From: Eledone cirrhosa
Taxonomy: Eukaryota
Length of the DNA stretch: 64,000 nucleotides
Direction of reading: 5' to 3'
Assembly: GCA_964016885.1 (NCBI GenBank)
Contig: OZ024751.1
Coordinates: 2,852,001 to 2,916,000, forward strand
Made by a program: the position numbers and the translations under genes. Positions 1 to 64,000 of the stretch are shown here, in pieces; position 1 is the stretch's first letter; every line of letters starts with the position of its first letter. The notes below the pieces were generated by a model that worked only from the letters and a program-made list of their open reading frames with translations, was not told where the DNA came from and ran no database searches.

Positions 1-1875
1 GCCGTAGAGGGCTATACTACCACCACAAATAGCTGTGGAGCACATACCCCTCCCAGATGCCATGGAATCCGATATGGAGTATGAAACGAGAGTGAAGTGG
101 CAAAAGGTCTGGAACAAAAAACAAAAACGAAAGAACCACTTAAGTTCGCCCTCCAAAAGCGAGGACAAACAAAAAAGGGTAAAGGCTGTAAGGCGACTTG
201 CAGCAACGTCACCACCATCACCACCACAAGCATCACCACCAACAACAACCACACCATCATCAGCATCACCACAGACAGCAACATCGCAAACACAACAAAG
301 CACAAACGCCCAACAGCAACAACAAGAAAACAGCAACAAAACCACCCATCCACCAAAAGGTACACAGTCATAAACATTGCACACCAAGGATTAAATATAA
401 AACAGCACACCAATATTTCAGACGTAAATTACCACACCCCACCAACAACAAGAACTTTACCAAAAAATATTGTGGAAATTGAACTTGAATATTACAAACA
501 ATTAAAACAAAAATTCCCCAACTGCGTTGGGGATTTCAGGGGGTCAGCTCCAAGAGAATCTATATAGATATCATCTTGGAGACACCCATGACTAACCGAA
601 GGGACGGTTCTACTGTCTCTTCCCCACACGATCAAGGTAAGTGATCCTTTCTCACTTACCTCGTTCCTCACCGAGCATGGCCGTACTTAGAATAGGCAGT
701 ATAAATGTACGTGGCCTGGGGTCATCTTGGAAGCAGGGTCACCTGCTCAACGACCTCAGGTCACTAAACATAGCTGTGGTGGCCTTCAGCGAGACCAGAA
801 TCTCCGAAGCACGAACTTTCGCACAAATCTTCGTTGGCTACGATGTATACGTATCTCCCAGCCGTCCAGGATGGGGGGGGGGGCGCTTTTTCGGAGAGGC
901 TTGGATCTCGCCATACGGGCCATCTTCTCGGACCCAGAAGGTAAGTCAGTGGTGCTGGACGTGACCCGCAGCGAAGGCAATGCTTTCAGGCAAGTAACCA
1001 TCTACGCGCCAACAGGGTTAGGACGGCCAGATTTCTTCAGACGTCTAGTGTTAGTGGGCGACCGGAACATTATCTTAGATGCACACTGGGATTATGTGGG
1101 GCTAGTAGACAGGGCAGGAGGGTGTAAAAGCCTCAACAACCTGCACAGACGTTTTGAACTGTCTGACAGGGATAGACTGGATTATCCAAATGTGCCAATG
1201 TGGACATGGGCAAACCGCATCGGATCATCCAGATTGTATTTAGATAGGGCATTCTGTAGGGAAACAGATAAGGCTAGTTTAGGTTGTCCAAAATTTAAAG
1301 TAGTCAACTACACGGACCACAAATTTGCGATCTGTGAAGTTGACTTAGATAGACTCCATAGGCAAGGGCCCGGCTACTGGAAGCTGAACGCGTCGTTCTC
1401 GGTACGCAAAGCTTACAGAGACCGGATTAGCGAATTAGTTAAGCGTGCCTTGGTGGTTTACCCTGAAAAGGGCTATTAGAGTCGAATCGATAATGTTTAG
1501 AAAAGGAGCAGTGATAGAGAAAATAGTGATAGAGAAAATAGTTAGAAATCTAGAAGAGGCGTTTAGGACAGGCATCGCAATCAACGTGTTTGCGGCGAGA
1601 TTGGCACTCGACCAATTCTTCAACACAAAGCATGAAGGTTGCGTTGTCAGAGCTAGAGCGCGTGCTCTAAGACACGAGGGGACGAAAGCCGTTCAATGGA
1701 CCTGGTGGTGGAGGCGCGACGTGGCAACAAATCCACAATTCGTCTTTGCCTGATCAAAACGAGCAGATGTGTGCGGCTTTTCAACAGCGCTTTGCTCAAT
1801 TGTTCGGGAGGGGCGGCGGGCTGGATCGGAGTATGGACTTCGGTGCATGCCTCGACGGACTGCCGCGGCTCTCGA
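1..1875 (+). mobile_element. Tx1/L1-clade LINE fragment (ORF1 3' part + frameshifted ORF2 APE endonuclease), truncated
   Basis: ORF2 start MAVLRIGSINVRG at 677; APE motifs SET, IYAP, GD.N, YLDR, TDH, GPGYWKLN split across frames; closely matches reverse complement of ~41550-43470. Confidence 0.85.
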
Positions 1876-2277
1876 CACACACACGCACATGCATACACCT
1901 TCACGTATTCTCCCCTACATACATACGCACACTTAGACATACATGTCCAAACCCTTTTAAAGGGAGACAGCCCTTTATCCACCTAACTTTCACTCTTTGA
2001 CATTAGAAATAGAATGGAATTTCTATACTATTTGCTGTCAGCATGACTTGGCAAGCTAATTAGAACAGTGGATTAACCCCTTTACTTCCCTCTGTAGAAG
2101 AGATATTATCTCGAAAATTAAGGATATTCAAATAAATTTAAGGTAAAAGACTGATTGTCAGCAATATCTTTTGCATTTGTATTTATATTCTATATCCATA
2201 CCTGCATTGTTCTGGCCTTCTAACTTCAAACGTTTATACCTCACTACACAATGCTTCAAGTAAACTACAATTTCCTT

Positions 2278-2317
<40 letters not shown>

Positions 2318-2319
<2 letters not shown>

Positions 2320-3402
2320 AATTTGATTCTGTGGACCGTTACTGCCTGATGAAAATCTTACAGGCTTATGGAATCCCCAAGAGGATAGTGGACCTGATAT
2401 CACTGCTCTACACCAACACCAAAGCCCAAGTCATTACACCTGATGGGATGACAGAGTTCTTTGAGATACTGGCTGGAGTGCTCCAGGGAGATACATTGGC
2501 TCCCTACCTTTTTATCATCGTAGTGGACTATTGTATGCGCCTTGCACTGGAGAAATACCAGGACACTGGCTTTACTGTAGCACCGGCTCAGAGCAGGAGA
2601 GTTGGGGCGAAAAAGGTATCGGATGCTGAATTTGCCGACGACATAGTTTTGGTGACAAATACAGTGAAGGAGGCAGAGGATTTGATGCGGGAGGTTGAGA
2701 CTGTGTCGAAGAGTGTGGGGCTGAGAATGAATGAGACTAAAACAAAATATCTGGTGGAGAATGTTGAGAAGCCAGAGGGGATCACTAATGTAGGCGGGAA
2801 GCCGCTGGAATTGGTTGAGGACTTCCTGTATTTGGGAGCAAAGATTGGGAATACGGAAGATGATGTGGTTGGGAGGAAGAGCAAGGCCTGGGCGGCGTGT
2901 CACAGCTTGAGATCGGTGTGGAAGTCGGACCTTCGTAGAGACCTGAAAATCCGCCTCTTCATTGCTGTAGTGGAGTCTGTGCTGCTGTATGGGTCTGAGA
3001 CTTGGACACTGACCAAGAGACTCACTCAGATGGTGGATGGGTGCTACACGAGAATGCTGAGGATGGCTCTGAACATTAATCAGTATACACTGAGGATGAA
3101 AAACTCAGAGCTGTATGGGAGCATCCCAAAAGTCAGCTCAAAAGTGACACAGAGGAGACTGAGGTTGGCTGGACATGCTCACCGACATCCAGAGTTGACA
3201 TTGCACTCAGTGCTCCTTTGGGAGCCCCTACATGGACACACTAGAAGAGGAAGACCAAGGTTAACATATGTTGATGCCCTAAGGACAGACACTGGTCTGT
3301 TGGAGATGCAGGATATGGCAGCGATAATGAGGGACAGAGACCGCTGGAGAGAACTCGTCCATGGATCTCGGGAATTTTACCCGCCTTAGATAGATAGATA
3401 GA
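2318..3402 (+). mobile_element. 5'-truncated RTE-clade LINE (RT C-terminal half, ORF 2331-3389)
   Basis: GVLQGDTLAPYLF, FADD, F.YLG, LLYGSETWTL, LAGH..R, GRPRLTY motifs; begins right after (TA)n and ends in a (TAGA)n tail. Confidence 0.9.
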
Positions 3403-3513
3403 TATATACAAATGCAACATTAAACATGATTGAATTAAATCCCACTCTCAAGCGTGAACCTAATATTAACACTTTGTCCTGCCTCTTCGCTTCGTTTTTT
3501 GTTTTTTGTTTTA

Positions 3514-3573
<60 letters not shown>

Positions 3574-3581
<8 letters not shown>

Positions 3582-4109
3582 GTAAATTAAATTAAATAAA
3601 TAAAATAAGATAAATAAATACATACACAAGCACATAAACACACACTAGTCACCCAGCAGACACAACACTATACACACTAGTCACACATCACACATAACAC
3701 TATACACACACGCAAACGCATGCGCAAAGAAGACAAAATAAAATAAGATAAACAAACAAGCAAATAAATAAATAAATATATAGACAGACTGAACAAAAAA
3801 AAAATGGCGTAGACATACAACACAACAGGAGGAACAATGAATATAACACCACTGACGATGTTGCAGATGTGCAACGAAAGATTTATGTAAATTATGTAAA
3901 CTATATATATATGTGTTTGTCTATATTGTATCTGTATTATTTTTGACCGCCGGTCAGTCAATGGCAACATTGAGGACCGAGTAAGTTAGATCGCAGATAT
4001 ATATATATAAAAGACAGCGAGAAGCGAAAACCAACCAAACAGTGAGTGTGTTCTGTTATTAATTCTGGCAATATTACGCAAATATGACCCTCCCCAAATA
4101 TAACAATAT
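3574..4109 (+). repeat. 5' pseudo-LTR of PLE
   Basis: Direct repeat of 7741-8276; contains HHR core, a GAGTAAGT splice-donor-like site and the ORF ATG. Confidence 0.9.
3841..3897 (+). ncRNA. Type I hammerhead ribozyme (minimal) in 5' pLTR
   Basis: CTGACGA(3852-58)-T-GTTGCA/GATG/TGCAAC stem II-GAAA(3876-79)-GATT-TA; interrupted stem I ATATAA..CA / TG..TTATGT. Confidence 0.7.
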
Positions 4110-7100
4110 CTGTTTCGACACACGATTTCATATAAAAAACCTCGCAAAACTAATTCATCGCCGCTATGGCATTAGCTTGTGCCAAGCTGAAAGGTTATTG
4201 AAAGACACTGTTTTCTGTTATATAAAAACTACAATAACAACAGAACAAATCCGCTTCTTAAAACACTGTGTTTCCTCCAAAACATACACAACAAACATAT
4301 CAAAACAAGTAAATAATTTATTATTGAACAAAACACAAGCTGAACGGCTAAAACACACAATAACAGTTAATATGAAAAGAACAACATACACAAAAGTCAA
4401 CGCACTCTACAGACAAAAACGCATCAACGGTAAGGAAATCCGAAATCTCATCACAGCAAACGAGAGAGATGACTTCATGAGCGTCATCCGACGCGAAACG
4501 AAATATGCTCAAAACGAATGCTGTAGGCATTTCAAGAAGAAATTAGAATGGATGAATAAGAAAAAACTACAAGAAAGGAAAATCGAATATTCTCAAAAAT
4601 ACCCAGATAACATCGACAACATCCGTATGAGTGATGTAAAACTACCGGAAGAATTTACCAATGACCACACAGTAAATATCTATGGGAACACTTTAATCAG
4701 TGAACAAGAACAACAAATCCTAAAGTTACCACCAAAATTTGCCATCTACAAAAAGATTAACCCTATGGAATGCAAAACGGAGCTGGAAAAGTGTTTCACA
4801 AAAATACGTTGGAATGCAAAGGTAAACAACAACAACAATAATAACGGTAGTAGTAATATAAACAATAACTCTGGGTATAGAAATAACAGCCATAACCATA
4901 ACAATGGCAGGAAAGTGAGAAATAGTGATAATAGTAATAATACTAGCGATAGACAGAACAACAACAACCACAATAATAATAATAATAGAAACGTTAACCA
5001 CAGACACAGCAACAGTGACCACAGTAGTAATAACGGTAACAATACGAACAACAACAACAACAATAACCACAGTGGTAATAATGGAAATAGTACATGTAGC
5101 AACATCAACAAAAACAAGAAACATAATAATAGTAACAACCACAATGGTAGAAATAGCAGTAACAACAACAACAATAACGGTGAAGTAAACAACAATACAT
5201 CTAGCAATCATAACAATAATAATATTAATGCTAATGATAGAAACAACAACAACCACCATGATAACAATAATAGCAACACACACAACTATGACGATAGAAA
5301 TAACGACAACCCCTTAGAGAAACTATTTTTCAACCCAGCTGACAAAACATATAAGATGGGTAATATCTATCCTACGAGGTTACCCTTTAATAAAAGAGTT
5401 TGCATACCACAGCAAATAGATGACGAGACGGAGGCACAGTTCACCATAGCTAGAAATAAGATTAGACAAGTAGTAGACAGGTACACTATGAGACAGAGCA
5501 GACCAGAGGCCCAACAACTTGGGATAAAACCTGTAGAAGGCTTGGTTAGCCTCAAGCAGCGCACAAGGGAGGGTGAGGTAGTGTGTCTACCCACAGATAA
5601 GTCTGGTAGGATGTCAATAGATAGCATGCCGAACTACATCGAGGCAATGCAACCCCACATCACCAACACGAGCGAAGTTGCACAACTAACACACGATGGG
5701 AGAGAAAAAATCCTCAACGCTCACATGATGATGTGGACTGACATCCTAAAGCCAAGCAGACGCACTGCCAACAACTTCCAGGCGTCTAACAATGGCATAC
5801 CACCCTTGTATGGGCTCCGCAAAGACCACAAGACAGTCGACGACCCGACAACAGGACCACCAACAAGACCCGTATGCGGAGCTAATATAGCTAGCAACTA
5901 CAGGATCTCCTACTTCCTCTCAATGGTTATACGCCCCATAATCAAGATGTCCCCAGATGTATGTGAAAGTACAGAGGACCTCCTCAGCAGAATCAGTGAG
6001 TGCAACAGAAAAAAAAAACAAAAAAAAAAAAACAGGAGCCTATCCAACTGCATAATAGGCAGCATGGATGTGGTGTCACTGTACCCATCCATTAACATTG
6101 ATTTTGCTGTGAAAAGATGTGTGGAGATGATCATTGAGAGTGAGGTGGAGTTCTGCGACGTCGACACAGACGAACTGGGCCTTCTACTTAGACTTACCTA
6201 CGACACTGACTACCTAGACAGCCATGACCTTAGATGTTTCTGCCCTAGTAGACCTATAAGAGGTAGACCCCCCACCATAACCTCAATGGCTAAAAAGACT
6301 CCCATAGGAAGGTGGATTGGGTGGACCAAAGCTATACGGACCCCCCAAAACACTGATCAGGTAAGAAAAATGGTCGCACATGCAATAGGGGCTAGTATCA
6401 AAACTACCCTAAAGGGCCACATATTTAAGTTCAATGAGAAAATCTACACCCAAAATGAGGGAGCAGCCATCGGCGTCAGCATAGCTGGTGATGTTGCCAA
6501 CCTTTTCATGGTATGGTGGGAAAGGAGACTTAAAGATCTCCTCCTTAATGAAAGCTCCATAGACCTCATCATGTACTCTCGTTATGTAGACGATATCAAT
6601 ATAGTTATAAGAACACCCCCACTAGAGAGCACTAACAAGTTTGATTTAGAACGTAGCACGGTGGAAAGCATCCAGCAGATAGCTAATTCCATACACCAGA
6701 GTATAACTGTAACTATAGACTTCCCTTCCAAACACCCTAACAATAGACTACCTGTATTAGACACAGAACTCTGGATTAACACTATAGACGAGAGAGCCCA
6801 AATTCTCCACTCACACTATGCTAAACCCATGGCCTCCAAATACCTGATACTCAAAAACTCAGCAATGTCCAGTAGTGCTAAGTTTAATATTCTGATCGCA
6901 GATTTGGTACGAGTGATGAAGAATGTGTCCAGCATGTGCGACCCAACAGAAATGGAAGGACACATCCAACACTTCATCAACCGCATGCGGTTCTCTGGCT
7001 ACAACCAAAGAGACAGAGTCAGAGTATACGAAGGAGCCATGGAAAAGTATAAGACCCTCATAGAACTGGACATGAAAGGAATTTGCCCACTATACAGGAG

Positions 7101-7740
7101 CAAATCATGGAATAGCTTAGATAGGGCTAGACATAAGATAGGGAAGGCCACATCATGGTACGACAACCAGAGATATCAGAGTGTCATGTTTGTGGACGCC
7201 ACCCCTGGAGGGAAATTAGCTAACCAGTGTAGAAAGGCCCTGAGAAAGACCCACTTAAAAATAAAGGTTGTAGAAAAGCCAGGAACCACCATAAAATCCC
7301 TGATCAGCAAAACCTACCCTTTTAAGAAAACCCACTATACCAATAGGAAATGTATCATATGTAAGGTGAACCCCCGGATAAACTGTAAAACTAGAAACGT
7401 AGTCTATAGCATAAGATGTACAGAGGGTACTTGCAGAAACACGACAACAACATACATAGGTGAGACAGCTCGTAGCATAGGTGAAAGGATAGACCAACAC
7501 TGGGGGGAACTAAAAGGACGAAAAAACGGGTCAGTACTATACGAACATGCTAGACAACAACATGACGGTAACATAGACAACATAGAAATTAGAATAATAT
7601 CTAAACATAGGAATGACCCAGCAGATAGGCAAATCAGAGAGGCCAGTGAAATAGAAATTAGAAGACCAAAGCTAAACAGAAAGAATGAGTGGAACAACAA
7701 CAACACCCAAACAAACAACACTGACCTAAGAGAAGTATAA
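4084..7740 (+). CDS. PLE polyprotein: reverse transcriptase + Cys-rich linker + C-terminal GIY-YIG endonuclease, with Asn-rich insertion
   Basis: Uninterrupted 1218 aa; TDKSG, YGLRKDHK, RPVC, SMDVVSLYPSI, GAAIG, RYVDD, PVLD; CIIC...CKTRNVVYSIRC...YIGETARSIGERIDQH. Confidence 0.93.
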   Translation: MTLPKYNNICFDTRFHIKNLAKLIHRRYGISLCQAERLLKDTVFCYIKTTITTEQIRFLKHCVSSKTYTTNISKQVNNLLLNKTQAERLKHTITVNMKRTTYTKVNALYRQKRINGKEIRNLITANERDDFMSVIRRETKYAQNECCRHFKKKLEWMNKKKLQERKIEYSQKYPDNIDNIRMSDVKLPEEFTNDHTVNIYGNTLISEQEQQILKLPPKFAIYKKINPMECKTELEKCFTKIRWNAKVNNNNNNNGSSNINNNSGYRNNSHNHNNGRKVRNSDNSNNTSDRQNNNNHNNNNNRNVNHRHSNSDHSSNNGNNTNNNNNNNHSGNNGNSTCSNINKNKKHNNSNNHNGRNSSNNNNNNGEVNNNTSSNHNNNNINANDRNNNNHHDNNNSNTHNYDDRNNDNPLEKLFFNPADKTYKMGNIYPTRLPFNKRVCIPQQIDDETEAQFTIARNKIRQVVDRYTMRQSRPEAQQLGIKPVEGLVSLKQRTREGEVVCLPTDKSGRMSIDSMPNYIEAMQPHITNTSEVAQLTHDGREKILNAHMMMWTDILKPSRRTANNFQASNNGIPPLYGLRKDHKTVDDPTTGPPTRPVCGANIASNYRISYFLSMVIRPIIKMSPDVCESTEDLLSRISECNRKKKQKKKNRSLSNCIIGSMDVVSLYPSINIDFAVKRCVEMIIESEVEFCDVDTDELGLLLRLTYDTDYLDSHDLRCFCPSRPIRGRPPTITSMAKKTPIGRWIGWTKAIRTPQNTDQVRKMVAHAIGASIKTTLKGHIFKFNEKIYTQNEGAAIGVSIAGDVANLFMVWWERRLKDLLLNESSIDLIMYSRYVDDINIVIRTPPLESTNKFDLERSTVESIQQIANSIHQSITVTIDFPSKHPNNRLPVLDTELWINTIDERAQILHSHYAKPMASKYLILKNSAMSSSAKFNILIADLVRVMKNVSSMCDPTEMEGHIQHFINRMRFSGYNQRDRVRVYEGAMEKYKTLIELDMKGICPLYRSKSWNSLDRARHKIGKATSWYDNQRYQSVMFVDATPGGKLANQCRKALRKTHLKIKVVEKPGTTIKSLISKTYPFKKTHYTNRKCIICKVNPRINCKTRNVVYSIRCTEGTCRNTTTTYIGETARSIGERIDQHWGELKGRKNGSVLYEHARQQHDGNIDNIEIRIISKHRNDPADRQIREASEIEIRRPKLNRKNEWNNNNTQTNNTDLREV

Positions 7741-8268
7741 ATAAATAAGTAAATTAAATAAAATAAATAAAATAAGATAAATAAATACATACACAATCAC
7801 ATAAACACACACTAGTCACCCAGCAGACACAACACTATACACACTAGTCACACATCACACATAACACTATACACACACGCAAACGCATGCGCAAAGAAGA
7901 CAAAATAAAATAAGATAAACAAACAAGCAAATAAATAAATAAATATATAGACAGACTGAACAAAAAAAAAATGGCGTAGACATACAACACAACAGGAGGA
8001 ACAATGAATATAACACCACTGACGATGTTGCAGATGTGCAACGAAAGATTTATGTAAATTATGTAAACTATATATATATGTGTTTGTCTATATTGTATCT
8101 GTATTATTTTTGACCGCCGGTCAGTCAATGGCAACATTGAGGACCGAGTAAGTTAGATCGCAGATATATATATATAAAAGACAGCGAGAAGCGAAAACCA
8201 ACCAAACAGTGAGTGTGTTCTGTTATTAATTCTGGCAATATTACGCAAATATGACCCTCCCCAAATAT

Positions 8269-8276
<8 letters not shown>
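7741..8276 (+). repeat. 3' pseudo-LTR of PLE
   Basis: Direct repeat of 3574-4109, starting immediately after the ORF stop. Confidence 0.9.
8008..8064 (+). ncRNA. Type I hammerhead ribozyme in 3' pLTR
   Basis: Same sequence as 3841-3897. Confidence 0.7.
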
Positions 8277-8321
<45 letters not shown>

Positions 8322-8322
<1 letters not shown>

Positions 8323-10944
8323 TAGATGAATTACCCGGCGTTGCCCGGGTTACTTCTGTTCTTATTCAGATTACTAAACAATAAATATGAAGATATGTTT
8401 TTTTTTGTGATAATTATTTCAAAATATCTATATTTTATTTTTTTAAATATCAAAATTGTAATGATAATAGAATTTAGAAATGAAAATCTGTCAATTTTGA
8501 AGCACCTTAGGGTAAACAATATTCATTGTATAGTTTTTTGTTGCTGTCCAAATGAATATATTTTTGCTACACACATACACTCTCCCATTCATATACTAAG
8601 ACACACACACATATACATACATTCACGCAGACACACACATAGCTTTTCACCTCATTTTTGGTCAGTTGCTACATATGTGTATATGTGTGAGTGTATTTAA
8701 TCACCAACCAAAGGTGTGTCGTTTTCTATTGTTTTAATGCAAATGAAAATAAAAATTATCACACATACACTCATACACACATACACTCACACGCACATAC
8801 ACTCACACATACACTCACTCACACATACATATACTAAGACAGACACACACAGACATACATTCACGCAAACCTATTACTTGTCAGTCACCACATATGTATA
8901 TGTATGTGTGTGTTTAATTGTCTGTGTGTGAAGATAATGTGTATGCAACTTACTAACGCTATATTATAACACATCGTTGTAAACAATGTTCTTTGTTTTT
9001 CCGCGTCGTGCAAATGCGAAAAGGCTTCCTCTGCTTCCCACTCGGGAACACCCAACGTACAATTGTCCGTGTGAGAAATATGACTCTTCCAAGAGTCCGG
9101 CCACAGACAGGATCTGATCTTGGGATTTATTCATGGACATTGCAAAGTTGACACGAACTGGAAATTGCAGACGTCTTAATGAAAAGGGAATTTCTGCTCC
9201 TAATGGAATGAGAGAGATTCTTGGAATGAAGACGTCATCAACTTTTCCACATCCAGAAAGGATTGTTGTGACATCATTTTCTTTACCACCAGTCGTATCC
9301 CATTGCACAGTCTTTGCGGATCTAGATTCCTAAGCAGCATTACAGGAGTTCCATTTTTAAGTCCTAATATGTGGGGAGGTAGTCCGTGGTGCTCCAATGG
9401 ATTGAGAATTTCTGTAGGATAGTTCACCACTTCATTGTGATCGGGAATTGGGTCGACAGACTTGTAAGTGTGAAGATTTCCTGGAAGAGACAGCATTAAC
9501 TGTTCGTTGAGTTTATTAACAGCCATGTTTTTTGGAGCCATTATTGCTCTTTCGCACAGCCAATTGTGATTTTGGTAATTTTCTGTCAAGTTCGGAAACA
9601 CTTGGCCTTTCAGCTCCTCCACAGAATTAACAATGGTACGAAATGGCCAGACGTCCATTTCTCTGGCAGCATCGAGAGGTATCTTGCCATCGCCAAGCAT
9701 CAAAATATCCTGTGCAAACCTGGTGGACATGTGGTCACCGTGTAGTTGAGCTCTCATGCTAGTGGTAAGATTCAGGGTCGTAATGTGTCGCCACAATGGA
9801 GAGGATTTAAGGCACGCCTGGACTTCATCTGCCCTGGTGCCTTTGGGAATAACGGGAAGAGTCTGTCTGGATTCACCAGACAACAGAAGCGTTACACCTC
9901 CCATTGGAGCATGAAAATCTCTGATATCTTTAATGGTTCTATATACTGCTTCCAGAGCTCCTTTGTGGGCCATGATGCTGTTTGAGGACCTGACCCTGGT
10001 CTGAGCTTTTACTGATGTTGCAGGTAGGCGTTTCAGATGTTGATAAATTCAGGGGTAGTTTAAATGTCGAGTGCGCTGTCCTGCCACCGGGCAGCAAAGT
10101 AGCAGCAATCCCAGAGGAGGCAACAGCTACCACGATATCCCTATGCTGCCTAACTTTTGCAAGGAGGAACTTCATTACAAAAGTTTTTCCTGTCCCTCCA
10201 GGTGCATCCAGGAAGAAGATACCTCTTTTTTGGTGGCACACATGGTCGACAATAGTGCTGTAAGCCTGTTGTTGGTCCGGAAGCAGTTGTGGTTCAGTGT
10301 CGATAACATATTGGGAAAGGGCAACAATGTCGTAGGATGTTTCTCGTAGGATGGCTGTGGGAAGTACGTTTGACTCTGTTCGGAATGTTTGGGCAGGCCA
10401 TATGTGGGCAAATCATTTCCACCGAGTGAAACAATCCTGTCTTCTTTGTCAACCAGTGCTCTGTTGTAGACCTCATCCCTGGTACCTCCCATGTCAAGGT
10501 ACTGCAGTTGTGCCAGACGTTTAAAATCCTCATTTCAGTACTTGAACCACAAATACGAAGGATTATACAATTCACGTTTGCAACAATAATTTCAAATAGT
10601 ATCAATTTTACTTTGTTCTGTAAAATGAAAGACTGTAAAACGACTTATTGTTAAACCTTCAACTAATATACTCTGATCTATAGTTTAAGCCGGTGTGGGA
10701 CGTCACTCTCTCTCTCTCTTTGACTATCTAACACTTTAATTGTATCTCTCTCTGTATAACGGCCTATCTCTCTCTTTTTGGTTCTCCCTCTGTGTGTCTC
10801 AAATGATTTTTTGTGTCGGTTTTTCTCTTATAGAGGGCGCAGTAGACAGAAATCTGAAAATGTAATGATTTCGTACGAAGGGCAGCAGCATAACGCATGT
10901 GTTTGCCAAATTTGAAGAAAATTCAAGCTGTAGAAGTTACGCGG

Positions 10945-11014
<70 letters not shown>

Positions 11015-11049
11015 CACACATAGTCTATTTTATATATAAATATGAAAGA
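8322..11049 (-). mobile_element. Non-autonomous/decayed Helitron with Pif1-family helicase remnants
   Basis: Minus-strand 3' end CCCGGGCAACGCCGGG hairpin followed by CTAG (8322-8349); helicase motifs APGGTGKT, SSGIAATLL, GRTAHSTFK, LLRNL....LCNG, QFPVR..FAMS.NKSQ, FSHGQLYV.CSRV over 8964-10492; 5' end approximate. Confidence 0.88.
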
Positions 11050-11929
11050 GAGGGAGTGAAGGGGAGAGCCAGTGTGTATTGGAATTTGTCAGATGTAGAA
11101 ATACACAATAAAGAGAGACATAATGAGACACAATAAAGAGAGGCATAATGAGACACAATAAAGAGAGACATAAAGAGAGACATAATGAATAATTGAGATG
11201 GAAGTATTTTATTCAGGTATGTTCTGGTTTATTCCGGTTTATGCCTGTCCATCCTGTTCTCTGAAGCTCTTGATCAAATCATTCTCGGTCGGCAGCAGGT
11301 AAATGCTCCACAAATATCCTTTAGAAGCCAATCCTTCTTCTCTGTTGGTCGACAAATATGGCGGCACCAACCGTCAGTACCGCACACGTGACTATCAGAC
11401 GCTGTCGCTATTTAAGGAACAATAACGATGACCCACAGACTGTGTATAGCAGCACTGTCATGTCTTCTGCTGTAAATTGTTTAGATACATGACTTTCTCA
11501 CCTGTAGTTAGTTTTGTGTTAGATTTTTTTAATACGAGTAGAGTTCCTGTATAGGTGTATATATATATAAATATATGCGTGTGTGTGTATCCATATGTGC
11601 GTGTGCACGTATATGCGTATGTATAGGTGTGCGTATGTATTTACTTACGTGGCTGAATGTGTTAGTATAAGTGTCTAAATGAAAGAGCTTGCGCGATGGA
11701 TTAATGTGCGCATGCGTTTATTTTCAAGTTCAGAACAAATGTGTGAGACTCTCGTGTGAATTAGATCACGTGTCACAACTGTCTAATCTAAAAAAAAAAG
11801 AAAGAGGAAAAGAAAGAGAAAGGAAAAATCACGTAAGTCGTTATCACACACATCAAGGACCACATACAACAAAAGGCAGGCGAAAGGGGTGGACAAACAA
11901 GACGCTACCAGAGCAAAAGATAACAATAT

Positions 11930-13150
11930 AGCGAGGAGCACTGGGAAACCTCTATAATATTTTTTGAGACAACGTGATGGCGAGGCTGATGTGCTGGAAC
12001 AACCAAGCGCCCTCACGAAGATCAACAGTTACGTCTGTTAGGCGAGCCGCCTGTGCAGATAAGAATCTCGCAGTCAGTAGCTCGACTAGTCCAAACGTCT
12101 CGAACGCCACACGCTGGAAAATGTAGTTGGCCGACAGATCACGGTATTTTATGTGGGAAGAAACAAAAGTCACGAACTGTAACGTCCCAGATAAGGCCTC
12201 TTGACCAGGGGCACAGAGTAAGGCCGTTTCCAAAATTGAAAGGTTGTTTTCCCGTGCCAAAGCCCTCTTGAGGATGCGTTTTAGCTGTGTGTGACGCGGG
12301 AGGCGACCAGTATTCACGCGGAAAGAGTCCTGTGGAGTCGTGGAGTTTGCCACATCGACACCTCAGACCCGTACAGACGTCGACCTCCACTCTGAGAGCA
12401 ATGGAGACACGAAGTTTGTCCAAGCTGAGTAGGCGACCAACGTTAGCCACGGGTAGGGCATCAACCCAGTCACCTGAGTATTTGATGCTAGCAGACAGTA
12501 AGCGTCACCTTGAGAACTGATTTGATTGGTCGAAGAGAGAGTCAAAAGTGGACCTCGAATATTTGCTGTCCCAAGCTCTCTGACTTCGTCTGTCCTCCAC
12601 ATTGTCAGGAACAGTCAAGCCCAACTCATTCCATCGCAGGAGAGCTTCATCCAACTCCCAGTCGGTTTGGTGCTACTGAGGAGCCCCAATTACAGACTTT
12701 GCCTTCGAGTCAATCTTCCTATCGAAGATGGTTGACTTTGAGCAATTGTTGAAGAATATTGAGGTAATCGAACCCCATCAAGGTTTTTTTCCTACTCAGA
12801 AACTACCTTTCGATTCCTAAGCTTCTATATATGCTCAGGCTCAGCCCCTCTCATAGTTTCTGTCCTGCCTCCAATGCTTCAATGACTTAATCTTCGAAAG
12901 ACTCGAGTGCTTGGTCAATGTCAGACTCTCTCCAGAGTCCCGCGATCAGGCTGCGTTGCCCAAGTGATTTGGGGGTCTTGGTCTTCGTAAGTGTTCGTCC
13001 CTCTCTCTCCCTTGCTTCCTTTCCTCCACCCACGCTTGCTCCATCCTGGTGAGTAACATCCTCTCCTCTCCAACATGGACTAGTTCCAACAGGGAGTTGG
13101 ATGAAGCTCTCCTGCGATGGAGTGAGTTGGGCTTATCTGTTCCTGACTGT
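11930..13150. mobile_element. CRE-like (restriction-like endonuclease) non-LTR retrotransposon fragment with internal inversion
   Basis: Minus 11930-12510: CRCGK..D..GL, RH, PWSRG.LIWDVT, KY, AFETFG, WLFQHISLAI; plus 12520-13150: FFLLRNYLSIPKLLYMLR, GGLGLR. Confidence 0.75.
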
Positions 13151-13639
13151 CTAATTAACAGAGAATTTGTTAGTGTGGTTAAGATTCAACAAAAGAAACT
13201 TATAGTTGTTTTAAGTTGCGTTTGCAAGGAATATCAGATACTTCCCCAAGTCTGTCATGACTGACTAGCTCTATAAAGACGTTTAAAGTAATTAAATAAA
13301 TAAATTCAGATAACAATACTGCGTGTTTAAAAATGTGAAGAGAAAAGAACGAGAGGGAGAGAGAGAATAACAGAGATCGAGAGTTAGATAGATAGATAGA
13401 TAGATATGTTTCTTTATTAGCCACAGGGGCACAAAAGAAGGGGACAAATACAAAGGGGGAAGTTTACATACAATAAAAACGTGTAAAATGTTATCACAAA
13501 TGGAATTTAAAAAGTTAGTCGATTTTCCCCAATAGAGGGAGACAGTTTATATGGGTAACACATACCCCCGAAAAAATGTGCAACCCTCATCTCCAGGAGT
13601 ACGAAGAGTTTGTACTCCCTTCCTCTCCTCCTCCTTTTC

Positions 13640-14400
13640 CTCAACCTACAGGCTGATATAGAGAGAAGGCCCATTCACTCGGGCCATTCTCGCCACTTTC
13701 ACCCACCTTTCATAAAACTTGCTGGGGTACAGCACCTCTCTCTCCTGATTCTTCTTCCAAAGTGGTATTTGAAAAAAAGAATCAGTTGTTGGCCGGAGAG
13801 AAAGGTGTCTGACCTCAGCCCTTTCAATCTTGTCCACCATACAACCTCTTTCGCCAGAGCTATCACACAAAGGAAAACCGCCTCTCCTTCGTTTTTGAAG
13901 GAGGGTGGCGGTTTGATCATGACAATGGACTCGGTTGTCAACCGGATTGGTCCCACCCGCGACAAAAGTCGTTCTACATAGCCCCACAGGTCAGTGACGC
14001 CCGGGCAGTGTATGAATGCGTGCGCGACGGTTTCTTCGTCTCGCACGAACCTCGGACAGATCTTTTATGCAGGGTCCCTGCCCGGGCGCCCATGTCTGTA
14101 GAGCTTGTCTCGAACTGGTAGAGCTCCTCGGTAGCACTGCCAGGCCAGGGACTTTTGGAAGTTGTCCATCGGTCCCGGGCGGAAGGTCCTACCGAACAGA
14201 CTGGCCAGTTCATCTTCCTATACGCCTAGAGTTTCACCGAGCGCGTCGTCGCACTTGCTGCGGACCAACCCTCTATAGAATGACGAAGTGGAGTCTCCAC
14301 TGATCGCCGGGTCCGCCTGCCAGAGGGCTGTGAGCGCCTGAGCACATTCGATGTGCCGGTCGCCCATTTTCCTCGGTCTTTGCTTGACCCAGGACTGCAG
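13640..14400 (-). mobile_element. Tx1/L1-like LINE 3' fragment
   Basis: ETVAHAFIHC zinc-knuckle region and AKEVVWWTR; homologous to 39500-40000. Confidence 0.8.
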
Positions 14401-14441
14401 CTAGATAGATAGATAGATAGATAAAGAAAATGATAGGTATA

Positions 14442-14510
<69 letters not shown>

Positions 14511-15102
14511 GTATATGGAGAGAGTAACAGATCGAGAGATGGAGAGAGAGAGAGAGAGATAGAGATGGAGAGAGATATAAAGATGATAGAGAGATAAATA
14601 AACAACTTCATATTAACTAGTAAGTGTTGCATGTATGGTTAAAAGAAAGGATACGTGCACGGCGGATGTTGTTGTTGTGGGCAGCGACCTCACCAAAGAG
14701 ATGTACTAGCCATTGGTAAGTGGCTGGTCCGAGAGTTGTATTAACATATCGTTTTGGAATTGTGTAGAGAAACGAACCTCCTTGATCTCCTTTGTTGTAT
14801 AGTGAGGGTGATGATGATGATAGTGGTGTTGGTGATGGTGGTGGTAGGGATTCACACGACTTCATCATCCAGAAACTATAAACACAGCCAAACAGTAGAA
14901 ATACTTTCAATCTGAAAACAAACCAAAAAAAAAAAAAAATAAAATAAAAAAAAACCCAAACATCTAAAACATGCAAACAGTAGAAGAAATACAATGATTA
15001 ACCCCCACCGCCAAATCAGTCTCAGAAAAGTTTCTTTTAATGTATTGAACCCCCATTGGCAAGAGGTTACCACTGTCTGTGTACACACACATATATATAT
15101 AT

Positions 15103-15127
15103 ATGAAGGACCAGCGTCCGAAACGTC
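15103..15127 (+). ncRNA. 5'-truncated hammerhead remnant
   Basis: (TA)n-ATGA-A-GGAC/CAGC/GTCC-GAAA-CG-TC; CTG and stem I 5' arm are lost at the (TA)n junction. Confidence 0.5.
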
Positions 15128-15224
15128 TTCCGACTGTTTTCCTACTATAGTGTAAAACTAATATATTTTTTCATTGTACAGTGTCGTTTGTTTGCTTTGT
15201 TTTATCTGTTTAACTTTTGCATGG

Positions 15225-15617
15225 ATATGTCTATGGCGGGTAAAATTCCATGTACGAGTTCTCTCCAGTGATCTCTGTCCTTCATCATCGCCGCCATATC
15301 CTGCGTCTCCCAGAGATCAGTGTCTGCCCTTAGGGCATCACTATATATGTCATCCTCGGTCTCCTTCTTCTAGTGTGCCCATGCAGGAGTTCCACTGGAC
15401 CACTAAGTACAGTGTCAACTCTCAATGTTGGTCAGCATGTCCAGCTAACCTCAGTCTCCTCTGTGTTACTCTGGAGCTCACTTTTGGGAGGCTCCCGTAC
15501 AGTTCTGAGTTCTCAGTGTATACTGAGGATGAAGAACTCAGAACTGTACGGGAGCCATCCTCAGTATTCTCGTGTAGCACCCTTCCACCATCTGAGTGAG
15601 TCTCTTGGTCAGTGCAT
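15225..15617 (-). mobile_element. RTE LINE 3' fragment (related to 2318-3402) with small internal foldback
   Basis: Reverse complement of the 3000-3390 type sequence; ~15490-15560 contains a short inverted duplication. Confidence 0.75.
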
Positions 15618-15691
<74 letters not shown>

Positions 15692-15875
15692 ATATATGGC
15701 GTTATATATCTATTTGCTTCTCTGAATGAGATTTTTTAGTGATCACTTTTCATTGAGATGTTATGTATATTCTGAGAATTTTATTTATATAGTTATACTT
15801 TTGTGAGGTCATGCTGCCAATAAAACACACGCACCTGTTGGTTTTCACTTCAATTTATTATTAATATAAACTCTC

Positions 15876-16170
15876 AGTTAGTTAGATTAATAACCGGATG
15901 ATTGTTTATTTGTTTATTGTCAAAGCTCTTTCGTCACACATTATGTGACCCTCTCAGTGACTACCTTTGTTATTTTGTTCTGTCCTACAGCATCTTGTTT
16001 TTGTGTGTGAGCTGTGAGCACACAGCTCACAGCAACAAGATGATGTAGGACAGAACAAAGGAGAGACTCAAAATAACAAATTAGTCACTGAAGAAATCAC
16101 ATAATGTGTGACGAAAGAGCTTTGAAAATAAACAAATAAACCACCATCCGGTTATTATACTAACCAACTG
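15876..16170. repeat. Head-to-head palindrome carrying two degenerate type I HHRs (- 15919-15961; + 16084-16125)
   Basis: Consensus GTCA-CTGAAGA-R-GTCACAT/AAT/GTGTGAC-GAAA-GAGC-TT-TGAC; each arm has a different lesion. Confidence 0.75.
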
Positions 16171-16194
16171 GAAATTGATAATAAATAATATACG

Positions 16195-16940
16195 TATATA
16201 TAATACTGAAACGAAGCTGTCGAAAGGACAGATACACCTTCAGTCGTTTTCCCAGTCACTCAATAATTTAATTAAGTCAGTATTAATAAGACACCAACCC
16301 CAGGAAATTAGAGTGGAAATATAAGTTAAATAGTGAGAAAAACGATTTCATGTGAGTAAAAATTTGATTTTCGGACCAATGCATTTGTTTCTGCAACTCC
16401 AGCTGCTAGAGACAGTCCAAATGGATCTACCACGCACAGAGATTAGGTAATGCTATTCAGCATTGGCTAAGAGTTACATGATCAGTGGGAAATTATACAC
16501 TCCGGAATAGATCAGCTACCAACTCACTGTTCTGATGTAGGTAAACTCAACCTTCAGTGGTATGGGACTTGACAGCGAAGAGATGGTAAGCAATTTCTGA
16601 CTAATCACAGAGGACACGTTGGCACGTATTCCAATTGATAAAATGAAAAAGGGCGATGAAGCACTCAACTAAGGCCTCCATATATAAAGCGAAGACATAA
16701 TTGCAAACAATTAATAAATAAATCAAACTATAATAAACAGTAAAAAAGTTCAACTTACAATTTGAATGCGGGTTATTCCCGGGAGTTTGAAAAAATAATA
16801 CTGAAACGAAACTATCGAATAAGGCCGATACACCTTTGGCCGTTTTCCCAGTCACTCAATAATTTAATTAAGTCAGTATAATTATGGCACCAGCCCAAGG
16901 AAATTAGAGTGGACACTTAATTGTTAAATAGTTAAAAAAA
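16195..16940 (+). repeat. Diverged ~140-bp direct repeat pair (16195-16340, 16795-16940)
   Basis: Shared ATAACTGAAACGAA...TTTCCCAGTCACTCAATAATTTAATTAAGTCAGTA...GGAAATTAGAGTGGA. Confidence 0.7.
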
Positions 16941-17006
16941 ACTATATGAAAACTTGACACCTCGTCTATACTTATTAGTAATTATATATATATATGTATA
17001 TATATA

Positions 17007-20000
17007 TATGAAAGACGTAAAATAAGAAAATTATAAAAATTAACTTACTTACTAAAATTTCACTCCAACTAATTAGTTTCTGAAAGGGAATAAACATGGT
17101 TTCCGAATGGAACAACATGGAGAAATCCTTTCGTCATCAGGGAAGTCTATTCTCAGCTAAGTTCCCAGGCAATGCGTGGACACAGGGAACTTATACAAAA
17201 ATAATTCAGTGGATGGAAAAAGCAAAGCGTGGACTAAGTTCCAAGACATTGAAAAAATCACTGCCTACTTGGTCGGTGGCAAATACAAAAGAATCAATCA
17301 CGTGACATCGAGGTTAATCAGTGAGGACTGGTGTGTTAAGAAGACAGCAGCCGAACCATTACTATGAACTATAGCAGCAGTTTTGGCAAATTTTTGCTCA
17401 ACAAAATAATTTGGAGATAATTATAAAGAATTAGTATATCTACCAACATATATATACAGATGAATACCTATGCTAGCAAATATATAGGTTTTGTCTTAGT
17501 AACTTTGTAGTTCAATACAAGGGGATGCAGAACAATAATATGAAAGACGTAAAATAAGAAAATTATAAAAATTAACTTACTTACTAAAATTTCACTCCAA
17601 CTAATTAGTTTCTGAAAAGGAATAAACATGGTTTCCGAATGGAACAACATGGAGAAATGCTTTCGTCATCAGGGAAGTCTATTCTCAGCTAAGTTCCCAG
17701 GCAATGCGTGGACACAGGGAACTTATACAAAAATAATTCAGTGGATGGAAAAAAGCAAAGTGTGGACTAAGTTCCAAGATATTGAGAAAATCACTGCCTA
17801 CTTGGTCGGTGGCAAATACAAAAGAATCAATCACGTGATATCGAGGTTAATCAGTGAGGAGTGGTGTGTTAAGAAGACAGCAGCCGAACCATTACTATGA
17901 ACTATAGCAGCAGTTTTGGCAAATTTTTGCTCAACAAAATAATTTGGAGATAATTATAAAGAATTAGTATATCTACCAACATATATATACAGATGCATAC
18001 CTATGCTAGCAAATATATAGGTCTTGTCTTAGTAATTTTGTAGTTCAATGCAAGGGGATGCAGAACAATAATATGAAAGGCGTAAAATAAGAAAATTATA
18101 GAAATTAACTTACTTACTAAAATTTCACTCCAACTAATTAGTTTCTGAAAAGGAATAGACATGGTTTCCGAATGGAACAACATGGAAAAATGCTTTCGTC
18201 ATCAGGGAAGTCAATTATTCTCACCTAAGTTCCCAGGCAATGCGTGGACACAGGGAACTTATACAAAAATAATTCAGTGGATGGAAAAAAGCAAGTGTGG
18301 ACTAAGTTCCAAGATATTGAGAAAATCACTGCCTACTTGGTCGGTGGCAAATACAAAAGAATCAATCACGTGATATCGAGGTTAATCAGTGAGGAGTGGT
18401 GTGTTAAGAAGACAGCAGCCGAACCATTACTATGAACTATAGCAGCAGTTTTGGCAAACTTTTGCTCAACAAAATAATTTGGAGATAATTATAAAGAATT
18501 AGTATATCTACTAACATATATATACAGATGAATACCTATGCTAGCAAATATGTAGGTTTTGTCTTAGTAACTTTGTAGTTCAATGCAAGGGGATGCAGAA
18601 CAATAATATGAAAGACGTAAAATAAGAAAATTATAAAAATTAACTTACTTACTAAAATTTCACTCCAACTAATTAGTTTCTGAAAAGGAATAGACATAGT
18701 TTACGAAGAAGCGTAAGGAAAAGCCTTTCGTCATCAGGGAAGTCTATTCTCAGCTAAGTTCCCAGGCAATGCGTGGACACAGGGAATTTATACAAAAATA
18801 ATTCAGTGGATGGAAAAAAGCAAAGCGTGGACTAAGTTCCAAGACATTGAAAAAATCACTGCCTACTTGGTCGGTGGCAAATACAAAAGAATCAATCACG
18901 TGACATCGAGGTTAATCAGTGAGGACTGGTGTGTAAAGAAGACAGCAGCCGATCCATTACTATGAACTATAGCAGCAGTTTTGGCAAATTTTTGCTCAAC
19001 AAAATAATTTGGAGATAATTATAAAGAATTAGTATATCTACCAACATATATATACAGATGAATACCTATGCTAGCAAATATATAGGTTTTGTCTTAGTAA
19101 CTTTGTAGTTCAATACAAGGGGATGCAGAACAATAATATGAAAGACGTAAAATAAGAAAATTATAAAAATTAACTTACTTACTAAAATTTCACCCCAACT
19201 AATTAGTTTCTGAAAAGGAATAAACATGGTTTCCGAATGGAACGACATGGAAAAATGCTTTCGTCATCAGGGAAGTCAATTATTCTCACCTAAGTTCCCA
19301 GGCAATGCGTGGACACAGGGAACTTATACAAAAATAATTCAGTGGATGGAAAAAAGCAAAGTGTGGACTAAGTTCCAAGATATTGAGAAAATCACTGCCT
19401 ACTTGGTCGGTGGCAAATACAAAAGAATCAATCACGTGATATCGAGGTTAATCAGTGAGGAGTGGTGTGTTAAGAAGACAGCAGCCGAACCATTACTATG
19501 AACTATAGCAGCAGTTTTGGCAAATTTTTGCTCAACAAAATAATTTAGAGATAATTATAAAGAATTAGTATATCTACCAACATATATATACAGATGCATA
19601 CCTATGCTAGCAAATATATAGGTCTTGTCTTAGTAACTTTGTAGTTCAATGCAAGGGGATGCAGAACAATAATATGAAAGGCGTAAAATAAGAAAATTAT
19701 GAAAATTAACTTACTTACTAAAATTTCACTCCAACTAATTAGTTTCTGAAAAGGAATAGACATGGTTTCTGAATGGAACAACATGGAGAAATGCTTTCGT
19801 CATCAGGGAAGTCTATTATTCTCACCTAAGTTCCCAGGCAATGCGTGGACACAGGGAACTTATACAAAAATAATTCAGTGGATGGAAAAAAGCAAAGCGT
19901 GGACTAAGTTCCAAGACATTGAAAAAATCACTGCCTACTTAACACACCACTCCTCATTGATTAACCTAGATATCACGTGATTGATTCTTTTGTATTTGTC

Positions 20001-20381
20001 ACCGACCAAGTAGGCAGTGATGTTTCAATGTCTTGGAACTTAGTCCACGCTTTGCTTTTTTCCATCCACTGAATTATTTTTGTATAAGTTCCCTGTGTCC
20101 ACGCATTGCCTGAGAACTTAGGTGAGAATAGACTTTCCTGATGACGAAAGGATTTCTCCATGTTGTTCCATTCGGAAACCATGTTTATTCCCTTTCAGAA
20201 ACTAATTAGTTGGAGTGAAATTTTAGTAAGTAAGTTAATTTTTATAATTTTCTTATTTTACGTCTTTCATATTATTGTTCTGCATCCCCTTGCATTGAAC
20301 CACAAAGTTACTAAGACAAAACCTATATATTTGCTAGCATAGGTATTCATCTGTATATATATGTTGGTAGATATACTAATT

Positions 20382-20387
<6 letters not shown>
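17007..20387. repeat. ~533-bp tandem array (~5.5 units) plus a terminal inverted partial unit; probably hAT-transposase derived
   Basis: Units recur at about 17007, 17539, 18071, 18607, 19137, 19673; inverted copy 19940-20387; TA-rich tracts at both ends. Confidence 0.9.
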
Positions 20388-20443
<56 letters not shown>

Positions 20444-20512
20444 GTGTACATACTTATATTTAAGTAACAGCCGTACTAAGAGTGGAAAATGAAATTTCGT
20501 TTCATTTTTTCC

Positions 20513-20606
<94 letters not shown>

Positions 20607-20641
20607 AGGGAAGTAAGGTTCTATACAAAACTGTGGATATA

Positions 20642-21069
20642 GAAAAAAGGTGAAATTGGAAATAGCACGGAAAATATATTTATGGGTCTGTTTTTCTTTT
20701 TTTTTTTTCCTTTCTTTGATTCGTCAAAGTGACATTATTGAAAAAATGAGAGGGATAATTCTTTTTAAAAAGAGAGGAGGATGAAAAATACTTACCTCAA
20801 CACTTAATTTTTAATCTTTAATTTTTAATTTTTAATTCTTATTAATTCTCTTCAATTGTAATACTCAACATTTGATGAGATGAATTTTACTAAAACATCG
20901 AAACCGGTTATATTTTATATAATTTATAAACATTAAAAAAATCCTTTTTAAAAGAATTGTCCCTTCCATTTTTTCAATAATGTCACTTTTACGAATCAAA
21001 GAAAGGGAAAAAAAAGAAAAACAGACCCTTAAACATATTTTTCGTGCTATTTCCAATGTCACCTTTTTT
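20642..21069. repeat. Imperfect inverted repeat (MITE-like), arms ~20642-20772 / ~20943-21069
   Basis: AAAAGGTGAAATTGGAAATAGCACG...TTGATTCGT vs ACGAATCAA...CGTGCTATTTCCAATGTCACCTTTT. Confidence 0.7.
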
Positions 21070-21086
21070 CTCTCTCTCTATAATAA

Positions 21087-21470
21087 TTGTTTCTACTTTT
21101 GGCACAAGGCCAGCAATTACTCCAGTGTATTACTGGTACTTTATTTTATCGACCCCGTAAGGATGAAAGCAAAGTTAACCTTGGCGGGATTTGAACTCAG
21201 ACCATAAAGGGCCGTAACTCTTTGCTGCAAAGCATGGCGTCCGACCCTCTACTGATACTGCCAATCCACCGCCAATTTTCTCTCTCTGTAATAATGATAA
21301 TGTTTCTACTTTTGGCACAAGGTCAGCAATCATCCCAGTGCATTGCTGGTGCATTATTTTATCGACCCCGTAAGGATGAAAGGTAAAGCTAACCTCGGCG
21401 ATATTTGAACTCAGAATGTAAAGGGCCATAACTCTGTGCAGCAAAGCATGTTGTCTGATGCTCTACCGAT
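21087..21470 (-). mobile_element. Two tandem copies of tRNA-derived SINE (family A)
   Basis: A box TGGCAGTATC.G, B box GAGTTCAAATCC, central CTTTCATCCTTACGGGGTCGATAAAAT domain, tail GGCCTTGTGCC.AAAGTAGAAAC. Confidence 0.85.
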
Positions 21471-22205
21471 ATTACCTTAACATCACTGTGAACATTTCAT
21501 TAATTTTCTACAATTGATTGTCAAACTCTAGATTTAACATTTCCAAAGTTTGTGGCATATACAGAAGAATGTGGTAGGGTGGTTTTGCTGGGAAGGGGGA
21601 CATGAAGGAAAAAATAAATTTGTGATAACAACAACTATATATACAGCAATGATAACAGCGACAGTAGTTACAATAATACCAGTAGTAACAACAACATCAA
21701 CAAAAACGATAACATGATAAAGCGGGCGTTTTTGCGTGGTCAGTTGACATGCGAGAAATAGCAGCCAAATCTCGCTGAAATCAAACGTCACTGACTGAAA
21801 AAAGGGAAGGACACATTGGATAATATTGGTCCATAAAAAGGCTGAAAGGTGAGAACTGGTATACCACTGATCATAGATTTGCTGAATCAGGTATGGACCT
21901 TGAGCTAAACAACAACAACAATGAGAACTCCGACAACATCATCATCAACAACAACACTCTCACCACCATCATCATCAACATGCTCATCATTATAATAAGC
22001 CCACTACCACCACTCCCACATGATCATCATCAACAACAACATCAAAGAAAAAAATATATTTACCTGGTTTGGTTATAATCCCTGATAGACATGTTTGAAG
22101 TGGATCTTTGGCTTTATCTTACTGAATTCTGGACCTACTTAAATCTTTGTGGTCCCCAGACAATATCTCTGGCCCTCAGGCTATATATATATATTTATAT
22201 ATATA

Positions 22206-22284
<79 letters not shown>

Positions 22285-22581
22285 CCCTCAGGCTCTATAT
22301 ATCTCTCTCTCTGGACCTCTGGATATATCTCTCTCTGTGTTGTGTTTGGGCTATATATCTATCTCTTTGTTAGCCTCAATCTCTCTCTCTCTCTTGGCCT
22401 CTGGTTATGTCTTTTTATCTCTCTCTCCCTCTCTGGTTACATCTCTGTCTTCTAGTTATATATCTAGGCCTCCAGATCCATATTAGCACAATAAACAGTG
22501 TGTCTATATATTTCGGCCTTTCAGTTATCACATTGGACTTTACTTATTTCTCACTGGACTTCTGGTTATCTAACGGGATCT

Positions 22582-22713
<132 letters not shown>

Positions 22714-23511
22714 GCTTATAATCAAATCTCACAGGATGTTATAGTAATTTATCTCTGAATCTCCTAGTTACATCTCTGGAGTCTCTGTTTATCTTACACT
22801 GGACTGCTCCTTATCTCACGAGGTTTTATAGTTAGAACTCTTCTGGTTATTTCACTGTGCCTTGAAGTCGTATATAGTCCTGTTAATTATCTCACTCTTT
22901 TCGTCCTTAGCTAGTTCACTGGAACTTGTTGGTTTATCACACATTGGACACATCTAGTCATCTCGCATTGTACGTTCTGGTTATATTTGTAAGCTTCCTT
23001 GTTATTTCAAACTCTATGTCTATTCACAATCAACTATTCTCGAGTTTTCTTACACAGGAATGCTGGGGGGGGGGGGGGGGGGTACACAAATTTTCACGTC
23101 AGATAGGCAGATAAAAAAAAAAACGCCAAAGACAATGTTTGAGACAAAATATTTAAAATCAGCTAAAATATTTGAGTGTAAAAAGTCAAGGATCTACTGA
23201 AGTAAATATTTCAGAGACGTTACAAATCTGAAATTGTGTGTAAAAAGTGAGAAAGGACGTGATGTTTGTCTTGTCTTGAGGTTGACGTTGTGTAAATATC
23301 TGGAGTTAAAGTAGAAGACATTACACGAGGGACGCTTGCTAAAATACTGTCTGCCTTTCTTTCAATTTTTCTCTCTGACTCTCTCCCTTTCTCTATTTCT
23401 TTTTCAACTCTGTGTCTCTCTATTTCCGTCCCTGTATCTCTCTCTCCATTACCTTTCTCTGTACCTCTCTCCATCTACCTTTCTCTCTACACCTCTCTCC
23501 CTTTCTCCCTT

Positions 23512-23562
<51 letters not shown>

Positions 23563-24188
23563 CCCTCTCTCGGATTAACTTGGGTTGACCAAAAAGATTA
23601 AGTAAACTATTGCTGTTCTTTAGCCATAGATCATGTCTGATCCAACAGACATGTGATCAGACATTCCAGCCGTGACCATACCAAGTTTATAAAAGTAATA
23701 TCTAGATTTATATTTCCTAATGTTACTTATTCTTATTAAAGACGGAAGTGTGTGGCTTGAGGGAAAGGGGAACAACTCTAAATGAAAACCTAACTTTTCA
23801 CTGCTTTAGTCATTAAACTATGACATACATACATACACAAAGAGACAGACACACACACATACACACAAAGGGACAGGCACACACACACATGCGCGCACAA
23901 ACACATATATACACACGCACACACACATATACATACATACACACATATACATACATACATACATACATACATACATACATACATACATACATACATACAT
24001 ACATACATACATACATACATACATACATACATACATACACAGACACGCACATATTTATATATAATACTAGTTAGCAATAATAAGGTGGCAATAATTTGTA
24101 CGTTTTAAAATTAGTTTAAATCATTTCAATTCCTACTTTGAGTTTTTGAACAAGACACTTTACTACTCCGGTCTACTCTGTTGGAAAA

Positions 24189-24452
24189 ACTGAGTCATAC
24201 CTGTGATTAAGAGGGTCAGTCTCATAACTGAGTTATACCTGTGATTAAGGGGGTCAGTCTCATAACTGAGTTATACCTGTGATTAAGAGGGTCAGTCTCA
24301 TAACTGAGTTATACCTGTGATTCAAATGGTCAGTCTTATACTGAGTTATACCTGTGATTCAAATGGTCAGTCTTATACTGAGTTATACCTGTGATTCAAA
24401 GGGTCAGTCTTATACTGAGTTATACCTGTGATTCAAAGGGTCAGTCTTATAA
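24189..24452. repeat. Minisatellite, 37-38 bp x ~7
   Basis: ACTGAGTTATACCTGTGATT(AAGAG/CAAAT)GGTCAGTCT(C/T)ATA; no spacers. Confidence 0.9.
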
Positions 24453-24584
24453 CAAAGATTATATCACACTGAATCTCTCTGAGAATTGAGTTAACCCTTT
24501 TGATAGCAATTTGCTCAAAACCGCCTCTGTTTTTATGAAACAAAACCACCCATTTTAAATTCTAAGTCTAAAGTATGTTTCAAT

Positions 24585-24997
24585 CCAGAAGGCTCGTCAG
24601 GCCGATGCTTTGCTCGGTTTCGTGGTGTGAAGCGAATGAGAGTTTAAGACTATCTCCTGTACAGGACGCCAGTCCATCACAGGGTTATGCAAAGTATATA
24701 GATATAATGTTAAGTCAAAGTCTGTCTCGAGTCCGAAGGCTCATCAGGCCGGTGCATATTCAGGTTTCTGTGGCGTGAAGCAACTGAGAGTACAAGACTC
24801 TCCCCTGGACAGAACGCCAGTCCATCGCAGGGTTAAACTCCCAGCTATTGCTAGTACTCATTTTTAGCTGAGAATACTGGAGCGACGTAAAATGAGATGT
24901 TTTGCTCAAGAACACAACACACAACCCAGTCCAGGAATTGAACCCACGAGATTATTATCATAAGTCCAACACCCTACCACTAGGCCACTGCCTTCAC
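24585..24997 (-). mobile_element. tRNA-derived SINE family B (full copy 24720-24997 plus extra tail fragment)
   Basis: A box GTGGCCTAGTGG, B box GGTTCAATTCC, GTGTTCTTGAGCAA, CCTGCGATGGACTGGCG..CTGTCCAGGGG, tail CCGGCCTGATGAGCC. Confidence 0.75.
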
Positions 24998-25264
24998 CAA
25001 GGGTTTCTATTTAAATTATAACCTCAGAGGATAATTTTATGTAAAAAAATCTATGTTAGAAATACCATTTCGATAATGATAAATTTAGAAAATCCTTCCA
25101 AATTCTTCATTAAATTAATTGAATTAGAAATACGGTCACGAAAAGTTTAAGGGTTATTAGTACCAGAGGAGTGCTAGGACACTCGTATGTTAATTTCACG
25201 ACTAGGCTGTTCCGTTGATCAAGTAACTTGAATACTCGTCGCTAGAACCGACGGAAATCCATCA

Positions 25265-25364
<100 letters not shown>

Positions 25365-25485
25365 CTTAAGAATGTTGAAATAAAATAACCTTTATTCGTA
25401 AATTCAAATTCTCTTCTCTTCACAACGATACATATTTTTTCTGTGTAAAAACCCAGAGTTATCTACCCTGCATTCGTCATATTAT

Positions 25486-25657
25486 AGCAGTATCGGTAGA
25501 GTCGGACGCCATGCTTTATAGCATAGTTACGTCCCTTTACAGTCTGAGTTCAAATCCCGCCGAGGTTAACTTTGCCTTTTATCCTTAAGGAGTCGATAAA
25601 ATAAAGTACCAGTAATGTACTGGGTAATTGCTGGCCTTGTGCCTAAAGTAGAAACAA
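25486..25657 (+). mobile_element. SINE family A
   Basis: Same B box, central domain and tail. Confidence 0.85.
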
Positions 25658-25920
25658 TTATATATTGATATATTATAAAGGAAATTTCACACACTTTGCT
25701 TTTTTTCTTTATCTCTTTCTTTTCTTTCTTCCTCACCCTTTCTGATTAACTTAGATTTATGTGTGTGAACATATACACGTGTGCGTAAATGGGTGATATA
25801 TGAATGAATACCACATATATAGGGATTGTAACATCCAGTTTAAGTAGGTTCACCAGAGTGAGCACTCGATGGGTAGTTTCCAGTAAGTATAGAGGTGTAG
25901 TACTAAGCAGAATGTAATAA

Positions 25921-26085
25921 TTGTTTCTACTGTTGGCACAAGGCCAGCAATTACCCAGTGCATTACTGGTACTTTATTTCATCGACCCCGTGAGGATGAA
26001 AGGCAAAGTTAACCTCGGCGGGATTTGAACTCAGAATGGCAAGGGACGTAACTCTATGCGTCAAAGCATGACATCCGACCCTCTA
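25921..26085 (-). mobile_element. SINE family A
   Basis: Same B box, central domain and tail. Confidence 0.85.
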
Positions 26086-26102
26086 ATGTAATAATAATAA
26101 CA

Positions 26103-26337
26103 AAAAGGACGATTTGTTGTCTTCATTACGTTTATTGGGTAGTGACGTGCGTTTCGTTATTGATCAGCTCATGGTTCGATCTGTATCGATCTGGCCCGAC
26201 TCTGGAAGCAGAAGCTTGTCGGACTTTTGATTCAAGAGTTGGGCCAGATTGATCCAGATCGAACCTTGAGCTGATCAATAGCGAAACGCGCGTCACTACT
26301 CAATAAACGTAATGAAGACATAACAAATCGTTCTTTT
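26103..26337. repeat. Head-to-head palindrome containing hammerhead 3' halves
   Basis: Arms ~26103-26210 / ~26234-26337; right arm has GCGAAA-CGCGCG-TC-ACTAC..AATAAA; no canonical CTGANGA (only CTGATCA). Confidence 0.65.
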
Positions 26338-26476
26338 ATTATATATACTATTTCTATTCTATTATAACCTAAGCAGCTTCATATGCAAATGAGATTAATC
26401 ACCTCATTTACACAGACGAGAAAACTATACATTCTCGACTGTTTTCAAGTCCAGCAGTCGCAAGCGGTGGGACGGA

Positions 26477-26518
26477 CCGTCCTGACGATGGCCAGTAAAA
26501 CCTGAAATGCATAGACGG
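26477..26518 (+). ncRNA. Type I hammerhead ribozyme (minimal)
   Basis: CCGTC-CTGACGA-TGG..CCT-GAAA-TGCA-TA-GACGG; 5-bp stem I, palindromic stem III; same family as 57993-58033. Confidence 0.8.
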
Positions 26519-26666
26519 ATGTCCCCCTTGCTTCTGCTGGACACCACCAGAGGGCGTTAGCCCCGGTGTTTGCATAGCTACGGCTTCCTAAAACCGTGTT
26601 TCTTTAGAAATACAAAATGTCTATACATATTGTATAAAGCTATGCTTGAAGCGAAATCTTATTTCT

Positions 26667-26711
<45 letters not shown>

Positions 26712-27611
26712 GTGTATATATATACATATATGACCGCCATATAGTACCTTTAAATTACAGATCTAATCATAACTACTAGATGTATCACGCCTGCCTCTAC
26801 TTAAGCAAATCCCCCTCCTGGGTAAAGGAATAGTACTGGTTTTGTACAAGGATGGCCTAACGATACGGGCTGACTTCCTGCTGACGCACCTGAAGCCTGT
26901 TATACATTCCTAGAGTACTCGGAAAAATCGATTTCCATATCTTTCGCTAGGAGTGGATGGGCTGCCCAAGCTTGTAGTCGCCGCATGCTGTTTGACGGCT
27001 AAACAAAAACAATCTTTACTCTATAATAAAATTTAAGTTTCTTCATAAAAGACTCTTTCTTTGCTTAAACCTCGCAACCTTAAAAATGTCAAACTGTTTA
27101 ACTTTCAATTTTCTAATTTCTTTAATTTTATAATGTTAATATTAAATATTAATTTTTTAACTTCATCCTATAAATCTAAACAAAAATGTAACGTTCCAAT
27201 CTTCTGCTCACACATTATAACATACAGACCCCACTATATTTACTGTGGGTATGGTGTGGCGTGCGGTGGCTGGAAGCGGGGGAGTGCTCGACAGGAAGGG
27301 TGCTTGGCCGGAAGGATGCTCGACCGGAAGGGCCAGCAGATGGCCCTCTCTAGTGGTGACCAGCAACGGTGTGGACGCGAGTTTTGGCAGCTCCCGGTGT
27401 TAAGCAGTTGGACGCACGTGGAAGAGGAGAGACCAGCAGTGGAATTTAGCGGCGCCTATGAAAAGCGGTAAGTCAGATAGCTTTTTCTAACCACAAGCTA
27501 TTTCGGCACTGGAAGCTGAGATCTGATTAAAAAAAAAAAAAAAGCTACTGCAAAAATATGAGAAGAGCCTGTTGTTTTTTTTTTATCACGTACCGCAAGA
27601 CAAATTAAAAG

Positions 27612-28320
27612 ATGGCGACAAGATTACGAACAAGCGAAGCTATCAGGGCATTTACCGGGGAAAGTGATGTTGTCGCTTGGCTGCGAAAAGTCCGGCTGGT
27701 CGCAAGCTTGCAGAAGATAGAAGATGTGGCTGGCCTCATGGCACTATACCTTGAAGGGGACGAGCTGAACGAACACAGCCAAAGAGATGCGCAAAAGATT
27801 GAGAGGCGCATGATAGAAGCATTCGCAGAGGGACCGTTAGCCGCTTTCGCTAAGCTGGCAAGAAGTAGATGGAACGGTGAACGAGTTGACATTTTCGCAG
27901 CGGAAATACGGCGATTGGCTATGTTGGCTGGATATCAGGTGGAATAAGAACGCACGGTGCGGTTGGCGTTCATAAATGGATTTCCAGACGACATAGCGGT
28001 GAAACTGCAGCAAGTCCCGGGTTACAAAGAAATGGAAATGCGTTCACTGGTGGAACAAGCCCGGATCATAGCAGAAGATGCCAAAAAGAGTGTTGCGGCG
28101 ATAGCAACTACAGAGGTCCAAGACAGCTGGCAGCGAAATGGTGAAAGGGAGGCAACCACGGCACGCGGTCGCCCGCGAACGTTTAGAGGTCGCTGTTTTC
28201 GATGCCAGGGCCCGCACATGGCTAGAGACTGCAGAGAGTCAAGACCTGAAATAATATGCTACCGGTGTAAGCGACCAGGCCACATCGCTATTAACTGCGA
28301 CCAGGGAAACGATCCAAGGG
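27612..28320 (+). pseudogene. gag: gag with two CCHC zinc knuckles (internal stop at 27945)
   Basis: CFRCQGPHMARDC and CYRCKRPGHIAINC. Confidence 0.85.
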
Positions 28321-28347
28321 GAACTACTGCGCCGGTAGTTGCCCCTT
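28304..28347 (+). promoter_or_regulatory. Programmed -1 ribosomal frameshift signal (gag-pol)
   Basis: Slippery G GGA AAC in the correct gag phase, ~6-nt spacer, hairpin AGGGG-AACTAC..GTAGTT-G-CCCCT. Confidence 0.75.
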
Positions 28348-31161
28348 ACGAGTGGAGGCGCTGCCCGTGGTGGAAGTCTTCGTGAGGGGAAAGCTACAGC
28401 GAGCCCTCGTGGACACGGGCTGTACGACGACACTGGTGACCGCGGGGTGGCGCAGAGGTGGAGAGGGAAGAGCAGCGTAAGGGCAGTCGACGGCAGGAAA
28501 ATTGAATGCCGCGGTCGCAGCGAGATGGAAATAGCGGTACGGGGAAGGAAAATAAGGCTTTCTGCCATCGTAGTAGACAGCGTGGTGGATGGGATCGGCG
28601 TGGTTATGGGCATGGACGCAATTGGCCGTCTAGAAGGCGTCACAGTGAACAACGTCGGTGTGTCGTTTGGCGCCGCTGCATCGGTATGCGCTGTGAGTGC
28701 GCGACAGGAGAACCAGAAGGCCCACGAGGAGAAATACCCCGCTTACACTGTGCAGGACAAAGACTTCAAGGCCGTGTTCGATGGGCAGCGATGGGTTGTT
28801 GAGTGGTACTGGAAGGGAGAACCACCAACACTGAAGACCAAAGTAGGCTTCTATCAACACACATTGAAGGGAAACATTAGGAGCGAGTTCGAGCGAGAGG
28901 TAGAGAGATGGATTGAGGAGGGCATACTGCTTCCCTTGAAAGAGGAGGTGAAGTGCGGAGTATTGCCGTTAATGGCCGTGGCGCAACCCACGAAGAACAA
29001 GGTGAGGCTGGTGCTGGACTTTCGGGAGCTGAACGAGCACGTGTCATGCCACACGGGTGGCGAGGTCACGGATGTCTGTGGGGAAACCCTGCGTGAGTGG
29101 AGACGCATGACGGGGGATTCAGCAATCGTAGATCTAATGTCGGCATACTTGCAATTGCATATAGATGAGAAGCTCTGACAGTATCAGCTGGTCAGGTATA
29201 AGGGCCGGACATATTGCCTGACCAGGCTCGGTTTCGGGCTGAGCTCCGCACCGAGGATCATGGCAGCGGTCCTCAAGACCATTCTGGGAAAGGCCGACAA
29301 GATGAAGAGGGCCACTAACTCCTATATTGACGACATCCTAGTGGACGAGTCTGTGGTGTCGGCGGCGGAGGTCACGGTCCATTTACAGGGGTATGGACTG
29401 GCTGCGAAGCCGTCAGAAGCGTTGGAGGGAGGAGCCGCGCTGGGACTTAGGCTACGGCGAGACAGGACGGGTGTCTTGGTATTCCAGAGGGGAAATGAAG
29501 TTCCAGAACTGGACCCAAGTATGAGTAGGCGGGAGCTTTTCTCGGTGTGTGGAAAGTTGGTGGGTCACTACTCGATTGCTGGGTGGCTCCGGACGGCATG
29601 CAGCTATGTCAAGAGACGAGCGGGAGGAGTGACTTGGAGTGACAGAGTGGGAGAGAGGACGGTGGCCATGATGCAGGAGATCGTGGGGAGGGTGAAGGCC
29701 GACGACCCAGTGCGGGGACGCTGGTATGTTCCCAAATCACAGAGCGGGACCGTATGGTGCGATGCCAGCAGCATCGCGCTGGGTGTCACGTTGGAGATAG
29801 GAGGTGTTGAGGTCGAGGATGTAGCCTGGCTTAGGAAGAAGGACGACTGCAACCACATCAATGTGGCCGAACTGGACGCAGTGTTGAGAGGGGTGAACCT
29901 CTCCCTCAGGTGGGGACTGCGCACCATCGAGATACGCACCGACTCGGCTACTGTACTCGGATGGGTGAGATCAGTGCTCACCAGTGAGAAGAGAGTGCGA
30001 ACGAGAGGGGCGGCGGAGATGCTGATAAAGCGCCGCCTGGGAACTTTAGGAGAGCTGGCCACCGAGTTCGACCTGAGGCTGAGCGTAGTTTTCGTGCCCT
30101 CAGAGAAAAATAGGGCGGACATCTTAACTAGGGTGAAGAAAGCCTGGATGGAAGCGCCGGAGGAGGTAGAAGATGAGATAGCTGCCGTGTGTCGGCTCAC
30201 CGAGTCGGATCTGAAAGGGTTGCATGACATGCACCACATGGGAGTGAATAGGAGCCTGTTCCTAGCCAGGAGAATCGACTCGGACGTTAACAGACACAGT
30301 GTTCAAAGGGTGGTTAGAGGCTGCGTCCGATGTCAGTCCACTGATCCCGCCCCGGCTCTACACGAAACGGGAAGCCTCCCGGTGGATCGCGACTGGAAGC
30401 GATTGGCGGTGGATGTAACGCACTACCGACAGGGAACGTACCTCTCGATGGTCGACTGTGGACCAGGACGGATGGCGATATGGAGGGAGATGAAGTCTGG
30501 AACAGCCGAGGAAATCATGCGGACCTTGAGAGAGGTGTTCTTGGAGCGGGGCCCTGTGGACGAACTGCTGATGGACAACAGCGCAGCGTTCCGCTCGGAG
30601 GCGCTGAGGGAGATGCTCAATGGATGAAAGGTGGGCCGTTTCTTCAGAGCAGCGCACAGGCCGAGCGGGAATGGAATTGTGGAGCGACACCACCGGACGA
30701 TCAAGGCAATGGCGGAGCGGGGCCATATCTCACCAATGGAGGCAGTGTTCTGGTACAACATGTCCCTTCGGGTGGGACAGGTCGAGGAATCGGTGCCACA
30801 CAGAGTAGTATTCAGATACGAGTAGCGGCACCCGTGCACGCCACCACAACGGCCAGTGGGGAGTGAGAGTGCATTCGTGCAGGTGGGCGAAGAAGTCTGG
30901 GTTAAGCCCCCAGATGCACGTTGCACATCTCAATGGGGAAGGGGAACGGTGACGGCCGTAAATTCCCAGAACAATGTGTCCGTGGACGGATTACCACGTC
31001 ATGTCCTGGATGTCCGTAGAATCACTGTGTCAACGGACTCCGAGGAAGAGGAAATCCAAAGTGCTGCCCCAACACTGCGGAGGTCGCAAAGAAGTCGTAA
31101 ACCACCAACCTGGACAGCAGACTTTCATATGCAGAAGGACGAGGGGGAAATTGATCCTTGA
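28339..31161 (+). pseudogene. pol: pol (protease, RT, RNase H, integrase) with stops/frameshifts
   Basis: ALVDTGC (~28402, other frame), RLVLDFRELN, YIDD, CDAS, AELDA, TDS, N.AD, H..HH..C..C, VDVTH, MDN, GNGIVERHH. Confidence 0.9.
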
Positions 31162-31424
31162 GATCAGGGGGGCGTGTGGCGTGCGGTGGCCGGAAGCGGG
31201 GGAGTGCTCGACCGGAAGGATGCTTGGCCGGAAGGATGCTCGACCAGAAGGGCCAGCAGATGGCCCTCTCTAGTGGTGACCAGCAACGGTGTGGACGCGA
31301 GTTTTGGCAGCTCCCGGTGTTAAGCAGTTGGACGCACGTGGAAGAGGAGAGACCAGCAGTGGAATTTAGCGGCGCCTATGAAAAGCGGTAAGTCAGATAG
31401 CTTTTTTCTAACCACATTTACCTC

Positions 31425-31915
31425 TGCTAAGATACGGGTCCCTTTAAAAATATTTTTTTCGCACCATTCCTGGCTTGACTGTAGTCTGACATTAATATCG
31501 ACCTCTCTTCCTCTTACTTTCTATCTTTCTTCTTGTAGCCATTAACCCTGAATTTTCTTCTTTCTCTTCCCCCTTCTTTCTGTCTTTATCCTTGTGGCAT
31601 GATATTAACGCTGACTTATCTTCCTCCCCCTTTTTGTTTGCATATATTTGACCGGTAGTAGTTGTTAAGATACGGGTCCCTTAGAATAAATTTTTTTCGC
31701 GACATTTTTGGCCTGACTGTAATACCGACCTTTCCTGCTCTTTCTTTCTGTCTTTCTTCTTATAGCTGACGTTAACCCTGACTTCCCTTCTTCTTCCTTT
31801 TCTTCCTTCCCCCTTCTTCTCTCTTCTTTCTTTCTTTCTTTTTTCATGTGGCATGATACTAACGCTGACTTATGTTCCTATCCCTTTCTGTTTTCCTTTA
31901 TTTGACCGGTAGTAG
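31425..31915. repeat. Diverged ~245-bp tandem duplication
   Basis: TAAGATACGGGTCCC...GTGGCATGATA.TAACGCTGACTTAT...TATTTGACCGGTAGTAG occurs twice. Confidence 0.75.
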
Positions 31916-32048
31916 CACACTGTAAGCTTTAGCCACGTCACTTGAGGGCGACCGGCAAAGGTGGAAGATGCTGGATGGCGGTCGTCCTCGGGTCTTTGAT
32001 TTTCAGCCCCATGGATTTTATCTATTACATTCACTTATTATATTTCGA

Positions 32049-32106
32049 ATACCTGATGATATCACCGGATTCATACAGAACCCGGTCATTGAAATGATCA
32101 TAGTAT
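32049..32106 (+). ncRNA. Type I hammerhead ribozyme
   Basis: ATAC-CTGATGA-(ACCGG..CCGGT stem II)-GAAA-TGATCA-TA-GTAT, immediately followed by AATAAA. Confidence 0.8.
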
Positions 32107-32156
32107 AATAAACCTTTCAAGGATTTACACAAATCCAGCCTCCTGTCATTTCATTA

Positions 32157-32216
<60 letters not shown>

Positions 32217-32282
32217 TATATATATATACATATATATATACTTAGGTTAATAGTCCATAACACCAATCAAACCCCTTTTATA

Positions 32283-32327
32283 GCTCTGACGAATCCTACG
32301 GTTACGTAAGGAAGAAACATTGTAAGC
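32283..32327 (+). ncRNA. Type I hammerhead ribozyme
   Basis: GCT-CTGACGA-A-TCC-TACG/GTTA/CGTA-AGGA-A-GAAA-CATTG-TA-AGC, followed by AATAAA. Confidence 0.72.
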
Positions 32328-32458
32328 CAATAAAAATCTTTTGATGTTGTAGACGCTCTTGTGTTCTTTATCATATACATATATATATATATATATATAG
32401 TTTTAATATAGATGAGATTCTACTTACTGTGGTTACCTCCGATTCAACCCGGAATAAC

Positions 32459-33056
<598 letters not shown>

Positions 33057-33178
33057 AGTAAGGTTGCTTGGATGCGTCCATAGGCAGTATGCCGGTTGAG
33101 CACTCTATGCTCCTTCAGAGCAGAGTATAATAATATGGAAAACGAAGATTCAGTGATGCATCGAAACACAATTTATTA

Positions 33179-33272
33179 ACGTACTACAATTGTTTCTCCA
33201 GCGAACAGCTCGAGGTACGATCTATTTGTGGATCGAACCTGACTCGTGGATTCGCAAGTTCCTCAGATACGT
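33179..33272 (-). ncRNA. Type I hammerhead ribozyme with greatly extended stem II
   Basis: Minus strand: ACGTAT-CTGAGGA-[~63 nt with GCGAA/TTCGC, AGGT/ACCT, CGATC/GATCG]-GAAA-CAATTG-TA-GTACGT, then AATAAA. Confidence 0.78.
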
Positions 33273-34959
33273 CTAGTGATTTAGATACGTCTAGAAAATC
33301 CTCTGTCTGTTGGACTCCGTCCCTTTGAATTTCCTTCATCTGCAATCATCCTGTTTGCGCGGCCCATCGATTGGTCAAGAGTTCGAGACGTCATCTGTTT
33401 GTTTGACCATTCAAAACTGACTACTGACCATTTCCATTCAGGCGCCAGCTGTCAATCACCTTAATTCTGTCGCCAGAATTACTGCTACGCGAGCATGGGG
33501 TTCTGATCTGCCTTGGCTGTCCCGTAGCCCGACACATACACCCACATACATGTGTTCTCACACAGACATTCCGAGCTCCTGATCACACACTTATCAGTGC
33601 GACCATGCACACACACACACACCCGCGCGTGCGCATACACGTACACATGCATATATTCCCACTCTCATATATAGGTACATGCATACACAGATATAAGCAC
33701 ACATGTACACATATACGGACCCACACATATACATATATATATATATATATACACACACTTATATATACATATATACACACCTATATATACGTACACACAT
33801 ACATATACATACATATACCCGCGCGTACGCAGGCACACAACCAAGCCTACTCATATATATTTATATATATATATTTATATATACACACACACACATACAT
33901 ATATGCACCCATATATACGCATGTACACATACACCCGGACGTAGACACACGCGCACACACATATAATTACAGACACTCACAGTTGTGCGTGTGTGTGTAT
34001 ACATATCCCTACGGGCACTCTCGCACAGGTTTAAGTGCACATACCTGCATACATCCGTGTATACACACATAGCAGTATATACGTATATAGACACACATTC
34101 ATATACACCTTGAGTAGGCTGGCTTAGGGTGTTGACTTGAGATACTCCCCATACAAACCACATATAAACAAATTACATACGAAAAGAAATTGTACAAAAG
34201 TACTTAGAAAGTACATAAAAAAATACAAATAATGATGTACATCAAGAGATACACAAAGAACACTTTCATAGAGAAATACATAAAAATTATAGAAAAATAC
34301 ATATAAGGAATACGTCAAAAAATGCACGCAACATCTCACGTAGCAGTATATACGTATATGCAGACACACTTTCATGTACACGTTGAGTGAGGTGGCTTAG
34401 GGTGTTAACGTGAAATAATTCACATAAAAAAACCCATATAAACAAATTACATATGGAAAGCTCATAGAAACAATGCAAAGGATATACTTTAAAAATACAT
34501 TAAAAAAATACATATGAGGATGTACATGAAAAAATGTGGTAGTCGTTGTTGTTGTGGTGGTTGTTGTTGTTGCCGTTGTTGTTGTTGCTGACAATGTTGC
34601 TGTTCTTGTTGTAGTTGCCATTCCTTTGGTTGTTGTGGTTGGTGCCAATGTTGTCGTTGATGTTGCTGTTCTTGTTATAGAGGTAGTTGTTATTATTGTG
34701 GATGTTTGCTTGATTGTTGTTGTCAATGCTGCTGCTGTTCTTGTTGTTCGGGTTGGTGTCAATGTTGCTGCTCTTCTTCTTCTTCTTCTTCTTCTTCTTC
34801 TTCTTCTTCTTCTTCTTCTTCTTCTTCTTCTTCTTCTATTGACGTCGTTTTAATTGTTGTTGTTAATGTTGATTGACAAGACATTCAGGCAGCTATGGAA
34901 TCAACGATACTTCCTCTTCTAACCAGCGTTTACCAACTTTGTTTGATATGTCGAGTTGT

Positions 34960-35080
34960 GCTAGCCATCTTCTCACCGTTCACCTGTCAGCCTGTTTGAT
35001 ATGTCGAGCCATCTTCTCTCCGTTCACCTATCAGCCTGTTTGATATGTCGAGCCATCTTCTCACCGTTCACCTGTCAGCC
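34960..35080. repeat. ~44-bp tandem repeat x ~3
   Basis: TGTTTGATATGTCGAGCCATCTTCTCACCGTTCACCTGTCAGCC. Confidence 0.8.
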
Positions 35081-35396
35081 GAATATTCTCTTTTAGCCAG
35101 GAGAGATCCGCTAATTAATTTTTCCACAAAAATTCTTTGGACAAATCTAGCTCACTCTCTCTAAATCTTCAGCTGCACTTCCTAGGCTGATACAAAACTA
35201 AATACTTTGCGAAAACTCAATGAATTTCCGAAATACTTACTGGTTTCTGTTGTTGGGCTGCGGTCATTCTGGTGCCTTGCCTCCAAGGGTATTATATCGA
35301 TCATATCGAACCTAGTATTTTCTTTTTAAAGTTTGGTAATAAATTAAGCGATCTGTATTTGTCGAACAGCTAAGTTACATGATATAAACAAATAAC

Positions 35397-35511
35397 TGTT
35401 TCTACTTTAGGCACAAGGCCAGCAATAACCCAGTGCATTACTGGTACTTTTATTTTATCGACCCCGTAAGGATGAAAGGCAAAGTCAACCTCGGCGGGAT
35501 TTGAACTCAGA
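35397..35511 (-). mobile_element. SINE family A, 5'-truncated
   Basis: Tail, central domain and B box present. Confidence 0.8.
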
Positions 35512-35569
35512 ATAACATTGGTAGTTAAACATTATAGGCGTAAATACAGCCACACACACAAAAGTAGCT

Positions 35570-36025
35570 ATTGTGTGACACAGTGGAGGTAGCTATTGTG
35601 TGACGTGTAACGCAGTGGTGACCACTGTGACGTGTAACATGGTGGAGGTAGACATTGTGACATGTGACGCGGTGGAGGTGACCACTGTGACGTGACTCGG
35701 TGGAGGTGACCACTGTGACGAGTGACGCGGTGGAGGTGACCACTGTGACGTGTGACTCGGTGGAGGTGACCACTGTGTAATGTGTGACGCGGTGGAGGTG
35801 ACCACTGTGTAATGTGTGACGCGGTGGAAGTGACCACTGTGTGACGCGGTGGAGGTGACCACTGTGTAACATGGTGGAGGTGACCACTGTGTAATGTGCG
35901 ACGCGGTGGAATTGACCACTGTGTGACGCGTTGGAGGTGACCACTGTGTGATGTGTGACGTGGTGGCGGTGACCACTGTGTAATGTGGTAGAGGTGACCA
36001 TTGTGTGATATGTGGTGCGGTGGTG
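35570..36025. repeat. Minisatellite, ~25-32 bp unit
   Basis: GGTGGAGGTGACCACTGTG(TAATGTG)TGACGC variants, ~15 copies. Confidence 0.9.
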
Positions 36026-38859
36026 GTATGGAAGGAGCTATTGTTAAGGAACGGCACAGTGGTAAGATATTTACACGGGGCAACCAATAGCAAACTGTCT
36101 AGGTTACGTTGTTCAGTTCTACATATGCTTGAAACATTCCTCCTACTACGACAAACGAAATTTAATTATGACAACTAAAAAGTTTACTTCTACTATATGT
36201 GAAATAAAATATCCATGCACGTGTCATCTGAGACATAAATTTAATTATAAATAGCTAATTATATTAATTACAATTAAATATATGACTTGTTTTTCATGAT
36301 CTCAGAAGGCCTGTGAAAACCCTGCCCCTTATTTCAGATATTGGAGGAGCTGTGAAGACTAAGAGTACTGCACTTTTTTCCAGACCTACCAAATAAAAAA
36401 ATATATATGAAAGAAAATATAACAGACATAATGTATCTGGTATATACATTATATGAAATATAATAAACTTATTATATACATTATTAATTATATACATTAT
36501 AATTAGCGATATTACACTAAAGAGTGATAGGGATACTTGTTTCCTGATAAACAGTCAATTAGCTGTGAAACATGTACAGGCCATTTCTGTAAGTTTGCCT
36601 TTGTAGAAAATAAAATTTATTATTAATTATGAACGTGTTACAATTGATATGGTATTCTTATCGCCATTAATTAACGAGTAGACATATATAAGAAACCATT
36701 AATTAACGAGTAGACATGATTCAAATGGAGTGAAGGGGTTGAAATGAACACCTCTAGAGTACGTCATCGTTGACGTCACAAATACAATCTATAATGTCAC
36801 GTGTTCTGTAGTTCCACTACTCTCCACAATGTATGATGTAATCCAAAGTCGAGGAGGGCGCAACTTGGTAAAAATAACAGCCGAATGTCCCTCCTATCAC
36901 GAGAAGGACAATGGACTATTTTTTACCTCAAAAAATTACAAATATCTTATGGGTCTTTGTTTTAAAGGTACTTGATTTTGGTTGGTGTTTATATCTGTCA
37001 CCAATATGCATCCGCTAATGAAACACACACACACACACTCTTACTTACCTACCTACATATATACATACATACCTATCTACTTTCGGGTCCCAAGTAATAG
37101 GAGAAGTTGGAATAAGCGGGAGTTGGGTGGAGTAAGCGGTAATTTTTCAAGGTTGTCTCTGTTGATTTAAAAAAAACCCAGAATTAGTCGTTTAGTTTAC
37201 ATATTGAGACCCAACCCATCCTATTTATTTTATAGCGTATGAGACTTCTAGTAAAGTACTATTTCGTCATGTACTGTATAATGTTTTTTAATGTCTAAAG
37301 AAAATCAGTCTCAATCGACTACGTTGCTATAAAAAGCACAATACCTTCTCCTAAGTTATATAAAATTATATGTGTGCCTGTTATGGCTTAATTGGTATAA
37401 GTTTTTGTTCTGTCTTGTCTTTTACTCCACGGACAGCGGTTAGGTTTGTGTCAACTGCTGTGGCTCCAGATGGACTAGCAGTAATGTCGGTAGGGGTTGA
37501 AACTGCTAAAGTCCATCTCGTCGGCTGAAGAGCTTGGAATTCTATGTCTTTGTTGTCTTCTCTTAGTTAATTTTCCTAATTTCATTATGTATATATATAT
37601 ATATATAAAATAAAGGTGTGATTAAACTATTTTTCACTGGAAAAAATCTGTCAGCATTTTCTTTTCCTTTTTACTTATATATATATATATATACATATTT
37701 ATCAAGTTTTGCTGTGACCTGTTCTCTCTTTCTCCCTATCTATTGTGTTGCAATAAACTCTTCCCCCTTCTTTCTCTCTCTTTCTCCATCTCACTTTCAC
37801 TCTCCCTCTCTCTGCTTGCCACCGCACCGTTTCTCTCGCCTGCTCATCTAGCTGTCTCTTTCTCAATTACTCCTGCGGAGGTCAGACGTGTTTTTTTTCT
37901 CGCCCACACAGCCTTGAACTTGATGTAGTTGATGTTGACTTGAATTTTGTTTTCTCTTTTCTTTTCTCTCTCCGAGTTGTTCACACACATGTGCTTCGGG
38001 TTTCCCTCTTCTGTTTGTTGTTTCCCATTTTTTTGGCTGCCTTTTCCTTTTTCTTCCCTTTTCCCCTCTGTTATATATATTTTTTCTCTCTCTCCCTTTT
38101 TTTCCCAATAACTTCCTTTAATTATTGACGCACTGGGATTAGATGTCTAGTCTTTATTGCGTAGAAATATCCATGATCCCCAGCAGAGAACTGATGAAGG
38201 AAAATGTTCTCCCGTTCGCGCTTTCCTCTTATATATATATATATATCACGATAAATTAACGGAGCCATAGACTCTCGCCATTCCCTGTCATTAATGTGCT
38301 CAAAGGAGAAGGAATACAATATGTAGAGAAGATAACACACCAGAGAGAGAGATGGTACGCTATCAGTCAAACAGGAAAAAACCACCAGTGTATGGAATCT
38401 ATAGCCCATGGAAGGCAAAGTAGACACACAATAATTAAAAGTATAAATCAAAGTGCAAATACGTATCTTGATAACTATCTAACACACACGTACAAATCCA
38501 ACAGGATCTGTTTCACCAACTAATTTGTTGACAGAAATGATTAGCCTATGGTTCATCAGCGTGTGTAAGGCTATACATTTCAGACAACACTAAAAGAATC
38601 TAAAGCGACCATCCAGCCACACATGGTAGAGAGAAATTCACAGCATGCCTAGGGCAGCAACCAGTGGACTCTGGGGGACGAGCTGATAGAGAGGGCAGCC
38701 CAAACCACTCAGAGAAGTGTGTTTTTTTCCTTGTTTGACTGATAGCGCACCATCTCTCTCTCTGGTGTGTTATCTTCTCTACATATTGTATTATATATAT
38801 ATATATATATAATGTGTGTGTGAGTATTTGTATATACATATATGGGCGTGTGGTTAGAA

Positions 38860-39095
38860 TGTCTCAGGACAGAATCTCGCTGGACGGATTTTACAGGCAA
38901 AACTAACCGGCAGGAGACCTAGGGGTTGACCCCGGGCAAGGTGGCTGGATAACATCCATGAGCTTGGCTGGTATCGCTTGGGGATCCAGCCGGGTCAAAT
39001 GGAGACGGCTGCTACTGACAGGACCAGCTGAAAGGAGTGTTGAGGACTCTTCCCCCATGATCCTCTCAGGAATAACTGAGTGAGAAAGAAGAAAA
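38860..39095 (+). mobile_element. RTE-clade (Rex3/Expander-like) LINE 3' fragment
   Basis: GRRPRG*PRARWLDNIHELGWYRLGI...LRTLPP with in-frame stops. Confidence 0.65.
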
Positions 39096-39308
39096 AGAAG
39101 ACAATTACTGGTATTCCAGTATTCTATGGCCACAAAATCGAGGGTTTCCACACACACACATACATATATATATATATCAAGTTTGATTGTTCGTAGAGGA
39201 AAATGTAGTTACCCGTAAAAAACAGGTTGGCTTTGCCCATAAAATCTGTCCAGCTATTTTTCTTTCATTAAAGAGCTGTAACTTTATCAATTTCCCAAAT
39301 AATAATAA

Positions 39309-39452
39309 TTGTTTCTACTTTTGGAACAAGGCCAACAATTACCTCAGTGCATTATTGGTACTTTATTTTATCGACCCTGTAAGGATGAAAGGCAAAGTTA
39401 ACCTCGGCGGGATTTGAACTCAGAACACAAAAGGCCATAACTCTATGCTGCA
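39309..39452 (-). mobile_element. SINE family A (partial)
   Basis: Tail, central domain, B box. Confidence 0.8.
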
Positions 39453-39494
39453 ATAATAAAAATGATTCCTACTAGTGCAAGTCCAACAATTTCG

Positions 39495-42400
39495 CATACT
39501 CAGAGCAGGCCCGTTCACTCGGACCAGACTCGCCACTTTTGCCCACCTTTCAACAAACTTACTAGAAAACAGCACTTGCCTCTCCACCCTGATTTTCCTC
39601 TTTAAGTGAAACTCGAAGAGGAAAGTGTCCGTCTTCAACCCTTTCAACCTTGTCCACCACACAATCTCTTTCGCTATGAGAACTAGACAGATGAAAACTG
39701 CCTGCCCTTCCTCCTCTTTAAAGGAGGATGGCGGGGCTGTCTTCACAATGGACTCAGTCGATAACCGGATCCGTCCTACACGCGACAGCAACTGTTCGAC
39801 ATAGCTCCACAAGTCAGCAATCCTCGGGTACTGAACGAGTGCGTGGAGGACGGTTTCGGCGCCCAGCGCCATCTCGAACAGGCTCGGCTGACAGCACCTC
39901 CGTGCCTGTAGAGCTTATCCCGAACCGGCAACGCTCCCCGGTAGCACTGCCAGACCAGGGATTTCTGGAGGTTGTCCATAGGCCCCAGGCTGATAGTTCT
40001 CTAGAATGGGCGAACAGCTGATCGTCTTCGACGCCCAGGGTCTCCCCGAGAAGGTCATCGCCCTTCCCCTCCACTAGTCCTCTATAGAACGCCGAGGTGG
40101 ATGTTCCACCGATACTAGTGCCCAGCTTGTAGAGGGCGGTGAGCGCTTGGAGACATTCCAGCTTCCAAGCGCTATCCCTCGGTCTTTTCCTGAACCAGGA
40201 CTGTAGCTCCGTCAAGGAGACGAGCTGGGGAAAAGTGCGTCTGGCAAACGGCGACCACACCTGTTCACCGTCAAAGAAGCACCAGAGATGTCGCAGTCTC
40301 AGCGCACGCTTGCGCATCATCAGCCACGGCATGCCTAGTCCTCCCCAAAACGGCTGTTGGCAGCAGATGGATCGTCTGACCATGGGAGCACGTTCCTTCA
40401 ACAAAAAAGCGGAAGAAAAGGCGCTCCAATTTGGTCAGAGTTGGGCGGAGGCAAGGTACGACGGTGAGGCGGTAGCAGATGACGGACGCGATGTACGCAT
40501 TCGCCACCTCCGCCCGACCTTTCAGAGACAGCCTCCTCTCGGCCCATTTATGGGTGAGAGAGGCCACCCTGCTCATCACCTTGCTCCAGTTTATCTCAAT
40601 CTGGAGGTCCGCACTGAACCAGACCCCGAGCAATTTAACCGGTCCTTCCGTCCAGTGCCCCACGACGCTGTCGGACGGCATGGACTTGCCTCTCCAGGTG
40701 CCGAGTTGCAAGCCTACCGACTTTTCCTGGTTAATCTTTGCTCCTGTCACCGCTTCGTATTCCTTGAGAGAGGTGCCAAGCATCTGGACGTGTCTGGTGC
40801 TCGACAACACCACGGTGACGTCGTCGGTGTAAGCTGATACGGATCTCCCGCACCCCAGTTCGCGTGAGACGCCCCTCATCGTCTCCAGTTTGTGCAGTAG
40901 CGGCTCGAGGGCCAATACGTACAAGAGGGACGAGAGGGAGCAACCCTGGCGGACCGAATGCATGATGCTGAACGGCTGCGTCAGGTAACCTTTCACCCTC
41001 ACAATCGAGCAGATGTCGCTGTGCATTGCAGCGATCCAGCCCCTAAAAACGGGCCCGAAGCCGGCCGCCTCGAAGACCGCAGCCAGGTACCGATGGTCGA
41101 CCCGATCAAATGCTTTAGATTGATCCAAGTTGATCAGGGCCCCACCCATGCCAGGTTCCTTAACCACTCTCTCTATGATGTATCGCATGAGATGGAGTTT
41201 GTCGTGGATTGATCTGTCCAGAATAGCGCATGTCTACGCCTCTCCCACTAGATCACCGACAAGCGCTAACACCTTGGCCAAAATCTTAAACTGTGCGTTT
41301 AGCAGAGTTATGGACCTGAAGTTGTCTATAACGTCCCCCTTGTTAGGGTCTTTTCTCAGAAGCGCCACCATTCCCCGGCTCACAAAGCGGGGAATGCTCC
41401 CGTCCTGCTGCCAGTTGCAGTAGACGTCGCCGAACAAGTCTGGCATATACGCATAAGGTTCGTAGGGCAGACCATCCGAACCTGGCGATTTACCCCGTAT
41501 TTCACCTGATATTATCGGCTTTTCGCAGCACTGCGCTGCGGTCGTCGAAAGCCGCGGCAGTCCGTCGAGGTATGCACTGAAGTTCATACTCCGATCCGGC
41601 CCGAGACCGCTCCCGAACAATTGAGCAAAGTGCTGTTGAAGAGTCGCACACATCTGCCCGGGTTCGAGCAATATACGCCCGTTTTGATCAGGCAAAGACC
41701 GAATTGTAGACATGTTGCCACGTCGCGCCTCCACCACTGGGCCCATTGAAAGGCTTTCGTCTCCTCGTGTCTTAGAGCACGCACTCTAGCTCTGACAACG
41801 CAGCCTTCATGCTTTGCGTTGAAGAATTGGTCGAGTGCCAATCTCGCCGCAAGCTCGTCGGTTACGATGCCTGTCCTAAACACCTCTTCTAGTTTTATAA
41901 CTCTCCCTCTACTCTATTTTCCTCCATCACTACGCCTTTGTTAAACCTTATTGATTCTACTCTAATAGCCATTTTCAGGGTAAACGACCACCTGTTGTTG
42001 ACGATTGCACCGGTCAACGCACGCTTAACTAATTCGCTAATCTGGTCTCTGTAAGCTTTGCGCGCCGGGAACGACGCGTTCAGCTTCCAGTAGCCGCGCC
42101 CTTGCCTATGGAGTCTATCTAAGTCAACTTCACAGATTACAAATCTGTGGTCGTTTAGTCGACTACTATAAATTGTGGACAACCTACACTAGCCTTATCT
42201 GTTTCCCTCAGAATACCCTATCTAAATACGATCTGGATGACCCGATGCGGTTTGCCCATGTCCACATTGGCACATTCGGATAATCCTGTCTATACCTGTC
42301 AGACAGTTGAAAACGTCTGAGCATGTTGCTGAGCCTTTTACACCCTCCTTCCCTGTCTACTAGTACCACATAATCCGAGCGTGCATCTAAGCTACCGTTC

Positions 42401-44700
42401 CAGTCGCCCACTAACACTAAAGAGTGGGCCGTTCCAAGAAAGGTCCCTAGACGTCTGAAGAAATCTGGCTGTCCTGCCCCTGTTGGGGCGTAGATGGCTA
42501 CTAGCCTGAAAGCATTGCCTTCGCTGCCGGTGACGTCCAGCACCACCGACTTACCTTCTGGGTCCAGGAAGATGGCCCGTATGGTGAGATCCAACCCTCT
42601 CCGAAAAAGCACAGCAACTCCTCCCTCCGATCCTGGACGGCTGGGAGATGTGTATACATCGTAGCCGCCGAAGATCGGTGCGAAGGCTCGTGCTTCGGAG
42701 ATTCTGGTCTCGCTGATGGCCACCACATCTATGTTTAGTCACCAGAGGTCGTTGAGAAGGTAACCCTGTTTCCTAGACGACCCCCAGGCCACGTACATTT
42801 ATACTGCCTATTCTAAATACGGCCATGCTCGGTGAGGAACGAGGTAAGTGAGAAAGGATCACTTACCTTGATCGTGTGGGAAAGGTACAGTAGAACCGTC
42901 CCTTCGGCTAGTCATGGGTGTCTCCAAGATGATATCTGTATAGATTCTCTACGCAGTTGGGGAATTTTTGTTTTAATTGTTTGTAATCTTCGAGTTCAAT
43001 TTCCACAATGTTAATATTTTTTGGTAATGTTCTTGTTGTTGGTGGGGTGTGGTAATTTACGTCTGAAATATCAGTGTGCTGTTTTATATTTAATCCTTGG
43101 TGTGCAATGTTTATGGCTGTGTACCTTTTGGGGGAAAGGGTAGTTTTATTGCTGTTTTCTTGTTGTTGCTGTTGGGTGTGTGTGCTTTGTTGTGTTTGCG
43201 ATGTTGCTGTTTGTGGTGATGCTGGTGGTGGTGTGGTTGTTGTTGGTGGTGATGCTTGTGGTGGTGCTGCTGCAAGTCACTTTGCAGCCTTTACCCTTCT
43301 TTGTTTGTCCTCGATTTTAGAGGGCGAAGCTAAGTGGTTCTTTCGTTTTTGTTTTTTGTTCCAGACCTTTTGCCACTTCACTCTCGTTTCATACTCCATA
43401 TCGGATTCCATGGCATCTGGGAGGGGTATGTGCTCCACGGCTGTTGGTGGTGGTAGTATAGCCCTCTCCGGCGATTTTGTTGCTGGTGCAGCTACTGGTG
43501 TTGCCGCCACTGCTGCTGCTGTTTTAGTTGTCCATGGCCTTGGTATGGGTGCCACGGACGTTGCCCTCCTACTCACCGTGGAAGGGTCTTCTGCCTCTGT
43601 TGCCTGCCCTGCTCTTGGTAGCAGTGGATCAGGGGTCGGAAAGAGGGGGCCCTCTTCTTGGTTGTCTTCTGTGGGCAAAAAGCCCTGAGGTAACTCTGTT
43701 GCCCACAGAGATTGCACTTTGGGCGCCTTCCTTCCACGCTTATAGGGAGTTGGAGTCCTTCCTCGAGGTCTATGGGATGGCCTCGATAAACTCTTGGTCA
43801 GTTTGTATTAGCATTTGCATGCCTATACCTGATCAGTTCTCTCTTTCCATTCTCTGTATTTGCAGTATGGTGGTCCTGTCCTCGATTCCAGCAAGGGCAG
43901 ACGCGGCCAGCCAATGTATGGGCACGTCGGGCGGGACCTGAGTCACTTTGACCCTCACAATTTTCTGCCCGCAGTAGGCGGGCATCAAGACTATCTCCTC
44001 ACTCTTTAGGGTTTCCAAAGAGTGAGACTTCGCCTCTTGTGGGGTGACGAAAAGTACGTCTACTGTGGCATACTTTTTGCCTCGGGTGATCTGGGTTTTG
44101 CGCGCCCAGACGCACCCCAAAGCTCTCTCCACCCGATGTGACATGTTGCTTACGGTGCGATAAGTCACCGTCCGTAGCTGTTGGTCCTTAAAAAAATCGG
44201 GTGGAGGTTTCAGGGAAACTCTATTGTCGTTTCTTGACACCATGGCCCTTGCGACTGCCATCTCCTCCTCCGTGACTAGCACTGTTTCTATATTTCGGGC
44301 CACACCTGCGAAAGAAGTGGCCCCTTTTTCAGCGGCACCATTATTGCTGCCGCTACTGCTGCTACTGGTCTTGTTGTTGGTGCTATTGCTGTTGCTACAA
44401 ACGGTGTTGTTGGTGTTGCTGCTATTATCACTGTTGTAGTTGGTTGTGTTTTTGGTGCCACTGTTGTTGTTTTCGGTGCAATTTATATTGTTGCTGTTGG
44501 TGTTGTCGTTGTTTATTTTCTTGTTAGTGGTGTTAATATCGTTGTTGCATTTGTTGTCATTTTTTTCTGCTGTCTGTATTTTGGTTGTCGCTGTTACTGT
44601 TGTGGTAATTTTTTTTAAATTAGTGTTCTCAGTGTTGTTGTCATTGCTGTCTTTCTTCACGTTGTTTGTGGTGGTGTTTGTTGTATCAATTTCTCAACTT
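39495..44700 (-). mobile_element. Near full-length Tx1/L1-clade LINE, decayed (ORF1 ~44660-43277; ORF2 42826-~39500)
   Basis: APE (INVRG, SETR, YAP, GDWN, YLDR, DH), RT (SPGSDGLP, FRSITLLN, DQSKAFDRV, VRQGC.LS, YTDD, GGLG), C-terminal Cys region; several frameshifts. Confidence 0.9.
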
Positions 44701-44901
44701 TTACGCCGTTGTCACATGACAGCAGACATATTGCTGGTGGGGGCGTGGCTGAGCCATGTTTTTTTTTATTTTTTAAAAGTAAAATGTTCAAATATTTGGG
44801 CAAAGTCCAAGGGCTTATATCCATTACACAACAAGAACAATTTAACAACATATAATTATAACAGGTAAATAAAGCGACTTACTGGGATCAGACCAATAAT
44901 A

Positions 44902-45088
44902 ATTGTTTCTACTTTTTGCACAAGGCCAGCAGTTATTCCAGTGTATTACTGGTACTTTATTTTATCGACCCCGTAAGGATGAAAGGCAAAGTGAACCTCA
45001 GCGGGAATTGAACTCAGAATGACAAGGGCCGTAACTCTATGCATCAAAGCATGGCGTCCGACCCTCTACCGATACTGCCAATCCACCA
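44902..45088 (-). mobile_element. SINE family A
   Basis: A box, B box, central domain, tail. Confidence 0.85.
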
Positions 45089-45118
45089 TAATGCTTTCTT
45101 TATTTAACACAAGGGTTG

Positions 45119-45150
<32 letters not shown>

Positions 45151-45547
45151 AATGGTTGTTTGTCGTAATCAACAGGCCACTAATTTTACAAAAAAAAAAA
45201 AAAAAAATCGGCCACTGTTCATCAAACGGAAAAGATTCCCTAACCTTTTCAGCCGGCGGCGCCACCTACATGAGACTCACAGAATTATACATGGATGAAT
45301 GGTTGTCTGGTGGGTCGCTTGGTTGTGTTGTGACGTGTACTTGGTTGGTATTAAGAGTTTGGCGTCTGATGGAATTTTGTTAGTTGGAATGTAAACATTG
45401 GTGTTAGCCTTAATTGTAACGTCTCAAATTTAAAAAAGACAGGACGAAGTTAAACAGTCTGGACAACCTCAGGGCCTTTAAGCTGACAGCAGCTGTCAAC
45501 TAGAGAGGGAAAGAGGGCAAGGGGTAGGGATGGGATGGATGGATGAA

Positions 45548-45590
<43 letters not shown>

Positions 45591-46354
45591 GGGTACTTGT
45601 TGGGTGTGTGAGAAGAGAGTGGAAAGACAAAACTGCACAGAAAAAAAAACCCAGCAAAACATAGCTGTTGGCCAGACATCTCTGGCTAGAGCAACCCGTG
45701 CAATGGTTTGGTGTGGAATCAGGCGCAATTCCACTGGTTAACTGACCAATTTAAATAATGGTGGAGGAAGAGGACGATGGCGAGGGGAAGGCAAAAAAAA
45801 GGGGGGGAGGGGAAGAAGAAAAAGAAGGAGGGAGAGAAATAAGAGGAGAAGAGGAGGGAAAGAAGTAGAAAATGAAGACGAAGAGAAGGAGGAAAAGAAG
45901 ACGAAGATTTAGTCGGTCAAACTGGATGAAGTGCAAAGCTACTGGGGACGAGAGAGAGGAGGGAAGGAGTGGGAAAAGAGGGTGGTTACTCACAAACGGG
46001 GTCTGTCCTACTGATAAGGTAATTAGTAAACACGACAGACAACCAGCCGGAAGTCCACTAGAAATTCAGACCCATCCTTTATTTAGTTATTTATTTTATT
46101 TTATTTTATTTTACACTTCATTTGATTTTATGTTTATTTATTAACCGCTTTACCTATTTAGTTTTGTGACAGACGAAAATGCACACACACACACACACAC
46201 ACACACTGTATATATATACACCCGCACACACACACATATAAATAAATAAATATATATGTATGCATACACACACACATATATATATATATGTATGTTTATA
46301 TATATATATAAATATATATATATACACACACTATATATATATGTATATATATAT

Positions 46355-46400
<46 letters not shown>

Positions 46401-46541
46401 AACATACATATATATATATATGTGTGTGTGTGTATGCACATATGCAAAAGTTCTATTTAAATTGTTGGGATACAACAAGCAAATATTATTATAACTGATA
46501 TAAAGCACTCGGCAAATATTTGGAGTAGATATACAATATTT

Positions 46542-46725
46542 GTTTCTACTTTAGGCACAAGGCCAGCAATTAACCAGTGCATTACTGGTACTTTATTTTA
46601 TCGACCCCGTAAGGATGAAAGGCAAAGTCAACCTCGGCGGGATTTGAACTCAGATCGTAAAGGGACGTAACGATGCTGGAAAGCATGGCGTCCGACATTC
46701 TACCGATACTGCCAATCCACCACCG
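46542..46725 (-). mobile_element. SINE family A, full length with 20-bp TSD
   Basis: TSD TGGAGTAGATATACAATATT at 46522-46541 and 46726-46745. Confidence 0.92.
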
Positions 46726-46737
46726 TGGAGTAGATAT

Positions 46738-47186
46738 ACAATATTAATAAATGGAAACTATATTTATAAAACCATATTTATTTCATTATATATATTTCAA
46801 GGATACCAAGTTAAATCATGGTATGCCTTCATCAGACAAAATACAATATATAACAGTTTTACAAATAGATATTAACGTACCCTTTCAAAAAGGTGACTGT
46901 TGCTTTTGGAGGCCATCCGGATAGTGGTTTGTTTACTTTAGTAAGTCATAGTGTTTTTACTTACTCTTAACGCTATGACTTACTAAAGTAAACAAACCAC
47001 TATCCGGATTGCCTCCAAAGCAACGGTCACCTTTTTGAAAGGGTACGTCAATATCTATTTGTAAAACTGTTATATATTGTATTTTGTCTGATGAAGGCAT
47101 ACCATGATTTAACTTGGTATCCTTGAAATATATATAATGAAATAAATATGGTTTTATAAATATAGTTTCCATTTATTAATATTGTA
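46738..47186. repeat. Head-to-head palindrome with two type I HHRs (- ~46777-46843; + 47080-47144)
   Basis: TATTTTGT-CTGATGA-AGG-C-ATACCA..TGGTAT-CCT-T-GAAA-TATATA-TA-ATGAAATA on both arms; axis near 46960. Confidence 0.85.
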
Positions 47187-47251
47187 TTTATATATATAAT
47201 TATGTTTATATATATATAAATATATATATATACACACACTATATATATATA

Positions 47252-47320
<69 letters not shown>

Positions 47321-47461
47321 TGTGTGTGTATATATATATATATTTATATATATATAAACATATATGTATATATATGTGTGTGTGTGTATGCACATATATA
47401 TATTTATTTATATATGTGTGTGTGCGGGTGTATATATATATACAGTGTGTGTGTGTGCATT

Positions 47462-47516
<55 letters not shown>

Positions 47517-47577
47517 TAGCTGCCCCCTCGTTATCGAGTATGCCCATTGCTGGATATAACATTATTAATAATTATAT

Positions 47578-47756
47578 GATTGGCAGTATCGGTAGAGGGT
47601 CGGACGCCATGCTTTGCAGCATAGTTACGTCCCTTTACGGACTGAGTTCAAATCCTGCCGAGGTTAACTTTGCCTTTCATCCTTATGGGGTCGATAACAT
47701 AAAGTACCAGTAATGCGCTGGGTAATTGCTGGCCTTGTGCCTAAAGTAGAAACAAT
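47578..47756 (+). mobile_element. SINE family A
   Basis: A box, B box, central domain, tail. Confidence 0.85.
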
Positions 47757-48120
47757 TATTAATAATTATAAATTAAGCTATCGTGCAATGCCTGTGCGTG
47801 AAGATTTTTTTTTAAAGTGAGGAAAGACTGCACTGAGCCAATCCCACTCTCTGAGCAGCAGTAGTAGCTATAACCCAAAAAGAAGAAAAGATCAACATCA
47901 TCGGTAACTACTGAGCCCCAGGTTTTATGTCGGAGTTATCCCAGTTTCCTGAGTTGCCTTCTCCTAGAAGAATGCCCTGACAAAGACTAGGGTCCTTTAC
48001 TCCCAGTGGTTTAATCGCGTGATCGGGTATCCAGCCCAATTAATTCTATGTTCCCGCGTTTACACATATGTATACATGTATATATACACACACACACACC
48101 ATATATATATATATATATAA

Positions 48121-48302
48121 TTGTTTCTACTTTTAGCACAAGGCCAGCAATTATCCAGTGCATTACTGGTACTTTAATTTATCGACCCCGTAAGGATGAA
48201 AGGCAAAGTTAACCTCCGCGGGATTTGAACTCATAATGGAAAGGGCCGTAACTCTTTGCGTCAAAGCATGGCGTCCGACCCTCTACCGATACTGCCAATC
48301 CA
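48121..48302 (-). mobile_element. SINE family A
   Basis: A box, B box, central domain, tail. Confidence 0.85.
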
Positions 48303-48308
48303 TATATA

Positions 48309-48552
<244 letters not shown>

Positions 48553-48692
48553 GGGTGGGGATTTTAAGCTTGAACATAGGGCATACATTTTCTTTAATAT
48601 ATACGTGTGTCTGTTTGAGTGTGTATTCATGGGCGTGTTTGTGTGTTTGTGTTTTATTGTTTGTATATTGGAATATACTAAAAGTACACTAA

Positions 48693-48745
48693 ATACACTG
48701 AATGAAGGACTTAGGACTGTATTTAGGGTCAAAATATTTATGTAT
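48693..48745 (+). ncRNA. Degenerate hammerhead relic
   Basis: ATACA-CTGAATGA-AG-GAC..GTC-AAAA-TATT-TA-TGTAT; stem I intact, core mutated. Confidence 0.45.
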
Positions 48746-49204
48746 CTATATATAACTAAAAGTCTGTGATTGCTTGCTTGCTTGTCTAATGTAATACAGC
48801 CAAAAGGGCGTATAATGTGAAAATACTTTGAAAGGAAGTTGACGCTGAAATGGGAACACAAATTAAATAAAACAAGTTTCGCGTAAATCGAAGCACGGAT
48901 TATATACATGTCTGTGTATATTTTAATTCTTTAAAACATTATTTTTAAGTGAACATGATTTTTAAAAATATATCTTGAAGTGAACGTGACCCAACGGTTC
49001 TCGAGTGGTCTAATACTAATAGTGACGATTGACTTTGAAATATCCCGGTGCCACTTGCTTTTCAAAACATTATCTACTAAGATGCTTTAACTGTTATATA
49101 TAGAGTTGGAGTAATTTTGTATAAGGAAGAATTGGATGTTGTAATGAATATAAAGATAAAGGGATAAAAAGGCGGGTAGTGGTGAGCTTTGTTATAGGGA
49201 AGGT

Positions 49205-49420
49205 TTAAACATATGGGAGTAAACCGGGGACTGTCCGGCCGCATCCTCTTCGCACCAGTGGACGTCGGGACCCCTGAGGAACGTCGGTAGTCCGCCTGAG
49301 GAAGGAGTCCCGCGAGATGGGGGTGGCTGTTGCAATGGGTGTCGCTGGCCATTGGCCACAAAAATGCCTTTGCAGAGTTGTCCGCGGGGCGCAGCCCCAA
49401 CACCGCAGCGCCCTAAGAAT
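49205..49420 (+). mobile_element. RLE/CRE-like non-LTR 3' end fragment
   Basis: Translates to ..LFAPVDVG..WLLQWVSLAIGHKNA.., resembling WLFQHISLAI at ~11950. Confidence 0.45.
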
Positions 49421-49862
49421 AGAGTCAACCCTTCCCCCTTCCTCTCCCATTCTTCTCTGACCCTGCAACCCTTGCCTTTCCCTTCATTTTTCGTTTTTAA
49501 ATATCTGTAGTGTTGTTATATGTTGTTATTTGTTTACGATTCTTTTTATTTTTATTAAGAATTGATTATGGCTATAACAACGCATCCAACCTAAATAAAA
49601 GTTACTTATAAATTAATGCAGATTTTTAGACATTAACTCTAAAACAACATATTTAGAATACACTTTAAAGGGAGTGTAGAAAGGCGAGGGAATATCTACC
49701 ACAGTCTTGTTCAGCCTAGTAATAAATGTATTGATTAAGACTTAGGTGATTGATACTCACAATGTCTACCACGGTCCTGTTCAGATCTGACTCATATGAA
49801 CATATAAATAATTTATAATATACGTATATTCATATTTTACAAAAAGGCGTATCCTTATACAC

Positions 49863-49934
<72 letters not shown>

Positions 49935-49982
49935 AAAATAAAAATATATTATCATAATACAAACCGCCTCAATAACCATTAT

Positions 49983-50064
49983 ATCTCTCGGACAGATTAT
50001 CCCTAATCTGTTTCGCCCTGAGTGTGTTTGTAACAGATAATCCTGGGCTTCATCAACGAGAGAT
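49983..50064 (-). ncRNA. Antisense copy of the same HHR with core mutation (TTGATGA)
   Basis: Reverse complement of 50500-50581 except A at 50056 (C3U). Confidence 0.8.
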
Positions 50065-50499
50065 TGCGATTAAATGCCACAAACACTATTTGCCAACGTT
50101 CACACAGAAAGATGAATTTATCACCTCGTGCTCCGCCAGTCAAACGTGGTAAGCGCTTATTGAACAGAAATAACAGTCCAACACGCACAACTTAATAAGC
50201 TCAACTTGTAAGGGAGCAGAAATATATATTTTAGACACACGGTTTACTGTGTTTCTTACTATATATTGTTAATCGGCTCAGTATTTATTTGTACTCTATA
50301 CTTAGAGCTTAATGGTTACAGGGTTCCAATTCATATATATATTTCTGCTCCCTTACAAGTTGAGCTTATTAAGTTGTGCGTGTTGGACTGTTATTTCTGT
50401 TCAATAAGCGCTTACCACGTTTGACTGGCGGAGCATGAGGTGATAAATTCATCTTTCTGTGTGAACGTTGGCAAATAGTGTTTGTGGCATTTAATCGCA

Positions 50500-50581
50500 A
50501 TCTCTCGCTGATGAAGCCCAGGATTATCTGTTACAAACACACTCAGGGCGAAACAGATTAGGGATAATCTGTCCGAGAGAT
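50500..50581 (+). ncRNA. Canonical type I hammerhead ribozyme with full stem III and GUC site
   Basis: ATCTCTCG-CTGATGA-A-GCCC..GGGC-GAAA-CAGATTA/GGGA/TAATCTG-TC-CGAGAGAT; predicted cleavage after C50573. Confidence 0.92.
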
Positions 50582-50797
50582 ATAATGGTTATTGAGGCGG
50601 TTTGTATTATGATAATATATTTTTATTTTTATTTTATCATTCTGTCTGTTTCTTGGTTAAATATTTCAAGCATATGTGGTTTTTCAACCCTTGTAATTTT
50701 AGACACACGGTTTACTGTGTTTCTTACTATATATTGTTAATCGGCTCAGTATTTATTTGTACTCTATACTTAGAGCTTAATGGTTACAGGGTTCCAA

Positions 50798-50916
<119 letters not shown>

Positions 50917-52099
50917 TACAGAATAACCAAAACTATGTTCAAAACATTTTAGTGCTGAGAATCGTTTCTTCCAAACTTTCGTTTGGAATCATCGGAGCAC
51001 TACCAAAGTTTAGACATATATTTAACCTCCTATTCCAAAGAAGAATTGTAAAGACACGTAGATATTACTGTTATCAACTAACAGTGTCATATTTAAAGAG
51101 TGAAGGTGATGTGGTCAGTATAAGTGGATGCGACAAAGATTATAAAAGAATAATATAACAATTATAGAGGAATTAAAGAAGAAAGTTACTCGCAAAATAA
51201 GGACATTAGCAGTACATATGCAAGCGTATAGAAAGAGTGCAGATGTGTTAGGCATGTACAGAATAACCAGGTAAGAAACAAGCAATGGTACTAAGCATAT
51301 ATATCACAGACTGGCAAAGGTATCACATAATACAATACAGGTATAAAAGCATATTAAGCAGACAGAGATGCGTGGGTATGAAAAGTAGTTTCTATGAAGT
51401 TTATGGTGGATGTAGTATGATAATTGTTCCGGTAATGTTCAAATGTGCATGTGTTGTGAGTATTAATATTAAGATTTTCCTTTCCATTACATTGGTTATA
51501 TTTTAGTGAATGTTTATCAGTAGTTACAACTATGGTATATTGGTCCCATTACAATCTTTTCAAGAGTTCGAGTTGTTCTAGAGTGATCTGTCTAACGGTT
51601 TAAATTCAGGAAGTGAATTAAAGATCTATATTAAGGGGAGCTAATGTGAAAGGGAAGGTAATTGGCGATTAATTTGTATATAATAGAAAAAAAATGTATA
51701 GTTGTTTACAGCTCCAATTTGTTAAATTCTATGTGTTAATATACAATATATTATGTTATAAGTGAATCCTTTTATATAATGCTATTTATTTTTTAAATTT
51801 ATATATTTAATTTTAAATACAATCTTTTTCCTATAATACATTAAAGGTCTCATTTTATTACTATCTACCCATATATTAATTAAATGAATAAAATATTAGT
51901 AAGCTATAGTAGTTATATTAAATGGTGGTAACTTTATGTTTATTCCTAATAGCTATTGTAGAGTATAAGATCTGAGATAAATAGGAGGTAAGTAGAGGAA
52001 TGAGCTGATCATAGAATATGATGCTGTGGGGGTAATTATATGCTGATAAAACATAGAGGTGAAGTGTTAATGTTGGTGAGGAATCCAGATCTGACATTG

Positions 52100-53750
52100 T
52101 TATATACTAGCAGCTAGGTTTAAAGTTGTGGAAAGAGTGTCGGTGGTAGTGTTGGCAGAAGGAACAAATTTCTGATTTTCTATTTAAGGGGTTTAGCTTA
52201 GAATAGATTCTAGTGCGGGTCTCTAGAAGACAGAGGTTACATAATTTATTCGGTGGTTTATACGATGCGGCCTTATCTATTACTTCCAATTGAAGTGTAT
52301 ATGGTCTATTCTTAGTTTTCAGATAGTGTATGTAGTTAGATAAAGAAGTGGAGTTGGCTACATGGCGATTTTTGAAAGTGTGGAGATGCGAGTTATATCT
52401 CGTCTTGAAACAGTTCGAAGTAGAAACGATATATGTTTTTGAAGTGTTGTTTGTGCTGACAGTGCATGAATAAATTATGTCTTTGATTAAGCAATTTTTA
52501 CCTAAGGGGCAAGTTCTATTTCAGTTACAGTTAACCTGGTTGATTACTTGCTGGTTAATAGGGTGTGTGGATGCATGGTTGTTAGGGATAGCATTAGGGT
52601 AATGATGATTATCATTCTCATTGTTATTAATTTCATTAGTGCTATTACTATTATTGCTACAAGAATTCTCTGGTACTATGTTGTTATGTAAGTTCACCCC
52701 ATGTTGTGATTTAATTAGTTGGAAATAATTATTAATCTTCCTTTTATTACTACTAGCTATATGGTTCGCGATGCTAGGTGTGGCAGAGTAAGAGATTTTA
52801 ATGGTATTTTTATTGATAAGATTATGGTATTTGTGGCCGACTGGGAAGGTTTTTCTAAGATTGAGAAGAAAGCTTTAGGCAAATTGGTAGAGATGTTTAG
52901 ATTGAAAGGGGGGTTGAAAAATGTATTAGTTCTTCTATTTTTGTTTTTTGTAATGTTATTTTAGGTATTGTTTATATTTCTGTTTATATTATTATTATTG
53001 GGATGTTTATTTTGGTGCGAGTTAAGTTTGATATTACCCTTCGTACTAGAGTTATAGTGGCTAGTACTTTTATTATTTTTCTTCGTGGCCATATTGTGAG
53101 AAATAATGTTGTAACTAGGTGATTTTATAGGTAAGAATTTAATTTCATTTTTATGGCCTGATCGAACTAAGGCCTCTTTATAATATTGGGAATTACTGTT
53201 AAATATGCTTTCATTATATGATAGAGTAGAAATTCTATTTTATATTCCTTTAGTAATTGAGTTTAATATAGATTTAGGGTTGTTAGAGTTGCTATCTACA
53301 TAAAGTAGATGTTCGTTTGGTTTATGAAAGGGTGTATATATTTTAGAGTCCAGGAAAAGGGTAGCATCAAGGAAGTTAACGTTTTTAGTGTTTTTATCTA
53401 AGGTAATACCTAAGTTGAAGTTTTTGAAAATGTTATGTAATTGTTTCCTAGTTCTTTCTATATTAAATGTTTTATAGTCAATAAGTAGTAGTGCGTTATC
53501 GCTGTATAAACTACCATTGAGGTAGGGCAGATTCCTATGAATTTCATTTAAGAGATATAGACCCACCAAATCAGTGACCTGCGCCGAGTCACTAGATCCC
53601 ATAGTTATGTCAAAGTTGTTAGGTGTATCCTTGCGGGTCCATAATTGATCTTCAAATACAATTATGGTTTTACGGGCCGCAAGGATGACATCAATTTGGG
53701 ATCTAGTAAGGTCACTATTGTTCATAGCCATAATTAATGCCTTAACCACC
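52100..53750 (-). mobile_element. Decayed PLE (RT C-terminal half + GIY-YIG), 5' truncated
   Basis: FDITMGSSDSAQVTDLVGLYLL, VNFLD, HKP; IIYSC...TYI, CNLCLLE. Confidence 0.82.
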
Positions 53751-53889
53751 CTAAATCTATATTAAACTCTAAAGGAATATCAAATAGAATTTCTACTCTA
53801 TCATATAATGAAACCTTATTTAACAGTAATTGGCAATACTATAATGAGGCCTTAGTTAGATCAGGCCATAAAAATGAAATTAAATTCTT

Positions 53890-56830
53890 AATGTTAACAT
53901 CCCTGGACGCGCTCATCACTAAGATCAAGAATGACCCACACCTCTTCGTTATCTCTGACAAAACTAAGAAGCTGTATAAGATGGACGTGAATAAGTACAA
54001 AAAATTCATTTATAACAAATTACACAACAATTATTAACACACATTAGTACCTTAAACGACATTAATAGAGTAGGGAAAGATATAGTGACTAGCTTAGACA
54101 TAGATAAGTACACTAACCCATATGTTCCTATGATACCTAAATTCTCTCTTAAGAATCACAAATGTAACTTTAATGAAAGCCCCTCTATTAGATTAATATG
54201 TCCCTCTACATCAGATATAGGTAAGATTAGTAAAGTGATCCTCGATAGAGTAATACTTGAACTTAATAGCAAAGCTATTAAGTTCAAGTATTGAACTTAA
54301 TAGCTTTGCTATTAAGGTCTGTCTCTGGAGCAACACCGACCAGGTCATTAATTGGTTCACCGAGTTGCCTGATAAGACAACACTAAAGTTCATCCAGATT
54401 GACATAGACAACTACTATGCCTCTATCCCCCCCATACTCTTAAACAAGGCCCTTATTCTAGCTAGATCTAACACTAGCCTCACTAAAAAAGAGATAGATA
54501 TAGTACTAGCAGCACGCAGAACTATTATCCATTTTGAGGGTTCCCATTGGACCAGAACCAACCGTCCTGATAACTTCGATATCACGATGGGGTCCAGCGA
54601 CTCGGCGCAAGCGACCGACCTGGTGGAATATACCTGCTCCATAGACTTAGGGACGAGATCCCGGTCCTACAAGGAGGTGCATATAGGGACGACGCCTTAT
54701 TTACCGTTAGAAAACCATAGCCCCCGCAGGATTGCGACCTTAACAAGCGCATACACAGGTTCTTCAAGTCATACGGCCTATCCGTAACTATAGATCTCAA
54801 CCACCAGATAGTCAACTTCCTGGACGTGATCCTGGAGTTGGGTACGGGCCTGTACAAGCCATACCGGCGAGATTCTATCATCCAACCACCCTAAGTCTAC
54901 TCTCAACTCCATAGTATATAGCATATCCCATAGGATCTCGAGGCTTTCTACCAACGAGGATATTTTCAACCAAGCGGCCGACTACTACAATAAAGCCTTG
55001 GTAGATGCCGGATATAACCGAATAATCTCCTACCCCCTTAACGCTAACTCTAGAAACCACCTCTTCATAGGACTAATGTTATAGTAAGCCATACCTATAA
55101 CCGAATACGCAGCGGTCATGATAGAGTCAACAACTATAGTAAAGAGAATCGCACTAAGAAACACGGCCGTAGCGTTAACTACATTGGTGGAGGTGTAGAA
55201 GACCTACCGCATAATAAGGGTCATGATAGGGACAACGGTAGCTGCTGTAGCCTACAAGAAGTATTCCCTACCTATAAGATTAACAATAGTGATGGCCTAT
55301 TACGTACACCCTCCAACCGGCGTTTAGCTACACACAAACATAACGGAAGGAAGGCACTTGCACCCGAGCATAAAGCGAAGGGGACCCGCAGTAGGCTCCA
55401 GCACAGCAGCAATAATAAGAACGGTTACCTAGCCAACACGACCCGTAGTAAGCCCACAGCTACGCATAACCGCCAACGTAATGTCCTATGGTTCCATCCT
55501 CCCTACTCTTGGAGTGTGGCCTCTGACTTACCCAGGATATTTTTCGCAGCCTTAGAGAAGAACTTCCCACCCGACCTCAATAAGAACAATATTAAAATAT
55601 CCTTCTCCTCTACACCTAATCTAGCAGACATTATAGGGATAACTAATTACAGTAAGCTCACCAAAGAACGGCACCATAGCAGCGATAAGTCTAGACTTGA
55701 CAGCAACCCTAATAGCCTTAACATTACCCTAGCAGCACCCGACAGTGTTTGCGGCAGCTCCAACAGACACAACCGACATAACCGCGGCGAAACTGAGGTC
55801 CATGCTGGTGACGAGGCGGGAACAGAAGGCGCTGTGGCGTGCGGATGATAATAGTACTACCCCGCACGCAATAGGATATAATAGTACTAACTACAGAGAT
55901 AGTGGCGGTGGCGTGGATAATAACATAGGTAGCGATAGTAATGGCCTTATTTCGGGCACTAGGAACCACCGTAGCGGCAGCGACCGCGACCGACAATGCA
56001 ACTGTCGAGATCAGGGAAGCTGTCCGCTCAGGGGAAGTTGCCTGACAGATAATGTTATTTATAGGTGCACCATAACTAGCCATAATCGCGTCAAGCATTA
56101 TATAGGGGCCACCTCTGGCTCGTTCAAACTAGATTTCGAACACATCTCCACTCTTTTAAAAACAAGAAGCTAAGATACTCCACATCACTCACCAATTACA
56201 TCACAACATTAAAAGTCTCCAACATTAGCTTCTCCACATACTGGGAAATTGTCAGCAGAGCAACACCGTACAGCTTCAAGAGGATGTGCGAGCTCTGCTT
56301 CATGGAACTTTACCATATCATAAGAGCACCCCTAGGGCTCACCAACAGCAGAGCAGAATCTGTGATAAACTGCAGACACAGAATACAGCAGTCATTCCAT
56401 AGTTGGACCCCGGTTGAGAACTGAACACCATAAACTGGGCCCCCCCTGCACCAAACCATAACGCGCCGGTGGGTAGGCTGCTTAACTAAACATCTGTACA
56501 CCAACTATGCCTCTCAGATCCGGCCTGACTGGGCAATAGTAAAGTAGCACCCATAAAATAGTAATGGAAAACAACCATCATGCGAACGCATAATAAGCCA
56601 TTTGGGGACATTTATTCAAACACCGGCCAGAGTTACTCCCCTTGCTCGGTGACAATAACAACATGTTTGTTTGAATCAAAAATGAACTTTGATGTGCCTA
56701 TCACTTTAAAACCCCTTCTGAGTTCTGTACTGAACACTCTCTAGACTAGTATGCCCTTGAAAAGCCCTGTTCGGGCGAAACGTACGTAGGTGCTTTTGCA
56801 TAAACATGTTCTAACAGTATGTATTCTCCT
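53890..56830 (+). mobile_element. Decayed PLE (RT + GIY-YIG) with 3' HHR, ending at (TA)n
   Basis: SDKT, RLICP, IDIDNYYASI, FDITMGSSDSAQ, YRDD (other frame), VNFLDV, CNCRDQGSCPLRGSCL..VIY..HYIGAT, CELC. Confidence 0.85.
56752..56792 (+). ncRNA. Variant-core hammerhead (CUUGAAAA) at PLE 3' end
   Basis: TGCC-CTTGAAAA-GCCC/TGTTC/GGGC-GAAA-CGTACG-TA-GGTG. Confidence 0.65.
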
Positions 56831-56908
56831 TTGTAATCCTTTCATTTATATATATATATATATATATAAATTAGAATTGGAACTCTGAAATAGCAATATA
56901 TATATGGA

Positions 56909-57350
56909 TGTATATATAATGTATTTTGCAATACACTTTATGCTTAATTAAAAGCATTTGGAAGACCGTAAGCTATTGTTTTAAAGTAGTGACAAATTCA
57001 CTTACTTTGATCTCAGCAAACAGGGGGAGATAAGCCGACAAGGCCCCTGTTTCGCTTTGGTTGAAGCTTATCAAGGCTAACTACCCTTCCTGTCTACCGA
57101 GATCAACCGATCTGCATAATCAGCTCCTGATTATTTACTAGATTTCTATAAGAATATAACATCAGTGATCTCGGTAGACAGGAGGAGTAGTTAGCCTTGA
57201 TAAGCTTCAACCAAAGCGAAACAGGGCCTCGTCGGCTTATCTCCCCTGTTTGCTGAGATCAAAGTAAGTGAATTTGTCACTACTTTAAAACAATAGCTTA
57301 CGGTCTTCAAAATGCTTTTAATTAAGCATAAAGTGTATTGCAAAATACAT

Positions 57351-57360
<10 letters not shown>
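56909..57360. repeat. Head-to-head palindrome with two variant-core HHRs (- ~57033-57079; + ~57192-57238)
   Basis: AGC-CTTGATAA-GCTT..AAGC-GAAA-CAGG..CTTG-TC-GGCT; downstream AAGTAAGT donor-like site; arms 56909-57105 / 57166-57360. Confidence 0.78.
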
Positions 57361-57405
<45 letters not shown>

Positions 57406-57714
57406 GAAAATTAGAGTTAATGACTCCAATTGAAACCCTGTAATTATTAAGCTCCAAGTATAAAATACTGAGCCGTATAATAATAATATATATGCAGTAA
57501 GAAACACAGTAAACCGTGTGTCTAATATTACAAGGGTTGAAAAACCCCATTTGTTTGAAATATTTAACCAAGAAGCAGACAGAATATATATATATATATA
57601 TAATGTAGGAGGTGAGTTTTATTGTAGTACAATAAAGCAATGCAGATATCGGATAAGAAGCACTCTACAGTTTGTAGGACTGGAGTATACATAATATTAT
57701 ACATAATATTATAC

Positions 57715-57772
<58 letters not shown>

Positions 57773-57877
57773 ATATATAAGAAATAGGATTTCGCTTCAA
57801 GCATGGCTTTATACAATATGTATAAATATTTCGTATCTCAAAAGAGATACAGTTTTAGGAAGCCGTATCTATGCAAA

Positions 57878-57912
<35 letters not shown>

Positions 57913-57992
57913 GGGGGGGGGGGGGGTGGGGGGGGGGGGGGGGGGGGGGGCTAACGCCCTCTGGTGATGTCCAGCAGAAGCAAGGGGGACAA

Positions 57993-58033
57993 CCGTCTAT
58001 GCATTTCAGGCTTAACTGTCCTTCGTCAGGACG
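57993..58033 (-). ncRNA. Type I hammerhead ribozyme (family of 26477)
   Basis: CGTC-CTGACGA-AGG..CCT-GAAA-TGCA-TA-GACGG. Confidence 0.82.
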
Positions 58034-58624
58034 CTCCCTCCCACCGCTTGCGACTGCTGGACTAGAAGACAGTCCATATATATATACGAAGGAAGTGTGG
58101 TAAAGAACCAGGTGGACCATAACACACCAGAGTACTTGACACTAGAAGTGGGTAATAAGAAAAGAGTCAGGACCCCGACGGCTGAGCTCCGGCCGTTTGG
58201 ACAGCTAGATCCGAACTAAACCGGTAGTGTTAGGACGGAAGTGTCCTAGCTGAACTTATCGAGGGGTACAGTCCATATATGGGCATGCAATTAAAACAAA
58301 GCAGTAGTATCATATCAAACAATCCTAAAAATTGTTGTTTTTCTTTTCTGTCACCGGGAGTGGTCACAGATTTTGAGATGTCATATACATAGTTAAATTC
58401 CTCCATAGCGGCGGGATAGGGGTGTCTGAACTTGCCTGTAGAAAAAGGGGGAGGGAGTAAGATGACATTCTGACCTATCTCTAAAGGGGGGAAGAACCTA
58501 TGAGAACCGAGGAATGTTGTAGAGTGAATATGAGTCTGCCAGGTCTAACATTAAGGACCAAAGCAAATATAATTTAATACTAAATTCCTAATTAATAAAA
58601 TTTATTTATTAGTTACTCTAACAT

Positions 58625-61600
58625 CGTGGTGGTGGTGATCTCATTGCTGGTATATATATTGTGGTGGTGGTGTTGGGGTCACTGGTGGTATATGGTAGTG
58701 GTGTCACTGGTGGTATATCGTGGTGGGTGTGGTGTCATTGGTAATATATCGTAGTGTTGGTGTTGGGGTCGCTGGTGGTATATATATATGGTGGTGGTGC
58801 CGCAGGTGATATATGGTAGTGGTGTTGTCAGTGGTGCTATTTGGCAGTGGTGCTGGGGTCACAGGTGGTATTTGGTGGTGGTAGTGGTGTCACTGGTGGT
58901 ATTTGGTGGTGGTGGTGGTGGTGGTGTCGCTGGTGGTATTTGGTGGTGGTGGTGGTGGTAGTGGTGTGGTGGTGGTGGTGTCACTGGTGATATTTGGTAG
59001 TGGCGGTGGTGGTGGTAGTGATGGTGGTGGTGGTGGTGTCACTGGTGGTATAATCTGCTAGTGGTGGTGGTGTCACTGCTGGTATATTGTGGTAGTCGTG
59101 GTGGTGGCGGTATCACTGGTGGTATTTGGTGGTGGTGGTGGTGGTGGAGGTGTCACTAGTGGTATATTGTGGTAGTGGTGGTGGTGGTGTCACTGGTAGG
59201 ATTTGGTGTTGGTGGTGGTGTTGGTGGTGCCACTGGTAGTATATGTGGTAGTGGGGGTCACCGGTCGTATTTGGTGGTGGTCGTGGTGGTAGTAATGGTG
59301 GTGTCACTGGTGGGATATTGTGGTAGTGGTTGTGGTGTCACTGGTGGTATTTGGTGGTGGTGGTGGTAGAGGTGGTGTCACTGGTGGTGTAACTGGTGGT
59401 ATTTGGTGGTGGTGGTGGTGGTGGTGGTGGTAGTGGTGGTAGTGGTGGTGGTGGGGTCGCTGGTGGTATTTGGTGAAGGTGGTGGTTGTGTCACTGGTGG
59501 TATATTGTGGTAGTGGTGGTGGTCGTGTCACTGGCGGTATATTGTGGTAGTGGTGATGGTGGAGTCACTGGTTGTATTTGGTAGAAGTTGTGTCACTGGT
59601 GGTATGTGGTAGTGGTGGTGTTGGTGTCACTGGTGATATTTGGTGGTGGTAGTGGTGGTGGTGTCACTGGTGGTATTTGGTAGTGGTGGTGGTGGTGGTG
59701 GTGGTGTCACTGGTGGTATATTGTGGTAGTAGTGGTGGTGGTGGTGTCACTGGTGGTATTTGGTGATAGTGGTCGTGGTAGTGTCACTGGTGGTATATCG
59801 TGGTAGTGGTGGTGGTGGTGGCAGTGTCACTGGTGGTATTTGGTAGTAGTGATGGTGGTGGTGGTGGTGTCACTGGTGGTATATTGTGGTAGTAGTTGTG
59901 TTGGTGTCACGGTGGTATTTGGTGGTGGTGGTGGTGGTGGTGTCACTGGTGGTATATTGTGGTAGTAGTGGTAGTGGTATTTGGTGGTGGTGTCACTGGT
60001 GGTATATGCGGTAGTGGTGGTGGTGGAGTCACTGGTGGTATATTGTGGTAGTGGTGGTGTCACTGGTGGTATATTATGATAGTGGTGGTGGCGTGTAACT
60101 GGTGGTATATGGTGGTGGTGGTGGTGGTGGTGTCACTGGTGGTATATTGTGGTAGTGATGGTGGCGGTGTCACTGGTGCTATTTGGTGCTGGTTGTGGGG
60201 GTGTCACTAGTGGTATATTGTGGTAGTGGTGGTGGTGGTGGGGGTGTCACTGGTGGTATATTGTGGTAGTGGCGGTGGTGGTGTCACTGGTGGTATTTGG
60301 TGGTGGTGGTGGTGGTGGTGTCACTGCTGGTATATTGTAGTAGTGGTGGTGGTTGTGGTGGTGTCACTGGTGGTATTTGGTGGTGGTGGTGCTGGTGGTG
60401 GTGGTGGTGTAGCCGGTGGGATATTGTGGTGGTTGTGGTGTCACAGGTGGTATATTGTGGTAGTGGTGGTGGTGGTGGTGGTGGTGGTGGTCATGGTGTC
60501 ACTGGTGGTATATTATGGTAGTGGTGGTATTTGGTGGTGGTGTCACTGGTGGTATATTGTGGTAGTGGTGGTGGTGGTGTAACTGGTGGTATTTGGTGGT
60601 GGTGGTAGTGGTGTCACTGGTGGTATATTCTGGTAGTGGAGGTGGTGGTGGTGGTGTCATTGGTGGTATATTGTGGTGGTGGTCGTCGTGGTGTCACTGG
60701 TGGTATATTGTGGTAGTGGTGGTGGTGTCACTGGTGGTATATCGTGGTAGTGGTGGTGCTGGTGGTCGTGGTGTCACTGGTGATATATTGTGGTAGTGGT
60801 GGTGGTGGTATTTGGTGGTGGTGGTGTTTTGGTGGTGGAGGTGTCACTGGTGGTATATTGTGGTAGTGGTGTTGGTGTTGTCACTGGTGGGATATTGTTG
60901 AAGTGGTGGAGGTGGTGGTGTCACTGGTGGTATATTGTGGTAGTGTTGGTGGTGGTGTCACTGGTGGTATATTGTGGTAGTGGTGGTGTCACTGGTCGTA
61001 TATTGTGGTAGTGGTTGTGGTGGTGTCACTGGTGGTATTTGGTGGTGGTGGCGGCGGTCTCAATGTTGGTATATTATGGTAGTGGTAGTGGTCGTAGTGC
61101 TGGTGGTGCCACTGGTGGTATGTTGTGGTAGTGGTGGTGGTGGTGGAGTCACTGGCGCTATATTGTTGTAGTGGTGGTTGTGGTATCACTGGTAGTATAT
61201 TGTGGATGTGGTGGTGGTGGTCTCACTGGTGGTATATTGTGGTAGTGGTGATGGTGGTGGTGTCACTGGTGGTGGTGCCACTGGTGGTATATTGTGGTGG
61301 TATTTGGTGGTGGTGGTGGTGGTGTCACTGGTGGTATATTGTGGTGGTGGTGGTGGTGGTGTCACTGATGGTATATTGTGGTAGTGGTGGTGGTGTCACT
61401 GATAGGATATTGTGGTAGTGGTGGTGGTGTCACTGGTGGTATATTGTGGTAGTGGTGGTGGTGTCACTGGTGGTATATTGTGGTAGTGGTGGTGGTGGTG
61501 GTGTCACTGGTCGTATATGGCGGTAGTGGTGGTGGTGGTGTCACTGGTGGTATAATTTGTTTGTGGTGGTGGTCTCATTGTTGGTATATTGTGGTACTGG

Positions 61601-64000
61601 TAGTGGTGGTAGTGGTGGTGGTGTCACTGGTAGTATATTGTGGAAGCGGTGGTGGTGGTGGTGTCACTGGTGGTATATTGTTGTAGTGGTGGTGGTGGTG
61701 TCACTGGTGGTATATGGTGGTAGTGGTGGTGTCACTGGTGGTATATTGATGTAGTGGTGGTGGTAGTGTCACTGGTGGTATATTGTGGTAGTGATGGTGG
61801 TGGTGTCACTGGTGGTATTTGGTGGTGGTGGTTGTGTCACTGGTGGTATAATTTGGTAGTGGTGGTGGTGGTCTCACTGTTGGTATATTATGTGGTACTG
61901 GTAGTGGTGGTAGTGGTGGTGGTGTCACTGGTGGTATATTGTGGAAGTGGTGGTGATGGTGTCACTGGTGGTGTCACTGGTGGTAGTGGTGGTGGTGGTG
62001 TCACTGGTGGTATATTGTGGTAGTGGTTGTGGTGGTGGTGTCACTGGTGGTATATTCTGGAAGTGGTGGTGTCACTGGTGGTATGATATGATAGTGGGGG
62101 TGGTGGTGGTGTCACTGGTGGTATATTGTGGTAGTGGAGCTGACGGTGTTGTCACTGGTGGTGGTGTCACTGGTGGTATATTGTGGTTGTATTTGGTGCT
62201 AGCGGTGGTGGTGTCACTGGTGGTATATTGTGGTGGTGGTGGTGGTGTCACTGGTGGTGTATTGAGGTGGTGGTGGTGGTGGTTGTGGTGTCACTGGTGG
62301 TATATTGTGGTAGTGGTGATCGTGATGTCACTTTTGGTATATTGTGGTAGTGGTGGTTGTGGTGGTGTCACTGTTGTTATATTGTGGTGGCGGTGGTGGT
62401 GATGGTATTACTGGTGGTATTGAGCGGTGGTGGTCTAGGTGTCACTCGTGGTATTTGGTAGTGGTGGTGGTGGTGTCACTGTTGGTATATCGTGGTGGTG
62501 TCACTGGTGGAATATTGTGGAAGTGGTGGTGGTGTTGCTGGTCGTATATTGTTGTAGTGGTGGTGGTGGTGTCACTGGTGGTATATGGTGGTAGTGGTGG
62601 TGGTGGTATCACTGGTGATATGTTGTGGTAGTGGTGGCGGTGGTGGTGTCACTGTGGTATATTGTGGTAGTGGTGGTGGTGGTGTCACTGGTGCTATATT
62701 GTGGTAGTGGTGATGGTGGTGGTGTCACTGGTGGTATATTCTGGTAGTGGTGGTGTCACTGGTGGTATGATGTGGTAGTGGTCGTGGTGTCACTGGTGGT
62801 ATATTGTGGTAGAGGTGGTGGTGTCAATGTTGGTATATTGTGGCGGTGGTGGTGGTGGTGGTGTCACTGGTGGTTTATTGTGGTAGTGGTGGTGGTGTAG
62901 TCATTGGTGGTATATTGTGGTAGTGGTGGTGTCACTAGTGTATATTGTGGTAGTGGAGGTTGTGTTGGTGGTGGTGGTGTCACTGTTGGTATATTGTGGT
63001 ACTGGAGGTTGTGGTGTCACTGGTGGTATATTTTGGTAGTGAACGTCGTTTTGTCAATAGTCGTATATTGTGGTACTGGTGGTGGTTTTGTCACTGGTGG
63101 TATATTGTGGCAGTGGTGGTGGTGTCACTGTTGGTATATTGTGGTAGTTATGGTGGTGGTGTCACTGTTTGTATATTGTGGTAGTTATGGTGGTGGTGTC
63201 TCTTGTGGTATATTGTAGTGGTTGTGGTGTCACTGGTGATATTTGGTGGTGGTGATGGTGGTGGTGGTGGTGTCACTGGTGGTTTATTGTGGTAGTGTTG
63301 GTGTCATTGGTGGTATTTGCTGGTAGTGGTTGTGGTGATGGTGTCACAGGTGGTATATTGTGGTGGTGATGTCACTGGTGGTATATTGTTGTGGTGTTAC
63401 TGGTGGTATTTGGTGGTGGTGGTAGTGGTGATGGTGGTGGTGTCACTGGTGGTATATTCTGGAAGTGGTGGTGTCACTGGTGGTATGATGTGATAGTGGG
63501 GGTGGTGGTGGTGTCACTGGTGGTATATTGTGGTAGTGGAGCTGACGGTGTTGTCACGGGTGGTGGTGTCACTGGTGGTATATTGTGGTGGTGGTGGTGG
63601 TGTCACTGGTGGTGTATTGAGGTGGTGGTGGTGGTGGTTGTGGTGTCACTGGTGGTATATTGTGGTAGTGGTGGTGATATATTGTGGTCGTGGTGGTGGT
63701 AATGTCACTGGTGGTATATTGTGGTAGTGGTGATCGTGATGTCACTTTTGGTATATTGTGGTAGTGGTGGTGGTGGTGGTGTCACTGTTGTTATATTGTG
63801 GTGGCGGTGGTGGTGATGGTATTACTGGTGGTATTGAGTGGTGGTTGTCTAGGTGTCACTCGTGGTATTTGGTAGTGGTGGTGGTGGTGTCACTGTTGGT
63901 ATATCGTGGTGGTGTCACTGGTGATATCTGGTGGTGGTGGTGGTGGTGGTGTCACTGGTGGTATATTGTGGTGCTGGAGGTGGTTGTGTCACAGGTGGTA
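58625..64000. repeat. Complex GGT-rich satellite (GTCACTGGTGGTATATTGTGGTAGT(GGT)n), runs off window
   Basis: Variable ~25-45-bp units; higher-order duplication ~62030-62510 vs ~63440-63920. Confidence 0.92.

What the first reader, a model, noticed from the sequence alone, without database searches (positions are those of the whole stretch)
3574..8276. Intact, apparently young PLE whose two ribozymes would excise an exact 4167-nt unit containing the whole ORF
The pLTRs differ at only a couple of visible positions and the 1218-aa ORF is open, so the element may be active. A read-through transcript cut after 3885 and 8052 would release a monomer covering 4084-7740 with ligatable ends. Circularisation would be retrozyme-like (inference). 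The two HHRs could also form the dimeric fold in cis.
Basis: partly seen in the sequence, partly recalled or inferred. Interest (0 to 1): 0.7.

Follow-up and report, generated by a model that had tools for sequence, protein, structure and literature searches.

The report
Young Penelope element, oversized RT finger
This is a recently inserted Penelope-type jumping gene whose two end repeats each carry a small self-cutting-RNA motif that is predicted to fold poorly, so the proposed cut-out RNA circle is an already published and still untested idea; the less ordinary feature is that its copying enzyme, and those of a large group of relatives, carries a roughly 70-residue insertion where telomerase also has one.

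Summary
The anatomy is confirmed: 536-bp pseudo-LTRs 4167 bp apart with 2 mismatches, an open 1218-aa RT plus C-terminal GIY-YIG ORF, (TA)n on both flanks, and a minimal type I hammerhead in each repeat (0 of 5000 shuffles). The 4167 nt is simply the repeat period, and cut-ligate-circle was proposed for these elements in 2014. The ribozyme has a 2-bp helix I, a wobble helix III and a hairpin over the cut site. The copy spans both cut sites, so a linear monomer cannot have been its template. A conserved TATAAAAG lies downstream of the 5' ribozyme. The copy is not pristine: Tyr1085 replaces a linker Cys kept in 75 of 79 aligned proteins. The family is young and abundant; the closest named protein is from Octopus vulgaris (67%). 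New here: all 79 aligned proteins have 131-140 residues between RT motifs A and B, against 62-67 in published C-terminal-endonuclease Penelope elements. This insertion sits at the telomerase IFD position but did not superimpose on it. The scan had noted ordinary Penelope hammerheads elsewhere, including this genome. No RNA data were available.

The parts
3520..3576 (.). (TA)n target, left flank (57 bp; its last bases merge with the element's 5' end)
3574..4109 (+). 5' pseudo-LTR (536 bp): the whole inter-ORF spacer plus the first 26 nt of the ORF
3841..3897 (+). 5' minimal type I hammerhead motif: core 3852-3858, stem II 3860-3875, GAAA 3876-3879, loop GAUU, predicted cut after 3885; proximal helix I 2 bp, possible distal AU-rich helix 3841-3846/3892-3897
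4006..4013 (+). TATAAAAG, candidate TATA box, 121 nt downstream of the predicted cut and 78 nt upstream of the ATG; also seen in diverged sister subfamilies
   Evidence: loose-end consensus rows; promoter function is inferred
4084..7740 (+). ORF, 1218 aa: N-terminal region, Asn-rich insert, DKS motif, RT, thumb, Cys linker, GIY-YIG endonuclease
4825..5310 (+). Asn-rich low-complexity coding segment (about aa 248-409), at a site of variable length among homologs
6007..6033 (+). A-rich in-frame run (KKKQKKK); probably the 21-nt stretch missing from near-identical copies in runs X3 and X5 (gap place inferred, not printed)
   Evidence: table 8
6067..6594 (+). RT core from motif A (D662) to YVDD (D836, D837), with an insertion of about 70 aa between motifs A and B (about aa 686-756)
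7336..7386 (+). Linker Zn-finger-like motif, short Nematis-like form; its first Cys reads Tyr1085 in this copy
7390..7677 (+). GIY-YIG endonuclease (VVY...YIG) with C1112, C1117, H1155, H1160 and catalytic-position R1135, E1186, N1198
7741..8276 (+). 3' pseudo-LTR; ends 26 nt into the repeated ORF start (tail-like end, inferred start point of reverse transcription)
   Evidence: comparison with PMC11167929
8008..8064 (+). 3' hammerhead motif, identical to the 5' one; predicted cut after 8052
8273..8321 (.). (TA)n target, right flank (49 bp)

Best explanation
This is a recent partial-tandem Penelope-like retrotransposon in a (TA)n microsatellite, likely copied by its own enzyme from an uncut, longer-than-unit transcript, with hammerhead motifs that are predicted to cut only weakly and are probably not needed for the copying step. 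Inferred steps: the GIY-YIG domain nicked the (TA)n target. Reverse transcription began inside the RNA about 26 nt into the downstream ORF start, ran through the 3' ribozyme, the whole ORF and the 5' ribozyme, and stopped at the A/T-rich start of the spacer, leaving 1.13 units. The element's own mRNA likely starts near 4035-4045 behind the TATA motif and would then carry only the 3' ribozyme. Since insertion, or during copying, this copy gained a few private changes, including Tyr1085, which may impair its endonuclease module. The RT belongs to a large lineage with an insertion of about 70 residues at the telomerase IFD position.
For: Shown: repeat, ORF and flank anatomy. The copy crosses both predicted cut sites (4703 bp against a 4167-nt unit). 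Helix I has 2 contiguous pairs against 3-7 in 10 of 10 comparison hammerheads; its second pair has probability 0.006 against 0.83 or more in 8 of 10; the dimer helix III is +0.2 kcal/mol against below zero in 9 of 10. An active-like fold lies 3.6-5.4 kcal/mol above the free fold, and helix I stays at 0.001 or less in three longer contexts. TATAAAAG recurs in loose-end consensus rows of sister subfamilies whose neighbouring sequence differs (row 4020, 44 contigs, row 8187, 69 contigs, and one 11-read row). From papers: internal initiation at the tail, ribozyme mutants not affecting insertion, and no RNA-seq ends at the cut site (PMC11167929); low in vitro activity of minimal PLE hammerheads even as dimers (PMC4209133); Naiads amplify without canonical hammerheads (PMC8557442). 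Family depth rises about 30- to 60-fold from the 5' ORF to its 3' end in run X1, as 5' truncation predicts (the tool warns that depth is not copy number).
Against: The core and stem II form a conserved island. In run X22 about 105,500 reads run off unlike before 8010 and about 84,200 behind 8048, and none of the 40 substitution rows shown (of 91) lies in 8019-8052. So the motif is likely under selection and does something. Relatives carry a sense-strand hammerhead behind the ORF (4 of 19 loci with 150 nt or more downstream by the strict scan, a fifth as a core variant). The Anolis ribozyme cuts when the element's protein is added, so folding energies may understate cutting. In D. virilis the start site lies 46 nt before an intron whose 3' end abuts the ribozyme, that is upstream of it, so my downstream start is not the rule. 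A ligated circle explains the 1.13-unit copy equally well. Unchecked scan notes on non-coding retrozymes in this genome argue for copying of cut or circular RNA. The comparison set was picked by my own descriptor, and I left out two weak hits (L064, L031).
Confidence: 0.6

Rival explanations
1. One reading: a read-through RNA is cut at both hammerheads (as a cis dimer or with protein help), the 4167-nt unit is ligated into a circle, and the RT runs round it more than once to give the partial tandem.
For: Exact unit geometry with the ORF inside. Conserved core. It explains more-than-unit copies without a tandem donor, as proposed in PMC4209133. Small retrozyme circles exist in animals (PMC7229834). 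Near-identical pLTRs are expected if both came from one template.
Against: Weak predicted fold, with dimer helix III at +0.2 kcal/mol and partners 4 kb apart. Nine AATAAA hexamers lie between the stop codon and the 3' ribozyme (also a hurdle for uncut read-through). The candidate TATA box lies downstream of the 5' ribozyme. Anolis data show no need for cutting. Near-identical pLTRs are also expected from a young tandem donor.
Confidence: 0.25
2. The ribozyme acts singly, not as a pair: it trims or destabilises read-through RNA (3' end formation, or release from a host transcript), limiting expression rather than making the template.
For: The core is conserved across subfamilies. If transcription starts behind the TATA motif, only the 3' motif is in the mRNA, and cutting there would remove the tail-like end.
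Against: A 2-nt helix III loop cannot close in a monomer, so a second copy is needed (PMC4209133). No RNA evidence was available here.
Confidence: 0.15

Closest known systems
C-terminal EN+ Penelope-like elements with a Cys linker (Nematis and Neptune clades; Craig et al. 2021, PMC8557442)
   Same: Single ORF, RT then GIY-YIG with CCHH, CX2-5CxxC linker (short, Nematis-like form in relatives), partial tandem with pLTRs, tail-like end, (TA)n target, hammerhead in the pLTR. The RT fold is closest to telomerase RT (Z 15.2, rmsd 3.8, 367 aligned).
   Different: Motif A to B spans 131-140 aa in 79 of 79 aligned proteins against 62-67 in the seven C-terminal EN+ rows that I counted by eye in Fig. 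S1. DKG reads DKS. The motif before RT reads YGLRKDHK. This copy has Tyr at the first linker Cys.
[quoted passage not shown]
   Same: Type I, extra base before stem II, G10.1-C11.1, 6-bp stem II, short near-palindromic helix III, 2-bp helix I; the dimer and circle ideas are in that paper.
   Different: Helix III here is palindromic only with two G-U pairs, and a hairpin competes for the cut site. No intron was identified here.
PAc (Poseidon, Anolis carolinensis; Frangieh et al. 2024, PMC11167929)
   Same: The 3' end lies inside the repeated ORF start, the target is A/T-rich, and there is a hammerhead in the repeat.
   Different: PAc starts copying 111-118 nt into the ORF and its ribozyme overlaps the start codon; here the end is at +26 and the cut site is 198 nt upstream of the ATG.
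Naiad/Chlamys PLEs and telomerase RT (IFD-bearing)
   Same: Long insertion between RT motifs A and B (by eye about 88 aa in Naiad-Amil, about 122 in human TERT, about 126 in Chlamys-1_tObl).
   Different: Here the endonuclease is C-terminal and canonical hammerheads are present. The modelled insertion did not superimpose on telomerase IFDs.
Asn-rich ORF inserts of Adineta vaga Penelope elements (Arkhipova et al. 2013, PMC3846280)
   Same: In-frame Asn-rich segment built on (AAY)n.
   Different: Here about 160 aa and N-terminal to the RT; there 460-554 aa, between RT and thumb, or a 1.5-kb insert between RT and EN.
Metazoan non-LTR retrozymes (PMC7229834; bioRxiv 10.64898/2026.07.22.740005)
   Same: Type I hammerheads in tandem units.
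   Different: Retrozymes are non-coding units of 170-400 nt with demonstrated circles; this is a 4.2-kb coding unit with no RNA evidence.

Membership tests
EN+ Penelope-like element | Single ORF with telomerase-related RT | tested here: met
   RT motifs intact; RVT_1 E 6e-05 on the core, below Pfam's cut-off; model pLDDT 91.5, top structural matches are telomerase RTs
EN+ Penelope-like element | GIY-YIG endonuclease with CCHH motif | tested here: met
   VVY...YIG, C1112, C1117, H1155, H1160, R1135, E1186, N1198 conserved in alignments; relative P0025 hits GIY-YIG at E 0.003, while the window's own domain gave no Pfam hit
EN+ Penelope-like element | Partial tandem with pLTRs and a tail-like 3' end | tested here: met
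   536-bp repeats, ending 26 nt into the ORF start
EN+ Penelope-like element | Hammerhead motif in the pLTR | tested here: met
   0 of 5000 shuffles; also behind the ORF in 4 of 19 related loci
Nematis/Neptune | CX2-5CxxC linker before the endonuclease | tested here: met
   First Cys in 75 of 79 aligned proteins (3 gaps; this copy Tyr); short spacing as in the Nematis rows of Fig. S2, without the Neptune-length insert (by eye)
Nematis/Neptune | Short motif A-B interval (no IFD) | tested here: not met
   131-140 aa in 79 of 79 against 64-67 in the printed Nematis and Neptune rows (by eye)
Nematis/Neptune | RT phylogeny within the named clade | not testable with these tools
   No named reference sequences were available; the tree holds only unnamed outgroups
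Penelope/Poseidon | No Cys linker between RT and EN | tested here: not met
   Linker present
Hydra clade | CCHH absent, DKT, CxCX5C linker, under 3 kb, no IFD | tested here: not met
   CCHH present, DKS, 4.2-kb unit, long A-B interval; only the KDHK word is shared
Naiad/Chlamys | N-terminal endonuclease and no canonical hammerhead | tested here: not met
   Endonuclease is C-terminal; hammerhead present
Telomerase IFD | Insertion between RT motifs A and B | tested here: met
   About 110 of 193 residues overlay RTs with short intervals (8c8j: 108 aligned, rmsd 3.2; 6uso: 111 aligned, rmsd 3.5), leaving about 80 unmatched
Telomerase IFD | Same fold as the IFD | tested here: inconclusive
   Best IFD-bearing matches Z 4.5, rmsd 11.3, 138 aligned (6zdp) and Z 3.6, rmsd 13.5 (9swo); no Foldseek match at E 0.001; part of the insert has pLDDT 58-65
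Retrozyme-like circular intermediate | Self-cleavage at both motifs and a ligated unit-length RNA | not testable with these tools
   No RNA holder listed; folding predictions only

The most novel reading that the evidence does not exclude
The element represents an unnamed, widespread clade of C-terminal-endonuclease Penelope elements in aquatic animals (195 protein clusters hit by the profile; named members in octopus and sea cucumber). Its RT carries a conserved, telomerase-sized module in the fingers, which the current clade descriptions say such elements lack. The module may serve to hold the template through more-than-unit copying.
Probability: 0.4. Interest if true: 0.5.

Novelty: new variant of a known kind. 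Interest (0 to 1): 0.33.

Why it matters
How Penelope elements regenerate their partial tandems, and what their hammerheads do, is still open. This copy does not settle it, but a young, abundant family with a weak ribozyme allows a clean genome-wide test of circle against uncut template. The fingers insertion matters more for RT evolution. Craig et al. 2021 used this feature to link N-terminal-endonuclease elements to telomerase, while noting that it may have been gained or lost several times. A large C-terminal-endonuclease lineage with a longer insertion at the same site adds an independent case and a natural test of its role in processivity.

Tried and rejected
No assembly was available, so copy number, empty-site polymorphism and full-copy comparisons could not be done. 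No RNA holder was listed; this is no evidence on expression. Rfam found no hammerhead at gathering score. Pfam gave nothing on the whole protein, and PDB sequence search gave nothing for the single protein. I wanted to test circle against tandem donor by asking whether the two pLTR differences are shared family variants, but both lie in the repeat stretch the tool skipped (7733-7971). The tail end (8262-8330) was skipped too. I looked for an excess of copies ending at the cut site: there is no depth step at 8052 in X1, and none of the 24 loose-end rows shown (753 not shown) lies there; this is inconclusive. The read-end piles in X22 at 7587-7590, 7656, 8060 and 8228-8231 fall on AATT words and are read as restriction ends of the RAD library, not ribozyme ends. 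Alternative cut sites after 3883 and 3884 give 1 and 0 helix I pairs and were rejected. 15 of 19 related loci with downstream sequence gave no hit in the strict hammerhead scan; one of them (L001) has a core variant. Clade placement: a search with the endonuclease region found nothing, viral contigs held no relative, and the Craig supplement, as far as held, had no RKDHK, TDKSG or RPVCG word. The tree puts 18 long-interval proteins with L048 on one side of a 99/98 branch, but it has long branches and no named references; 4 of 22 chosen proteins and 3 of 19 loci gave no core and were left out. The insertion found no clear fold match among 48,161 chains, which does not show a new fold. Lunse et al. 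2017 was not held. ADAR editing as the source of the private changes was considered and not pursued: too few sites.
Full report
Observation. The element runs from 3574 to 8276 between two (TA)n runs (3520-3576 and 8273-8321). Its ends are direct repeats of 536 bp at an offset of exactly 4167, differing at 3593 and 3630 only, a divergence of 0.37% (95% interval 0.05-1.35%). The repeat is the whole spacer between the stop codon and the ATG plus the first 26 nt of the ORF. The ORF 4084-7740 is open for 1218 codons. Each repeat holds CUGACGA, one extra U, a 6-bp stem II closed by G-C, GAAA, GAUU and UA; the best cut is after 3885 and 8052. The descriptor hit 0 of 5000 shuffled pLTRs. Rfam gave no match. 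No second copy lies in the window.

Protein. A search with residues 410-1218 gave 79 proteins, the best from Octopus vulgaris at 67%. A profile of 79 sequences hit 195 clusters among 7988 candidates scored, including one from Holothuria leucospilota. The host was not determined; the octopus match fits a cephalopod. RT motifs A, B and YVDD and the endonuclease residues C1112, C1117, R1135, H1139, H1155, H1160, E1186 and N1198 are conserved. The model of residues 411-1218 has mean pLDDT 91.5, and its best structural matches are telomerase RTs, as expected for this class. An Asn-rich segment at about aa 248-409 sits at a variable site; such inserts are described in rotifer Penelope elements (PMC3846280, passages read).

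Young, but not pristine. In run X1, 2179 of 7156 contigs laid on 7250-8330 are 99% alike or more, and in raw-read run X22 72,153 of 289,139 laid reads are. So the family is not only old copies. Summed depth rises from about 8,500-16,700 over the 5' ORF to about 540,000 near its 3' end, the pattern of 5' truncation, though the tool warns that depth is not copy number. At 7337 nearly all depth reads G where the window has A: 338,830 of 338,932 in X1, all of it in X3 and X6, and 938 of 945 and 121 of 265 in the two read directions of X22. The family thus has Cys where this copy has Tyr1085. This is the first cysteine of the linker motif, present in 75 of 79 aligned proteins. Other private or near-private changes are at 6661 (V860), 7442 (T1120) and 7269 (silent). 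A 21-nt stretch, probably the KKKQKKK run, is missing from copies in X3 and X5; one homolog (P0066) also has an insertion there. Whether Tyr1085 disables the protein is untested.

The ribozyme. Related loci carry a sense-strand hammerhead 130-400 nt behind the ORF in 4 of the 19 loci with at least 150 nt downstream, and a core variant in a fifth. Within the family, sister subfamilies match the window across about 8010-8048 and diverge on both sides, and none of 40 substitution rows shown of 91 falls in 8019-8052. The motif is therefore likely selected. It is also weak on paper. Against ten hammerheads from related and more distant loci (two weak hits, L064 and L031, left out), it has 2 contiguous helix I pairs against 3-7. 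Its second pair has probability 0.006, against 0.83 or more in 8 of 10 (0.09 and 0.12 in the other two). Its dimer helix AGAUUU is +0.2 kcal/mol, against below zero in 9 of 10. A hairpin over the cut site is favoured in every context folded. The loose-end consensus of a sister subfamily suggests that it has the same 2-bp helix I (my reading), so this is probably a family trait rather than decay. It resembles the D. virilis variant, which cut poorly even when helix III was lengthened (PMC4209133, parts 1-2 of 4 read).

Mechanism. The 4167-nt figure needs no explanation beyond the repeat period. What the DNA does show is that this copy is 1.13 units long and crosses both cut sites, by 312 bp and 224 bp. 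A linear cut monomer cannot have been its template; an uncut read-through RNA or a ligated circle could (or template jumping). The circle route and the dimer fold were proposed in PMC4209133 in 2014. The only purified system since (PMC11167929, parts 1-2 of 4 and passages read) found internal initiation at the tail, protein-assisted cutting, no effect of ribozyme mutants on insertion, and no RNA-seq ends at the cut site. Naiads amplify without canonical hammerheads (PMC8557442; passages, sections 3, 11 and 12, and supplement parts 1, 54 and 55 of 57 read). A TATAAAAG at 4006-4013 recurs in sister subfamilies and lies downstream of the 5' ribozyme; if it is the promoter, the element's own mRNA has one ribozyme only. 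Against this, the D. virilis start site lies upstream of its ribozyme (PMC2377424, passages read). I put uncut template at 0.6, circle at 0.25 and single-site trimming at 0.15. Animal retrozyme circles are demonstrated for small non-coding units (PMC7229834, passages; bioRxiv 10.64898/2026.07.22.740005, part 1 of 5 and passages; review PMC6765202, passages).

What differs from known clades. The endonuclease and linker look Nematis-like by eye. But the distance from the motif A aspartate to the motif B glycine is 131-140 aa in 79 of 79 aligned proteins, against 61-76 in the 27 distant PLE-like loci where both motifs were found. In the seven C-terminal-endonuclease rows of Craig Fig. S1 it is 62-67 by my count. 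The extra residues, about 70, carry conserved words (ELGL, CP.R, GR.P, R..W). Craig et al. state that canonical elements lack this insertion and that it occurs in Naiad, Chlamys and sporadically Coprina. Folded alone, about 110 of 193 residues overlay short-interval RTs, while IFD-bearing telomerases align only at rmsd 11-14. Same position and size are shown; homology is not. The long-interval proteins group together in a tree without named references. Searches for 'Penelope-like' with 'insertion in fingers', with 'IFD', with Neptune, Nematis and DKG, and for new clades since 2021 listed no description of such a lineage; these were seen as listings. Arkhipova 2006, Repbase and the cut part of the Craig supplement were not seen and may already hold it, hence 0.4.

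Verdict. The finding as written is a good example of a known element with a known, unproven hypothesis, and this ribozyme is a poor candidate to prove it. The lineage-wide fingers insertion lifts it to a new variant of a known kind. Interest 0.33.

Noticed in passing
window:4134-7732 against runs X3, X5, X7: Contigs from runs labelled organisms B, C and D match the element at about 99.5% (0-7 differences per 170-820 nt) at low depth, and 16 studies hold part of it. This could be close relatives, carry-over or horizontal transfer. The neighbouring LINE is also near-identical in B and D, which favours relatives or carry-over.
   Followed up: partly
window:2349-3405 (+), inverted copy about 15247-15511: 3' part of an RT-bearing LINE ending in (TAGA)n, abundant in run X1.
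   Followed up: no
window:9200-9973 (-) and 10175-10492 (-): ORF fragments that look like a Helitron/Pif1-type helicase (label recalled from motifs, not searched).
   Followed up: no
window:871-1479 (+): 202-aa ORF resembling a LINE AP-endonuclease fragment (label recalled, not searched).
   Followed up: no
window:17006-20000: Tandem array of about 533-bp units, at least 6 copies; no hit with my canonical hammerhead descriptor; permuted forms not tested.
   Followed up: partly
L001:4973-5030: Hammerhead behind a related ORF with the 15.1-16.1 pair apparently swapped to U-A around a palindromic AGCT and a well-paired helix I; this ORF region also holds a 21-nt-period tandem repeat.
   Followed up: partly
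P0080 (Octopus vulgaris annotation): An annotated F-box/leucine-rich-repeat protein contains a piece 71% identical to this ORF over 19% of the query: exon capture or an annotation artefact.
   Followed up: no
L063:318-3937: A distant relative with a further long acidic insert just before RT motif A and a frameshift in the A-B interval.
   Followed up: no
window:58000-64000: Strong G over C and T over A skew (GC skew 0.57-0.74), suggesting a simple-sequence array.
   Followed up: no
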